Source: Spirochaetota bacterium
GTDB lineage: Bacteria; Spirochaetota; UBA4802; JAFGDQ01
Direction of reading: 5' to 3'
Assembly: GCA_043803405.1 (NCBI GenBank)
Contig: JAZDKB010000019.1
Coordinates: forward strand, 96,001-160,000
DNA: 64,000 nt
The notes under the pieces were generated by a model. That model did no database searches. It was not told the origin of the DNA and worked only from the letters and a program-made list of their open reading frames with translations. This document shows positions 1 to 64,000 of this stretch, in pieces (position 1 is the first letter of the stretch; each line of letters opens with the position of its first letter). The translations under genes were made by a program, and so were the position numbers.

Positions 1-846
1 ATTTTAGTTCTGGCTCTTATCATGATCGTTGTCTGTTTAATCTCTTTCAGGTTTATTTTGAATTTCATGATTCATAATCTGGAAAAACTTGAGAGATGGG
101 CCGCATCTGTAAGCTCAGGCAACCTTGACACAAAGATCGTAATTAATACAAACGACGAGATAGGCAGGCTTGGCGATATTTTTAATAACATGATAGACCA
201 GATTGCCGTGAAGTATAATCTTGAAAAATTTCTTTCCAGCTCGGCAATAAGCATGATTAGGAAAAAATCCGACTCCGCCGCAGAGCTTACGCTTGGCGGC
301 ACGGAGAGGAGAAACCTTGTGTTCCTGTTTTCCGATGTTCGCGGCTTTACTTCTTTCTCGGAGAAGAACGATGCAAGCATAGTTATGGAGGTACTGAGCC
401 ATTACCTTGATCTTCAGGCTAATGTGATTATGTCGAATAAAGGCGATATAGACAATTATATCGGTGACGAAATTATGGCACATTTCAGGGGGGAGGACAA
501 TGTTGAAAGAGCGGTAGATTCTGCGATCGGGATATTAAAGGCAGTAGCTAATGAAAACGCAGCGCGGACAAAAGAAAATCTTCCTATCTTTGAAGTCGGG
601 ATCGGCATTCATGGCGGCGATGTCGTTGTCGGAAATATCGGCACAAAGGTAAGGATGGTTTATACATGTATAGGCGATGCTGTAAATCTTTCAGCCAGGT
701 TGTGCTCAAAAGCGAATGCCGGAGAAGTTCTTATATCGAAAAATATTTTTGATAAAGCTGCAAAAAAATATAAGGGCACTAATGCGGATTCAATAAGCGT
801 AAAAGGGAAAGATAAACCGATCCATATTATCAGGATTAAAGTTTAG
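1..846 (+). CDS. HAMP + class III adenylate/guanylate cyclase (5' end outside window)
   Basis: Frame is open from base 1. TM segment, HAMP (NDEIGRLG) and cyclase motifs FSDVRGFT, IGD, GIGIHGG, GDAVNLSARL, VKGK. Confidence 0.92.
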   Translation: MLVLALIMIVVCLISFRFILNFMIHNLEKLERWAASVSSGNLDTKIVINTNDEIGRLGDIFNNMIDQIAVKYNLEKFLSSSAISMIRKKSDSAAELTLGGTERRNLVFLFSDVRGFTSFSEKNDASIVMEVLSHYLDLQANVIMSNKGDIDNYIGDEIMAHFRGEDNVERAVDSAIGILKAVANENAARTKENLPIFEVGIGIHGGDVVVGNIGTKVRMVYTCIGDAVNLSARLCSKANAGEVLISKNIFDKAAKKYKGTNADSISVKGKDKPIHIIRIKV

Positions 847-956
847 CCATATCCCTTTTATTGCCAATTACTTACGGTTTCATAATTATATAATTATCCC
901 TTGAATGTTTCCCTGTTATTTATTATATTATATGGGCTTGCAAAAAAGTATAATTT

Positions 957-2036
957 ATGAAGAAACATTTAAAGGCGCATCTTACTAAAAATTTTCTATG
1001 TATTATAATGTTAATTATCTCCGGATATACAGGAAAATTATCCGCCGAAACAGAAATTAAACAGGATTCTATTACAATCGGGGCGTTCGGCGGAAAAACA
1101 GATGTTCACGGATATTATAAAAACAAACTAAGCGACGGATACAATTTCGGAATTTTTCTTGATTATTCGATTTTTAACAGCAATTATTTTTTTTTAGAAA
1201 CCGGTCTTTCCTACACGGAACTCTCCCTTGAAAACAATTCATTATCGAAACTTTCTTTATATTCGTTAGGTCTCGGTCCTGTTATTTGCATTCCTGAATT
1301 GCGCTACATAAAACCTTATGCCGGCTTGCTGGCAACCGTAAATTATCTTGACCTGAATGCCGTATCAACGCGCAAAACAGAAAAAACTGTCAAAGCAGGT
1401 TTAACTGCAAAGGCCGGCCTTTTTATTCCTGTATATAAAGATATTTCGTTCAATTTAGGCTTTAAATATTCGACGAACGAGCTTTCGGGCAAAGCCTTTC
1501 AGAATACAACATACCTTGGAGGAATATCGTACTCCTATAATTTCGTTTCAGGAGAAAAAGCCGAAAGATCCATAAAGCAGATAGAGATAGACGACTATTA
1601 TGAATCGGGAATAAAATATTTTAAAACCGGCGACGGCATAAAAGCAAAGGAATATTTTAATAAAGTCACATCCTATGACAAGGATTACAAAGATGTAAAA
1701 AATTATCTGGGAATAATTATTTTAAATGAAGACAAGTTTGAGAAGGCGGAAAAGTTTGCTTCGGAAAACAGATTTTTTGAAGCCCTGCCATTATTAATAG
1801 ATGCGGAAAAATATTTAATTGAAGCTAATAAAAAGCTTAATGAAGTCAGGACGCGGCTTAAAGAGGAAGAGAATATACTTGTAAAAAACGGCATTGAAGC
1901 TTACAATAAAGAAGACTATGAACGGTGCATTTTTTTCATGAGAAGAGTGCAGCTGATAAATCCTGAAAATGAATCTGCAAACATTTATCTCCCACGGGCT
2001 GTAATAAGATATAACGCGCTGCGAAAGTTCGAATAG
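957..2036 (+). CDS. Outer-membrane beta-barrel-like protein with C-terminal TPR-like helices
   Basis: Signal peptide; alternating beta-strand pattern ending YLGGISYSY; helical TPR-like tail (YYESGIKYFKTGD..AKEYF). Confidence 0.6.
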   Translation: MKKHLKAHLTKNFLCIIMLIISGYTGKLSAETEIKQDSITIGAFGGKTDVHGYYKNKLSDGYNFGIFLDYSIFNSNYFFLETGLSYTELSLENNSLSKLSLYSLGLGPVICIPELRYIKPYAGLLATVNYLDLNAVSTRKTEKTVKAGLTAKAGLFIPVYKDISFNLGFKYSTNELSGKAFQNTTYLGGISYSYNFVSGEKAERSIKQIEIDDYYESGIKYFKTGDGIKAKEYFNKVTSYDKDYKDVKNYLGIIILNEDKFEKAEKFASENRFFEALPLLIDAEKYLIEANKKLNEVRTRLKEEENILVKNGIEAYNKEDYERCIFFMRRVQLINPENESANIYLPRAVIRYNALRKFE

Positions 2037-2056
2037 AAACTTTCCGGGTATCTTTT

Positions 2057-4831
2057 ATGAAAATAAAATATAAAATAATTATTTTAATGGTAATTGTGAT
2101 AATCGTGGGATCCTTGCCATTATCGCTGTATATTCTTGGAAGAGAAAGCGATGAAAAAATTTCTCTTCTCATCGATCAGGGGATAATGAACAGCCGGATG
2201 CTTTCGCGATCCGCACTTAATATTATTTTAATGAACGGCGGAGACATTAAGGCTGCATCAGTCGATGCGGGTGAAATGATATCAATGCTGGCTCCGTTAA
2301 AAGACACAGGATTAATTTATGCGGATGCTGTTCTTGTGTCGAATAATCCGGAATATAACGGATACGTTTTAGCCAGTATCCGCAATGAAGAAAAAATTAA
2401 AGATAAATCCGGTACAAAAAACATTTCTTATAATAAGACTGCCGCTTTAACCGCAAAGGAAATCTTTGAAGAAGAATACATACCGGATTTCGGAGGCTAT
2501 GTTTATAAAATAATCTCAACTTCTTCGGTATCCGGAAAAAATTTTAAATGCGCCGGGCGTCTCTTCTTTTCAAAATCGGCTATTTATTCAAATATTAACA
2601 GGCTGCGTCATGTCGCTTATGTCACGGTAATCATAAGCATGCTTATCACTATTGGAATAGGATTGATCCTGGGCCGGTTTATTTCAGGGCCTATAGAAAC
2701 TCTGATAAACGAAGTTGAAATTATAGGCAGCGGCGATCTGGATCATCATATAAATATAAAAGGGAAAGATGAGATCGGAAAGCTCGCAACCACATTTAAC
2801 CATCTGGCACAGGTGCTTAAACTTGAAATTAATCATCTTAGAAATAAGAATATAGAACTGGAGCGGATCAACAATCTTAAGGATGATTTTCTTGCAAATG
2901 TCACTCACGAGTTAAGAACGCCGCTTTACGGGATGACGGGACTTGCCGAGTCGCTTATCGACGGGGTAGCCGGAGACCTCGAGGAAAAGGCAAAATATAA
3001 CCTTTCACTCATGATAAGCAGCGGAAAAAGATTATCGAGCCTGGTAAATGACATCCTTGATTATTCCCAGCTTAAACACAGCGATATCCCTTTAAATTTA
3101 ACCTCCATTAATTTACATTCAATAGTAAAATTGATAATATCAATCTGCACACCTTTGATAGAAAACAAGGAATTAATAATCAGAACAAACATTGAACCCG
3201 ATTCCTTTTTCGTGTATGCGGATGAAAACAGACTTCAGCAGATTTTGCTTAATTTAGTCGGTAATGCGGTTAAATTTACCGAATCGGGAGAAATCATGAT
3301 ATCTGCAAACGCATCTTCAGAGATTGAAGATGAAGTAGTCGTCTCCATCAGGGATACCGGCATCGGTATTGTGAAAGAGGATCAGGAAAGAATTTTTGAG
3401 TTGTTCGAGCAGGCTGGCGGGTCAATATCGAAATACAAGACCGGTACAGGCATAGGTCTTTCAATAAGCAGGCAGCTTGTAGAACTGCACGGCGGTAAAA
3501 TAAAAGTAGATTCCGAAGCCGGTAAAGGCGCATGTTTTTCTTTTACTCTTAAAAGAAGCGATAGAAAGACAATTTTAATAAAAGACAGGAGTATGAAATA
3601 TGTTCCCGATCTGCAGAACAATAACGAAAGCCCTGTATTTGACGATGAGATAATTCCTCAGAACGTTGATCCGAATAATAAGCTGGCATACAGCAAAGTA
3701 ATGATTGTCGATGATGAACCCGTTAATTGTCAGATTTTAATTAACTATCTGTATATGGAAGATTATATAATAATACCTGTTGCCAACGGCCAGGAAGCGC
3801 TGAACAAGATAAATAACGGCCATGTTCCGGATTTGTTGATTTTGGATGTAATGCTCCCGGTTATGTCCGGTTATGAAGTATGCAAAAAGATAAGAGAAAA
3901 ATATTCGTCAGGGGAACTTCCTGTGATTATGCTTACTGCAAAAACCAGCCCGGACGATATGATAATCGGCTTTGAAGCAGGGACAAACGACTATTTAACA
4001 AAACCGGTAGGGAAGGCTGAACTTCTGGCCAGGGTAAACGGTCTTTTACAGTTAAGAAGATCGGTTCAGGCTCAGGCTAAACTAAGTCTTATTAAGAGAG
4101 AGATGAATATTGCCCATTCAATACAAACGTCTTTATTAGAAAACAAGATGCCGGATATCGAGAATGCTTCACTGGCTCTAAGATATTATCCGATGTACGA
4201 GATCGGCGGAGATTTTTATGAGATATCGCAAATAGATGAAAATAGAATCAGTATTCTATTGGCTGATGTTTCGGGACACGGAATACCGGCAGCTTTTATT
4301 TCAGGGATGTTAAAGGTAATCTGCAACTTCCACAGCAAAAACGCGCAGAATCCGGCGGAATTTCTGAACAATATTAATGAAGCAATATATAATCTGGTTG
4401 AAGAGCAGTTTATAACCGCGTGTTATGCTATAATAGATTTTAAAGAAAGAAAAATTACTCAGGCAAACGCAGGACACTGGCCAATACTGCTATACAGGCA
4501 AAACACAAATGAACTTATTATAAATGAAGAGAATGGAATGCCTTTAGGTTGCACGCCGGAAGAAAAATATAAAAACAGCGAATATGATTTACAAGTTAAT
4601 GACAGATTAATTTTTTACACAGACGGAGTTATTGAAATAAAAAATACGGAAAGGAAAATATTCGGCGCGCATAACTTTCATATGCTGATAAAGGCAACCG
4701 GAAATTATGAACTGGAAAAGTTCACTGACAAAATAATAGAAACGATCAAAAGATGGTACAATGTTACCGAACCTGTTTTTGCGGATGATGTAACACTGCT
4801 GGCTCTGGATATTAAAAAATTTAATTCTTAG
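2057..4831 (+). CDS. Membrane hybrid histidine kinase: HAMP-HisKA-HATPase-REC-PP2C(SpoIIE)
   Basis: H-box THELRTPL, NLVGNAVKF, DTGIG, GTGIGL; REC VDD/LDVMLP; PP2C motifs GGDFY, DVSGHG, YTDG, DDVT. Confidence 0.93.
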   Translation: MKIKYKIIILMVIVIIVGSLPLSLYILGRESDEKISLLIDQGIMNSRMLSRSALNIILMNGGDIKAASVDAGEMISMLAPLKDTGLIYADAVLVSNNPEYNGYVLASIRNEEKIKDKSGTKNISYNKTAALTAKEIFEEEYIPDFGGYVYKIISTSSVSGKNFKCAGRLFFSKSAIYSNINRLRHVAYVTVIISMLITIGIGLILGRFISGPIETLINEVEIIGSGDLDHHINIKGKDEIGKLATTFNHLAQVLKLEINHLRNKNIELERINNLKDDFLANVTHELRTPLYGMTGLAESLIDGVAGDLEEKAKYNLSLMISSGKRLSSLVNDILDYSQLKHSDIPLNLTSINLHSIVKLIISICTPLIENKELIIRTNIEPDSFFVYADENRLQQILLNLVGNAVKFTESGEIMISANASSEIEDEVVVSIRDTGIGIVKEDQERIFELFEQAGGSISKYKTGTGIGLSISRQLVELHGGKIKVDSEAGKGACFSFTLKRSDRKTILIKDRSMKYVPDLQNNNESPVFDDEIIPQNVDPNNKLAYSKVMIVDDEPVNCQILINYLYMEDYIIIPVANGQEALNKINNGHVPDLLILDVMLPVMSGYEVCKKIREKYSSGELPVIMLTAKTSPDDMIIGFEAGTNDYLTKPVGKAELLARVNGLLQLRRSVQAQAKLSLIKREMNIAHSIQTSLLENKMPDIENASLALRYYPMYEIGGDFYEISQIDENRISILLADVSGHGIPAAFISGMLKVICNFHSKNAQNPAEFLNNINEAIYNLVEEQFITACYAIIDFKERKITQANAGHWPILLYRQNTNELIINEENGMPLGCTPEEKYKNSEYDLQVNDRLIFYTDGVIEIKNTERKIFGAHNFHMLIKATGNYELEKFTDKIIETIKRWYNVTEPVFADDVTLLALDIKKFNS

Positions 4832-4855
4832 AGTATGTTTAAAAATAAATAAATT

Positions 4856-4878
4856 GGCCTGCCCGGGGGAATTTTATT
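4856..4878. repeat. Degenerate copy 1 of GGGGCTTGCCCC-GGGAATTTTA palindromic repeat
   Basis: ggcctgcccgggggaattttatt, overlapping the argB stop; similar to copies at 7564, 45712, 49287 and 50444. Confidence 0.6.
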
Positions 4879-5740
4879 TTTCCTTATAAATCTCAGTCCC
4901 GATTCCGGCATCTGTGAATATTTCAAGCAACACAGCATGTTCAACCCTGCCGTCAATGATATGAGCTTTTTTTACGCCGCCTTTTAAAGCATCGAGACAG
5001 CAGTTAACTTTAGGGATCATGCCTCCGCTTATTTCCCCGCTCTTTATAAAATCAGGGATTTCGGCGTATTTTAAAGAAGAAACCAGCTTGTCATTAATTC
5101 TAACGCCTTCAATATCTGTTAAAAGTATAAGTTTCTCGGCTTTTAATCCTTCCGCTATTTTACCTGCGGCAAGGTCGGCATTAATATTATACGTTGTCCC
5201 CTGCTCATCGAAACCTACCGGGGCAATGACCGGAATAAATTTTTCTTTATCGAGAATATCAATTATTTTCGGATTAACATATTTAACAGTTCCAACCTGC
5301 CCGATGTCAATTTCCTTCCCGTCTAAAATATGGAATATCTTTTCCGCAATTAAAAGCCCCCCGTCTTTTCCGGAGAGGCCTACCGCTTTCCCACCTACCA
5401 TGTTTATATTATGAACGATTTCTTTGTTTACCTTGCCTATCAAAACCATCTCGACAACGTCCATTGTTTCTTTGTCTGTAACACGCAGCCCATCAACGAA
5501 TTCACTTACTTTGCCGATCTGTTTTAAAAGGCCGCCTATTTGCGGGCCGCCACCGTGTACAATTACGGGATTGATGCCGACTAATTTTAACAGAACCATA
5601 TCCCGTGCGAACGATTTCCCGATCTCTTCATCAATCATGGCATTCCCGCCATATTTGATAACAATGGTTTTGCCATGGAAGTCCTTAATATAAGGGAATG
5701 ATTCCATGAGCATATTAACTTTTTCGATATATTTTTTCAA
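4874..5740 (-). CDS. argB: Acetylglutamate kinase
   Basis: [43 protein letters not shown]. Likely TTG start at 5740 behind AAGGAG RBS. Confidence 0.97.
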
Positions 5741-5937
5741 TGTTTGTTTTCTCCTTGAGATTACTAAGACTTTTATCCATAATTTGACTATAATATTACG
5801 GGGGAAGTCAGTCAAGTTGACTAAATAATTTATACATTAAAAACATTATTGAACTAATTATTCACACATGACATTAATATAATTGCAGTTCATGAAATTA
5901 AACAATAAAAATATTTCTGCTGTTGATATTATCGGAT

Positions 5938-7320
5938 TTATTCCAGGTAAACTTTTTCAGTTTCCGGAAGCGTTAGATTTTTAGGCAGATCGCCAGCTTC
6001 CACTGCAAGTAAAGGCGATATCTCAATTACTTTAACATTCTCAGGAATAGTAATTTTTTTTTCAATAAGCCATTTGCGGTGTAAATTGCTCATAAGTTTT
6101 TTTGCCGTGTCCGGGGAGTCGACACCGTTTGCATTCTTTACAGGCGCGAATTCTTCTTCACGCCTTGTTTCAAGTATTGTATTTTTGTCAGTCAGCGAAA
6201 GAGTATCAAAAATAAATTTTTCATATTTTAGACTGTCTACATCCTTATCTTTACCATTTACTAAAGCTTTAATTTTTTTCTGCGCAGTGTGATACTGAAG
6301 CGAAGAAATGCTGCCGGAAATAATTGACTCGATATATTTTGTATTAAAAACATGAATGGCAATGCTGCCCATACAGAATTTTAAATTCCCATTATTGTCG
6401 GTTTCGGTCTGTTTTCCCTGCGGTAAGTCCGAATATTCAACAATACCTGTTTTCCCGTTATTAAATTTAACAAATACTCCTACCTTCTCGCCGGGATCGG
6501 TTTTCATTACTCCTTTGCTCGATACGTCCGATCCGTTAAGAACGTGAAATCCGATAAAAAGCGGATCTACTATATTAACCAGAGGATTATCGATCTGAAA
6601 GTACGAAATAACGTCTATCTTTCTGCGGGATAGTTCATCCAGAATCCCTGAAGATGACAATGCAGTTAATGTTCCGCCATGACCGTCCGGATTCAAACAC
6701 AGGCTGCTTTGTGTTTTCAGCAATAATTTTCCGCTTAAATCAAGAGAGGGTATCATTTTTTGAGAAAAGAAAAACACATTTTCCGGGTTTAATCCGAAAT
6801 ATTTATTATTTTTAAAATATCCGACCGTGTCCGAATGATTTTCTTTAGAGGTCATAATAAGCCACGGCATTGCAATTTTATATTTTTTTGAATAAAATAA
6901 TAATTTTTCCGCATGTATCTGGAATAATGATTTATTTTTTACCGGACTTATGGGGAGCATTCCCTTAGGGCCGTCAAAACCAAGCCGCGTGCCCTGGCCG
7001 CCTGCGACTAAAAGTACTGCTGTTCTTCCATGAGAAATATACTCCATACCTTTTTTTACTGCTTTAATAAAACTATCAGCATCCGTTCCGCCTCCAAAAA
7101 GCGGGATATAAGGAGCAGGTTCAAAGTCAACATTTCCAACGGATAAAGCGGACTTCTGTGCATATAATTTGTTCATCAAATCGAAGTCAACATCATTCAA
7201 TTCCAAAATCAGGTTTTGTTTATCATTACTATTTAATTGATCCCAATAGTGAAAAACCTGTTCCTGTTTATTTTTATATACTGCATCGATTATTTGTTCA
7301 TATCCTGTGTAACTAATCAT
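5938..7320 (-). CDS. UDPGP type 1 family (UDP-GlcNAc/UDP-sugar pyrophosphorylase)
   Basis: VAGGQGTRLGFDGPKG, PDGHGG, IDNPL, EKVG, VEYSDL, KYEKFIFD, EFAPVKN. Confidence 0.92.
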   Translation of the reverse strand: MISYTGYEQIIDAVYKNKQEQVFHYWDQLNSNDKQNLILELNDVDFDLMNKLYAQKSALSVGNVDFEPAPYIPLFGGGTDADSFIKAVKKGMEYISHGRTAVLLVAGGQGTRLGFDGPKGMLPISPVKNKSLFQIHAEKLLFYSKKYKIAMPWLIMTSKENHSDTVGYFKNNKYFGLNPENVFFFSQKMIPSLDLSGKLLLKTQSSLCLNPDGHGGTLTALSSSGILDELSRRKIDVISYFQIDNPLVNIVDPLFIGFHVLNGSDVSSKGVMKTDPGEKVGVFVKFNNGKTGIVEYSDLPQGKQTETDNNGNLKFCMGSIAIHVFNTKYIESIISGSISSLQYHTAQKKIKALVNGKDKDVDSLKYEKFIFDTLSLTDKNTILETRREEEFAPVKNANGVDSPDTAKKLMSNLHRKWLIEKKITIPENVKVIEISPLLAVEAGDLPKNLTLPETEKVYLE

Positions 7321-7523
7321 AAAATTAAATCCTGAAAATAAATAAATTATTTAAAGTTTGCTTATTATTTATTAAAATTATAATTCCGGAATAAAGAAGC
7401 TGAAAAATTACGCGTTTCGGCAACCTCTATGTGTCAAATTAATTTACTTAACAAATTGAGTAAATTAAAAAATCTATAATTATTCAGAAAGTTAATAGGT
7501 TTATTTCAAGACCTTGAAACATA

Positions 7524-7596
7524 ATACCCCGCTGATGCCGAAGGCGGAAGCCGGTGCGAAAGCACCGGGGGCTTGCCCCTGGGAATTTTATTTTAG
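7524..7596. repeat. Longest copy (2) of palindromic repeat, with internal hairpins
   Basis: ataccccg..gcc-gaa-ggc..ccggtgc-gaaa-gcaccgg-ggggc-tt-gcccc-tgggaattttattttag, GC-rich within an AT-rich intergenic region. Confidence 0.75.
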
Positions 7597-7820
7597 AATT
7601 TTTTACTCAATAACAATATATGAAAAACATTCTAAATATAATGAACTATTATTTAAGATTTGACAAGTTATGTTTCATTTAAATATTGGTTTTTTTAAAG
7701 AGGAATTGATGAGAATCAAACTGATCAGGTTTAAGGATTTTCGGAGATAAACTTCTTTCCGGATGGTATTTTCTTTAATAATTTGAATTATTATATTTTT
7801 TAAAAAAAATAAAAAAAATG

Positions 7821-7849
7821 TTGCATATAAATTTGGTCTTAGTTATAAT
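7821..7849 (+). promoter_or_regulatory. Putative sigma70 promoter
   Basis: TTGCAT-17nt-TATAAT, about 80 nt upstream of the ATG at 7930. Confidence 0.5.
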
Positions 7850-7929
7850 ATTAGGTAAATAATCGAAAAGCAGCACAAGAAATACGACTTGTAATATGGG
7901 CAAAACTTTATTTATTAAGGAGTAATTCT

Positions 7930-8739
7930 ATGATTTTTAAAAGAACAAATATTATTTTAGCAGTTTGTTTTATTATTTCTTTGGTTATTCCGTCACTTGT
8001 TTATTCTCAGCAAGCGGCTCAACCGGGATCACAGGTTAAGGAACAGCCAAAACAGACAACCGGTAAGAGAGTCCATCCCAGGGAAGAGTACTCTCCTGAT
8101 CAAAGACCTGAAGAGGATTATCTTGCGCGATTCAAAGGGATTGAAGTTTCAGAGCGTCTTATGAAAGATAACCTGGAAAACATTTATATGCTTAATGTTA
8201 TTGCTTCAAATTTCAAAGATCAGGGCTGGGAAAAAGAATATAAAGATATTTATGAAGAATATAAAAAAGCAGTATCAAAATACTACAGAAGACAGGTAAT
8301 TTATTCAAGACTTGAATTAGAAAGAAATAAGAAGCATATAAACGATTTATTCAAGAAGGTTGTTGCTGTTTATTCGGATCAGGCATTTGCTATGCTGGAT
8401 GAATGCGCCGAGAAAATACTCAATTTTTCTCTCGATGAAAGAAATAAATTCGATCCAAACAGAAGCAGAGTGCTTTTCCATAATATGATGAGGTTGTGGA
8501 TTGCTTATGGACAGACTGACGATGCAGACTCGGCCGGGCTCGATAGTCTATACAAGAATTCAGTTTATCATTTAAGAATAGCCAAAGCTTATGCGATTCA
8601 GATTCTTGAGGATCTTAGCCCTGAAGGAACAAAAGCGGAACAGTTTAAAGTTCATAAGGCCGATAATTTAAATAGAATTTTAAGTTCGGAAACAGCAAAA
8701 TCGACCAGCCCCGGACCACAAAGCAGTCCTGGAAAATAA
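7930..8739 (+). CDS. Secreted alpha-helical protein of unknown function (possibly distantly OmpL37-like)
   Basis: Signal peptide, AAGGAG RBS, own terminator. The family resemblance is recalled from memory and is weak. Confidence 0.6.
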   Translation: MIFKRTNIILAVCFIISLVIPSLVYSQQAAQPGSQVKEQPKQTTGKRVHPREEYSPDQRPEEDYLARFKGIEVSERLMKDNLENIYMLNVIASNFKDQGWEKEYKDIYEEYKKAVSKYYRRQVIYSRLELERNKKHINDLFKKVVAVYSDQAFAMLDECAEKILNFSLDERNKFDPNRSRVLFHNMMRLWIAYGQTDDADSAGLDSLYKNSVYHLRIAKAYAIQILEDLSPEGTKAEQFKVHKADNLNRILSSETAKSTSPGPQSSPGK

Positions 8740-8766
8740 AAGTATTTTAATATGTGTTTACTGATT

Positions 8767-8793
8767 AAAGGGGGGACATTGTTCCCCCTTTTG
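8767..8793 (+). terminator. Rho-independent terminator
   Basis: aaaggggggac-att-gttccccctttt hairpin followed by a T-rich tail. Confidence 0.8.
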
Positions 8794-8890
8794 TATTTTT
8801 TATACATATATATATCCACTAGACCGTCACATTTCAATTTTCGGCACTATAAACAAGTAAAAACGAGTATGACAGTGTACTACTATCCCG

Positions 8891-10249
8891 ATGCAAATAT
8901 ATCATAAACTGAAAAAAAGATTAAAGCTTTTTTTATTCGTAATCCTGATATTAGTAATTTCCCCGACCGATATTAATATTGCTGAGTTTCCGGAATACAG
9001 GGTTGTCATTGATCCGGGTCACGGCGGTTTTTCTCTTACTCCGAAAAAAAAGCATGGTGACAGATATGATTCGATATCGAAAAAATATCTGTCAGATTAT
9101 CTTGCCGGAACGAATTATTTGAATGTTGAAGAGCGGTTCATAACATACAGCATAGCAAAAAAAGTTAAAACAATTTTAGATCTTACATTGCATAACGGGA
9201 ATTTCGGGAAGTTTAAAAATATTCTGAATAAATTTACTGATGATAATCCCCGCAGAATAATTGTAAAAATCAAATTAAGCAGACCGGAATCGTTAAACTA
9301 TAATGGAATTAAAGGGGAAGATCCAAATTCGGAATACAGACTTTTCGATTTTTATAATAAACACGGCAATAAAAAATACGGCAGAATATCAATAATAAAT
9401 TCGTTTAAACCGCATCTTGTAGTTTCTTTGCATTGCGATTTGCAGGCACCCTTATATTATAGAGGGATTAATCCTGTTATTTTAGCTCCCTTTCCCGTGT
9501 TAAATTCCGGATTGAATTATTTACAAAACAAAGGGAAGGACAGGAAGTTTTTTTTTAATAGTCCTTATGGCGACTGGTTTACCGAATCTGTTAAAAGAAG
9601 CGGGTTCGAATGGTTTTTAAAGGATGTTTCTGTTTATTTTACAAGTTTCCCGGTTGACAGCAATTGTAATGTTGAAGACAAATTTATGGGATATTTGTAT
9701 AATATGGTTAACTGGCAGTATAGTGATTTTTCCGGTTGGGAAATCACAGCGAAAAGACATAGAAAAAACACTCAATATTCTAAAGAAGCTAAGGATTTTA
9801 TCCTTCAAGGAAAATTCTGGGACAGGGAACAATCCATATATGAAAAATACAGGCGCGATGGAGGAAATGAGGGATTCGGCGGTGATAATTTATATGCTTC
9901 GGCTGAAATAATCCGGTACATATTATTTTCATTGTTTTTGTCTGGTAATTTTTATCCGGGACAGAAACCAGGTAAACCTTATATTTCCATATGGTCTTTG
10001 CCGATATTAGTTAATGCAATTACTGCTTATATTGAGTTAGGTTATTTGAAAAATGAAAGGGACAGATTTACTTTGACGAAGAAACAGGACGAAATCGCCG
10101 AAGGTATAGCTGTAGGCGTTTATTCATTATTCGCCGGGATGAAACCCTGTGATAAAAAATTTAAATATTTACCTAATGGTAAAAAAATTGAATTGGATAA
10201 ATATAACTTGCCATCCGGTCGCAGCTATTTTGATGTTGTTGTTCAGTGA
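8891..10249 (+). CDS. N-acetylmuramoyl-L-alanine amidase (Amidase_3) with large insertions
   Basis: Zinc-ligand motifs IDPGHGG, ER, SLHCD and YIELGYL in order. Confidence 0.8.
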   Translation: MQIYHKLKKRLKLFLFVILILVISPTDINIAEFPEYRVVIDPGHGGFSLTPKKKHGDRYDSISKKYLSDYLAGTNYLNVEERFITYSIAKKVKTILDLTLHNGNFGKFKNILNKFTDDNPRRIIVKIKLSRPESLNYNGIKGEDPNSEYRLFDFYNKHGNKKYGRISIINSFKPHLVVSLHCDLQAPLYYRGINPVILAPFPVLNSGLNYLQNKGKDRKFFFNSPYGDWFTESVKRSGFEWFLKDVSVYFTSFPVDSNCNVEDKFMGYLYNMVNWQYSDFSGWEITAKRHRKNTQYSKEAKDFILQGKFWDREQSIYEKYRRDGGNEGFGGDNLYASAEIIRYILFSLFLSGNFYPGQKPGKPYISIWSLPILVNAITAYIELGYLKNERDRFTLTKKQDEIAEGIAVGVYSLFAGMKPCDKKFKYLPNGKKIELDKYNLPSGRSYFDVVVQ

Positions 10250-10277
10250 GAGCTATATTATATCTATAAAAATTTAA

Positions 10278-11615
10278 ATGAAAAATATAAGCATTAGTTT
10301 GATTTTAAAAATGAAATCCATGAGAAAAATAATAATTTCTATTTTATTTTTATCGATTATCATATCATTTAACAGGCTTAATGCCGCGCAGCTTGATTTT
10401 AATAAGCCATTTATGAATGCTGCTGCAAAGGCCAAGCCGGCAGTTGTTAATATTATAATTTATAAAGAGTCAGGAAAGAATTCGGAAAAGAATCTCGTTA
10501 TGTCCGGATACGGCTCAGGAACGATTATTTCAGATAAAGGTTATATTGCAACAAATTATCACGTTCTAAAAAAAGGCAGCCTGTACAGGATTATTCTTCA
10601 CGACGGAAGAGAATGCCAGGCTACGAGTTTTCCCAACGGGGAAATATTTATTGCGGATGAAAAAACGGATATTGCTCTTCTAAGAATAGATGAAAATGAA
10701 ATATTGAATATTAGTCCGATTCCTTTTGCCGACTCGGATGAATTATGTGAAGGCGAGTGGGTCATGGCAATAGGTAATCCTTATGGTTTAAAGCAATCAA
10801 TTACATGCGGTATTGTATCATCTAAAGGGAGAAGCGATATAGGATTTGCCGATATAGAAGACTTTATTCAGACAGATGTATCCATTAATCCCGGTAATTC
10901 AGGCGGACCTCTTATCAATCTGGATGGCAAACTCGTTGGAATTAATACTGCCATACGTACAAAATCCGGCGGATATCAGGGAATTAGTTTTGCAATTCCA
11001 TCCAAGATTATAAAGCAAGTATATTCAGAACTGTTAAAATACGGAAGGGTAAGACGTGGCTGGCTGGGTTTTATTGCCCAGGAAAAACAAATATCCGGCG
11101 GGAGAGAGAATAGACTTTTAGAAATAATATCTGTAATTAAAAATTCGCCTGCGGAATTATCCGGAGTCCGGAAAGGTGATATTATTAAGGAAATAGACGG
11201 GAAAGCAATGGCTACTCTTGGGGAAATAATTAATTATGTCAGCTATAAGCCGATCGGATCAACCTTAAATATAAGCATTACGCGCAACGGAAAAATTTAT
11301 GATTATAATTTACTCTTAAGAGAAAAAGAAGTTTATAAAAAAATCCAGAACATGCTTGAAAATATTTATTTTAATTATGGCTTAGAAGTTGATATTAATT
11401 CTATAACTGGAAATGTTGTAATATCCTATCTTTCACCGATGGGCATGGCATACCAGAGCGGTCTTAAAAAAGGTGATGTAATTTTATCTGTCAATGGATA
11501 CAATGTGACTAACCTTGATGAATTTTTAAAAATTGTTAAAAAAAATAATTATATTACACAATTGAGGATACACAGGGGTGCCAGAGATTATACTGTAGAA
11601 TTTCAAAACGATTAA
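10278..11615 (+). CDS. HtrA/DegP-family serine protease with PDZ domains
   Basis: TNYHV, DIALL and GNSGGPL catalytic triad; two PDZ-like segments. True start may be a later Met. Confidence 0.94.
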   Translation: MKNISISLILKMKSMRKIIISILFLSIIISFNRLNAAQLDFNKPFMNAAAKAKPAVVNIIIYKESGKNSEKNLVMSGYGSGTIISDKGYIATNYHVLKKGSLYRIILHDGRECQATSFPNGEIFIADEKTDIALLRIDENEILNISPIPFADSDELCEGEWVMAIGNPYGLKQSITCGIVSSKGRSDIGFADIEDFIQTDVSINPGNSGGPLINLDGKLVGINTAIRTKSGGYQGISFAIPSKIIKQVYSELLKYGRVRRGWLGFIAQEKQISGGRENRLLEIISVIKNSPAELSGVRKGDIIKEIDGKAMATLGEIINYVSYKPIGSTLNISITRNGKIYDYNLLLREKEVYKKIQNMLENIYFNYGLEVDINSITGNVVISYLSPMGMAYQSGLKKGDVILSVNGYNVTNLDEFLKIVKKNNYITQLRIHRGARDYTVEFQND

Positions 11616-11698
11616 AATTAAATAAATAATTTATGAACACAGGCTCGAAATCTATTTAAGTGATAGAATTTAATTAAAGAGAATATTAATATTGAACT

Positions 11699-12145
11699 AT
11701 GAAATATACTAATCTAAAAGTAGTTTTAGTGATATTAATTTTATTATTTGCGGATTATTCTTCATCCCAAATAAAGAAAAAACCGGTTATTCAATGGAAT
11801 CAGGCATTCTACACTAAGATATTAAATTTAAAAGCCATAGAGCGGGATAGTTTGCTGAACGAAATGCAAAACAGTATTGTTCAGGGCAGGGCTTATGTTG
11901 AATCAGTCGAGAAAACCGAACGATATCGCAGACATTTTAGAATTACGGCAATAGATAATGAAGCATCGGATTTAAATATCAGGCTTTATATTTTTACGGA
12001 TAATCAGGAATATCTGACCTTGCTTCAAAAAGGCGATTTTTTTGATTTTAAGGGCCAGTTTGTTGTATATACGCCGCTTAATTCAAGGAGAGATTCATAT
12101 ATTTTTGATATAATTCTTGAAGAAGGCGCATTAAGCGTTAAATAA
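11699..12145 (+). CDS. Exported hypothetical protein (possible OB-fold)
   Basis: N-terminal hydrophobic segment; LQKGDFFDFKG strand pattern. Confidence 0.55.
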   Translation: MKYTNLKVVLVILILLFADYSSSQIKKKPVIQWNQAFYTKILNLKAIERDSLLNEMQNSIVQGRAYVESVEKTERYRRHFRITAIDNEASDLNIRLYIFTDNQEYLTLLQKGDFFDFKGQFVVYTPLNSRRDSYIFDIILEEGALSVK

Positions 12146-12259
12146 TTTGATAAAGAAAATTAGTTTTTTATCGGATTTTTAAAAATGTTGTTGAAAAAAT
12201 AGGTCTGTTTATACTAATTGTTGCTTTAGTCATAAAATCGCTCTATTTTTAATATAGAC

Positions 12260-12371
12260 CTTTATTCCTGACAGATTAGGGATAAAGCTATTGATTATAC
12301 CATAATTAATTTATGGATATATTGACAACATTTGTTGTTATAATATAATAAATATAAATAAAAGGAATAAA
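12260..12371 (+). promoter_or_regulatory. rpsF leader with hairpin and alternative anti-SD pairing
   Basis: Hairpin 12260-12287; its 5' arm TTTATTCCT (12261-12269) is also the exact complement of AGGAATAAA (12363-12371) at the RBS. Confidence 0.45.
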
Positions 12372-12374
12372 ATC

Positions 12375-12662
12375 GTGAGTTATGAATTAACACTCATTTT
12401 AAGGGTTACAGATAATATCGAATCCTTAAAAGAATTAATTAAAAAAATATTTCAAAAATATGGAGTTACGGTTGTTTCGGAAGATAAATGGGACGTGAAA
12501 AAACTGGCATATCCTATTGATGATGAAACTGATGGGTATTATATTTTTATGGCTATTGAGTCTCCTACTGACTCTATTGATAAAATAATCGCAGATTTTC
12601 GACTTAATAATGATATTTTGCGATATTTTTTCATTAAAGACCGCAGTAAAAAGATTGCATAA
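12375..12662 (+). CDS. rpsF: 30S ribosomal protein S6
   Basis: YELTLIL, W..KKLAYPI, GYY, DILRY; position before rpsR. Confidence 0.95.
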   Translation: MSYELTLILRVTDNIESLKELIKKIFQKYGVTVVSEDKWDVKKLAYPIDDETDGYYIFMAIESPTDSIDKIIADFRLNNDILRYFFIKDRSKKIA

Positions 12663-12715
12663 CTTTAATAAATTAATTAATTTGAAGATAAAAATAAGGA
12701 TATAGAGGTAAGATA

Positions 12716-13183
12716 ATGCCTGATGAGAATGTTCATTCAGCACCAAATGCTGAAAATATCGAAAACAAAGGTCCTAATGGCGGATCGAGAATAGCTGAAA
12801 ATCCTAAAGAAAACGAAATAGCCGCTCGTGCTGAAGAAGTATCTCCTGAAGTGAGTAATGCTGCTGCTCCTGTCGCAGGGAAGCCTGAGCAAGCGAAAAA
12901 ATTTTATCATAGAAAACCGGGCAGAGGTCCATCAAACGGTTCTTCCGATTCTAAAGACTCTCAGAGACAAGCTAGATATAGAAAAAAGATGTGCAGGTTT
13001 TGTTTAGATAAAAATTTCAAGGTTAATTACAGGGATTCCCTTATTCTTGGAAATTATATTACTGAACGCGGTAAAATTTTACCGAGAAGAATTACCGGAA
13101 CTTGCGCCAAGCATCAAAGAGATGTTTCAAGAGCTATTAAGAGAGCCAGAATTCTTGCCGTCTTGCCGTTTACTGTTAAATAA
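12716..13183 (+). CDS. rpsR: 30S ribosomal protein S18 with long N-terminal extension
   Basis: [34 protein letters not shown]. Confidence 0.96.
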
Positions 13184-13188
13184 GAAAT

Positions 13189-14118
13189 GTGATCATATTA
13201 ATATCTTTAATAATTGGTATATTTGTACTTGTAGGTACGGCAAGAATTTGTTATAAATTTCCGTGGAAATTTAATTATTTATTTTTTTTACTTCCCGTAC
13301 TTTTTGCCCTGGCTATTTTTCCGGGGAATGACTTTTTTAATTCTATAATTTCTTTCATTATTATAGGTGCTGCTGCAGGATATACATTTAAAAATAACAA
13401 GAATCTGCGATTTTTTATTTTTGTGACTTCATTGTCAATAACCTTCATCTTTGCGTTTAATCATTATTATTTGAAGAATGTTAAAAATATCGATATTCTT
13501 CAGGAAAACAAAAATAAATTTGCTGATATTTTAAAAGAAAGTAATGTCACTGAATCCGAAAAAAAACAGATGATTCAGAAGATAGATGAAACATTGTATA
13601 TTGTTAAGGATATGATGCCTTTTGCTTACTTTTTAAGCGCATTTATTCTTTCAATCGCAGGATTTTATATAATGAAATTTTTATTTATTTACTGGAAATT
13701 TAATAGACCCGATAACGCGGAAAAAAAATTAAAAGGGGAAGAAAATAATAAAAATATATTTTTTGATGGTATCGAAAAATTTAAAGTTATCGATTACCTG
13801 ATTTTTATTTATATTGCAGCGTGGTTTATTGTTTTACTTGTTGACAAAATGAATTATTATTTTTTATATATTGCCGGACTCAATATTGCATTAATTTTAG
13901 CTTGTTTTTATTTAATTCAGGCTTTTGGTATATTAAAATTCTTTTTAAAGAAAAAAGGTCTGCCATCCTCCTTAATGTTATTGATAGTTTTTTCTTTGCT
14001 GGTATTCGGCATGGAATATATGATGTTTTCGCTAATAATACTATCCAGTATTGGTGCTATTGACTTTTGGGCGGATTTTAGAAAATTGGATATGGATGTT
14101 AAACAATCAAATTTATAA
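13189..14118 (+). CDS. DUF2232/YybS-like membrane protein
   Basis: Multi-TM protein ending G..D.WADFRK; conserved position between rpsR and rplI. Confidence 0.8.
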   Translation: MIILISLIIGIFVLVGTARICYKFPWKFNYLFFLLPVLFALAIFPGNDFFNSIISFIIIGAAAGYTFKNNKNLRFFIFVTSLSITFIFAFNHYYLKNVKNIDILQENKNKFADILKESNVTESEKKQMIQKIDETLYIVKDMMPFAYFLSAFILSIAGFYIMKFLFIYWKFNRPDNAEKKLKGEENNKNIFFDGIEKFKVIDYLIFIYIAAWFIVLLVDKMNYYFLYIAGLNIALILACFYLIQAFGILKFFLKKKGLPSSLMLLIVFSLLVFGMEYMMFSLIILSSIGAIDFWADFRKLDMDVKQSNL

Positions 14119-14155
14119 TTGTAGTTGTTGCAATTACTGTAAAACGGAGATTTTT

Positions 14156-14599
14156 ATGAAAGTTATACTTCAAAAGGATGTTCAAAATCTGGGTGAGGCC
14201 GGCGACCTTAAGGATGTTGCTAACGGATACGCGAGGAATTATCTTTTACCGCGCAACCTGGTAATGATAGCGAATGAAACCAGCAAAAAAATTCTTGAAC
14301 ATCAGAATAAATTAATTAAAATAAAGAAAGCCAAACGCAGAAAACAAAGCGAAAAACTACTTGAATCGATTAATAATCTGGAGATTAAAATTACCGCTAA
14401 TGCAGGTGATGAGGGAAAGCTTTTTGGTGCTGTTACTCCAATAGATATTTCAAAAAAACTAAAAGAACTTGGTTTTGAGATAGATAAGAGAAAAATTGTC
14501 CAGGCTGAGCCAATTAAGCATATTGGTGAATATAAATTAACCGTTAAACTTGACATAGGATTAAACGCAGACATAAAAGTTATTGTTGAAAAAGGCTGA
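14156..14599 (+). CDS. rplI: 50S ribosomal protein L9
   Basis: MKVIL..DV.NLG..G...V..GYARNYLLP, GKLFGAVT. ATG at 14156 behind GGAG. Confidence 0.97.
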   Translation: MKVILQKDVQNLGEAGDLKDVANGYARNYLLPRNLVMIANETSKKILEHQNKLIKIKKAKRRKQSEKLLESINNLEIKITANAGDEGKLFGAVTPIDISKKLKELGFEIDKRKIVQAEPIKHIGEYKLTVKLDIGLNADIKVIVEKG

Positions 14600-14602
14600 T
14601 GC

Positions 14603-15970
14603 ATGGCTATAGATAATCTGCCACCTCAGGATATTGACGCTGAATCTTCCTGCATTGCTTCTATCCTATTAAGCAAAGATGCTCTTTCAAAGATTACAGG
14701 CATCCTGGAGGTGGACGATTTTTATTTTGATAAACACAGAATTATTTATGAGACAATTCTGGAGCTGGAAAGAAAGAATGCCCCGATTGATCTTCTGACA
14801 CTTAAACAAAAACTCTCAGATAAAAATTTATTCGATACTATAGGCGGCGATCCGGCACTTATTGAACTATATCGCAGTGTTTCAACTTCCGCTAATGCCG
14901 AATTCTATGCAAACCGCATTAAAGAATTAAGCTTAAGACGGAAAATAATAAATGTGTCTACTGAAGCAATAGAAAAATGCCATGATAAATCAAAGGATAC
15001 CGACGAACTCATAGATGAAGTTGAAAGCGAAATATTTAAAGCAACTGAAAGAAGAATAAGTTCTGATTTTATAAGTATCGAATCTGTCATGGAAGTAACC
15101 ATGAGAGATATTCATATACTTTATGAAGCAAAAAAACCTATTACGGGTACGCCAACCGGCTTTACCGACCTTGATTTTCTTTTAACAGGTCTGCATGAGT
15201 CCGAGCTTATTATTATTGCTGCGCGTCCTTCAATGGGCAAAACGTCCCTGGCTCTAAATATTGCGAATAATGTTGCAATAAATGAAAAAAAGCCGGTTTT
15301 GTTTTTCTCTCTTGAAATGCCGGCAACTCAGCTTGGAATGAGATTGTTGTGTATTGAAACAATGATCGATTCGCAGAAAGTCAGGACAGGCAGATTTGAT
15401 TCCGACGAATTAAGAAAATTGACTGAGGTTGCAGAAACGCTTGTTAAGAGTCCAATGTATATTGATGATACTCCGAATGTAAATGTTTTTCAGCTGCGAT
15501 CCAAAGCAAGAAGGATGTTCCAGCAGAGAGGAAATCTCGGAGTCATTATAGTCGATTATCTTCAGCTTATTTCCGGCACGCGCGGTCTTGACAGGCATTT
15601 ACAGATAGCGGAAATAACGCGGTCTTTAAAGCAGATTGCCAGGGAACTCTCCGTACCAATAATTGCTTTATCTCAGCTTTCAAGAGCTGTTGAAAGCAGA
15701 ACAGACCAGAGGCCGCAGCTTTCCGATTTAAGGGAGTCGGGAGCTATAGAGCAGGATGCAGATATTGTGCTTTTTATTTATCGCGAAGAAAGAGTGAATC
15801 CTGAGACCGATAAAAAGGGAATCGCGGAAATAATGATAGCGAAGCAAAGGAACGGCCCCATCGGCAGCGTGGACCTTTTATTCTGGGAACAGCATACAAG
15901 GTTCGGCAATCTTGATAAACTTCATAGCCCGGAAAAACCCAATACTAGCCGTGAAGGCGCTATAAATTAA
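14603..15970 (+). CDS. dnaB: Replicative DNA helicase
   Basis: ARPSMGKT, FSLEM, VDYLQL, LSQLSR, DLRESGAIEQDAD, KQRNGP; no intein. Confidence 0.98.
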   Translation: MAIDNLPPQDIDAESSCIASILLSKDALSKITGILEVDDFYFDKHRIIYETILELERKNAPIDLLTLKQKLSDKNLFDTIGGDPALIELYRSVSTSANAEFYANRIKELSLRRKIINVSTEAIEKCHDKSKDTDELIDEVESEIFKATERRISSDFISIESVMEVTMRDIHILYEAKKPITGTPTGFTDLDFLLTGLHESELIIIAARPSMGKTSLALNIANNVAINEKKPVLFFSLEMPATQLGMRLLCIETMIDSQKVRTGRFDSDELRKLTEVAETLVKSPMYIDDTPNVNVFQLRSKARRMFQQRGNLGVIIVDYLQLISGTRGLDRHLQIAEITRSLKQIARELSVPIIALSQLSRAVESRTDQRPQLSDLRESGAIEQDADIVLFIYREERVNPETDKKGIAEIMIAKQRNGPIGSVDLLFWEQHTRFGNLDKLHSPEKPNTSREGAIN

Positions 15971-15972
15971 GA

Positions 15973-16749
15973 ATGAAACCCGGAAAGAACAGCCTGTTCG
16001 TCCATATCCTTGAAGAGATCGGCGGGCATTTGATTTTTTTAAAGGATACGCTTAAATGGACATTCCGGCCTCCCTTTGATTACAAAAATATCCTGGTTCA
16101 GATGCTGGAAATCGGTTACAGGTCGATTCCCGTTACGAGTATAACTCTTTTCTTTACCGGTATGGTTATGGCTCTTCAAATAGGAAAAGCAATGGATAAG
16201 CTTATGTCCGGGTCTTCGGTTTTTATTGGAAGCGCAGTTTCTATTTCCATGCTAAGGGAGCTTTGCCCGGTACTGACTGCTTTGCTTCTTGCCGGAAGGA
16301 TCGGCTCCGCCATTGCAGCCGAGATAGGCACTATGCGTGTAACCGAACAGATAGATGCGCTCATTACTCTCAGGGCCAATCCGGTGCAGTATCTTTCAGT
16401 ACCCCGTTTCCTGGCGTGCTTTATTATGACACCTGCATTGACAGTATTGACCGATATTGTAGGAATACTGGGTGGTGCTTTTGTGGCTCTGGCTTTGCTC
16501 GGTATTACTGTTGACAAATATTTTGAGAATATTTTTAATTATCTTTCTTTAACTGATTTTCTTTCAGGATTAATAAAGACATTTTTCTTTGGCATTGAGA
16601 TTGCTATAATATCCTGTTATCAGGGATTCAGAACAACCGGAGGCGCCGAGGGAGTAGGAAAATCCGCAATTCAGGCGGTCGTCAGGTCATCTATGGTAAT
16701 TCTGGTATCGGATTATTTCTTTACATATTTACTGCAATTTATTGAATGA
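15973..16749 (+). CDS. mlaE: MlaE-family ABC permease
   Basis: RELCPVLTALLLAGRIGSAIAAEIGTMRVTEQIDAL, PRFLA, GGAEGVG. Confidence 0.93.
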   Translation: MKPGKNSLFVHILEEIGGHLIFLKDTLKWTFRPPFDYKNILVQMLEIGYRSIPVTSITLFFTGMVMALQIGKAMDKLMSGSSVFIGSAVSISMLRELCPVLTALLLAGRIGSAIAAEIGTMRVTEQIDALITLRANPVQYLSVPRFLACFIMTPALTVLTDIVGILGGAFVALALLGITVDKYFENIFNYLSLTDFLSGLIKTFFFGIEIAIISCYQGFRTTGGAEGVGKSAIQAVVRSSMVILVSDYFFTYLLQFIE

Positions 16750-16813
16750 TGCATTTATCTGCCCAAAAGCACCTGTTACTATCCATTATTAATTTTAGAA
16801 ATATTTTATTATT

Positions 16814-17443
16814 ATGAGTAAAACAGAAAAAGAATTTTTTACATTATTAAAAAATGAAGGCATCAGAGAAAATGTAATTGAGGCTTTTAAATTATTTGAT
16901 CAAAAATATTTCTTTGATCAAATATTTACCGGTTATTTTTATTCTCATGAGTGTGTACCTATAGGCAAAGGAGAAAAATCCGATGCTTCTCCGGTGCTTG
17001 CTAAGATGATAAATAATTTACCTTCCGGCAAAGATTGCAGGATACTTGAAATAGGAACCGGGTCAGGTTATTCAACCGCCATTCTTTCAAGACTATTTAG
17101 TGAGATTGTAACCGTCGAATATTATGAAGATTTTGCAATATCGGCTAAAGAAAGACTCTCAAAATTAAAAATAAATAATGTAAAATATTTAACCGGTGAT
17201 GTAATGGACCTCGATGATATGCCGGTATTATTTGACGGTATTATTATTTTTGCCGCGTGTCCCAGCAGGCCGCTTTTTTTAATGCCTTATTTAAAAGAGA
17301 AAGGAGTAATTGTATTTCCAATGGGGCCTGTTTATCAGCAGCAAATAGCTGTGATGACGAATGAATCCGGCGGGAAAGGCAGTTTATATAAAATGGATTT
17401 TTACGACTTCTGCAATTTTACTCCTTTAAAGGGAATGTATTGA
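16814..17443 (+). CDS. pcm: Protein-L-isoaspartate O-methyltransferase family
   Basis: LEIGTGSGYSTA, FDGII, GVIVFPMG, FTPL. Confidence 0.8.
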   Translation: MSKTEKEFFTLLKNEGIRENVIEAFKLFDQKYFFDQIFTGYFYSHECVPIGKGEKSDASPVLAKMINNLPSGKDCRILEIGTGSGYSTAILSRLFSEIVTVEYYEDFAISAKERLSKLKINNVKYLTGDVMDLDDMPVLFDGIIIFAACPSRPLFLMPYLKEKGVIVFPMGPVYQQQIAVMTNESGGKGSLYKMDFYDFCNFTPLKGMY

Positions 17444-17452
17444 AATAGACTC

Positions 17453-18175
17453 TTAGTTGATTTTTGAAATAAAATTAATCATTACAGTATTTTCTTTTAC
17501 CGGATTAAAAGAGTAATCGCTGAAGACATCAATAAGCTTATAATTTTCTGATTTTAAAATATTTTTTATTTCATCTATTGTGTATAATCTTTGAATATGC
17601 GTTTCAGTTTCTATAAGGCTTCCTTGTTTAAATGTTAAAATGGAATAAATAATTTTTTTTTCCGCATCATATTTATTTTCCCATTCAACTTCCATCCCAT
17701 TCACAGAGTAATCGGTTTTATTGTTAAAAAAATATTTTTTAATATTATATTCTGTGGTTATATCGAACATGAATATGCTGTCATTTGTCATTATTCTGCG
17801 GGCAGATCTGAAAACCCGGGCAAGTTCATCCGGTTCCAAAAAATAGTTCATTGTATCATGAACTGAAAATATAAAGTCGAATTTTTTCGATAGTGTAAAA
17901 TTAGTCATGTCTGAGCAAAATATATGGAATTTTTTATAAGCACGGTTTTTTGCAATCCGAAGCATTTCGATTGAATTATCCATACCGAATATTTCAAAAT
18001 TATCTCTGGAAAATTTTGCTCCAAATTTCCCTGTACCGCATCCGAGTTCAAGCAGCATTTTGGGATTGTCTATGTATCTGAACATTAAAGACCGTATATA
18101 TGAGTACCATCGTTCATAGTCGACATGTTTTAAAACGTAATCGTATACTGAAGAGAAGGTTGTATAAGGCTTCAC
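17453..18175 (-). CDS. Class I SAM-dependent methyltransferase
   Basis: LELGCGTG, D.S.EML, DMTNF, DTMNY. Confidence 0.9.
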   Translation of the reverse strand: MKPYTTFSSVYDYVLKHVDYERWYSYIRSLMFRYIDNPKMLLELGCGTGKFGAKFSRDNFEIFGMDNSIEMLRIAKNRAYKKFHIFCSDMTNFTLSKKFDFIFSVHDTMNYFLEPDELARVFRSARRIMTNDSIFMFDITTEYNIKKYFFNNKTDYSVNGMEVEWENKYDAEKKIIYSILTFKQGSLIETETHIQRLYTIDEIKNILKSENYKLIDVFSDYSFNPVKENTVMINFISKIN

Positions 18176-18186
18176 AGGATATGTCT

Positions 18187-21100
18187 TTATTTTTTTTCGT
18201 CTTTTTTGGATTTGTTTGGTCCGGCTTTATCTTCTTCAATTCTTACTGTTTTAGCATTCTCAGTTACAGGAAGAGGCATGTCTTCTCCCTGCTCAACTTC
18301 CGTGCTGTTATTCTGCTCATTATCTATTGTTTCACCTTGTTTTTGATTTGTTTTTTCTTTTACTCTTTCAATGCTGGAAATAATATTTTTATCATTTGGA
18401 TCAAGAATTATTGCCTGACTATAGTAGTTAAGAGCGCCCGGTAAGTTATTCAGTTCTTCATGACATAATCCTATATGGTAAAATAAGGATGCTGTTTTTT
18501 CTTTAAGCTCCAAAGCTTTTTCAAAGTAAATAAGAGCTTCTCTGTGCCTTCCGCTTGAGAATAACAGGAATCCCATCTGATAGAATACTTTAGGATCATC
18601 CTTTTTTAAAATCATGGCATATTGTAGATATTCAAATGATGAGTCTATGTCCTGAAGTATTATGCTTAAAATTCCCAGGCGATAATTTGCTTCAAAATTA
18701 TTTTTATTGATAGTCAGGATTGCTTTATAAAGTTTCCTTGCATCCTCCCATTTTTTTTCTTTTTCAAATTTTTGCGCGGCGTTAAAGTAATAATTTTCTT
18801 TATAGGATAATATATCCCAGATGTACTTTCTTAAGTCTGCTTTATATTCTGATTGTCTTTTCAGATTAATGAGCTGTAATGCCTCATTTTCATATTCTTT
18901 ATTTGCTTCAAATAACTCCGCTTTTTTAACTTCAGGGAGAAAGTATCTGTTTTCCGACAGCTGGTTCTGCATGGAATAATAAAAATATATGTTCATATTT
19001 GTTTTGTCGACAAGGTTTAAAAAATTTGAATGATTGTCGTAAAATCCAGCAATCATGTTTTTATCCATAATGAATTTTTCCGAGTCGCGGGGAAAGGGAG
19101 ACAAATTTATGCCATCTTTGCTGGTATAAACTAGAAGATCATCTAATTCTGTAAATAAAATATGCGATAATAAATGGAATTCATTATAAAAAATATTTTT
19201 TAACTCATTTTTAGAATCAAAAACTTCTCTGAAATTATTAATGTTATTCTGACTTATCTCAAGAGTTTTTATATTGTTCGCAGACATAAATACAAAATAA
19301 TTCGGAAAGTAAAAACATATTGTTTTTTTAAAGGATTTTTTTAAACTATTGCTTGCACTTACGAGGAAACTTTTTCTGCAGTTTGAAGCAACGATTTGTA
19401 CGAATATTCCCTCCGCGGACAAATGATTGCTGATTATTTTATAATATTCATCAGAAAATCTGAATGCGTTTACAGCCTGATCAAATAAATTAGGAATGTC
19501 CGCAATGACTTTATAGGGAGATTTTACTTTATTTAAATGTGTAATAATTTCAGAATTTTCCAGAATATAGTTTTGATCACCAGCGATTGGAAGTCGTTTA
19601 AAATCGGTCATTCTGTCTGGCAGATAATCCAGACAGATTGCGTTTTTAAATAAAGAGATAATCGGGTTTTTAAAGAATTTCTGATTGCCGTCTATAAAGA
19701 GGACTTCGTTCCAGTTTTTACTGTTAATATAAAGTAATATTGGCGCAATTGATCTTTTCATGTTTCTTATTGAAGGATCTTCTGCACTGAATGACGGAAT
19801 GCCTGATGTATATACAGATACTTCATTATCAATATACTGTGAATTGTAATTGATATGATTCAGACCGTCGAATCCGGCAGCATAGCTTATAAAAAATTTA
19901 CTGTTTAGAGGGATGCCGAAATACAGATGCATAAGAATCAGGAGTGGTATTACAATTAATGATAAAATAAAAAACAGCAGTTTTTTATAAGCTTTAATAG
20001 AAGTTTGCATTAAATAAATGCCGGGAATAAATATATTCATCAAAGCAACAATATAAAGTAAAATAAAAAACCAGAAATATGTGAAGTTTATAAAATTAAG
20101 AGAGATTAAAATAGGCGCAGGCAGGATCAATATGGAAAAATCAATTATAGTGAATCTGTTTTGATGATTGTTGTTCAATAAAATATAATTAATTGTTCGG
20201 AAAAGAGAAAAGCCTAATATTACCGAGACAGGAATAAAAATAAAAACTGCAGCATAAAAAGTAATCCCGTTTTTAAAGGATATTAAACACAGCAATGTTA
20301 TTATAAAGAAAACCGGATAAAGCATTTCTGCGTAAATATACCAGAAAGCCTGTTTTATAATGCGCGCTAAAATTATCCCGAGCGCTATCGATAAAAAGGT
20401 AATGATTATAAAAATTATTTTAACATGAATAAAGTCTCCGAAGTATTTTACAATACTTGTAAATCCGAGAAATATATAAATAAGGATATACGTAAAATTC
20501 AGATAAATAAAGAAAAGGTCATCCCTTTTGTAATTATCTTTTATTTGAACCGGTATATTATTTTTTTCTTTCATTTCCTGAGCATATATAGGCGCAGGAT
20601 TATATGAAAGTTTTATTAAAAACGCAGTCGGAAGTATTGCAACCGGCAGTATTCCAGAAAAAAGGTGGGCATTGCTGTAAGTTAGAATCATTGATAACGC
20701 AAATCCAGCAGCTGTTCCTGAAAGCAGGAATAATAAAAAAGGCATTGCTGCTTTTTTATTATCGATAAAATCACCGCATGCAATTTTCAGAAAGTAGTTA
20801 ATTTTAATACCTGCAAAAACAGAAATGACAAATAAAGGCAGCGCCGCATAGAACCAGTTTTTACTGAATAGATACAAGAGAGGATTATAATTACCGGGTG
20901 TTATAAATTTGCTGTATGTGAATATAAGACACGAAACTATAAAAATAATTTCTGTGATGAGATAAATTTGTTTATAATTGTTAAATTTTTTAAATAGTAT
21001 TTTAGCTAACAGGTTTCCGCAAAAAATTCCTGCGCATGCTGAAATAAATATTATTTGCAATACAGGCTGGTAAAGAAAATAATAATTAAGTGTAATAGAG

Positions 21101-21207
21101 GAATATATATATATATAACCGAGTAATATAAAACTAATTAAAGAGTTAAAAAGAACAATTCTTCTCTGGGAAACATCGGAATAGCTGAATTCGCTTAATA
21201 AAGTCAT
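18187..21207 (-). CDS. Large membrane protein: multi-TM region + degenerate spermidine-synthase-like domain + TPR repeats
   Basis: Many TM helices, then YKVIADIP..FSDEYY..L..EGIFVQ pattern and several C-terminal TPRs. Confidence 0.65.
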   Translation of the reverse strand: MTLLSEFSYSDVSQRRIVLFNSLISFILLGYIYIYSSITLNYYFLYQPVLQIIFISACAGIFCGNLLAKILFKKFNNYKQIYLITEIIFIVSCLIFTYSKFITPGNYNPLLYLFSKNWFYAALPLFVISVFAGIKINYFLKIACGDFIDNKKAAMPFLLFLLSGTAAGFALSMILTYSNAHLFSGILPVAILPTAFLIKLSYNPAPIYAQEMKEKNNIPVQIKDNYKRDDLFFIYLNFTYILIYIFLGFTSIVKYFGDFIHVKIIFIIITFLSIALGIILARIIKQAFWYIYAEMLYPVFFIITLLCLISFKNGITFYAAVFIFIPVSVILGFSLFRTINYILLNNNHQNRFTIIDFSILILPAPILISLNFINFTYFWFFILLYIVALMNIFIPGIYLMQTSIKAYKKLLFFILSLIVIPLLILMHLYFGIPLNSKFFISYAAGFDGLNHINYNSQYIDNEVSVYTSGIPSFSAEDPSIRNMKRSIAPILLYINSKNWNEVLFIDGNQKFFKNPIISLFKNAICLDYLPDRMTDFKRLPIAGDQNYILENSEIITHLNKVKSPYKVIADIPNLFDQAVNAFRFSDEYYKIISNHLSAEGIFVQIVASNCRKSFLVSASNSLKKSFKKTICFYFPNYFVFMSANNIKTLEISQNNINNFREVFDSKNELKNIFYNEFHLLSHILFTELDDLLVYTSKDGINLSPFPRDSEKFIMDKNMIAGFYDNHSNFLNLVDKTNMNIYFYYSMQNQLSENRYFLPEVKKAELFEANKEYENEALQLINLKRQSEYKADLRKYIWDILSYKENYYFNAAQKFEKEKKWEDARKLYKAILTINKNNFEANYRLGILSIILQDIDSSFEYLQYAMILKKDDPKVFYQMGFLLFSSGRHREALIYFEKALELKEKTASLFYHIGLCHEELNNLPGALNYYSQAIILDPNDKNIISSIERVKEKTNQKQGETIDNEQNNSTEVEQGEDMPLPVTENAKTVRIEEDKAGPNKSKKDEKK

Positions 21208-21573
21208 GTGTTAAAATCTCCGGCATTTGTAATTTACTTAAAATGCCTTACGCAGCAATAATTAAATAATTATTCGCTAGGTCTGTTTTAAAGTTATTGT
21301 CTCAATCTGCTTGGCGAGATTAATTTTATTGCTTCATATATTGAAGCTAATCCTGTTTGGATACGTTATAACTTTATTCTATTTTTAGAAAAAATCAAAT
21401 AAATTACAACCTTTTTTTATAATTTGAACAATACTCAATTTAATTTATTTTTAATAATTGTAAATGTTGACATAGTAACTTAATTAAGATAATGTTAAAG
21501 TTAGCAGAATATTCTTATAAGTATATCTGTGAGTAATTCAATTATTAATAAAAAATAGAAAAGGGAATTTTTC

Positions 21574-22887
21574 ATGAAGACAATTATTAAAAATCTTGGC
21601 GATTGTAAAATAGATTCTCCACTCATCAATATGTTCCCTTCAGGGAAATCATTCTTTGTCCCGGATGAACAGCGTATCAGATATAACTGTTACATGAAAA
21701 ATATTTCAGATGAAAATAAACAAAATATAGTTAGTTTTGAAGCTGCAGGACCACGGGAAAAAATTTTTTTTGATCCGTCAAAAGTTTGCCCGGCAATTGT
21801 TACCTGCGGAGGATTAAGCCCGGGGCTTAATAATGTGATAAGATCAATTGTTATGGAATCTCATTACCGTTATGGAGTTAAGTCCATAACGGGTATACGC
21901 TATGGTTACAGCGGTCTTAATCCTAAGAATAACTTGAATCTGGTACAGCTTACACCTCAATTTGTCAGAGAAATCCATGTTAAAGGCGGAACCATTCTGG
22001 GATCCTCGCGTGGAGGTGTTGAAGATATGGAGCTTCTCGTGAAACGGTTAGAAGAACTTGGGATTAACCTTCTTTATACTATAGGCGGTGATGGAACAAT
22101 GAGAGGCGCGCATAAAATCGCTGAAATTATTCAAAAACGTGGAAGTAAAATTTCAATAATTGGTGTGCCAAAGACAATTGATAATGACATAAGCTATATA
22201 CAGAGGACTTTCGGTTTTGAAAGCGCCGTTTCCACTGCCGTTGACGCTATTTATTCCGCGCATGTTGAGGCAGATGGTGCACAAAACGGCATTGGGCTGG
22301 TTAAGCTGATGGGGAGGAATTCCGGATTTATCGCTGCAAACGCAACCCTTGCAATGAATGACGTGAATTTTTTGCTGGTTCCCGAAGTCCGGTTTGATCT
22401 TTACGGGCAAAACGGATTTCTTTCTCATCTTGAAGAAAGGCTTAGAAACCGCGGACATGCAGTTATTTGCGTGGCTGAGGGAGCCGGGCAGGAATTGCTT
22501 GAGGATAGTTCCAGCAAAATGTATGACGCGTCCGGCAACCCCGTGCTCGAAGATATCGGCAATTATCTTAAAACGAAAATTAATGATTATTTTAAAAATA
22601 AAAACATAAAGATTAATTTAAAATATATTGATCCAAGCTATATGATAAGAAGTACGCCTGCAAATTCAAATGATTCAATTTTTTGCGCAATGCTTGGCCA
22701 GTTTGCGGTTCATGCAGGCATGGCCGGAAAAACGGATATGATTATAGGGATATGGAATAATATATATACGCATGTACCGATTGAACTGGTTATTTCCGAG
22801 CGTAAACAAATTGATCCGAATTCCAGATTCTGGTTCAATGTCATGGCTGCAACCGGACAGCCAATAAATATGCTGAATCCCTTGTAA
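21574..22887 (+). CDS. ATP-dependent 6-phosphofructokinase (clade X type)
   Basis: TCGGLSPGLN, GGTILGSSRG, GGDGT (Gly indicates ATP type), PKTIDND, LMGR, KYIDPSYMIRS. Confidence 0.93.
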   Translation: MKTIIKNLGDCKIDSPLINMFPSGKSFFVPDEQRIRYNCYMKNISDENKQNIVSFEAAGPREKIFFDPSKVCPAIVTCGGLSPGLNNVIRSIVMESHYRYGVKSITGIRYGYSGLNPKNNLNLVQLTPQFVREIHVKGGTILGSSRGGVEDMELLVKRLEELGINLLYTIGGDGTMRGAHKIAEIIQKRGSKISIIGVPKTIDNDISYIQRTFGFESAVSTAVDAIYSAHVEADGAQNGIGLVKLMGRNSGFIAANATLAMNDVNFLLVPEVRFDLYGQNGFLSHLEERLRNRGHAVICVAEGAGQELLEDSSSKMYDASGNPVLEDIGNYLKTKINDYFKNKNIKINLKYIDPSYMIRSTPANSNDSIFCAMLGQFAVHAGMAGKTDMIIGIWNNIYTHVPIELVISERKQIDPNSRFWFNVMAATGQPINMLNPL

Positions 22888-23012
22888 GGAATAATAAACA
22901 GGATATATTTTTTTTTACCTGGATTTGAATCTTAATGTATTAGTTTATTCGATTTACCGGATATTTTTACAGGATCAGAATTATGTGTCAGCTGTGAATT
23001 AACCTGGGAAGT

Positions 23013-24872
23013 TTAATTAGGAAGTAAATTAGCTGGTACTCTGAAATAATTGTTTTCGTTTTCTTCGGGGACATCGCTCTCGAAGGTGAAATTTTTCTCG
23101 TGAAATAGCCTGATACATGCATCTACAACCCTTGAATCGTAATGGGTATCTTTTTTTGAGGATATTTCCTCAAGAGCTTTTCTTATTCCGAGAGCCGGAC
23201 GATATGGCCTGTGTGATGAAATAGATTCAACAACGTCGGCTACCGCAAGTATTCTGCCTGCAGGTGATATTTTATATCCTTTAAGTCCACGCGGATAACC
23301 TGAGCCGTCAAGCCTTTCATGATGCTGATATACAATTTCGGCTATTTCCCATGGGAATTCTATTTTCTTTAAAATTTCATAAGCAATAACAGGATGCATT
23401 TTTACCAGGTCCAGTTCAATATTGGATAATTGACCCGGTTTACTTAATATCTCTGCCGGAATATTAACTTTCCCAAGATCGTGCAGCGTGCCTGCCATGC
23501 GGATAGCGTCAATATCATCCTTGGACAGATTGAGCTCGCAGGCGATTGCCCTGGCCAGGTTTGATACTCTCTGCTGATGCCCTACAGTATATGGGTCGCG
23601 GACTTCTACGGTAGAGACTATAGCATTTGAGATAGTGCCCATTGATTGGCGTACTTTTTCAAGATGGTTTGCCACGTATTCGTTATGTTGGTTTATTTCG
23701 TCAACACTTTTGTATATTTGATACGCCCCGATGTTTTTATTAAAATATTCTATAGGAAAATCATTTATTATAACATTTACGATGGATCCATCCTTGCATT
23801 TTCTGAACGATTCTTTTTCCAAGAAAAAGGAATCATTGTATTCATTCTGAGTATCAATCGGTAATATTAAATCATTAATAAAATTATTTTTTAGTTCTCT
23901 CTGCGAATACTTAAAAAGCTTTTCGAATTTTTTATTCGCATTGATAATTTTCGCGTTGTTGTCAAGAATAACTGCCGCATTGCGTAAGTTGTTAAACAGC
24001 TCTTTAAAATATATTTTCTGTGCTTTTAATACTTCTTCGTTTTTAATAAAATCGCTTATATCTCTTGCAATACCGTAAGTGCCTAAAAATAGTTTTTCTT
24101 TTTTTTCAGCTTGTTTATCGTAAACACCTTTGGCTTTTACTTCAACAGTTATGTATTCATCTGAATTCCCGGACGGGTTGGCATTGGCAGCTGAGTTCTT
24201 TTTTAATCTTAATCTGGTTACGTTTGGATCGCGGTTTTCAGTTCTTCTTTCATTAAATATATGCAATGCTTTGGTGATATCTTCAGGGTAAATAATTATT
24301 GAGAAGTGTTTTCTGAGTAAAAAATTATTATCATAGCCAAGCTTCTTCAGAAAAGAATCACTTATTGAAGTAAATTTGCCTTCATAATCCAGAGTATAAA
24401 TAATATCATCGCTATTTTGAAAAAAATACTGATTTCTATTTTCAGTTATTTGCATTAAATTATCGATGTTCTCAATTTCTTTTTCCAGTTTTCTTTGATT
24501 CAGCGCGTTTTCAATTCTTTTAAAAATTTCTTCTTTCCCGAACGGTTTTTTTAAATAATCATAAGCGCCGTTTTTTAAACACTCAGCAGCTTTGTCGCTT
24601 AGTTCCTCTCCTATTATAACAATTATAAGAGTCTTCGGAGCAATTTTTTTAACATAATTAATAACCTGTATAACATTCATGTCCGGAAGAACGGCATCAA
24701 GAAGCATTAAATCAAATTCATTCTCTCTTAGTTCCTTAAATGCTTCGCTTCCGCAATTTGTTAAATCAACTTTATAATTTAAATTATTTAAAAGAATTTC
24801 TAGCACATTGCTGATGCCCGGATCAATCGTTGCGATAAGGATGTTTGATAGATAATCAAATTCTTTTACCAT
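23013..24872 (-). CDS. REC-PAS-PAS-HD-GYP cyclic dinucleotide phosphodiesterase (paralog B)
   Basis: REC (LDAVLPD, KPF), PAS, RDPYTVGHQQRV, HDLGK, HHERLDGSGYP. Confidence 0.93.
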   Translation of the reverse strand: MVKEFDYLSNILIATIDPGISNVLEILLNNLNYKVDLTNCGSEAFKELRENEFDLMLLDAVLPDMNVIQVINYVKKIAPKTLIIVIIGEELSDKAAECLKNGAYDYLKKPFGKEEIFKRIENALNQRKLEKEIENIDNLMQITENRNQYFFQNSDDIIYTLDYEGKFTSISDSFLKKLGYDNNFLLRKHFSIIIYPEDITKALHIFNERRTENRDPNVTRLRLKKNSAANANPSGNSDEYITVEVKAKGVYDKQAEKKEKLFLGTYGIARDISDFIKNEEVLKAQKIYFKELFNNLRNAAVILDNNAKIINANKKFEKLFKYSQRELKNNFINDLILPIDTQNEYNDSFFLEKESFRKCKDGSIVNVIINDFPIEYFNKNIGAYQIYKSVDEINQHNEYVANHLEKVRQSMGTISNAIVSTVEVRDPYTVGHQQRVSNLARAIACELNLSKDDIDAIRMAGTLHDLGKVNIPAEILSKPGQLSNIELDLVKMHPVIAYEILKKIEFPWEIAEIVYQHHERLDGSGYPRGLKGYKISPAGRILAVADVVESISSHRPYRPALGIRKALEEISSKKDTHYDSRVVDACIRLFHEKNFTFESDVPEENENNYFRVPANLLPN

Positions 24873-24904
24873 TGTATTTTTTTCTCTGAATTATTATGCC
24901 ATGA

Positions 24905-26752
24905 CTAACGTATTAAATTTACAGTTTCATGAGTTTTTTTAATATCATCCGTGAAAGTAAACCTGTTCTCCTTAAAAAGCCTTACGCAGGCATCAACTAC
25001 TGAAGGTTCGTAATAGACGCCCTTTTTTATATTTATTTCATCCAGCGCTTTATCGATACCTAGGGCAGGCCGATAGGGACGATGTGAAGCTATGGATTCA
25101 ACTACGTCCGCAACAGTCAGTATTTTGCCGGAAAGAAGTATCTCATGGCCTTTTAGCCCCTGCGGATAACCTGACCCGTCCAGTCTTTCATGATGCTGGT
25201 AAACCATATTGGCTATAGGCCATGGGAAATCGATTTCTTTTAAAATATCGAATGCTACGCGGGGGTGCATCTTAATTAGACTGAACTCAATGTCGGATAA
25301 ACGGCCGGGCTTACTAAGTATTTCAGCCGGGATATTTATCTTGCCGAGATCGTGAAGAGTCCCGGCCATTCTGATGCCGTCGATTTCGTCTACCGGAAGA
25401 TCCATTTCCTGGGCTATAGCTCTTGCCAGATCGGCAACACGCTGCTGGTGACCTGCAGTATAGGGATCGCGCACTTCCACAGTGGATACCATTGCATTGA
25501 TGATCCCACCCATTGCCTTTCTGAGTTTTGTAAGCGTTTTCTCTATTTCCAGTTCCGAATTTTTTATCTGCGCAATGTCCTGATATATGTGACATACTGC
25601 TATAGTTTTATTATTATAACTTACAGGGTAAGCAAAAATTGAAACATTGACCTGGGTGCCGTCTTTCCGCAGTCTTATTGATTCAAATTCAACTGAACCA
25701 TTTGCGACAGCGGAAGATGATACCGATTCTGATTCTTCAATTAAATTTTTTGGAACAATCATATTATGAATTCGTTTGCTTTTTAATTCCGCTCTGGAAT
25801 AATTAAACAAATTTTCAAAACTTTTATTCACGTCTATGATCTGATCCTGGCTGTCCAGAATTACGATGGCTTCAGGGGAATTGTTGAATAATTGACGGAA
25901 GCAGACCCTTTGTAATTTAAGTGTTTCTTCCGTTTGAACCTGGCTGCTTACATCCCTTGCAATACCATGAGTGCCAAGATATACCTTTTCTTTTGAGTTA
26001 TTATCATAAACTCCGCAAGCTCTGAGTTCAACAATTGCTATGGATTTTGAATCATTTACGACTGACTCATTTTCATATTTTTTTAAACGTAATTTAATTG
26101 TCTTGGGATCTCTGTTCTCGGTCCTTCTCTCGTTAAATACATGGTCGGCTTTAATGATATCGTCATGATAAATAATTTTTGAATAATGTTTTCCTATAAG
26201 CTGTTCTTTGCCACATCCCATGATTTGTTTTGCAGATTCATTAATATATGTAAAGTTTCCATCTTTATCCAGCGCATAAATGAAATCAGGAGAGTTCTGA
26301 ACCATATGCTCGTACCGCTTTTCCAGAGCAGTAAGTTTTTCATGAGATATATTTAATTCATTTTTTAATTGAATCTGGCTTAAGGCATTTTTTATCCTGC
26401 GGGTTATTTCTTCTTTTTCAAAAGGTTTTTTTAGAAAATCATGTGCACCGTTATTCAAACACTCCGTAATATAGTCATTGGCGGCATAACCGGCTAAAAT
26501 AATAATTAAAGTCTCGGGAGAAATTTCCTTTATATAATTTATAAGCTGAAGAACATTCATCCCCGGTAGTGTAATATCAAATAGGAGTACTTCAAAATAC
26601 TTTTCCTTTAATTTTTCAATGGCTCCTTTACCGCTGTTTGTTAATTGTATTTTATAATTAAGATTTTTTAACAGCACTTCCAGGACATTGGATATTTCAG
26701 GGTCAATAGTAACAATCAGAATGTTAGGATTGTACATCCGTTTCTCGGCCAT
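24905..26752 (-). CDS. REC-PAS-PAS-HD-GYP cyclic dinucleotide phosphodiesterase (paralog A)
   Basis: Same architecture and motifs as paralog B. Likely ATG at 26752 behind GGAG. Confidence 0.93.
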   Translation of the reverse strand: MAEKRMYNPNILIVTIDPEISNVLEVLLKNLNYKIQLTNSGKGAIEKLKEKYFEVLLFDITLPGMNVLQLINYIKEISPETLIIILAGYAANDYITECLNNGAHDFLKKPFEKEEITRRIKNALSQIQLKNELNISHEKLTALEKRYEHMVQNSPDFIYALDKDGNFTYINESAKQIMGCGKEQLIGKHYSKIIYHDDIIKADHVFNERRTENRDPKTIKLRLKKYENESVVNDSKSIAIVELRACGVYDNNSKEKVYLGTHGIARDVSSQVQTEETLKLQRVCFRQLFNNSPEAIVILDSQDQIIDVNKSFENLFNYSRAELKSKRIHNMIVPKNLIEESESVSSSAVANGSVEFESIRLRKDGTQVNVSIFAYPVSYNNKTIAVCHIYQDIAQIKNSELEIEKTLTKLRKAMGGIINAMVSTVEVRDPYTAGHQQRVADLARAIAQEMDLPVDEIDGIRMAGTLHDLGKINIPAEILSKPGRLSDIEFSLIKMHPRVAFDILKEIDFPWPIANMVYQHHERLDGSGYPQGLKGHEILLSGKILTVADVVESIASHRPYRPALGIDKALDEINIKKGVYYEPSVVDACVRLFKENRFTFTDDIKKTHETVNLIR

Positions 26753-27043
26753 GTAAAATAAATCTCCATTGCAAGGGATCAAAAACAAATCCGTTTGAGA
26801 GATGGACTATTGATAATATTGTAAAGTCCGTCTAAAGAGCCTGAATTAGTTAATAAAAAAATAATTTTGGCAGATTACAATTATTGTTGAGTTATAATTC
26901 TGCTTATTTATCTTATCGAACAAATCATAAATTTTATAAATATATAATTATATGTTCGCAGACTTTTATTTTTAATATAGTTTCTTCTAATATTCTTTTA
27001 AAAATTGCCAGCCAAACCAGTTATAAAAAATAAAAAGTTTTCC

Positions 27044-27071
27044 TTGACTTTATAGTAAATCTAAATATAAT
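27044..27071 (+). promoter_or_regulatory. Putative sigma70 promoter of acyl-CoA ligase
   Basis: TTGACT-16nt-TATAAT. Confidence 0.45.
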
Positions 27072-27278
27072 TTTTTACAAAAAAACCTGCCGGTAATTTA
27101 CTTTTTTTATTGTTATTCTCAAGTCAGAATGTATAATAAGAGTGTAATTACATTATTTCTGCTTTAGTATTTAAATAAAGAACGCACACAATAAAAAGTA
27201 AAATTATAATGCTCGTACTAAGAGCTTTTAAGCAGTTAAAAATTTAGTAATAAAAAAAGTTAAATACAGGAGTCCGCA

Positions 27279-28979
27279 ATGGCAGTAAAAGGTAAAAAGA
27301 TAAGATATCAGGATAAACCGTGGTTAAAATTTTACGAAAAAGGCGTAGCGACAGAGATAAAATACGAAAAATTGACTCTGCCCGAATTTTTAGAAAGATC
27401 TGCAGCAAAGTATCCGGATAGGGAAGCTCTTAATTTCGAGGGATATACAGTCACATATAAAGAATTAAATGAAATGGTAAACCGCTTTGCAACATGCCTT
27501 ACAGATTTCGGAATAAAAAAAGGAGACAGGGTCGCTATTCTATTACCCAATATGATTCAGTGTGTTGTCAGTTATTTCGCAACATTAAGACTTGGGGCTA
27601 TTGCCGTAATGAATAATCCTTTATATTCCGACCGCGAACTTCTCCATCAGTTTAATGATTCAGGATCCGTAATTCTAATTACAATTGATCTTCTTGGAAA
27701 TCGGATGATAGATCTGAAGTCCAAATCAAAAATAAAAAAAATAATAATTGCTTCCATTGGAGATTATCTTCCTTTCCCGAAAAGTTTGCTTTTCCCGCTG
27801 GTTGCCAAAAGACAAAAGTTTGCTGCAGATGTAAAACCGGCTCCGGATGTTTATAAATGGAAAGGAATTATTACCAAATACCCGCCGAATCCACCATCAC
27901 TGCACATCGATTTAAATAGTATCGCTATGTATCAATACACCGGAGGTACAACAGGAGTGACTAAAGCCGCGATGCTTACCCACAAAAATATGAGCAGACA
28001 GGTTCAGCAAATCGGCGAGTGGTTCAAGACTTTCGTCCCTAATCATGAAATTATGCTTGGAGCATTGCCTTTTTTCCATGTATTTGGACTTACAACATCA
28101 ATGAATTTTGCGATATACGCAGGATGGGGAAATATTTTAGTCCCAAAACCTCAACCCAATGCCCTTCTTAAAGCCATACGAAAATATAAACCGACTTTTG
28201 TTCCGCTTGTTCCAACAATGTATATCGGCATATTAGAGCACCCTGCGATCGACAAAACAGATATTACTTCCATTGAAGGATGCTTCTCCGGAAGCGCCCC
28301 GCTGCCTGTGGAAGTAATAAAAGATTTTGAGGGTAGGACCGGCGGAATTATTGTGGAAGGATTTGGGCTTACCGAAGCATCGCCGGTAACACACGTTAAT
28401 CCTTTCAGAGGGAAAAGAAAGATTGGGAGCATTGGACTTCCCCTGCCCGATACAGAATGTAAAATTGTTGACCTTGATAAAGGGATAAAGGAAATGCCAG
28501 TGGGCGAGGCCGGAGAGTTAGTAGTAAAAGGCCCTCAGGTAATGAAATCTTACAGCAGGATGCAGGAAGAAACTAAGATAGCGATAAGAAACGGATGGCT
28601 ATATACCGGAGATATTGCAAAGATGGACGAGGAGGGCTATTTCTATATAGTTGACAGGAAAAAGGATATGATTATATCAGGCGGTTTTAATATATATCCC
28701 CGCGATGTCGAAGAAGTATTATACGAAAACCCAAAGGTTCTGGAAGCATGCGCTATTGGTATTCCTCACCCCAAACGCGGCGAGCAGGTTAAAGTTTTTA
28801 TTGTTTTAAAGGTAGGGCAGGCTGCTACACAGGAAGAAATGATTGCTTTTTGCAAACCTAAGCTTGCGTATTATAAGCTGCCTGCTGTAGTAGAATTCAG
28901 AAAGGATCTTCCAAAAACCAATGTTGGTAAAATTTTACGTAAGGAATTGCGCGACCAGGAACTTGCTAAGTTAAAATAA
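27279..28979 (+). CDS. fadD: Long-chain-fatty-acid-CoA ligase
   Basis: YTGGTTGVTK, EGFGLTE, GWLYTGD, DRKKDMI, LPKTNVGKI. Confidence 0.9.
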   Translation: MAVKGKKIRYQDKPWLKFYEKGVATEIKYEKLTLPEFLERSAAKYPDREALNFEGYTVTYKELNEMVNRFATCLTDFGIKKGDRVAILLPNMIQCVVSYFATLRLGAIAVMNNPLYSDRELLHQFNDSGSVILITIDLLGNRMIDLKSKSKIKKIIIASIGDYLPFPKSLLFPLVAKRQKFAADVKPAPDVYKWKGIITKYPPNPPSLHIDLNSIAMYQYTGGTTGVTKAAMLTHKNMSRQVQQIGEWFKTFVPNHEIMLGALPFFHVFGLTTSMNFAIYAGWGNILVPKPQPNALLKAIRKYKPTFVPLVPTMYIGILEHPAIDKTDITSIEGCFSGSAPLPVEVIKDFEGRTGGIIVEGFGLTEASPVTHVNPFRGKRKIGSIGLPLPDTECKIVDLDKGIKEMPVGEAGELVVKGPQVMKSYSRMQEETKIAIRNGWLYTGDIAKMDEEGYFYIVDRKKDMIISGGFNIYPRDVEEVLYENPKVLEACAIGIPHPKRGEQVKVFIVLKVGQAATQEEMIAFCKPKLAYYKLPAVVEFRKDLPKTNVGKILRKELRDQELAKLK

Positions 28980-29016
28980 AATCTATTATAAAAATATATT
29001 AATGTCTAATAACAAT

Positions 29017-29049
29017 AAAAAACCTCCCTTTTTTAAGGGAGGTTTTTTT
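29017..29049. terminator. Bidirectional rho-independent terminator
   Basis: aaaaaacctccctt-tttt-aagggaggtttttt between convergent genes. Confidence 0.88.
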
Positions 29050-29070
29050 AAATAACTATTTTAAAAAGGA

Positions 29071-30243
29071 TCATCGATTCGCAAAAATGTCGTTTTCCCA
29101 CTTGCCTTTTTTTACATTTCCGTCAAAATAACAATAATATATCCCTTCACCCTGTCTCAGTCCGTTTTGCCATTTCCCTACGTATTTGTCCCCATTTGCA
29201 TAAAACATTGTTCCTGTCCCATGCTGTTCATCATTGAACCACTCGCCTTTATAAACATTGCCGTTTGTGAATGTATAAACTCCATATCCGTTCATTTTAT
29301 CTTCTTTCCAGTTGCCTTCGTATTTGCCGCCTGCCCAACGCGATTGCTTGCCATACATAAAAGCACCCTTGCCGTGTCTTTTGCCATCCTTCCATTCTCC
29401 GGTGTAAGTATCCCCGTTAGGATAAATATAAGTAGTCCCTTTCCATTGGCCGGCAGGTTTCCCGGAAGCCAGAACATCGCCAGCAGGACGAATCAGTTCT
29501 CCTTCTTTCCATTCACCCTTGTAAATTTCACCGTTGGCATATATCATGACTCCCTGGCCGTGCTGTTCATTGTTTTTCCAGAGTCCGGTATATTTATTGC
29601 CATTAGCATAAGTATATGTACCTTTGCCTTCAATCCTGTCATAAGCCCATTGGCCGTCATATAAATCACCGTTGGAAAAATTCATTTTACCAGGTCCGTG
29701 CATTTTCCCTTCTGTCCATTGACCGATATATTTATTTCCGTTGGAGAATATATAAGTCCCCTGGCCGTGCATTAAATCATATTGCCATTGACCTATGTAT
29801 TTATTTCCTGCCCATTTTGAATTTTTATCTATAGTGAATGTGCCGTAATTCTTCCAGCCGTCTTTCCATGTTCCTTCGAATTTATTTCCGTTATAATAAT
29901 GAATAACTCCGTCTCCATCCGGAAGTCCGTTTTTCCAGTTTCCGATGTATTTATTACCGTTGGCATAGGTATATGTTCCATCGCCGTGTTTAAAACCATC
30001 CTTCCAGTATCCGCTATAAACATTGCCGACCCATTCCGAATTTTTTCCAAGAATTAAGGTCCCGTAACCATTGTGTTTATCGCTTTTCCATTCTCCTTTA
30101 TATATATCGCCGTTATGGTATATGCAGGTGCCTCTTCCATCCCGTAAGTTATTCTTGTATTCACCGATATATCTGCCGCTGCATGCCAGGGTCACAGAGA
30201 AGAACAAGGCAATCGTTGTAATTAAAGATAAATATTTTTTCAT
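29071..30243 (-). CDS. MORN-repeat lipoprotein
   Basis: Lipobox LA-C; many Y.G.W..G..HG.G......G repeats. Confidence 0.9.
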   Translation of the reverse strand: MKKYLSLITTIALFFSVTLACSGRYIGEYKNNLRDGRGTCIYHNGDIYKGEWKSDKHNGYGTLILGKNSEWVGNVYSGYWKDGFKHGDGTYTYANGNKYIGNWKNGLPDGDGVIHYYNGNKFEGTWKDGWKNYGTFTIDKNSKWAGNKYIGQWQYDLMHGQGTYIFSNGNKYIGQWTEGKMHGPGKMNFSNGDLYDGQWAYDRIEGKGTYTYANGNKYTGLWKNNEQHGQGVMIYANGEIYKGEWKEGELIRPAGDVLASGKPAGQWKGTTYIYPNGDTYTGEWKDGKRHGKGAFMYGKQSRWAGGKYEGNWKEDKMNGYGVYTFTNGNVYKGEWFNDEQHGTGTMFYANGDKYVGKWQNGLRQGEGIYYCYFDGNVKKGKWENDIFANR

Positions 30244-30474
30244 TTACTACACCTTTTAAGTAAAAGCTGTCTCTCTTTTGAGTAAAATATAAATGTTTGT
30301 TCTGTAACTGGAATAAGCAATGGAGGTCTTTGCAGCATATATTTTTATGTATTGTGGCCAATTTAAAAGTTAATTTAAAAAATTCAATTAAAAAATTATT
30401 TATTTTTAATATTTCCTATAATGTTAAACTGTAAAAAAACAGGCTTATATATTGAAAATACTCTAAATTAAATA

Positions 30475-30503
30475 TTGACGAATTAAATTTTTTTTATTAT
30501 ATT
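30475..30503 (+). promoter_or_regulatory. Putative sigma70 promoter of dnaG-rpoD
   Basis: TTGACG-17nt-TATATT. Confidence 0.5.
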
Positions 30504-30689
30504 GCAATGACAGAGTATTCTGTAAGAATGATTCAAATACATCTTCAAAGAAACCGCATCAGTTAACCCGGACTTAATATCCGGTAAATAAACTATATCA
30601 AATTGAAAAAATAAAAGTATTTGGGAGTAATAGAATACCCCGTTGGATTTTTATTCAAATTTTTATTTAAATACAAATAAGGATTAATT

Positions 30690-32465
30690 TTGCCTATACC
30701 TCGTGAGACAATCGAATTAGTCAGAGAAAGAGCTCAAATTGAAGAGATTATTAAACGCTACGTTCCGACATTAAAAAAAAACGGAAATAATTTTACAGCG
30801 CTTTGCCCTTTTCATAAAGAGAAAACACCTTCTTTCAGCGTTTCGCCAGAAAAGCAGATATTTTATTGTTTTGGATGTAACGCAGGCGGAAATGTATTTT
30901 CATTTATTTCCAAGATTGAAGGTTTAACATTTCCTGAGAGTGTTAAGTTTGTCGGAGAATTAGTTGGCATTAAAGTTGAGAACAAACCTGACGGGAAATC
31001 CGATCAAAAGGAAGATAAATTAGAAAGACTTAAAACTATTAATCGCTCTGCAATGGATTTTTTTCATAATATTCTTGTTTCAGAACCCGGTAGCAGAGGT
31101 TTAAATTACATAATTAAAAGAGGAGTTTCGGAGGAGGCTATAAAAGAATTCAGGCTTGGATTTTCTCCTGACTCGTGGAATCATCTGACTAATTATTTAA
31201 CAAATAATAAAATGCCTTTAGGTTTATCTTTCGAAATCGGGCTTCTGGGTTCAAAGGATAAACAAAATTACTATGATAAATTCAGAAATCGGGTAATGTT
31301 CCCGATTATTAATCATAGAAATGAAGTAGTTGCGTTCGGCGGCCGTGCAATTGACGGGACGGAGCCGAAATACTTAAATTCGCAGGAATCGGTTATTTAT
31401 AAAAAAAGGGAAGTGCTGTATGGGCTGAACATTGCCAAGCAGTATATTTCCGAATACAAAAGAGCCATAATTGTTGAAGGTTATCTCGATGTAATAGGAT
31501 GTCATCAGGCAGGCATTAAAAATGTTGTGGCACCGCTCGGTACGGCACTTACAATTGATCAGTTAAAACTATTATCGAGGTATTGTAAAGAGGTTATTCT
31601 GCTTTTCGACGCGGATTCCGCAGGAATAAAAGCGTCTGTCAGGTCCATTGATATTTTTAAAAATATAAATCTGGATGTTAAAATCGCAGTGCTACCGGAA
31701 TATGATCCTTTTGAGTTTATCGGGAAAAAAGGCGTCAGGGAATTCATGGTTATAGTTGATAAAGCCTTAAATCCCATTGACTATCAAATAATGAGGATTG
31801 TTGAGGACGGTAAAAGGATGGATAATAAACTCAACCTTCTATTGGAAATATTTAAAATAATCGGAAATATTGAATTTGAGACCGAGCAGCAGGAATATTT
31901 AAAAAAAACCGGAATTATTCTTGGCATACCTGAAAATTCCGTCAGAGCGGATTTCATTAAATATTCAAAGAAAGGGAATAAAATAAAAAAAGAATTTGTT
32001 ACACAAGGGATGAAACCGGAGAAGTCGGATTTTCTTGTTAAAAGCTATCAGGAAATGGTTTTGTTATTATGTAATTTTCCAGAACTGATAGAACAGGCAA
32101 AAATGGATCTTAATATAGAAGAATTCCCGGATCCGGTGTCAAAAAATATTTTTACTAAATTAACGGAATTATATTCAAATAACGAGAAAATATCCATAGA
32201 TAAAATATACGATTTTTTTCCGGACGGGGATGAAAAATCGGTTCTTGAAAAGAACAACTGCAGCGTAGATGATTCTGAAGCCGCATATTATGATTATACA
32301 AAAAGATATATTAGAATAAAAGTTGAACATATTGAGAAAAAGATAGATTACTATGAAAAGATTATAAATAATCCCGGCAAATTAAGCAGCAGGGAATTGA
32401 ACGATTGTCTTATTGAATACCAGGTGTGGCAGAGAGAAAGAGACAAGCTTTCGTCGCATTTGTAA
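30690..32465 (+). CDS. dnaG: DNA primase
   Basis: Zn finger CPFH..KTPSF..CFGC, FGGR, KYLNS, VEGYLD, FDADSAG. Confidence 0.98.
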   Translation: MPIPRETIELVRERAQIEEIIKRYVPTLKKNGNNFTALCPFHKEKTPSFSVSPEKQIFYCFGCNAGGNVFSFISKIEGLTFPESVKFVGELVGIKVENKPDGKSDQKEDKLERLKTINRSAMDFFHNILVSEPGSRGLNYIIKRGVSEEAIKEFRLGFSPDSWNHLTNYLTNNKMPLGLSFEIGLLGSKDKQNYYDKFRNRVMFPIINHRNEVVAFGGRAIDGTEPKYLNSQESVIYKKREVLYGLNIAKQYISEYKRAIIVEGYLDVIGCHQAGIKNVVAPLGTALTIDQLKLLSRYCKEVILLFDADSAGIKASVRSIDIFKNINLDVKIAVLPEYDPFEFIGKKGVREFMVIVDKALNPIDYQIMRIVEDGKRMDNKLNLLLEIFKIIGNIEFETEQQEYLKKTGIILGIPENSVRADFIKYSKKGNKIKKEFVTQGMKPEKSDFLVKSYQEMVLLLCNFPELIEQAKMDLNIEEFPDPVSKNIFTKLTELYSNNEKISIDKIYDFFPDGDEKSVLEKNNCSVDDSEAAYYDYTKRYIRIKVEHIEKKIDYYEKIINNPGKLSSRELNDCLIEYQVWQRERDKLSSHL

Positions 32466-32545
32466 ACTCTGCTGAAGATTCGGATTATTTAAGGGGCATA
32501 GAAGCTGATATATTATAAAAATTTATATTTTAATGAAGGAGTGTT

Positions 32546-34315
32546 ATGAAGGAAGGAGAATTCGCGTTAGAAAAACTTGCGGAAGTTAAAAAGCTAATTC
32601 AGCTGGCAAAATCGAACAGTGAAATAACTTATGATGAGATAAACGATATTCTGCCGGATAAGCTGCTGAACTCGGAGAAAATAGACGATATTTTTATTTT
32701 GTTGAACCAGCTCGGAATTGAGGTAGTTGAAGAAACATCCAGAAAACCGATGGGGATTGCCTCTGTAAAGAAGAAGGAGCCAAGCGCTGCTAAAAAAACG
32801 TCTTCTGTAGCAACAGACTCGGCTTCTATTGACGATCCGGTGAGACTGTATCTTAAGGAAATAGGCAGGGTGTCGCTATTATCCGGAGATGAAGAAGTTG
32901 ATCTTGCCAAAAGAATAGAAGAGGGCGAGAATATAATAGAAAATGCGATTCTTAATTCAACGCTCCTTGTTAATGATTTAATCAGAAATTATCCGAAGGT
33001 TAAAAGCGGTAAGATAAAACTGACCGATGTTATGAGGGTTTCCAAGCTGTACTATTTTTCATCAGTCGACATAAAGGCTCTGGAACGCAAATATGCGTCC
33101 AGGATGAATGTTATACTGGCTAATGATAAAAAGGTGCTGCAGCTTGAAAATAAAATGAAAAGGATAGGGAACGATGCTCAGAAGACGAAGGACTGTAAAG
33201 AGAAGATCGACAAGCTAATCGAATCCAGCTGCGAGTCGATCAGAGAAATGGGCATTAATCAGAATGAAATAGGGAAGGTTTCCAATAAAATACAGTCAAT
33301 GGTCAGCAGGCTGAACGATACATACGATATGTTTCTGGAGATCACGAAAAAATATGGCAAGTCCGTTAAAGAATTAAAACAAATTGCCCGCAAAGTGGAA
33401 AAGGACGGGCACTCCAAACAGAACATAAAGGCATTCGGCCTGAAAGATAAAGAGGAACTGGTTCAGCTTGTTAAAGAGATCAGAAATAACGAGAGAAAAA
33501 TAAGAAGAATAGAGCAGGAAGCAGGCGCCACGGTTGAGCAGATTATGGAATGGGGGAAACAGATTGAACTAGGGCAAAGAAAGATTTCCATAGCAAAGAA
33601 AGGATTGATCAAAGCCAACCTGAGACTGGTTGTAGCCATAGCAAAGAAGTATGCCAACAGAGGAATGCATTTTTTTGATCTTGTTCAGGAAGGCAATATA
33701 GGACTGATTAAAGCTGTTGATAAATTTGAATACCGCAAGGGATATAAGTTTTCAACTTATGCGACATGGTGGATAAGGCAGGCTATTACAAGAGCCATCT
33801 CGGATCAGGGCAGGACGATACGCGTTCCGGTACACATGATAGAGCAGATAAATAAAGTAATGAGAGAGACGAGATTATTCCAGCAGGAGTTCGGCAGGGA
33901 ACCTACTTCCGAGGAACTTGCAGACAGGCTCGGATGGCCGCTCTCCAGGGTAAAAGGGGTAAAGAATATTGCGCGGGAGCCGATTTCCCTGGAAACTCCC
34001 GTAGGGGAAGAAGAGGACTCGCTTCTAGGCGACTTTATTGAAGATAAGGAAGTTGACTCACCGGCCAATACTGCTGCATATAATTTGTTGTCCGAGCAGA
34101 TCGATTCAGTGTTAAGCACTCTGCCGGCAAGGGAGCAGAAGGTAATCAGGATGAGGTTCGGACTGGATGACGGGTATTCCCATACTCTTGAAGAAGTAGG
34201 TTATGTTTTTAAAGTCACAAGAGAGCGTATCCGGCAGATAGAAGCCAAAGCTCTGAGAAGGCTAAGGCATCCCACAAGAACAAGAAAGCTCAAAGATTAT
34301 CTGGATGGTTTTTAA
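32546..34315 (+). CDS. rpoD: RNA polymerase primary sigma factor
   Basis: [44 protein letters not shown]; follows dnaG. Confidence 0.98.
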
Positions 34316-34356
34316 GCTAATCCAGAAATTTATCTAAAAATTCAAATACTTCGTTT

Positions 34357-34387
34357 AAGGAATTTGCGATATGCATATCGCTTCCTT
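34357..34387. terminator. Hairpin between convergent genes (possible terminator)
   Basis: Perfect palindrome gcgatatgcatatcgc flanked by aaggaa/ttcctt. Confidence 0.5.
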
Positions 34388-34408
34388 TCCTGTCGTCTAT
34401 GTTTAATT

Positions 34409-35365
34409 TCATTTGAGAATATCTCCTGTTGCCAGGTAATTCTCAAAAGTGAGGAGCTTGTCCCACAGGCTGTAAATATATTCTTTTGTATCTATTTTTA
34501 ATCTAATTGAATGATAAGGAATATTAACTGACTTGTATAAAAATTCAAGTTTTTGCGCGCTGGTTTTAAATGTGTCCTTCTTATTAATCTTTTCGAGCAC
34601 AATATAATCCCTGATTGAGAGCGCAAGGCATCTGGAATTATGCCTGTAATTTTCACTTAGTATTTTTAATACCTCATCAGAAACTTCAAGGAGAGAATGA
34701 ATGCCAGTATGATTAAATATTTTTTCAAGCATGTTGAAAACAAATAACGTAACTCTTACCGAATGCACATCATCAATGTTATTGTTAAGGTAATTCTCAA
34801 CCTCTTTTGAAACATTGTTAAAATAGTTATCTTTAAATTGTTCCGTTTTATCGAGTAAAACAGAGAACACATATTTAATCAGTTTTGCCAGAAAAATGAA
34901 TTTATCTTCAGAAAAAAATACAGATGATGAAACAGATGCGAAAACTGTCTTTGCTGATTCATCCGAAAAAACCGGGAAAACAAAAATGTTATACGGGAAG
35001 TTTTCATCTGACGAAGGGATTTGAAATATTTCATTGTCCGAAATAGTTTCCGTATTATCTGCGATCGATTTCATAGTGTTTGAGTTAAGATTGTTGTCCC
35101 CGTAATAAGCCATATAATATATATTATTTTTACTTAAATTGTAGATGCCGGATAACAGGGAATAGTTTTCGATGTTGTTATAATAACATAATCCTTCTAC
35201 CTGGTTGAGGCTTTCGTTTTTTTTATATTTATTCGCAGTATTATTATATTTACTGCACAGGTTATTGTATTCTTCCAATGCATCATTGCGGGAAAGTTTG
35301 CCTTCTGCAAAATCTTTTAATGACTTGCTGACCGATACAATGAGATTATCAATATCTTTCGACAT
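34409..35365 (-). CDS. Hypothetical protein
   Basis: 318-aa ORF with GGAG RBS downstream of folC; no recognised motif. Confidence 0.6.
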   Translation of the reverse strand: MSKDIDNLIVSVSKSLKDFAEGKLSRNDALEEYNNLCSKYNNTANKYKKNESLNQVEGLCYYNNIENYSLLSGIYNLSKNNIYYMAYYGDNNLNSNTMKSIADNTETISDNEIFQIPSSDENFPYNIFVFPVFSDESAKTVFASVSSSVFFSEDKFIFLAKLIKYVFSVLLDKTEQFKDNYFNNVSKEVENYLNNNIDDVHSVRVTLFVFNMLEKIFNHTGIHSLLEVSDEVLKILSENYRHNSRCLALSIRDYIVLEKINKKDTFKTSAQKLEFLYKSVNIPYHSIRLKIDTKEYIYSLWDKLLTFENYLATGDILK

Positions 35366-35445
35366 ATTTTCTCCGGCTGATTTTTTTTCCTGATTATTTT
35401 TGCATATTGAATTAATCCAATAACATTAAAAATGCAAGAATAATT

Positions 35446-36774
35446 TTAAATTGCTTTTATAAGCTTTTTTGCAATGCCGTAAATTCTGAAAGACCCTGTT
35501 ATAACGAGCAAAATATCCGGTTCTAATGATGAACGAATCTTTTCCTTTAGTTTTTTAAAATCACTTATGGAAATGATATTGTTATATAATGATTTTCTAC
35601 TGCTTTTTAACTCAGGGATTTTAAAGCACCTAACATCGTCCAGCTCATAATAAAAGATATTCCCAGTAAGCTCCTTTTGTAATATTTTGAACATTAAAGT
35701 ATGGTCTTTGTCGGTCATGAATGATACCAGCACGCTGTATTTTTTTTCCGGGTAAAGCTCTTTAATCGCTCTGACTACGGAAGTTATCGCAGCAGTATTA
35801 TGCGCCGGGTCGAAAATGATGAGCGGGTCCACGGACAGCGTCTGCAGGCGGCCGGGGATGTGTGCGTTTCGGAGCCCTTTGCGTATATCGCGTTCGGTTA
35901 CTATAATGCCGGATTTCGTTAGCAGAAGCGATGACGTAATCGCGAGTGATGCGTTGATTACCTGGAATTTGCCAGGGATTGGCAGTTCAACTTTATTAAA
36001 AGCGAAAGTATTAGGTGTTTCATTACTATCTTTTTTTAAAAGATAATCAAAAGATGTTCTTTTATTATTGTTTAAAGTTGTTATATTTTCTGTAAGAAAA
36101 TTTTTTTTTAAAGCATACAGCTCCGAGTGTTCCAGCTTTGATTTTTGAGCGAGCATATTTAAAATTTTTTTATTTTGATTTGAAGTAACAACAACAGTAT
36201 TTTTTTTTATTATACCTGCCTTTTCGTGTGCTATTTCATTAAGAGTTCTTCCAAGGATATGAGTATGGTCCAGTGATATGTCGGTTATCACTGAGATTTC
36301 CGGAGATATAACATTCGTAGAATCCAGCCGTCCGCCCAGGCCGGCTTCTATTACTGCTATTTCCGCTTTCTCTTCAAAAAAAAATCTGAAAGCGAACAAT
36401 GTTAAAGCGTCAAAATAGGTCGGATGAAGATTTTTGTTTTTTGCGAGAACAGTAAAAAGCTCATTTGTGTATTTAACCAATTGTCGAGAAGGTATTTCCA
36501 TGTTGCTTATTTTTATTCGTTCGTTAATACGGACAAGATGCGGCGATGTGTAAAGCCCGGTCCTTTTTCCTGAGGCGATCAAAATGCTGTTAAGCATGTA
36601 GGCTACGGAACCTTTTCCGTTTGTTCCGGCTATATGTATTGTTTTTATTTTTTTATGAGGATTCCCGAAAAGTTTTAGAAGTTTTTCAATATCATTTAAA
36701 TTATAGTTTTTAAAATTATTACCGGATTTTTCATTGTTGATAAGAGTGTCTAATTTTTTTATTATCGGGTGCAT
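35446..36774 (-). CDS. folC: Folylpolyglutamate/dihydrofolate synthase
   Basis: HIAGTNGKGS, TSPHL, EAGLGGRLDSTN, DHTHILG, EKAGI, D.AHN, GSF. Confidence 0.96.
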   Translation of the reverse strand: MHPIIKKLDTLINNEKSGNNFKNYNLNDIEKLLKLFGNPHKKIKTIHIAGTNGKGSVAYMLNSILIASGKRTGLYTSPHLVRINERIKISNMEIPSRQLVKYTNELFTVLAKNKNLHPTYFDALTLFAFRFFFEEKAEIAVIEAGLGGRLDSTNVISPEISVITDISLDHTHILGRTLNEIAHEKAGIIKKNTVVVTSNQNKKILNMLAQKSKLEHSELYALKKNFLTENITTLNNNKRTSFDYLLKKDSNETPNTFAFNKVELPIPGKFQVINASLAITSSLLLTKSGIIVTERDIRKGLRNAHIPGRLQTLSVDPLIIFDPAHNTAAITSVVRAIKELYPEKKYSVLVSFMTDKDHTLMFKILQKELTGNIFYYELDDVRCFKIPELKSSRKSLYNNIISISDFKKLKEKIRSSLEPDILLVITGSFRIYGIAKKLIKAI

Positions 36775-36822
36775 AATAAGTCTGGCTTAATTAAAGTGTC
36801 CTAGCGGAAGCTTGATAATCCG

Positions 36823-37698
36823 CTATATAACTGTGTTGTTAAGATATTTTTTTACGGCTTTTTCCATGACGGATACAGGCGCTTTTTTACCAGTCCATAT
36901 TTCGAACTGCCGTGCGCCCTGATTTACGAGCATATCAATGCCATATATTATTTTACATCCCTTGCTTTTGCTTGTTTTAAGAAGACTGGTTGCATGAGGC
37001 GAATAAACAATGTCGAATACAGTGTGTTCTTTTTGAATAAGATCAGGATCGATGGGGATACTGTCCTTATCCGGCAGCATGCCGACCGGCGTTGTATTAA
37101 TAATTACATTCGTTTTCCGTGTGCTGTCTTCATTAAGTTCATCTGTAAGAATATAATCAATTTGTTTATGTTTTTTTCTGATATCCTTAACCAGATGCAA
37201 TATTCTTTTCTTATTCCTGCCCGCAATGGTAACTTTAGCACCGCCGCTTAAAAGAGCGAAGGCGATAGCCCTTGCCGAGCCGCCGTTTCCGAGCAAAAGC
37301 GCGTTTAGTCCCCTTATTTGAACGCCGTTCTTTACAAGCGCTTCCACGGCTCCTGTACCGTCTGTATTGTATCCGCAGATTTTCCCGTGGTCATTACAGA
37401 GAGTGTTTATTGATCCGATATCCAGCGCAAGCGGATCGATTGTATCGGCATATTTAAGAGCTGAGGTCTTGAACGGGATTGTGATGCTGGCGCCCCGGAT
37501 GTTTAACTCTCTCATGGCTGCAACTGCGTTTTTAATGCTGCCCGCCTCAAAGGCAACATAGACTGCGTCAATGCCCAGCTCCCTGAAAGCGGCATTGTGC
37601 ATAGCCGGTGAAAGCGAGTGTTTAACAGGGTTCCCGAAAATGCAATAGACTCCTGTGCCTGCGTTGATTTTTGAAATATTATTTTTTTTCATTTGCAT
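36823..37698 (-). CDS. aroE: Shikimate dehydrogenase
   Basis: HSLSPAMHN, TIPFK, SINT, GYNTDG, GNGGSARA, INTTPVGM, QF..WTG. Confidence 0.96.
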   Translation of the reverse strand: MQMKKNNISKINAGTGVYCIFGNPVKHSLSPAMHNAAFRELGIDAVYVAFEAGSIKNAVAAMRELNIRGASITIPFKTSALKYADTIDPLALDIGSINTLCNDHGKICGYNTDGTGAVEALVKNGVQIRGLNALLLGNGGSARAIAFALLSGGAKVTIAGRNKKRILHLVKDIRKKHKQIDYILTDELNEDSTRKTNVIINTTPVGMLPDKDSIPIDPDLIQKEHTVFDIVYSPHATSLLKTSKSKGCKIIYGIDMLVNQGARQFEIWTGKKAPVSVMEKAVKKYLNNTVI

Positions 37699-37777
37699 AA
37701 CAGTTTACATCTTCTGCGATAAAAGCTTATCTTGATATTATGCGCAAGTATTTTTTACATATTAGGGGCAGGTTATG

Positions 37778-37819
37778 TAACCTAATGTGTAAAGGCAATC
37801 GCTGTTACACATTAGGTTA
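37778..37819. repeat. Perfect 15-bp inverted repeat
   Basis: TAACCTAATGTGTAA (37778-37792) and TTACACATTAGGTTA (37805-37819). Confidence 0.8.
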
Positions 37820-37826
37820 TTTTGCA

Positions 37827-38390
37827 TTAAAGGCCGCGCTTTTGCAAAAATTTAAGGAAGAAGATAATTGCAGCGCAGATAATAAATATAAGAATCCAGT
37901 GGAAAGGCGCGCTTAACCCGGCTATATCGGGTAAGGTTATTTTGCCATAGGATCCCAATTTAAATAATGAATCCTTTAATGAAGAATAGGCTTTTGCATA
38001 AATGCCTGCTCCTGCAAGCATGCCAGGAATAGCCCCGAATAAAGCGTCAAACCGGCCTTCGGAAACAGCACCTATTCCTGTTGTCGGGCAATATCCTGCA
38101 ATGGCGAATCCTATACCGAAAATAAGACCTCCAAGAATATTTGCGCCAACATAAGTTGATTTTGGCTTCAGTGTAAGTATGCCGATATCCCTGAAAAAAT
38201 AAATACCTATCATGCCAACAATTATTGCGGTCAGCATAACTTTAATCATTGTAAAGTCTTTAAGCCTTAATTGGCCTACAATTGTTTCATAGCGGGTCAT
38301 TCTGCTTTTTTGAATCGAAAATCCAAAAATAATACCAATAAGCAAACCTGCTATAAGTTTAAGTTCCGGTGATGAAATAAAAGGAGCCAT
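37827..38390 (-). CDS. YeeE/YedE (DUF395/DUF6691) sulfur/selenium-compound transporter, second half
   Basis: GIIFGF, GGLIFGIGFAIAGYCP motif, multi-TM. Confidence 0.9.
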   Translation of the reverse strand: MAPFISSPELKLIAGLLIGIIFGFSIQKSRMTRYETIVGQLRLKDFTMIKVMLTAIIVGMIGIYFFRDIGILTLKPKSTYVGANILGGLIFGIGFAIAGYCPTTGIGAVSEGRFDALFGAIPGMLAGAGIYAKAYSSLKDSLFKLGSYGKITLPDIAGLSAPFHWILIFIICAAIIFFLKFLQKRGL

Positions 38391-38908
38391 TATTTACCTC
38401 CTTTCCCATACATTATACGGGCTGTAATGATACCCGTTAAAAACATAAAAGGTACAGTAAGCCAGCTGCTTACTGCAAGCTGCAGGATCCCACTGATCCC
38501 GTGTCCCAGTGGTCAACCGTCTGCCATGCGGGCGCCGAACATAAGTATAATTCCGCCAACGAAAGCAAACAGCCAGCGGCGCAGCCTGCCTGTTCCGAAA
38601 CGTTTTTCCCACATTTCAGGGATGAACCTGTTTGCCATGTTACCTGAAAGTTTTGCTGAGATAAATGCTCCGATCAGGCATCCGATCACAAACATCCATT
38701 GCCAGTCAATCATCGGTGTTTCTTTAATGTAGTAAGGCAGGTTTTTAACGTATTCCGGTGCAAAGATTTTTTCAATCATACCGGATGTGCGCACATAGGA
38801 GGTTGACGCGCCGAGCGGCGCTATTGCCAGAAAAGCTATCCAGCTTAAAAGCCCGATTATCACTCCTCCTGCATACGGCGACCAGCTTTCTTTTTTTAAC
38901 CAGTTCAT
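38390..38908 (-). CDS. YeeE/YedE transporter, first half; probable selenoprotein (in-frame TGA at 38513-38515)
   Basis: WSPYAGG..FGARMADG[TGA]PLGHGISGILQLAVSSW..KGGK*. TGA lies at the Cys of the family GAR.A.GC..GHG motif; read-through stop TAA overlaps the next ATG; AGGAG RBS before ATG 38908. Confidence 0.85.
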
Positions 38909-39229
38909 ATATATCTCCTGATTATAAAAAATTTTAAACTCGCGAATAATAATTTTTAATTTTATTATTTCCGTACGACTTTTTGTTGATTTTAAAATGA
39001 TAAAGTTAAAAATGAAGAAAGTCAATTTTATTTCACAAATTCTGTAATTGTTTATTGAATATTAGTATAGTGCGCGAACAGATATCCGGCATCGAATCCG
39101 GAAGAAGGCCGGATTGCTCCGGCACAGATTGTTGCGGGAAAACCATAAGTTAAATATAAACTTTTATTTTTCTTGACGGATTTTATACTGAATTATTAGA
39201 GTATAAAAAAATCAATCAGGAGGCATGTT

Positions 39230-39511
39230 GTGTTTAAAAGAATTACAGGTTTCTTTGCAGTGGCTTTATTTTGTCTGGTATTGGCATGCGGAGGTAAGTC
39301 GGAAACGGCAGGCGGCCCACTGGACAAAATAAAAAATGGGATGACTTATGAGGAAATTGAAAAAATTATCGGGTCTAAAGGTGAAGCATCGAAAGATACA
39401 ACCGGCGGAGGAGAATTGTATACGTGGGATAATGTAAACGGTAACAGGCTTATTTTAATGTTTAAAGACGGAAAACTTGTTAATAAAATGGTTACATTGA
39501 AGCTGGATTAA
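39230..39511 (+). CDS. Small lipoprotein (DUF3862/BLIP-like)
   Basis: Lipobox LA-C-G; IKNGMTYEEIEKIIG..G, YTW, FKDGKLVNK. Confidence 0.75.
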   Translation: MFKRITGFFAVALFCLVLACGGKSETAGGPLDKIKNGMTYEEIEKIIGSKGEASKDTTGGGELYTWDNVNGNRLILMFKDGKLVNKMVTLKLD

Positions 39512-39535
39512 TTTAAAATTTAATATATTTTTATT

Positions 39536-39563
39536 AAAAGGCAGCTCAATAGCTGCCTTTTTT
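39536..39563 (+). terminator. Rho-independent terminator
   Basis: aaaaggcagct-caat-agctgccttttttt. Confidence 0.85.
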
Positions 39564-39600
39564 ATTTTGTACACTCACGGCGCAGGGTATATAAAATAAA

Positions 39601-39630
39601 ACAGCCCCTGCTTCTAACTGCAGAGGCTGT
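39601..39630 (-). terminator. Terminator of benzoate-CoA-ligase-family gene
   Basis: acagcccctgc..gcagaggctgt hairpin, preceded on + by an A-run (U-tail on -). Confidence 0.65.
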
Positions 39631-39663
39631 CTATTATTGACTAAGATATTGTAAGTTTTAAGC

Positions 39664-41244
39664 TTACTTTGCGCGAAGTTTAAAGCGCTGAATCTTTCCT
39701 GTCGGTGTTTTTGGAAGAGCGTCGATAAACTCAACCCAGCGCGGGTATTTGTACTTGGCCATTTTGTCAAGGCACCATTGCTGGAGTTCTTTTGCAAGAG
39801 CATCCGAGGGTTTTTGACCGGCTTTAAGCACAACCCATGCCTTTGGTTTAATAAGGTCTTTTTCGTCTGCTTTTGCCGTTACTGCTGCTTCAAGCACTGC
39901 CGCGTGCTCCATGAGGCATGCTTCAACTTCAACCGGGGATACCCAGATTCCGCCGACTTTCAGCATGTCGTCGCTGCGGCCTGCGCAGAAATAGTATCCG
40001 TCTTTGTCTTTGTAATATTTGTCGCCTGTGTTGAACCATTCGCCCTGCATTGTGGTGCGTGTTTTTGCGCGTTTTTTCCAGTACAGGATGGCTGCACTAT
40101 CGCATCTTACCATCATTGTGCCCGGTTCGTCCACTGCGGCTTCTTTGCCTTCGTCATTTATGATCTTGAGTTCATAGTTCGGAGTTGCTTTTCCGCTTGC
40201 GCCCGGTCTGATATCATTCGGACGGTTGGAAATGTATATGTGCAGCAGCTCTGTTGAGCCGATACCGTCTAAAATGTCTACGCCGTAACGGGCTTTCCAT
40301 TTGTTATAGAGTTCAGGAGGAAGTGCTTCTCCTGCCGATACGCACATGCGGATCGATTTGCCGTCGTGATCGTCTTTTGGCCCTGCATTTGTCAGCCCTT
40401 TTGCTTTATCTTGCTGATCCTGATACGCCAGCATTGCGCCGTAGAGGGTTGGTACCCCGAAATATACGGTGGGTTTAAATTTTTTAAACAGTTCGTACAT
40501 TCCGTCCGGTTTCGGTGCGCCCGAGTTGAGCACTGTTCCGCCGCCGACTGCGAAAGCAAAATAGCCGGCATTGCCGAGGCCATAAGCAAAGAATAGACGC
40601 GCTGCCGACAGGGTTATATCGGTTTCTTTCAGACCCAGTACGGCTTTGGCGTAATTATCAGCTACTGTCTGCATGTCTTTTTGCGCGTGTATTGCGCCTT
40701 TTGGTGCGCCTGTTGATCCTGAGCTGTATAGCCAGAAGCAGTTGTCATCAGCTGTTGTATATGCGCAATCAAGCTTGTCGGAAGCCATATTGTAAAGATG
40801 ACTGTATGGCAGGCTGAATCCTTTAACTTCGTTGAAAACTATAATGTCGCGAAGATATAAAAGGTCGTCTTTAATTGCTTCTATCTGAGGAAGAAGCGCA
40901 TCGGACACAACAAGAGTCTTTGCGCGGCTGTCATTCAAATAATACTTGTAATCATCCGGCATCAGCATTGTGTTGATCGGGATTGGATTAGCTCCAATCT
41001 TGATGGCGCCGTAGAATACGCCGAAAAACATTGGAACATCCAGTAAAAGAATCATGACGCGGTCATCAATTTCTATCCCCATTTTTAGAAGCATATTACC
41101 GGTCTTATTTACCATTGCCTGGAGTTCTTTATAAGTGTAGTTTTTTTGAGGCGAATAAACTGCCATCTTATCGCTGCGGCCTTCGCGTACGTTCCGGTCA
41201 ATTAACCAGTCGGTCGCGTTATAAAAATCTTCTCCGTATTGCAT
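39664..41244 (-). CDS. Benzoate-CoA ligase family (aromatic acid-CoA ligase)
   Basis: FWLYSSGSTGAPKG, LFFAYGLGN, SAGEALP, DGIGSTE.LHI, GRSDDMLKVGGIWVSPVEVE, GKIQRFKLR. Confidence 0.92.
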   Translation of the reverse strand: MQYGEDFYNATDWLIDRNVREGRSDKMAVYSPQKNYTYKELQAMVNKTGNMLLKMGIEIDDRVMILLLDVPMFFGVFYGAIKIGANPIPINTMLMPDDYKYYLNDSRAKTLVVSDALLPQIEAIKDDLLYLRDIIVFNEVKGFSLPYSHLYNMASDKLDCAYTTADDNCFWLYSSGSTGAPKGAIHAQKDMQTVADNYAKAVLGLKETDITLSAARLFFAYGLGNAGYFAFAVGGGTVLNSGAPKPDGMYELFKKFKPTVYFGVPTLYGAMLAYQDQQDKAKGLTNAGPKDDHDGKSIRMCVSAGEALPPELYNKWKARYGVDILDGIGSTELLHIYISNRPNDIRPGASGKATPNYELKIINDEGKEAAVDEPGTMMVRCDSAAILYWKKRAKTRTTMQGEWFNTGDKYYKDKDGYYFCAGRSDDMLKVGGIWVSPVEVEACLMEHAAVLEAAVTAKADEKDLIKPKAWVVLKAGQKPSDALAKELQQWCLDKMAKYKYPRWVEFIDALPKTPTGKIQRFKLRAK

Positions 41245-41446
41245 GATACCCCCCTTGAGTATAAATTATATTTACTAAATCATATTGATATATGATTGGC
41301 GATCAACAATAAAAAAAGTCAACGAAATTTTCGTTATTTCATTACAATTTTTATTAAAAATCGGGATTAGCTTAACTTTCCGGCTCCGCTACGCATTAGT
41401 CCGGAAATAAAAATACGTTAATAAAAGGCTATATTTAATTTTTTTG

Positions 41447-41916
41447 TTGACTTTTAAATTTAATGGCATATCGTGTTGCGTATTATTCACGTTAAAAAAG
41501 AAGAAGTTCAGTAACCCTTCGTCCGGATATGCGACTTTGAACTGTGAATACGATGCTCATACAATCATACAGATAATAAATCCGGACGATAAAAATCTGA
41601 AGGAAGATATTTACAAGTAGATTCAGTCAGACACTGCCTAAAATTTAGTGGCTCAATATATAAGCTTACCAAAACAGCCACAGGAAAGATATATAGTTTA
41701 AAGCAAAATTTTTAATAAGGAGGTGAAATTTAAACAGAAGGACACCTGCAAGGCAAATAACCTGTAATAAGGATCAGGGGGGGATTTCCCTGTGTGTACG
41801 GGCAGAATTTTTGCTGCTTTTTTGGCAGGTGAAGAAAGAAAATTTTCCGGGTATTTACACGGAAGAGTATAAATTTAAGACTTAGCTGTAGCTTACATCA
41901 CGAAGGAGGTGACAGT
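41447..41916 (+). promoter_or_regulatory. Putative promoter and long structured 5' leader of the symporter operon
   Basis: TTGACT-16nt-TATCGT, then about 430 nt without a long ORF, containing several clear stems. Confidence 0.45.
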
Positions 41917-42132
41917 ATGAGTAATAGAAAAGGTATAGAAGCTTTTGTTTATGTTGTAGCAGCTATTCTATGCGTTATTCGTATCGATTTTTGGTGGTGG
42001 GGGACAAAGATCTATCCAATCTATGCTGGCTGGATCACTGTACCAATGATTTATCAATTCTTCATCTGGCTCGCAGGTACTGCATTAGTTTATATTATAT
42101 GCTTTACTGTATGGCCGGAAGACGAAGCATAA
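41917..42132 (+). CDS. Small two-TM accessory protein of solute:Na+ symporter (DUF3311-like)
   Basis: AAGGAGGTGA RBS; DFWWW..P...GW..P motif; directly upstream of an SSS gene. Confidence 0.8.
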   Translation: MSNRKGIEAFVYVVAAILCVIRIDFWWWGTKIYPIYAGWITVPMIYQFFIWLAGTALVYIICFTVWPEDEA

Positions 42133-42153
42133 AAAAATAGGGGGTAATAATCT

Positions 42154-43623
42154 ATGTCTGGATCAAATATTCAGATTCTTTTAATCCTTGCCGCATACAC
42201 AGTCGGGGTTATGGTGCTCGGTCTTATGAGCTATAAGAAAGAGGCAAATATATCGGACTATCTAATGGCAAACAGGGAATTCAAATTCTTTGTTTTGTTC
42301 GCCGCGGTATTCGGTGCTAACATTTCTGCTGTAACGCTGGTTGGTCTGCCGGGTACTTCGTACCATGTCGGCTGGATCACATGGCCGTATTTTGCCACTA
42401 CATGGGCATGGCTTTCTCCGCTTCTCTTTTATACAATAGGTCTAAGAACCTATAAACTGGGAAAGAAATACGATGTTGTAACAATATCGGAACTTTTCGC
42501 AAAGAGATGGAGAAACAAGAGTATCCAGTGGGTATCCGCGTTCTTTTTGCTTTTTTATATTGTTCCTTATATGATGGTCGGTATTATAGGCGGCGGCAGA
42601 TCGCTTGCCGGTATTACTGGGGGATTTGTTCCTTACTGGCTTGGATGCTTTCTTGTAACTGCAATAGTTTGCGGTTATGTTCTTGTTGGCGGGATGCGCG
42701 GAGCTGCATGGGTAAATACATTCCAAACAATTATATTCCTTTGTGGCGGTCTTGCTATATTCCTTGTAATAGTTTACTCGCTTGGCGGTTTTGAAACAGC
42801 AACAACCGAAATCGTTGAGAAATATCCGGAACTTTTAAATAGAAGCAAAATGCCGTGGCAGAGGTTCTTCAGTTATGGCATTGTTGTCGCACTGGCTGTG
42901 CCCGTATTCCCGAACGTGTTCTCCAGAATACTTACCGGAAAGAAACCTTCGGAATTAAAGAAAGTTGTTATGATTTATCCTATTGCCGGCGTATTCCTGT
43001 TCATTCTTATGGCATATTCGGGCATGTGGGGAAAGATTCCTTTCCCGGAATTAAAGGGACAGGCTTCGGATGCTATTCTCGCTATGCTTCTTAATAAATA
43101 CGCGCCTGCATGGATGGCGGGTGTTCTGGGCGCAGCGATCTTCTCAGCTCTTATGTCTACAGTAGACAGCCAGCTGATCGCCATAGGCCAGATATTCATG
43201 AAGGACGTTGTTCTTCCTTTAAGAAAAGACGGACAGACCAAAAAAAGCGATACAATGATGACACGTCTGGTGGTTCTTGCACTGGCTATTGTTGCATTCT
43301 TAATATCGCTTACCCAGCCTGCCGGTATTATCAAGATCATTGAGTGGGGCTTCGGGGGATTCGCGTGTATGTTCTTCCCTGTAGCTGCGGCTCTTTACTG
43401 GAAACGCTGCAGCCTTACTGCTGCATTCATCTCAGTAGTAGTTTCTGAAGGCCTTTCAATAATAATACCTTTGACAGTGCCTAAGGAAATGCTTTACGGA
43501 ATGCTGCCTGCATTCTGGTCAATAGTTGCCGGTCTTATAGTGCTTCTTGTTCTTGGGTTAATACTCCCTGCACAGAAGAAAGAAGAAACTGATGATTTCT
43601 TTGCAGCTATGACTGTTAAATAA
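42154..43623 (+). CDS. Sodium:solute symporter family transporter
   Basis: DYLMANR, SAVTLVG.PG, GGMRGAAWVNTFQ, AAIFSALMSTVDSQL; about 13 TM. Confidence 0.95.
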   Translation: MSGSNIQILLILAAYTVGVMVLGLMSYKKEANISDYLMANREFKFFVLFAAVFGANISAVTLVGLPGTSYHVGWITWPYFATTWAWLSPLLFYTIGLRTYKLGKKYDVVTISELFAKRWRNKSIQWVSAFFLLFYIVPYMMVGIIGGGRSLAGITGGFVPYWLGCFLVTAIVCGYVLVGGMRGAAWVNTFQTIIFLCGGLAIFLVIVYSLGGFETATTEIVEKYPELLNRSKMPWQRFFSYGIVVALAVPVFPNVFSRILTGKKPSELKKVVMIYPIAGVFLFILMAYSGMWGKIPFPELKGQASDAILAMLLNKYAPAWMAGVLGAAIFSALMSTVDSQLIAIGQIFMKDVVLPLRKDGQTKKSDTMMTRLVVLALAIVAFLISLTQPAGIIKIIEWGFGGFACMFFPVAAALYWKRCSLTAAFISVVVSEGLSIIIPLTVPKEMLYGMLPAFWSIVAGLIVLLVLGLILPAQKKEETDDFFAAMTVK

Positions 43624-43655
43624 GCTTTAAGCTTAAAAATTACTTTGATAATTTT

Positions 43656-43690
43656 AAAACACCGCTGAGTAAAATCAGCGGTGTTTTTTT
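43656..43690. terminator. Bidirectional rho-independent terminator
   Basis: aaaacaccgctga-gtaaaa-tcagcggtgttttttt. Confidence 0.9.
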
Positions 43691-43755
43691 AGAAAGGTTT
43701 CTTTTAATCATAAGTAACCGCTGCATAAACAACCCAAATGACGAACTAATTATCA

Positions 43756-44577
43756 TTAACTGATTATGCTTTTGTAGGTTTTTTTCTGAAAGCAGATTTT
43801 TAATGTAGAGTCTTCCCAGCGTTTTCCCTGCTCAAGGCGTTTTACAAAATCCGTGCTGTCGCCGACAACTCGGCCGCCTACCACATCAACGCCGCAGGCA
43901 AAGAGCGGATCGGGAAAATATCCGGCAGTAGGGCCAAGAACGGAAACAAAAGCATCCGGTGAACAGTTGGCCAGAACATTATCCAGCGAATTGTTCAACA
44001 CAGTGACGCCTGTGCATAAAATTTTATTGCATGATGCCAGTTGTGTCACGTCAAGTGTGATCGGCAGGTTGCGGTATTTTTCCAGCAAAGATTCTTTTTT
44101 TTCTATTATGATCAACCCGGCTCCGGCCTTTCTAATAGTATCAATTAGCCCGGCAAACAGTCCGACCATGCCGATCCTGTCACCTTTCCCGACCGCAAGC
44201 AGCCCAAGCGAATCTGTGACAGTATCATACGGGAAGTTTGTCTCCTTCATTACGTGCTGGCAGACAGCATTAATCGCTGCCATGCTGATCATCTCTTTCA
44301 GGGGATCTTCATTGCCGAATTCGAGCGCAAATCTTTGCGGGTCCTTTCCCGCAAAATCCTCTGGCTTTAATGCAGCGTATTCCGGCATCTTCTCGTCGGG
44401 AAGAAGAATAAAGCTTATGCCGGTTGCGCCGCCTTCGAGGACAATAGCCATGAACTGGGCATCCTTGGGCTGGCCGCCTTTATGAAAAGGAGGAAGGAAA
44501 ATTTTCGCAATATGCGGGATAGCATACTTCGCACTTAACAAACCAATCATTTTTTTAAATTCATCTTTTAGATTCAT
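43756..44577 (-). CDS. DUF364 / Rossmann-like putative heavy-metal chelation protein
   Basis: AAINAV, IGMVGLF, TGVTVLNNSL, LGPTA, GVDVVGG. ATG at 44577 preferred. Confidence 0.8.
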   Translation of the reverse strand: MNLKDEFKKMIGLLSAKYAIPHIAKIFLPPFHKGGQPKDAQFMAIVLEGGATGISFILLPDEKMPEYAALKPEDFAGKDPQRFALEFGNEDPLKEMISMAAINAVCQHVMKETNFPYDTVTDSLGLLAVGKGDRIGMVGLFAGLIDTIRKAGAGLIIIEKKESLLEKYRNLPITLDVTQLASCNKILCTGVTVLNNSLDNVLANCSPDAFVSVLGPTAGYFPDPLFACGVDVVGGRVVGDSTDFVKRLEQGKRWEDSTLKICFQKKTYKSIIS

Positions 44578-44628
44578 AAAATACCTTGATCCGTCCGTCG
44601 CTGAAATCAATCGTACTTAACAATTTTC

Positions 44629-45582
44629 TTAAAGCTGACTGATTGCCTCACTTAGAATTGCGGCTGAAGAATGAAGCGCTGCAAGCTCATGCTCCGGAAA
44701 ATTGTTCTCGACGATTCTGCTTACTCCTTTGCCGGATACGATGCAGGGCACGCCGAGACATACATTGCGAAGTCCGAATTCTCCGTCGAGCATGGCTGAA
44801 ACTGTAAGAACACTGTTTTGTCCCCGGAGGATTGCGGCACTTATCCGGATAAGTGCAAGGCCCACGGCGAACCATGTAGCGCCCTTGTACCCGATAATGT
44901 GGTAGGCGGATTCGCGTACAGCCTGCTCAATCCTGGCTCGTTCGGCGGGCCAATCGTCGCAACGGCCGCAAACAGAGCAATATGCGTCGATAGGCATGCC
45001 GGCAATATTTGTCATAGACCATGCTGCAAATTCGCTGTCGCCGTGTTCTCCAAGTATATATCCATGAACGTTGTGAACGTCAACATCGCAATGAATGCTA
45101 AGTAAGTGCCTCAGGCGGGCGCTGTCCAGAACAGTGCCTGACCCCATTATCCGCGTACGGTCCCATCCGGTGGACTTGAGTGCAACGTAAGTCATAAGGT
45201 CAACCGGGTTGCTGACCATAAGTATTACTGCAGAAGAATTCTGCTCAATAATATCGGTCATAATACTGCGGATAACAACAGCGTTCTTCTTCAGCAGATC
45301 AAGTCGCGTTCCACCCAAACCATGTGTCGCACCTGCGGTGACTACGATCAGTTGTGCATCTGCGTAATCGGATTTATTGCCTGTGTGGATGGATACTGTC
45401 GGAAAGAACGGCTGACCATGTACCAGGTCGAGCACTTGCCCGCGGGACAGATCTTCGTTCTTATCGATCAGTGCGATATCTTCAGCCAGTCCGCTTTGAG
45501 CAAGTGCGTAGCAGAATGCGGATCCGACCGCCCCTGCACCGACTACCGTGACTTTCCGTCCCTTTGGCGAATAAGATAGCAC
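44629..45582 (-). CDS. ldh: L-lactate dehydrogenase
   Basis: VGAGAVG, TRLDL, SNPVD, SGTVLDSARL, GEHGDS, AYHII..KGAT. Confidence 0.9.
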   Translation of the reverse strand: MLSYSPKGRKVTVVGAGAVGSAFCYALAQSGLAEDIALIDKNEDLSRGQVLDLVHGQPFFPTVSIHTGNKSDYADAQLIVVTAGATHGLGGTRLDLLKKNAVVIRSIMTDIIEQNSSAVILMVSNPVDLMTYVALKSTGWDRTRIMGSGTVLDSARLRHLLSIHCDVDVHNVHGYILGEHGDSEFAAWSMTNIAGMPIDAYCSVCGRCDDWPAERARIEQAVRESAYHIIGYKGATWFAVGLALIRISAAILRGQNSVLTVSAMLDGEFGLRNVCLGVPCIVSGKGVSRIVENNFPEHELAALHSSAAILSEAISQL

Positions 45583-45711
45583 TGTTTCTCCTTGACTGGC
45601 TGGTATTTTAGCTGATGCTCCTGCATTGCAAAAATAGCCGGTATAATTCTGTCAAATCGAACGATTTCAAACACCGGTAATAATTATAAGATAAGTTTCA
45701 CTGATTTTTAA

Positions 45712-45744
45712 ACCGGGGGCTTGCCCCGGAGAATTTTATTTTAG
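45712..45744. repeat. Palindromic repeat copy 3
   Basis: accgggggcttgccccggagaattttattttag, 2 mismatches versus 7564-7596; overlaps the hemerythrin stop. Confidence 0.8.
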
Positions 45745-46272
45745 CTCCAGATCGGCAACTAATGCCTCGTACTTTTCATGTATCATTTTTCTGTCAAATT
45801 CCCGAAACTCTGAAAGCATCTCCCGATCTTCTTCTGCAGTAAAGTAATTCCGGGAAGCCGGAAAGAATATATTGTCTTCCTTCATAATATGTTTCGGATA
45901 AAACTCGGTGATAGTTTTAAGGCGGGCTATTACCCTCGGAAATGATGCCGAATCGCCGTTGTGGTAACGCGCATTGGCATCGGACAGTGATTGTGTGGTT
46001 TTTCTTCCAAGCATATGGTCCTTAATGAGTTCGTCCATCAGCTGATTATCTTTGTCCGACAGCTTTTTTTTCTTAAGCTTACTGAACAGGATGTCTTCTT
46101 CCTTCCCGTGATGTGTACGGTCTGCATATATCCTGATGAAATCAACTGCTGTATCAACAAAATACGGATCAATAAATAGCGTTTGTCCGGCAATTTCCAG
46201 TTTTTTCTGGATCACAGTGATCATCTTTTCGATCAGCCTGTGTTCTATCATAAGAGGTCCCCGCGCTTGCAT
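45736..46272 (-). CDS. Hemerythrin-domain (HHE) protein
   Basis: EHR, HHGKEEDILF, DH, HIMKEDNIFF. Confidence 0.9.
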   Translation of the reverse strand: MQARGPLMIEHRLIEKMITVIQKKLEIAGQTLFIDPYFVDTAVDFIRIYADRTHHGKEEDILFSKLKKKKLSDKDNQLMDELIKDHMLGRKTTQSLSDANARYHNGDSASFPRVIARLKTITEFYPKHIMKEDNIFFPASRNYFTAEEDREMLSEFREFDRKMIHEKYEALVADLELK

Positions 46273-46448
46273 GTTTTATCTCCGTTTTTAATTATAATGA
46301 CACAGTAAATATTCCGCGTAAATTATAATCTGTGATAATATGAAAGTCAAAAGGAATTTATAAAATTGTATTTAACCTGCAATAAAAAAGGTTATTTCGG
46401 AAAGGGCTAAACAATTAACCATCGGGGAAGGTAAGGTATAATGTAGTA

Positions 46449-46979
46449 TTACTTTTCAAATTGTCTATCGACCTGAAAGAAATTAATTTCTGTTTTATTA
46501 TGAAAAAGATCGCGTACTTTCTCTCCGGGTTTATGGTAAGGAGCAGGACCGATTAAAAAATTCGAAAGATACATATTAAGGTGAGACAGATCGCCATCCG
46601 GCTCGGTTAACAGCCACATCCGTGCGCCTTTAATCAAATTATTCATGTTGCCTGACAGGCTTCTGTTTTTTGTGCGTGCGTAATTAATACTGCTCAACTC
46701 TTTTAATTCGATTTCAATTTTTTCTTTATCGAGTCCTATTGACTTTAACAATATTTCCAGTGACTGAATAAATCGCGGTATTATAGAGGATAATTTTTTT
46801 GCAGGTATAATGACGGACAACGTAGTTATTTCATTCGTAAAAATAATAAACTGATTACGGCCGATATTGAAATAATCTGCATACCAGTCACCAAGGATAT
46901 TGGAAGAAATAGTTCCTTCTTTGATCTTGGTAATATGAAGCTTTTCCAGTAATTTCTTAGTGCACCTGAGATTTACCAT
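46449..46979 (-). CDS. DUF6933-like hypothetical protein
   Basis: LRCTKKLL, LGDWYA, NE.T.LSV, T.NRS..G.MN pattern. Confidence 0.65.
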   Translation of the reverse strand: MVNLRCTKKLLEKLHITKIKEGTISSNILGDWYADYFNIGRNQFIIFTNEITTLSVIIPAKKLSSIIPRFIQSLEILLKSIGLDKEKIEIELKELSSINYARTKNRSLSGNMNNLIKGARMWLLTEPDGDLSHLNMYLSNFLIGPAPYHKPGEKVRDLFHNKTEINFFQVDRQFEK

Positions 46980-47004
46980 TAAATAATTTTCCGTAAAATT
47001 TTAA

Positions 47005-48156
47005 TTAAAGCGTGGTCATTTTAATTAAACGATCCTTTAACTCTCCTGGTAAAATATTGTTTGCTTCTACAAAGATCAGCCTTGGCACACCGCCAAAGAT
47101 CTCATAAGCCCGGTTTAGAATCCTGTCGTCCCAGATGTCCCTGATATCGTTCCGAATATATTTTTCAGCACATAAAGCCAGTCTCAAGCCGCCTAAAAGG
47201 TTAACGACCCAGCGGTTGCCTGCTCCTGCGATCAACTGGCTTTTATACGGATCGAACCATAATTTTCCCCCAAGAGGAACATTCGCCCTGATATAAAGCA
47301 GCCATGCAAGCGATACCATATCATGAGCTACTACGGACCCGGATGCGAATATAAGGCCGTACTCGGGTTGAGACACATATCCCTCGTCTGGTCCGCCGGT
47401 TGTAAGCACTTTGTCTGCAGTTGTAACTACAAGCCGCTGCTTTTTCAGAAGTGTACTGACTGTATTGCTTTCGGCAGCTTTCTCCTGAAGAGTGGAAGCA
47501 TCACCATGAAATTCAAGCCGCGTATCTGTCCGCCAGTAACCCACGGCATTTTTAATGCCTAGGGTGCTGCCTGTCAGTATATGACGGCTGCAGCGCGGCA
47601 TAAGTATAATGTGATCTACTTTTTTTAAAATGTCCGGCATCATAAGTCCGCGTTTCCAGTGCGAGCCTGCAACAGGGAAATCCTCATAAAAAGCATTCCA
47701 GCCAGCCTCCTCAAAAAAATGTATTTCACCGCCGCTTGTCAGAACAGGTTTTGCCAGGCCGGAGGTCACCATTAGATGCCGGGTGCTGCCCAGTACTCCT
47801 TTACGCGAAAGTTTTACGTGCTGTATACCTGCCATATCTCCCACGATTACGCGGCTAGCGCCCTTCTCCTTTAATATTTTAATCATCACCTCAACAGCTG
47901 TCGGATTCGTGGTGGCCGGGTAAGCATAACCGGAGTTAAGGGCAGGCTTGATAAACACATTGTCGCCTTTTGACAGCCATGAAAAGTCGGTAATTGTTTC
48001 TATAGTTGACCTGATTGCGGACTTCATGTCCTGTTCAGGCGATCCCTTCCGCACTGCTGCGAGAGCGACTCGGGTTTTGCTCCCGGATCCCGGAATTGCC
48101 GCTGAATTGGTGTTTACGGATGATCCTGAATTTTTATTGCAGTTTAATTTGTCCAT
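47005..48156 (-). CDS. DUF362-domain protein
   Basis: GD.VFIKP, TTNP..V, VGD, H...G.TLGIKNAVG, D.V..D. Confidence 0.8.
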   Translation of the reverse strand: MDKLNCNKNSGSSVNTNSAAIPGSGSKTRVALAAVRKGSPEQDMKSAIRSTIETITDFSWLSKGDNVFIKPALNSGYAYPATTNPTAVEVMIKILKEKGASRVIVGDMAGIQHVKLSRKGVLGSTRHLMVTSGLAKPVLTSGGEIHFFEEAGWNAFYEDFPVAGSHWKRGLMMPDILKKVDHIILMPRCSRHILTGSTLGIKNAVGYWRTDTRLEFHGDASTLQEKAAESNTVSTLLKKQRLVVTTADKVLTTGGPDEGYVSQPEYGLIFASGSVVAHDMVSLAWLLYIRANVPLGGKLWFDPYKSQLIAGAGNRWVVNLLGGLRLALCAEKYIRNDIRDIWDDRILNRAYEIFGGVPRLIFVEANNILPGELKDRLIKMTTL

Positions 48157-48348
48157 TGTAAAAAAACCGCCTTAAAAAACCGAGGGATTATGTGCGTTTC
48201 ATTACTATTATGTTTCCTCCCGGATTTAAATACGAATTAAAACAGGAAGATTAAGGTATTGTTTAGCTGATAGTAAAAATATTTTTTACACTTAATAAAT
48301 GCAATATATTTTTAAGTATTAAAGCGGTTTATTCTGGAGGCAGTAAAC

Positions 48349-49221
48349 TCAGAATTTTTGCAGAAACTTTTCTTTGAACTTGCATTTTCTGCATAAAAGC
48401 TCTACTGCCTTATTGGATAAAAATCCGTCAGATATATTTTTTGCTTTTTTTGCGATGATTATTTCGCTGAATTTTTGATTAAAAATATTGCCAAGATTTA
48501 TGACTCCTTCTCCATCAAGGCAGCAGGGTACAACCGTGCCGTCCGAAAGTATAGCTGCGTGGTCTTTTAACCCAAGACAAAATCCTGCAGGATTGTCATT
48601 CTCATCATTAATATCCGGCCAAATAAATTTATAATCGGAGTTTAAATATAACCTTTCGGCAATTTTAAAACCTTTGCCTGGAATTACTTTTTCTTCTAAT
48701 TTATATGGAAGCTGAAATTCTTTTTCCAGGAGTTCAAACTTTTTCCTGTTCTCTGCGGGCTGATTGTTGCAGGGGTCAAGGTTCCAGAAACGTAATGATA
48801 TAATAATTTTTGTTTTATTAAGAGCTTCTTTTGTAAATAAAATTACATTCTTAATGTATTCATCATTTATTCCGGATGATCCACTCTCATAACTGTGAAG
48901 CGAAAAATTTATTTGCCTCAGGGCCGGTTTTGTGATTAGCATTTCATGAACCTTGTGTATCAGGCTACTGTTTGTAGTGATATTAACTATAAATCCCTTT
49001 TCATGGCTAATGTCCAGTATTTCGCCGATTTGTCCATGAAGAAAGGGTTCGCCCTTTACATGCAAATAGATATAATCAGTAAATGGTTTTATTTCATCCA
49101 GAATTTTTATGAATGATTCAAGTGTTATAAATTCGGTTTTTCTTTTACTCCGAGGACAAAAGCTGCAATTCATATTACATGCGTTTGTGATCTCAATGTA
49201 TATTTTCTTAAAATGTTTCAT
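48349..49221 (-). CDS. Radical SAM protein with SPASM/twitch domain
   Basis: CNMNCSFC, GEPFLH, C-terminal FC..DGTVVPCC..LGNI..CRKC. Confidence 0.92.
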   Translation of the reverse strand: MKHFKKIYIEITNACNMNCSFCPRSKRKTEFITLESFIKILDEIKPFTDYIYLHVKGEPFLHGQIGEILDISHEKGFIVNITTNSSLIHKVHEMLITKPALRQINFSLHSYESGSSGINDEYIKNVILFTKEALNKTKIIISLRFWNLDPCNNQPAENRKKFELLEKEFQLPYKLEEKVIPGKGFKIAERLYLNSDYKFIWPDINDENDNPAGFCLGLKDHAAILSDGTVVPCCLDGEGVINLGNIFNQKFSEIIIAKKAKNISDGFLSNKAVELLCRKCKFKEKFLQKF

Positions 49222-49251
49222 TTATTAAACTTATGCATAATTTACTTTATA

Positions 49252-49365
49252 TTTTGCCACGGAGTCACAGATACACTGAGTTTTTTCAGGGGGTTTGCCC
49301 CGGGGAATTTTATTATAAAAATAATTAATTTGTCTTCTCTGTAACTCTGTGCCTCTGTGGCAAAA
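49252..49365. repeat. REP/REPIN-like inverted repeat enclosing palindromic repeat copy 4 (49287-49314)
   Basis: ttttgccacggagtcacaga.. pairs with ..tctgtgcctctgtggcaaaa; inside lies cagggggtttgccccggggaattttatt. Confidence 0.75.
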
Positions 49366-49509
49366 TCAATTTGAATTTATCCGGCCTAAGCGTATAGTTA
49401 TGATACGCACACTTAGTAAAATTCAATTGACTTATTAAAATTTTCCTGTCAATATTTCTATATCTTCAATCTGAACGCAATAAAAAAACTTGTATTTATA
49501 GGTGCCTTT

Positions 49510-50382
49510 GTGATCGAACGCGTTAATATTTTTCTCGAAAGACTTGTCGACAGGCTGGCAGTACAACTCGATCTGATTGAATACTGCATTGTTTCAGGAA
49601 GCTGGATAAGATACAGGAACGGACTTGAGACATTAAAACCGAATGATGTGGATGTTTTACTTATAGGCAAGGATGCCGCTAATCTGGTTACTCCTAAGCT
49701 GGAGATTGCAGATATATGCAAAGAAACCGGCGGCATATATATCTTTTCCGATTTTGTTTCGCAACCGCCGGTAGAGACGCTTTCTAAACGCATATACGAT
49801 GACCCGACAGGGATTCATCTTTATTACTATGCAGACTTTAAACAGGCGATTGGCGCCATTTCCCCGTCCCTTTTTATTTCACTTATGCGCGACTCGGATG
49901 TGCTTTACGGGAACAGGGAAAAGCTGGAACAACTTGTGCCCCGGATTGAAAAACAGGCTTCCCTGCTTGCATTCGGCAAAAGGTTAAGGCTGCCTGCCCT
50001 GATTGAACAGTGGTATTCGCTTATGCTTCTCGGTAATGAGCATCTTGAGGCGGACGCGTTCGGCAGAGAGATGCTGTTTGAGTATTACAGAAAATTCGCC
50101 CGGTACATGACGAAGTATGTTCTCATTGAAGTTCTTAGAGAGCATGGCGTTGAGGCGGCGTCGGGCAACTGGAATGATATAAGTGCTGCTGTCATGAAAT
50201 CAAAACAACAAATAAGAATACTTAATATTGAGCAATATCTGAAAGTTTTATGCGAACTCTTTGATTCTGCTTCTAAGCTTGGCCCCAAAGACATTTCGCT
50301 GGTTAAGGAAATGTTTATTAAAAGTTTAAGATTATATGAATCGGCGCTCAAATGCTACGGGACGAATTCTCCCGTCTCTTAA
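49510..50382 (+). CDS. Putative Pol-beta-superfamily nucleotidyltransferase
   Basis: hhSGS..(x14)..DVDhhh motif near the N-terminus, followed by a helical C-terminal domain. Confidence 0.6.
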   Translation: MIERVNIFLERLVDRLAVQLDLIEYCIVSGSWIRYRNGLETLKPNDVDVLLIGKDAANLVTPKLEIADICKETGGIYIFSDFVSQPPVETLSKRIYDDPTGIHLYYYADFKQAIGAISPSLFISLMRDSDVLYGNREKLEQLVPRIEKQASLLAFGKRLRLPALIEQWYSLMLLGNEHLEADAFGREMLFEYYRKFARYMTKYVLIEVLREHGVEAASGNWNDISAAVMKSKQQIRILNIEQYLKVLCELFDSASKLGPKDISLVKEMFIKSLRLYESALKCYGTNSPVS

Positions 50383-50443
50383 TGCTTTTGAATCCACCAA
50401 GCATATATGAAAACACTAACATAATTCCTTTGTTTCCGACTCG

Positions 50444-50476
50444 GCTGATGCCGGTGCGATTGCCCCTGGGAATTTT
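50444..50476. repeat. Palindromic repeat copy 5 (internally deleted version of copy 2)
   Basis: gctgatgccggtgcgattgcccctgggaatttt is made of three collinear pieces of 7531-7589. Confidence 0.7.
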
Positions 50477-50525
50477 TTTTAACACTTTTTTAACACAACA
50501 GGCTGTTTCCTTAACAGTCTTTATA
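50476..50525 (+). promoter_or_regulatory. Putative KdpE binding sites
   Basis: Direct repeat TTTTTAACAC x2 (50476-50495) plus ccttaacagtcttttata upstream of kdpA, as expected for an OmpR-family regulator. Confidence 0.55.
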
Positions 50526-50601
50526 TTGACTACAGTGTAAAATAATTATAAAATCATGAGAAACAAACCAAATGCAGTGTTTTTAGGGTTAAGGAGGGAA
50601 T

Positions 50602-52308
50602 ATGAATCAATATGATATTATAGCAGCAATCGTATTTTTTGCTGTACTGATCGCTCTTGCAATCCCGCTGGGAAAATATATGGCCGGAGTATACAATGGC
50701 GAGCGCAGCTTTATGAGCGCGTTTCTCCTGCCGGTTGAGAAAGCAATTTACCGCGTTTGCGGGGTAAACGAGTCGGAAGAGATGCCGTGGAAAACGTACG
50801 CATTGGCATTCATAATCTTTAACATTATCGGCATTATTTTTTTAATGCTTCTTCAGATGATACAGGGATATCTGCCGCTGAATCCGCAGAAACTTGCGGG
50901 CGTTCGCTGGGATACTGCTTTTAACACCGCGGTTTCATTTGTCACAAACACAAACTGGCAGTCATACGGCGGGGAATCAACCATGAGTTATCTGACTCAG
51001 ATGCTAGGGCTTGCTGTGCAAAACTTTTTGTCTGCAGCCATAGGCATGGCTGTGGCTCTTCCGCTGATTAGGAGTTTTATCCGGAAAGAGAGGGACACAG
51101 TCGGAAATATATGGGTGGATTTAACGCGATCTGTACTTTATATTCTGCTGCCGCTTTCAATTGTTGTCGGCATCCTGCTTATGTCGCAGGGTGTTGTTCA
51201 GAACTTAAGCCCGTATGTTACGGCAGACACAATAGAGGGGAGCAGACAAATAATTCCAATGGGGCCTGCCGCATCGCAGGTCGCCATTAAGCAACTTGGC
51301 TCTAACGGAGGCGGATTTTTTAACGCGAACTCGGCGCACCCGTTTGAGAACCCGACGTTTTTATCCAACATAATCGAAAATTTTTCAATATTATTCATAC
51401 CGATGGCCTTTGTATTTATGTTCGGATTTATGATAAAAAATTCAAAGCAGGGCAGAGCGCTTTTTTATGCCATGCTGATATTGTTCGTAATCGGTTTTAC
51501 AGTAATACTCTATACGGAATTTATGCCGAATCCGAATTTTACGAAAATCGGATTAATAACAGGCGGAAACATGGAAGGCAAGGAAACACGCTTCGGCGTT
51601 TTCTGGTCCGCGCTCTGGAGCCAGTCCACTACTGCTACTTCGAACGGATCGGTAAACAGCATGCACGACAGCTTTATGCCTCTTGGCGGAATGATACAGA
51701 TGTTCAACATCGGTATAGGCGAAGTGATTTTCGGCGGAGTGGGTGTAGGGCTCATAGGGATGCTTTTCTATGTAATATTATCCATGTTCATTGCCGGGCT
51801 TATGATCGGCAGGACGCCCGAATTCATGGGTAAAAAATTCGGACCTTACGAAATGGTAATGTCAATGATCTCAATGCTTTTGCCCATGATCTCAATGGTA
51901 ATTTTTTCTGCAATTGCAGTCTCAACAAAGGCAGGGCTTTCAGGCCTTAATAATCCGTCATCGCACGGGCTTTCGGAAATACTATACGCATTTTCTTCCG
52001 GGCACGGTAATAACGGTTCAGCGTTTGCAGGGTTAAATGCAAATACGGTATTTTACAATACGACAATAGGCGTGGCAATACTTATAGGCCGTTTCGCGAC
52101 AGTAATACCTGCGCTTGCTGTAGCGGGCTCGCTGGCGAAGAAGAAAACAGTCCCGTTCGGCAGCACTACATTCCCGACAACAGGGCCGATGTTCATTATA
52201 ATACTTATAAGCGTGATTTTTATAATGGGCGCACTTACATTCTTCCCTGTTTATTCGCTTGGCCCTATCCTGGAACATTTTTTTATTAGTGAAATGAAAT
52301 TATTTTAA
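50602..52308 (+). CDS. kdpA: K+-transporting ATPase subunit A
   Basis: NTNWQSYGGE, KQLGSNGGG, TSNGSVN, GNNGSAFAG, GRTPE. Confidence 0.98.
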   Translation: MNQYDIIAAIVFFAVLIALAIPLGKYMAGVYNGERSFMSAFLLPVEKAIYRVCGVNESEEMPWKTYALAFIIFNIIGIIFLMLLQMIQGYLPLNPQKLAGVRWDTAFNTAVSFVTNTNWQSYGGESTMSYLTQMLGLAVQNFLSAAIGMAVALPLIRSFIRKERDTVGNIWVDLTRSVLYILLPLSIVVGILLMSQGVVQNLSPYVTADTIEGSRQIIPMGPAASQVAIKQLGSNGGGFFNANSAHPFENPTFLSNIIENFSILFIPMAFVFMFGFMIKNSKQGRALFYAMLILFVIGFTVILYTEFMPNPNFTKIGLITGGNMEGKETRFGVFWSALWSQSTTATSNGSVNSMHDSFMPLGGMIQMFNIGIGEVIFGGVGVGLIGMLFYVILSMFIAGLMIGRTPEFMGKKFGPYEMVMSMISMLLPMISMVIFSAIAVSTKAGLSGLNNPSSHGLSEILYAFSSGHGNNGSAFAGLNANTVFYNTTIGVAILIGRFATVIPALAVAGSLAKKKTVPFGSTTFPTTGPMFIIILISVIFIMGALTFFPVYSLGPILEHFFISEMKLF

Positions 52309-52321
52309 TGGAGATAAAACA

Positions 52322-54343
52322 ATGACATTATGGCAATCTAAATTCATCATACGGGGAATCAGGGACGCGTTTATAAGGCTTAATCCTCTTATCCTATATA
52401 GAAATATCGTTATGCTTATTGTTGAAACAGGCGCAGTTATTACAACCGGTATCACAATCGGATATATTGTCAGCGGGCAGAGTTACGCTTTGGGCATTCA
52501 GGTGAGTATTTGGTTCTGGCTTACGGTGCTGTTTTCAAATTTTGCGGAAGCGCTTGCTGAGATCCAGGGAACCGCGAGGGCTGAGTCTTTAAGGAGTACG
52601 CGCAAAGAGCTGACAGCATTAAAAAAGACTGAAAACGGAAAATCGGAAGAAGTATCCGCAGGTGATTTAAGGAAGGGTGATATAATAATCGTCCGGGAAC
52701 AGGAGACGATCCCGGGAGACGGCGATATCATTGAAGGCACGGCACTGGTGGATGAATCCGCGATAACAGGCGAATCTGCTCCGGTTATAAGAGAGTCGGG
52801 CGGGGACAGGTGCGGTGTGACAGGCGGGACAAAAGTTCTTTCGGGAACAATAACAGTTAAAATTACGGTTAATCCGGGCGAGACTTTCCTTGATAAAATG
52901 ATAGGGATGGTTGAAAGCGCGAAAAGGCAAAAGACTCCTAACGAGGTCGCACTGGAAATACTGCTTGTAAGCCTTACGGTTCTTTTTCTGGTGATCGTGT
53001 TCACACTGCCGGCTTTTGCCTCTTACATGAGAATATCGGTATCTATCCCGGTTTTAATCTCTCTTCTGGTATGTCTTATGCCTACAACGATAGGCGGCCT
53101 ATTGCCCGCGATAGGAATCGCGGGCATGGACAGGCTTCTAGCGCACAATGTTATTACTGTGAGCGGCAGGGCCGTCGAAGCATCGGGCGATGTGACTACT
53201 GTCCTTCTGGACAAGACAGGCACAATTACGCTGGGAAACAGAATGGCTACCGACTTTATACCGGCAGATGGAGTATGCCTAAAGGATCTCGCGGAGGCGG
53301 CCCTGTTTTCATCACTTGCCGATGAAACTCCCGAGGGGCGAAGCATTGTTGTACTGGCAAAAAACGAACTCGGAATACACGGACGCGATATACGCCAGCC
53401 GGAAGGATCAACCTTTGTTCCTTTTACTCCCGAATCCGCAATGAGCGGAATAAACCTGCTGAATAAAAAAATCCGGAAAGGTTCATATAAGTCGATTGAA
53501 GAGTATCTGAAAAATTCAGGCTCATCAATTCCCGCTGCTATCGGCAACGAGGTTGACCGGATAAGCACTTCGGGCGGAACTCCGCTGGTTGTTGTGGAAA
53601 ATAATACATGCATCGGCATCATACAGTTAAGAGATGTTGTTAAGCAGGGAATTGCAGCGCGCTTATCCGACCTTCGCAGAATGGGAATCAAGTCTGTGAT
53701 GATAACCGGCGATAATCCGCTTACCGCGGTTTCCATAGCAGCTGAGGCCGGGCTGGACGATTTCCTCGCGCAGGCGAAACCGGAGACAAAGCTCGACGTG
53801 ATAAGAAAATATCAAAGCGGCGGTCATCTTGTTGCGATGATAGGCGACGGTACCAACGACGCACCTGCGCTCGCGCAGGCAGATGTCGCAGTAGCAATGA
53901 ATGCCGGTACGCAGGCAGCGCGCGAGGCTGCGAATATGATCGATCTCGATTCCAATCCGACAAAGCTTCTGGATATAGTTGAAATCGGAAAAGAAATACT
54001 GATTACGCGCGGTGCGCTCACAACGTTCAGCATCGCCAATGATGTCGCAAAATATTTCGCGATTATCCCTGCCATCTTTGCGGTAAAATATCCGGAACTG
54101 GGTATTCTGAATGTCATGCATCTTACTAACCCGGCAACAGCAGTACTCTCTGCCGTAATTTTTAACGCGATTATTATCCCATCTCTTATTCCGCTTGCCC
54201 TTCGCGGAGTTAAATACCGGTTTACGTCAGTATCGTACTTGCTTCAGAGGAATTTTTTTATTTACGGTATCGGGGGTATTATATTGCCGTTTATAGGTAT
54301 TAAGTGTATTGATTTTTTAATTGCATTACTAGGTCTGGTGTAG
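52322..54343 (+). CDS. kdpB: K+-transporting ATPase subunit B
   Basis: TGES, PTTIGGLL, DKTGT, GDGTNDAPAL, NDVAKYFAI. Confidence 0.98.
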   Translation: MTLWQSKFIIRGIRDAFIRLNPLILYRNIVMLIVETGAVITTGITIGYIVSGQSYALGIQVSIWFWLTVLFSNFAEALAEIQGTARAESLRSTRKELTALKKTENGKSEEVSAGDLRKGDIIIVREQETIPGDGDIIEGTALVDESAITGESAPVIRESGGDRCGVTGGTKVLSGTITVKITVNPGETFLDKMIGMVESAKRQKTPNEVALEILLVSLTVLFLVIVFTLPAFASYMRISVSIPVLISLLVCLMPTTIGGLLPAIGIAGMDRLLAHNVITVSGRAVEASGDVTTVLLDKTGTITLGNRMATDFIPADGVCLKDLAEAALFSSLADETPEGRSIVVLAKNELGIHGRDIRQPEGSTFVPFTPESAMSGINLLNKKIRKGSYKSIEEYLKNSGSSIPAAIGNEVDRISTSGGTPLVVVENNTCIGIIQLRDVVKQGIAARLSDLRRMGIKSVMITGDNPLTAVSIAAEAGLDDFLAQAKPETKLDVIRKYQSGGHLVAMIGDGTNDAPALAQADVAVAMNAGTQAAREAANMIDLDSNPTKLLDIVEIGKEILITRGALTTFSIANDVAKYFAIIPAIFAVKYPELGILNVMHLTNPATAVLSAVIFNAIIIPSLIPLALRGVKYRFTSVSYLLQRNFFIYGIGGIILPFIGIKCIDFLIALLGLV

Positions 54344-54354
54344 GAGATTATATT

Positions 54355-54915
54355 ATGAAACAATTTAAAATTTCTTTTTTAATATTTCTGATAATGTCAG
54401 TTCTTCTGGGCGTAATTTATCCGCTTGTAATGACAGGAATTGCGGAGATCGCATTATCAAAAAAGGCTAACGGCAGTCTGATCAAAATAAATAATGTTGT
54501 TTCCGGTTCCGAATTAATCGGGCAGAATTTTTCGGGGCAAAGATATTTTCACGGAAGGCCGTCCGCAAATAACTATGACGGCGTTAATTCCGGAGGGTCT
54601 AATTTCGGGCCTACAAATAAAAAGCTTATTGACCAGGCGGTTAATTATGCAGACCGTATAAGAAAAGAAAACGGTCTGGCATCGGACGCAAAAATTCCGT
54701 CTGACCTTACGCTCGCTTCCGGGAGCGGCCTTGACCCGCATATAAGACTTGATTCAGCAATGCTGCAGGCGCCGCGTATTGCACGAGAACGAAAAATAAA
54801 TGAATCGGTTATTAACGATCTTATCAAAAAGAATAGAGAAAGGCGATATTTCGGATTATCAGGAGATTCATTTGTAAATGTGTTAAAATTGAATATCGCG
54901 CTGGATTCTATGTAA
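54355..54915 (+). CDS. kdpC: K+-transporting ATPase subunit C
   Basis: ANGSL, LIGQ.F, YFHGRPSA, SGSGLDPHI, VNVLKLN. Confidence 0.97.
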   Translation: MKQFKISFLIFLIMSVLLGVIYPLVMTGIAEIALSKKANGSLIKINNVVSGSELIGQNFSGQRYFHGRPSANNYDGVNSGGSNFGPTNKKLIDQAVNYADRIRKENGLASDAKIPSDLTLASGSGLDPHIRLDSAMLQAPRIARERKINESVINDLIKKNRERRYFGLSGDSFVNVLKLNIALDSM

Positions 54916-54920
54916 GAATT

Positions 54921-55064
54921 GCCCCCCTAACCCCCGGAGGGGGGCACCGGCTTGGAAGGATTTAGCAATGTGTCTCGATGTTTTCTCCAATTAATAGGGA
55001 AAGCGGGAGTAAAATAGAATTATTTTGCAGATTGATTTTGTGCCCCCTCTGGGGGTTAGGGGGC
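54921..55064. repeat. REPIN-like inverted pair of GC-rich palindromes between kdpC and kdpD
   Basis: gcccccctaacccccggaggggggcac (54921-54947) and gtgccccctctgggggttagggggc (55040-55064). Confidence 0.8.
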
Positions 55065-55121
55065 CGAAATGGCAATTGCGATTATATTCACAATTGGCCG
55101 CTGTAAATAAAATACAGGCAG

Positions 55122-57833
55122 ATGTTTAACAACATGACAAACGATTACAAAAGACCTGACCCGGACGCTATCCTGCGGTCAATAAAAGATGATGAGAAGA
55201 AAAGCGAAAGAGCCGGCAAACTAAAAATCTTTTTCGGCATGGCCGCAGGAGTCGGCAAGACTTATGCAATGCTCGAATCTGCTCAGCGCCTGACCCGCGA
55301 AGGCGCCGATGTTGTCGTCGGATACGCTGAAACCCACAGCCGGATCGAAACTGAAGAACTGCTAAAAGGCCTTGAAATTATACCCCGCAAAAAAAATATC
55401 TACAGGGGCATTACTATAGAGGAATTCGATATCGATGCTTTATTGGCCAGAAAGCCGGCCATTGCGCTTGTAGATGAGCTGGCGCATACAAATGCCGAAG
55501 GATCACGGCATGCTAAGCGATATCAGGACGTTGTTGAACTTCTCGATAACGGGATTAACGTCCACACTACTTTAAACGTTCAGCATCTCGAAAGCCAGGC
55601 GGATGTAGTTGAAAAGATAACCGGGATTAAGATACGTGAAACCATTCCGGATTCGATCCTTGACCTCGCGGACGAAATTGAACTGGTAGATATTCCGACT
55701 GAAGAGCTTTTAAAGCGGCTCGCGGAGGGTAAAGTATACGTACCGGAAAAAGCCGGACTCGCTGCGGATCGTTTTTTTAAAAAGAGCAATATAAGTGCTT
55801 TACGGGAAATGGCGCTTAATTACACTGCTCGCCGCGTAGGATACGAACTTAGAAATTACACGCAGAAAAAGAATATCAAAGGTCCGTGGAAATCAGGTGA
55901 GCGTCTTTTAGTCGCAGTCGGGCCCGGGCCGTACTCGGAATACCTTATCCGCTGGACGCGGAGAATCGCGTTTAACTCAAACATTCCGTGGATTGCCTTG
56001 TATATTGAACAGCAAAAAAAGCTTTCGAAAACAGCGGAGGAAAACCTTACAAAGAATTTAAATCTTGCGCAGGAACTGGGTGCAGAAATTATTTCAACTG
56101 CCGACGAAGATATCGTGAATGGCCTGCTGCGGACTGCGGAAAAGATGAACATTACTCAAATCGTAATCGGAAAACCCTTGCGGAAATATTTTTCCGACTT
56201 TATCTCAGGCGGGAACATAGTAGAACGCCTGTTGAAATCGAGCGGCGACATTGAGATCCATGTTGTGACACAACCGGAGGATGTTCATAAAAAAAAGAAG
56301 TCCAGATTGTTCAGAAATTATTCATACGACTCGGCATTTGCAGAATACATCAAAGGAATCTCTGCAGTCGCAATCGTTACTCTTGTGAGCCTGCTTCTTG
56401 TGACTGTTACAGGATACTGGACAATCGCCCTTATTTATCTTTTAAGCGTAGTTATAGTTTCGCTTTTTATCGGGAGATGGCCGGTATTATTAACGGCAGC
56501 CTTAAGCGCTTTATTATGGAATTATTTATTTATACCGCCGTTATTTACTTTTCAGATAAGCAAACCTGAAGATGCGCTTATGTTTGTGATGTATTTTGTG
56601 GTTGCGGTGATACTTGGATATCTTACATCAAAACTAAGGCTAAAGGAGCAGGCGCTGAGGATACGCGAACAGAGGATTTCCGATCTGTACGAGTTTTCAA
56701 GAGCGCTCAGCACAGCATTCGGTACCGACGAAGTTATAAGCGCGGCAATAGTATATATTGAGGACTATTTTAAATCCAGGGTTGCTGTTTTTTTAGCCGA
56801 TGAATCAGGAGAATCTCTGAACAATCCTCATCCGGGAAGCAGTCTCAATATAAATGAAAAGGAAAGAGTAGTCGCTGAATGGTCGTTTAAAAATAAAAAG
56901 CCGGCAGGTCTTTTTACGAATACACTGCCGCAGAGCCTCGCTCATTATATTCCTCTTGCCTCTCCCGGAAGCGTAGTAGGTGTTATAGGTTTTCAGCCGT
57001 ATGCCGAATCTGTTTTTAATCTTGAACAGCAGACTTTTTTTCAGAACATTGCTTATCAGCTGTCAATTCGTCTTGAGCGGGAAAATCTTTCTCTTGTAAA
57101 CCAGAAAGCTTTGCTGGCAACGGAGTCCGAGCGCCTGTATAAAATACTTTTAAATTCCGTATCGCACGAGTTTCGCACTCCGCTGACCACAATAACAGGG
57201 GCTTCGAGCACGCTGCTCGATCAAATCGCCGGGGACAAGCCGGAAAACAGGCTTGAACTTGCCGGGGAGATAAAGAAAGCGGGTGAAACGCTGAACGCTC
57301 TTGTGGAAAATCTGCTCGATATGAGCCGTCTGGATTCAGGCAGGCTCAAACTGAATCCGGACTGGAACGATATTTCCGATATACTTGGAACCATACTCAA
57401 CAGGCTCGATTCGTATTTAAAAATTCATCCTGTAACAATACTTTGTCCTGATGACATTCCGCTGGTACGCGTAGATTACACTCTGCTGATGCAGGCTCTG
57501 TACTGCATTGTGCATAATGCGTTTGTGCACACTGAAAACGGCACACCTGTCAGGATATTCGTATCAAGAGCCGAACGGGGAAACGGCATCACCATTATTA
57601 TTGAGGATGATGGAAAGGGATTGCCGCTGAAAGATATCGATAAGCTTTTCGGTAAATTCTACCGCGCAGAAAAATCTCAATCGGGCGGCGGTCTCGGATT
57701 AGGGCTTTCGATAAGCAAGGGCATTATCGAGCTTCACGGGGGGCGCATACAGGCGGAAAATAAAATGCCTTCGGGGGCGCGTTTTATTATACATCTGCCG
57801 GTTGAGACGAAAGAAAAAAAAGAGCATATATAA
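55122..57833 (+). CDS. kdpD: Sensor histidine kinase KdpD
   Basis: GMAAGVGKT, VDELAHTN, Usp domain, 4 TM, GAF, SHEFRTPL, GLGLGL. Confidence 0.97.
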   Translation: MFNNMTNDYKRPDPDAILRSIKDDEKKSERAGKLKIFFGMAAGVGKTYAMLESAQRLTREGADVVVGYAETHSRIETEELLKGLEIIPRKKNIYRGITIEEFDIDALLARKPAIALVDELAHTNAEGSRHAKRYQDVVELLDNGINVHTTLNVQHLESQADVVEKITGIKIRETIPDSILDLADEIELVDIPTEELLKRLAEGKVYVPEKAGLAADRFFKKSNISALREMALNYTARRVGYELRNYTQKKNIKGPWKSGERLLVAVGPGPYSEYLIRWTRRIAFNSNIPWIALYIEQQKKLSKTAEENLTKNLNLAQELGAEIISTADEDIVNGLLRTAEKMNITQIVIGKPLRKYFSDFISGGNIVERLLKSSGDIEIHVVTQPEDVHKKKKSRLFRNYSYDSAFAEYIKGISAVAIVTLVSLLLVTVTGYWTIALIYLLSVVIVSLFIGRWPVLLTAALSALLWNYLFIPPLFTFQISKPEDALMFVMYFVVAVILGYLTSKLRLKEQALRIREQRISDLYEFSRALSTAFGTDEVISAAIVYIEDYFKSRVAVFLADESGESLNNPHPGSSLNINEKERVVAEWSFKNKKPAGLFTNTLPQSLAHYIPLASPGSVVGVIGFQPYAESVFNLEQQTFFQNIAYQLSIRLERENLSLVNQKALLATESERLYKILLNSVSHEFRTPLTTITGASSTLLDQIAGDKPENRLELAGEIKKAGETLNALVENLLDMSRLDSGRLKLNPDWNDISDILGTILNRLDSYLKIHPVTILCPDDIPLVRVDYTLLMQALYCIVHNAFVHTENGTPVRIFVSRAERGNGITIIIEDDGKGLPLKDIDKLFGKFYRAEKSQSGGGLGLGLSISKGIIELHGGRIQAENKMPSGARFIIHLPVETKEKKEHI

Positions 57834-57835
57834 AC

Positions 57836-58528
57836 ATGCTGAAAGAAACAATACTTATTATAGACGATGAAATCCAGATACGCAGATTTCTGAAAATCGG
57901 CCTCGAAAGCCAGGGGTATACCGTATACGAAGCGGAAAAAGGCGAAGAAGGGATTACCAATACCGTACTGAAGAAACCCGACCTCATCCTGCTCGACCTG
58001 AACCTCCCTGATATGAGCGGCGTGGATGTCCTTAAAAAGATCCGTGAATGGTATCACGCCCCTGTGATAGTTCTCACTGTGCGCGAGTCCGAGTATGATA
58101 AAATCGAACTGCTTGACAATGGCGCTGATGATTATCTTACTAAACCTTTTAATATGGGAGAGCTTCTTGCTCGCATCCGGGCAATTTTACGCAGGACAAA
58201 ACAGGAACCTCAAGCGCCGGTTTTTCAATACAGGGGAATTGTAATCGATTTTTCAAAAAGAAATGTTTCAATAAACGGCGAGAATGTAAAATTTACTCCG
58301 CTTGAATACGAACTTTTAAAATTATTCGCAAAAAATCACGGCAAAGTTCTTACGCAAAGACAGATCATGAAAGAAATATGGGGACCTGGAATGGAGAGTG
58401 AAACCAACTATCTCCGCGTTTATATTGCAGCAATAAGAAAAAAGATTGAGAAGGATCCTTCGCGTCCGAAAATACTTATCACTGAGCCTGCAGTAGGTTA
58501 CAGATTTGTTTTTGATGAGACAGGGTAA
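57836..58528 (+). CDS. kdpE: Response regulator KdpE (OmpR family)
   Basis: REC + wHTH; YLRVYI..IRKKIE.DPS.P....TEP.VGYR. Confidence 0.95.
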   Translation: MLKETILIIDDEIQIRRFLKIGLESQGYTVYEAEKGEEGITNTVLKKPDLILLDLNLPDMSGVDVLKKIREWYHAPVIVLTVRESEYDKIELLDNGADDYLTKPFNMGELLARIRAILRRTKQEPQAPVFQYRGIVIDFSKRNVSINGENVKFTPLEYELLKLFAKNHGKVLTQRQIMKEIWGPGMESETNYLRVYIAAIRKKIEKDPSRPKILITEPAVGYRFVFDETG

Positions 58529-58576
58529 TCACTCTTAATAATATTTTTCAACTCTGACTTTATCTGCATTATTGTA

Positions 58577-59059
58577 CTATTTTTTGCCGGCATTTATCTT
58601 TTCCGTTTCTTCAGCTATCATCTTTTCAAGTTCGTTTATGTTGTCCTGAACTCTTTTCTGGCCCAGCGCAGCGCCCTCTGCAGTTAACACCGGCAGAAGC
58701 ATTGCTGTCTTTTTCCCCAGCGGCGTCTGGTAAAATTCTTTTAATTTGTTGATCTCTTCAACAGTAAATTTGTCGGTGTATATTTTAGCCATCTCCTTTT
58801 TCAGGCTCTCCCATCCCATATACTTATCGAAAAAACTGAGCATAACGTTTCTGTATGGAGCAATTTTCGGATTTTGCTGAATTTGTAAATCCACCATTTT
58901 TACGATTGTCTGGCCGAATGTGTTTGCCAGGTCCATTGCGTCGAACAGTTCATATGCTGCTTTGGTGGAGGTTTCTTCTTCTGTCTTAGCTTTTACATTA
59001 GTGGAAATAAAAACAATTGCAACAGCAACAATCAATAACCATGAATTTAATTTACGCAT
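58577..59059 (-). CDS. DUF2059-domain exported protein
   Basis: Signal peptide; IY...FT.EEI..L..FY.TPLGKK. Confidence 0.85.
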   Translation of the reverse strand: MRKLNSWLLIVAVAIVFISTNVKAKTEEETSTKAAYELFDAMDLANTFGQTIVKMVDLQIQQNPKIAPYRNVMLSFFDKYMGWESLKKEMAKIYTDKFTVEEINKLKEFYQTPLGKKTAMLLPVLTAEGAALGQKRVQDNINELEKMIAEETEKINAGKK

Positions 59060-59437
59060 TTTTCCTCCTTGGGTAATTAATTATTTAAAATATTTTGGAG
59101 CAATCCGTTTTTACGCGGGCTGCCCTGAACAAATGTAATTTTATTTGCCATTTTTTCTTTTCCTTATCTAATAAAATATTTACGGATTGGATGTGCTGTT
59201 TGCAGCGCCGGTTTTTAAATGCTGTTATCCGTTAATGAGTTGACGGCATTTATTAAATAATTTTTTATCTGCCGAGACAGGCTCTGGATTAATCCACACA
59301 TATTCTATTTTCCGTAACGGGAAAATGCAATCTATTTTCCCGTAAAATAATAATTCCATTTAAAAGCCTGTTAAAGTATAATAGGCTTTAGTTAATCATC
59401 AACTGTTATTTTTCTGATTTCAACAACGGATCGAACT

Positions 59438-60124
59438 ATGCCAATCGCAACATTGATAAATGCTCTCGCAATAATTGCCGGAAGTATTATAGGGATCATA
59501 TTCAAAGGCAGATTCCCGGATAAAATAAAAAATATTATCTTTCAGGCTATGGGATTATCGATCGTTTTATTAGGAATCCAGATGTTTCTTGAAGCAGAAA
59601 ACGTCCTTATTGTAATAATATCGCTTGTGATTGGAGGAATAGCAGGGGAGATGTTAAACCTTGAAATTAATTTTGAAAAGTTTATCGAATTCATCAAATC
59701 AAAATCCGGCTCAAAATTAACTTCCGGGAAGTTCTGTGAAGGATTGATAACAGCAACACTTATTTTCTGCGTAGGCTCAATGGCGATAGTCGGCTCAATA
59801 GATGAAGGACTACGCGGCAACAGAACTATAATACTAACCAAATCAATACTGGACGGATTCCTGTCAATAGCACTTGCTTCGTGTTACGGGATCGGAGTCC
59901 TGTTCTCGTCCATATTTATAATTTTATATCAGGGCTCAATTACAATAATTGCTCACTTCGCGCAGTCGTTTTTTACTCCGGTTATAATCGCGCAAATGAC
60001 GGCGTGCGGCGGAATAATGATAACCGGAATAGGCTTGAATATCCTTGAAATAAAAAAAATAAATGTTTTAAACCTGCTGCCCGGACTTATTATAGTTGTG
60101 ATATTAACTATATTTTTTTTATAA
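59438..60124 (+). CDS. DUF554 (YqgA-like) membrane protein
   Basis: T..N..AI..G, FCVGSMAIVGS, KSILDG, GIGLNIL, NLLP. Confidence 0.9.
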   Translation: MPIATLINALAIIAGSIIGIIFKGRFPDKIKNIIFQAMGLSIVLLGIQMFLEAENVLIVIISLVIGGIAGEMLNLEINFEKFIEFIKSKSGSKLTSGKFCEGLITATLIFCVGSMAIVGSIDEGLRGNRTIILTKSILDGFLSIALASCYGIGVLFSSIFIILYQGSITIIAHFAQSFFTPVIIAQMTACGGIMITGIGLNILEIKKINVLNLLPGLIIVVILTIFFL

Positions 60125-60177
60125 TAATTATACAAATTTAAAACCAGACCAACTTGCATTTATTAATAATAAAAAAA

Positions 60178-61185
60178 TTATTTTTTATTATAGTACTCCG
60201 GATATAATTTTGCCGCGCAATCCGGGCAAAGCCCGTGGGTGAACTCAACCTGGGAATGATCATGAAAGTAACTCTCAAGCTGTTGCCAGTAACCGCTGTC
60301 ATCGCGTATCTTCTTGCAGGATGCGCAAATTGGCAGCAGGCCGCTTAATTGCTTTACCTCGCTGAGCGCGTGTTCAAGTTCCTTGTTTGCAGATTCCAGA
60401 TTGTCCTTTGTAATTATAAGCTGAGTATTTAAGCTTTCCAGTTCCCGGTTTCTCTGCTGAAGCTCTTCATGTGATCGCGTATGCTCCTTTATTTCCTGCT
60501 GGAGCTGCATATTAAGCTCTTTTTCCTTTTCCTTTTCTTCTGTTAAAACGGAATTAAGCGTCTCATTGCGGATACCCATTACAAGTGCGCCCAGGCTGGC
60601 GTCGTGCATCAGTTTTCCTGTCTGGTACAGAACGACTGTAAATACAAGTCCAAGTATTCCAATGATGGTATACACGGAACCGCCTTCGGCAAGCAATCTA
60701 AGCGATATCGGAACAACTGTCAGTAAAAGATATGGAAGATAGGATGGCGTCCATATACAATACTTTGCAACTGCAGAAGCTGCCAGGGATACAATACATA
60801 TAGGCCAGATTATCTGATGAACAACGGAATCGCCAGGCCACAAAAATGCTGACGGTAAAGCCCACATAATGCCGGAAGCTATAGTTCCAATAGTGTGCGT
60901 TCTTGCCCACCGGTTGATTCCTGTTCCTGATGGCTCCACGCGTTGAAAGGCTGCAATTGAAATAGCCCGTACAATGCTCAGTAAAACCAGTGTGCCCGAC
61001 CACAGTAAAAGCTTATAATGGGGAACTACCTGCCAGAGAGCGATGCAAACCGACACCATGATGATCATAATGCCGGCAAGGCCGCTCCATGTCTGCTTAT
61101 ATAACTGCCGAATCTGCGCTTCCCGGACTTTCAGCATTATATCAGCATTGTCCTTGGCATTCCATTTATCTGATAATTTATTCAT
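60178..61185 (-). CDS. Multi-TM sensor + coiled coil + C-terminal Cys/His domain
   Basis: Multi-TM N-terminus, long coiled coil, LLPICASCKKIRD..GYW..FTHGLCPDC. Confidence 0.8.
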   Translation of the reverse strand: MNKLSDKWNAKDNADIMLKVREAQIRQLYKQTWSGLAGIMIIMVSVCIALWQVVPHYKLLLWSGTLVLLSIVRAISIAAFQRVEPSGTGINRWARTHTIGTIASGIMWALPSAFLWPGDSVVHQIIWPICIVSLAASAVAKYCIWTPSYLPYLLLTVVPISLRLLAEGGSVYTIIGILGLVFTVVLYQTGKLMHDASLGALVMGIRNETLNSVLTEEKEKEKELNMQLQQEIKEHTRSHEELQQRNRELESLNTQLIITKDNLESANKELEHALSEVKQLSGLLPICASCKKIRDDSGYWQQLESYFHDHSQVEFTHGLCPDCAAKLYPEYYNKK

Positions 61186-61496
61186 TCATCTTTAATTATC
61201 TCTGATCTTTTATAATCGTTTAAATATGAAGGATGCTTCTCATGTTCAGGCTTACAATTTTTAATTATTATAATTATAACACTTAAGTATTACTTATTTT
61301 ATTAATGTCAATTTATTTATTCTAATTCTTCTGAACGAAAGTTTATATACCCTGTAATTTTATATTTAAGACTGGGATTCAATATCGGATGCAATTGCTC
61401 AGATATAGCTGTCATATTTTATATTAATGGAATACGTTAGAAAATCGTGAATATATATAACAATATCTATTATTTAATAATCAAAGAAGCCGTGAA

Positions 61497-61524
61497 TTGA
61501 CATATCCGGGTTTTTAAATAAAAT
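61497..61524 (+). promoter_or_regulatory. Putative sigma70 promoter of the small ORF
   Basis: TTGACA-16nt-TAAAAT. Confidence 0.55.
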
Positions 61525-61569
61525 GCTTATCTATAATATTAAATAAATGATATTAAAAGGAGCATTTAA

Positions 61570-61722
61570 ATGAAAACAAGACGAAATTCTATTCATATGT
61601 TGTTAAATTATGGCTGGTCCGACATTTCCATAGCAAAATACCTGATGATTAAACCGAATATTGTTAAGTATTATCGCTTTAAATTCGGTATAATTAAAAA
61701 TGAGTATCAGGGTTTCTACTAA
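61570..61722 (+). CDS. 50-aa small protein, HTH-like (not in ORF track)
   Basis: AAGGAG RBS; MKTRRNSIHMLLNYGWSDISIAKYLMIKPNIVKYYRFKFGIIKNEYQGFY*. Confidence 0.6.
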   Translation: MKTRRNSIHMLLNYGWSDISIAKYLMIKPNIVKYYRFKFGIIKNEYQGFY

Positions 61723-61854
61723 AATTATTCATCTAATAGGAGTTATTAATAAAAATTTTTAAAAATTTTACAGACGATATAAATTTGTTGTTGAAATAAA
61801 AATATAATATAATAATAATATTCTTTTTGCACATCAAATTAAAAAAGTATATTC

Positions 61855-62520
61855 ATGTCTCAGAAAAGCAAAAAGAAGATTGTTATTATTGATGATCACC
61901 CTGTTGTTCGCCAGGGGCTTAAGCTCATTATTGAGGACGAGGAGGATCTTTCTGTTTGCGCTGAGACCGGCAATGCCAACGAAGCCATAAGAATAATAGG
62001 CGAACTTAAACCGGACCTTCTGCTGGTCGATTTACAGCTGGAAAGTAATGCGAGCGGACTGGATTTAATAAAATCGGTGCAGCAGCGTTACCCATCTATT
62101 CCTGCCCTGGTAGTATCAATGCACGATGATTTCCTTTATGCCGAACGGGCTATTTCCGCAGGGGCAAAGGGATATATAATGAAAAGCGAGGCAGAGGATC
62201 ATATAATATCCGCTATCCACGATGTGTTGGCCGGCAAATTATATCTGCGCAATGAAACGTCTCTGAATATAGTTTCTAAAGTGCTTCATCGGTCTTCAGA
62301 ACCGTTAGAGCCTTCAATTGAACGGCTAACGGATAGAGAATTTGAAGTGTTTCAACTCCTGGGCAATGGCCTTGGGACTCAGAAAATAGCAAAAAAATTA
62401 AATCTTAGCATTAATACAATTGAAACCCACAGAAGAAATATAAAGTTGAAACTTAAGCTGAAGGACTCGGATGAACTGGTGCAGTATGCAATTCGCTGGT
62501 TTATAGACTCTCAGAAGTAG
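61855..62520 (+). CDS. NarL/LuxR-family response regulator
   Basis: IDDHPVVRQG, VDLQL, SMHD, LTDREFEV, TIETHR. Confidence 0.95.
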   Translation: MSQKSKKKIVIIDDHPVVRQGLKLIIEDEEDLSVCAETGNANEAIRIIGELKPDLLLVDLQLESNASGLDLIKSVQQRYPSIPALVVSMHDDFLYAERAISAGAKGYIMKSEAEDHIISAIHDVLAGKLYLRNETSLNIVSKVLHRSSEPLEPSIERLTDREFEVFQLLGNGLGTQKIAKKLNLSINTIETHRRNIKLKLKLKDSDELVQYAIRWFIDSQK

Positions 62521-62590
62521 TTGTTGCAGGCGAAATTATAAATTATCTGTTTGTAATTGTCTGCCCTTACTTCATATTCTTATCGATCAA

Positions 62591-63110
62591 TTATGATAGT
62601 GCCTTGGAATATTCGAAGCTGAGTGTGTAAGCAGTTTTTCCGCCATACTCTTTTTTAGATTGAAACATCTTTTGAATTGCAGGAGATGTTTCATTGTAAA
62701 CATTTTCCGATACGGAAAGCCCGTTTGCACATGTAGCGTTTTTCTCCAGTTTTGAAGCATAATTTATTACATCCGAAACGATGCTCCCTGTATCGTTATA
62801 AAATTTAACTATTCCGGAGTCTACACCCAGTCGGATATTAATTTCATCAGGGATCTTCTTTAAAGGTGAGGTGTTAAATACAGGAAGCGAGAATAATAGT
62901 TCCATACAGCAGGCAACGCCGGATATCATTTTTCCGTCGTTTCTGAATGCAATTATTGAACCGTCTCCGGAACGCGACCATATCCTGCCGTCAAACAGCT
63001 CGCATTTCTTTCTTATGAATTCCCATAAATAATAATATACTTCTTCAATGATGGAATTTTTATATTTTTTTACAAGGTTGGAATTATCACATATATCTAA
63101 TGTAAATAAG
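62591..63110 (-). pseudogene. Class III nucleotide cyclase domain, apparently 5'-truncated
   Basis: LDICDNS, GDG, IRLGVDSG and DVINYASKLE present. Coding-like sequence starts at the first catalytic strand; the upstream GTG has no RBS. Confidence 0.5.
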
Positions 63111-63254
63111 AAGCTGATGTTCGACAAAGCATTCCTTGAGAGAGCGTAATATTTGATGCAGAACCCGGTATCCAAAGGACGAAGCACTAGCTATTTTTGA
63201 GATGAGTTGCAGGCATTTATAATACAAATAATTATCGAGTATATAATACTTTTT

Positions 63255-63998
63255 TCAATTGTCAGTATACAATTCATAATAGTAACCATCGCCGGTGTAT
63301 AGTCTGCTCCGTTCATTGGGATTTATATAATGATCACCCTCCCGGATGAATTTTTTTATTACAGTGCCGGACTTAACCTTTCCATTCTTATGAAAGATAA
63401 CGATGCTTCTACCCTGGTCATTTTCATTTTCTTTCACGCCGCAGAATTTCAGATAGCCTTCAGAAGTTGATAAACTCTGGTTGTGTTCAAGTGAGCCCTG
63501 CATCAGTGTCCCATCCTTATGAAAATAAACTTTAAACTTCAGTGAGTCTGTATAAGCACGTTTATCTAAACCAGTAAATGCGACCTCTCTACGGTCAATA
63601 TTTATCTTCTGTGTATTTGCAAGGTATCCGCTTTCTATAAATCCATCCGGAAAAAATGAAACCGAATGTTTCCAGATGGATTCAAGTTTATTTTTATCTA
63701 TATTATCACTATAAATTTCAATATGTTGATTACTGCTGGTGAATGAATATGGGCGGCCATTAATGTTTAACATTAACATGGTGCCGTAGGTTAAATTAAT
63801 ATGATGTATTTGTCCATCCGGATACAGTGAAACTGCCGAAAGAAATATTTCAGCATCCGACTTTTTATACCTGATTCCTATAAAATTATTATCGGAACAG
63901 TAGTCCGATATATCTCTTAGATTATCTTTTTCATCCTGTCTGATGCAGTGCGGTTTAATGTTAAAAGCGTATTCAATAGATCCGTTTTCTTTAAATAC
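63255..63998 (-). CDS. Hypothetical repeat protein (MORN-variant-like), 5' end outside window
   Basis: Frame is open from the window end. Recurring F/Y-x-x-G-x-[ILV] units: VFKENGSI, LYPDGQI, FFPDGFI, FHKDGTL, FHKNGKV. Confidence 0.6.
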   Translation of the reverse strand, partial: VFKENGSIEYAFNIKPHCIRQDEKDNLRDISDYCSDNNFIGIRYKKSDAEIFLSAVSLYPDGQIHHINLTYGTMLMLNINGRPYSFTSSNQHIEIYSDNIDKNKLESIWKHSVSFFPDGFIESGYLANTQKINIDRREVAFTGLDKRAYTDSLKFKVYFHKDGTLMQGSLEHNQSLSTSEGYLKFCGVKENENDQGRSIVIFHKNGKVKSGTVIKKFIREGDHYINPNERSRLYTGDGYYYELYTDN

Positions 63999-64000
63999 AA

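Follow-up and report, generated by a model that had tools for sequence, protein, structure and literature searches.

In YeeE of S. thermophila (StYeeE), Cys293 points toward the outer vestibule and is in contact with thiosulfate, and Cys91 and Cys293 are essential while Cys22 is not; its authors propose a hydrogen-bond relay in which Cys293 donates an S-H...S bond (PMC7449682). TsuA/YeeE proteins (S. thermophila, PDB 6LEO, 6LEP, 8J4C, and 8K1R; E. coli) are single-chain proteins that contain three Cys and have YeeD/TsuB as their partner. Split forms have also been described. The half-size proteins PmpA and PmpB of Serratia retain exactly two Cys, which occupy the C293 and C91 positions, and a heterodimer of the two proteins has been proposed (PMC11582611). 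For the split YedE1E2 of Cupriavidus pinatubonensis, import of zero-valent sulfur is described, with both halves and both Cys needed, and full-length YedE did not import zero-valent sulfur in the YedE1E2 assay reported there (PMC10812762). YedE proteins have further been linked to selenium uptake (PMC9312934), and PMC11582611 cites the YedE of M. maripaludis as such a case.

The YeeE/YedE family is catalogued as a predicted selenoprotein (PMC9312934, 2022; PMC13188914, 2026), and recoding itself is no surprise to specialists. The entry in PMC13188914 gives the motif GUxSG under the name "thiosulfate transporter family," and the supplement of the 2016 census counts a YeeE/YedE selenoprotein in 5 organisms (PMC5029168). 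In our literature search, only PMC9312934 and PMC13188914 were found to join YeeE with selenocysteine (Sec), no experimental study was found, and YeeE/YedE was not found in the main texts of PMC2398784, PMC5029168, and PMC12013277.

We analyzed a 64,000-nucleotide window from contig JAZDKB010000019.1 of a Spirochaetota bacterium. A half-size YeeE/YedE gene of PmpA-like, C-terminal-half type lies on the minus strand at 38390..38908, with an AGGAG ribosome-binding site (38915..38919, minus strand) 6 nt upstream of its ATG at 38908. Under code 11, the translation ends at ...FGARMADG, after 131 codons, before a TGA that is in frame with this ATG (38513..38515, minus strand; tca on the plus strand). 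A sequence-only reading of the window had proposed that this TGA is read through to a longer product, and we confirmed from the sequence that the frame continues beyond it. With TGA read as Sec, the product has 172 aa, and its C-terminal part (...GUPLGHGISGILQLAVSSWLTVPFMFLTGIITARIMYGKGGK) extends 40 codons beyond the TGA up to a TAA at 38392-38390. The extra transmembrane helix suggested for this tail corresponds to a hydrophobic segment at residues 144 to 162 (mean Kyte-Doolittle value, 1.66), and the Pfam match to PF04143 spans the TGA (residues 3 to 160, profile positions 171 to 309 of 310, E value of 3.3e-27).

The gene is followed on the same strand (37827..38390) by a partner half-size YeeE/YedE gene of PmpB-like, N-terminal-half type (187 aa; PF04143 positions 2 to 150 of 310, E value of 4.9e-17; DUF6691). 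With PF04143 scores of 96.3 bits for the Sec-bearing half and 62.9 bits for the partner, against a gathering cutoff of 27, both gene products belong to the YeeE/YedE family. The GC content of the operon is 42.8%, versus 39.1% for the genome. As the sequence-only reading had noticed, the partner gene has its ribosome-binding site, GGAGG (38397..38401, minus strand; 6 nt ahead of its ATG), within the read-through tail, and the two genes share a TAATG stop/start overlap (38388..38392, minus strand), a 1-nt overlap in which the final A of the TAA also begins the partner ATG. This overlap likely couples the translation of both halves. A short overlap or gap at the junction is general in the family, in Sec and Cys forms alike. 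We rejected a selenium-dependent control acting through the stop/start overlap, since the overlap was similarly frequent in Cys forms (16/23) and TGA forms (39/57) and is thus not Sec specific. At the TGA-bearing loci among L038 to L105, the true stop is again TGA in 40/57 genes and then usually overlaps the partner ATG, so that a single mRNA has UGA in both roles at a distance of about 120 nt.

Alternation between TGA and Cys codons among homologues, for which the sequence-only reading had proposed to look, was found. Among the tblastn matches listed, 96 rows (the window's own row and one duplicate included) carried TGA (59), TGC (25), or TGT (12) at the Sec132 site and nothing else. In 82 distinct close loci, we counted 58 TGA and 24 Cys codons, with no other residue at the site, and the frame stayed open for 37 to 47 codons beyond it in all loci except one at a contig end. 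At least 6 changes between Sec and Cys are needed on a 94-row tree from whose construction the site was masked. The same reading would have taken a TGA confined to this strain as a recent nonsense mutation; TGA is also carried by the same-genus relative G002 (83% identity) and by dozens of mostly Thermodesulfobacteriota genomes. Desulfatitalea alkaliphila (L075) is a carrier of the TGA form that has been cultured. Among the best 120 database proteins, 42 end exactly before the Sec132 position, and the nearest full-length Cys forms are 63 to 68% identical.

These data bear on the possibility that the TGA is a true stop, resulting from a nonsense mutation or a sequencing error or marking the end of a naturally short 131-aa protein, with the tail untranslated. 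The 131-aa form is indeed present in databases and, as the sequence-only reading had observed, TGA is an ordinary stop elsewhere, ending 800/3534 frames of ≥150 codons in the genome. We nevertheless consider a true stop very improbable: the same TGA stands in 57 other loci across phyla, ahead of a stop-free conserved tail of matching length, it swaps solely with Cys codons, Sec machinery is present in every TGA genome tested, the hairpin described below is conserved, and termination at this codon would delete an essential residue together with the last helix.

The genome itself contains selA, selB, and selD above curated cutoffs, along with a tRNA-Sec (anticodon TCA), all within 6.4 to 12.2 kb of contig C26. 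The four components that the sequence-only reading had suggested searching for are thus present on one contig, and a genome devoid of them, which it had regarded as fatal to its proposal, is not what we found. The selD gene carries its own in-frame TGA, and selD, an FdhA-like gene, and an HdrA-like gene each combine an in-frame TGA with a hairpin at a similar offset. The latter two, named from motifs that we take to be typical of FdhA (HCARTU) and HdrA (DCSMU), lie 6 kb apart at C4:209431 and C4:215690 (plus strand), each with a strong SECIS-like hairpin, and are likely further selenoprotein genes.

We evaluated the co-occurrence of the TGA form with Sec genes in the 79 genomes behind loci L039 to L117 (56 TGA, 23 Cys), which are metagenome-assembled or draft genomes and include kin that are not independent. 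selA was present in 53/56 TGA genomes, and the remaining 3 had selB and tRNA-Sec. Among the Cys genomes, 18/23 had selA, one more had selB, and 4/23 had neither above the cutoff. Since 18 of the 23 Cys forms thus occur in selA-bearing genomes, Sec is not required for the function of the family. In a sample of relatives, selA was found in 46/61 genomes.

Special tRNAs insert Cys at SECIS-marked UGA in some bacteria. With this precedent, the TGA might be read through as a residue other than Sec, either as Cys by a recoding tRNA or as Trp or Gly by genome-wide recoding. We find this scarcely credible. Long conserved genes (selA, selB, and those of translation GTPases) are free of internal TGA, TGG was never seen in the site column of the 96 tblastn rows, a canonical tRNA-Sec was located with selA, selB, and selD, and 40/57 TGA-bearing genes use TGA again as their true stop 40 codons further on.

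The gene has a SECIS-like hairpin at 38483..38501 (minus strand), which spans nt +12 to +30 downstream of the UGA, with a 7-bp stem and the loop AGUGG, 18 nt between UGA and loop, and a folding energy of -9.5 kcal/mol. The bacterial SECIS model described in the legend to Fig. 2 of PMC13188914 comprises a loop of 3 to 9 nt, a stem of 4 to 16 bp, and a G in the first two loop positions, with a spacing of 16 to 37 nt and an energy of at most -7.5 kcal/mol; the window hairpin falls within every one of these limits. Our rough script of the generic model separated the two forms poorly, passing 32/57 TGA genes and 9/24 Cys genes. A stem of ≥5 bp with a GU loop, a criterion picked after viewing the folds, was present in 57/57 TGA genes versus 1/24 Cys genes, one TGA locus at a contig end being left out of the count. 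A looser hairpin test was positive at 17/2154 TAA and 4/580 TAG ends of long frames. When the codons were shuffled synonymously, the energy of the window hairpin was matched in 0/5000 shuffles and its stem length in 34/5000. In the six sequences of the window's clade, all 42 cells of the stem pair, and they include one double-sided change (A-U for G-C), a weak signal that 84/500 shuffles match. When folding is left free and starts at the UGA, the mRNA of the window favors a competing hairpin that involves nt +1 to +7, with unremarkable z-scores (-0.74 to -1.8); a ribosome positioned on the UGA would cover these nucleotides.

Among the Cys-form genes, the GU-loop hairpin is retained solely in L056, which comes from a selA-positive genome and is possibly a recent Sec-to-Cys reversion. 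A second structure in the window, a 10-bp hairpin with a T-rich tail at 38453-38477 (minus strand), lies inside the read-through segment and was flagged as terminator-like. We discarded selenium-dependent attenuation by this hairpin, which is absent from the five closest orthologues and likely due to chance. A promoter scan was uninformative, with 8 sites versus 5.5 expected.

The window gene passed all tests for a bacterial selenoprotein that can be made on sequence, and the TGA at 38513-38515 is very likely decoded as selenocysteine. The catalogued GUxSG entry, with WP_012471001.1 as its representative sequence, belongs to the same PF04143 family and has one Sec. Since 52/58 TGA loci read GUPSG, which fits this motif, the Sec site of the window is, as judged from motif and family, very probably the catalogued site in the same half. 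The window differs from the catalogued entry in that its clade (6 loci) reads GUPLG and departs by one residue from the literal motif, has its own hairpin loop, AGUGG, and includes a host of the spirochaete lineage.

A distant subfamily has the TGA in the other half, at the C91 site of the partner (GYUPG or GFUPG), and keeps Cys in the first half where this is readable. We found it at L032:807-1415 and L033:861-1448 (both minus strand), from the selA-positive relatives G009 and G015, and at 5 metagenome loci (L124, L139, L164, L171, and L190) of 75 readable among 80 fetched. All seven have a 6- to 7-bp hairpin with GGU at the apex, and Sec at this site does not match the catalogued GUxSG motif. 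Sec in both members of one pair was not found among the 96 tblastn rows or in a set of 86 loci. Two Cys-form pairs, inspected by eye, immediately follow an NrfD-like membrane gene (L035, in G031) or have a partner with a rhodanese-like C-terminal extension (L036, in G009), contexts that would fit a sulfur-transfer role for their subfamily.

Together, the adjacent half-size genes of the window cover YeeE's C-terminal half (profile positions 171 to 309) and N-terminal half (positions 2 to 150), with one conserved chalcogen residue per half in loops homologous to those of TsuA/YeeE. Residue 132, the predicted Sec at the TGA, aligns with Cys293 of StYeeE (loop LD, outer vestibule), in keeping with the conserved YeeE Cys to which the sequence-only reading had assigned it. 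Cys101 of the partner (TGC, 38088..38090, minus strand; motif GYCP) aligns with Cys91, and Thr32 of the partner occupies the position of Cys22, which thus has no equivalent. That reading had also proposed a split two-gene transporter with Sec in one half and Cys in the other, and the alignments to StYeeE agree. Judging from these alignments, the pair has the split architecture of the PmpAB/YedE1E2 type. It resembles PmpA/PmpB and YedE1/YedE2, as these are described, in its two adjacent half-size genes, its residues at the C293 and C91 positions, and its lack of C22, but differs in having Sec for Cys in one half and in the size of the halves (172 and 187 aa versus ∼130 aa). Moreover, the hosts of window-type pairs are anaerobic, and no persulfide dioxygenase or regulator gene lies beside the window pair.

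Structure prediction gave a poor AlphaFold model for the lone Sec-bearing subunit (mean pLDDT, 58.8; pTM, 0.33). The complex was predicted for a natural Cys-bearing orthologous pair from G036 (50% and 49% identical) in place of the window pair. It scored 0.57, versus 0.00 for the best of 3 controls, which gives weak support for a heterodimer and is a pass that may reflect memory as a like structure has been solved; runs agreed in ≥99% of contacts, with a partner pLDDT of ≥75. The mark is reached by 51/78 solved complexes and 2/108 mismatches, and passes at ≤0.60 comprise only 5/78 solved complexes, yet all 4 mismatches that passed.

A real selenoprotein might still serve, with its partner, in the assimilatory uptake of thiosulfate, as TsuA does, through noncovalent passage along the chalcogen residues. 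The sole relatives in the PDB are StYeeE/TsuA chains, Sec132 aligns with the thiosulfate-contacting C293, and the label of the entry in PMC13188914 names thiosulfate. However, the TsuA models NF041049 and NF052577 scored far under their cutoffs (38.7/645 and 53.4/400; 40.5/645 and 62.4/400, score/cutoff), and no yeeD or tusA adjoins the pair, which has no C22; on these grounds, the window pair is not TsuA. A selenolate could also not act as donor in the S-H...S bond that has been proposed for C293, and the loop of the Sec-bearing protein near R215 has no basic residue, in a register set by eye. Such a residue is present in this loop in 14/42 truncated hits versus 29/29 scored Cys hits. We consider thiosulfate uptake of this kind unlikely. 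We rejected the idea that the loop Lys is lost in step with the gain of Sec: it holds for the window's clade, yet the Lys is kept in many Sec forms.

Alternatively, the selenoprotein and its partner might import selenium in some form (selenide, selenite, or polyselenide) and replace the selenium-associated YedE. Besides the published link of YedE proteins to selenium uptake, this would agree with the state of the genome's own TIGR04112 yedE, of which only a C-terminal fragment is left beside a tusA/yedF gene and a selD fragment, and with a Cys-form locus (L064) that adjoins a desulfurase-like gene and a Se/S carrier. Selenium-associated YedE proteins (TIGR04112, NF033796) belong to the same superfamily as the window pair but are full length, Cys containing, and linked to yedF/selD, and their models gave only weak matches, below cutoff (TIGR04112, 35.2/200; NF033796 [YedE/FdhT], 41.4 and 38.3/350). 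By these scores, the window pair is not a selenium-associated YedE. The pair is also unlinked to sel genes, G002 has the Sec pair plus an intact TIGR04112 yedE, Cys orthologues occur in 4 genomes in which neither selA nor selB was found, and an importer needing selenium for its own synthesis would presumably fail under selenium scarcity. A selenium substrate thus appears decidedly improbable. The decayed selenium locus (G000:C13:38826-39523; L206, L207, and L012) retains only the last 69 profile positions of TIGR04112 yedE, with an intact tusA/yedF-like gene and the selD fragment on the opposite strand. Unlike this remnant, TIGR04112 yedE is intact in both same-genus relatives.

Among 60 relatives, a close copy of the window gene occurred only in G002, with TGA, and 5/6 family-level relatives had no match. 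In an unrooted tree, the window gene and L038 fall in a clade (support 99/98) with four Syntrophaceae or deltaproteobacterial loci, and the genes flanking the pair differ between the window genome (G000) and G002. Horizontal exchange between the spirochaete lineage and syntrophic Thermodesulfobacteriota is likely. A plasmid search returned only 14 distant records.

A third gene conserved next to the pair was not found, the largest recognized neighbor families occurring in 10/80 loci, and the window pair's own neighbors are aroE and a benzoate-CoA-ligase-like gene, so that the context names no substrate. In a domain scan that covered 87/102 neighbor representatives, sulfur-handling neighbors were found in few of the 80 homologue loci: Pyr_redox-rhodanese (L039, L040, and L042), MBL-rhodanese (L043, L051, and L058), SulP (L051), and TauE (L055). 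The benzoate-CoA-ligase-like AMP-binding enzyme of the window (39664-41244, minus strand) is divergent from a pair encoding a small membrane protein and a sodium:solute symporter (41917-43623, plus strand), an arrangement that suggests that aromatic acids are taken up and activated. The genome encodes three TusA-domain proteins, none of them on the window contig, and dsrA was not found in this 94%-complete genome. One of the three is encoded by an 839-codon frame on contig C13 (L204:982-3207, minus strand), which joins pyridine-nucleotide disulfide reductase-like, rhodanese-like, TusA, and DsrE-like parts, the non-TusA parts being assigned by eye, and is a candidate cytoplasmic persulfide reductase.

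The sequence-only reading had arrived at an integral-membrane selenoprotein transporter, a view that homologues, Sec genes, and the hairpin support, with Sec incorporation and transport as predicted properties. The locus has the TGA in frame, the conserved 40-residue tail, the hairpin, and Sec genes in its genome. We are highly confident that SelB would bind the hairpin at +12 to +30 and Sec132 would be inserted, after which the ribosome would end at TAATG and restart on the partner. Very likely, the two halves would then rebuild the YeeE hourglass, with Sec132 in the outer position of Cys293, Cys101 in the central position of Cys91, and no equivalent of Cys22. The predicted Sec gene and its partner thus probably form a YeeE-type membrane transporter that imports sulfur species.

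A selenolate, with a pKa of about 5.2, is strongly nucleophilic and donates hydrogen bonds poorly, which favors a covalent relay from Sec132 to Cys101 and on to a cytoplasmic carrier. Our best guess, held somewhat short of even confidence, is the import of sulfane sulfur (polysulfide-type sulfur) through such a Sec-to-Cys relay. In a step that we regard as close to evenly balanced, the outer selenolate would attack the S-S bond of the incoming species to give a selenenyl-sulfide, the sulfur would be passed to Cys101, and a cytoplasmic acceptor encoded elsewhere (TusA, a rhodanese, or a persulfide reductase) would release it.

The annotation of this clade can be corrected, as databases end it after 131 residues and thereby omit the essential residue together with the last helix. 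With at least 58 loci here, the Sec form is far commoner than in the 5 organisms of the 2016 census. We tentatively suggest, at somewhat less than even odds, that split YeeE proteins may be membrane-embedded sulfur transferases rather than hydrogen-bond channels. On this view, the presence of Sec at either essential pore position, C293 or C91, would be understandable solely if both pore residues are nucleophiles in a covalent Se-S/S-S relay across the membrane. Because a selenolate cannot donate the C293 hydrogen bond, close Sec/Cys orthologues allow covalent and noncovalent transport to be tested directly against each other. If the transferase reading is true, these natural orthologues, at 63 to 68% identity, would settle the transport chemistry of the family.
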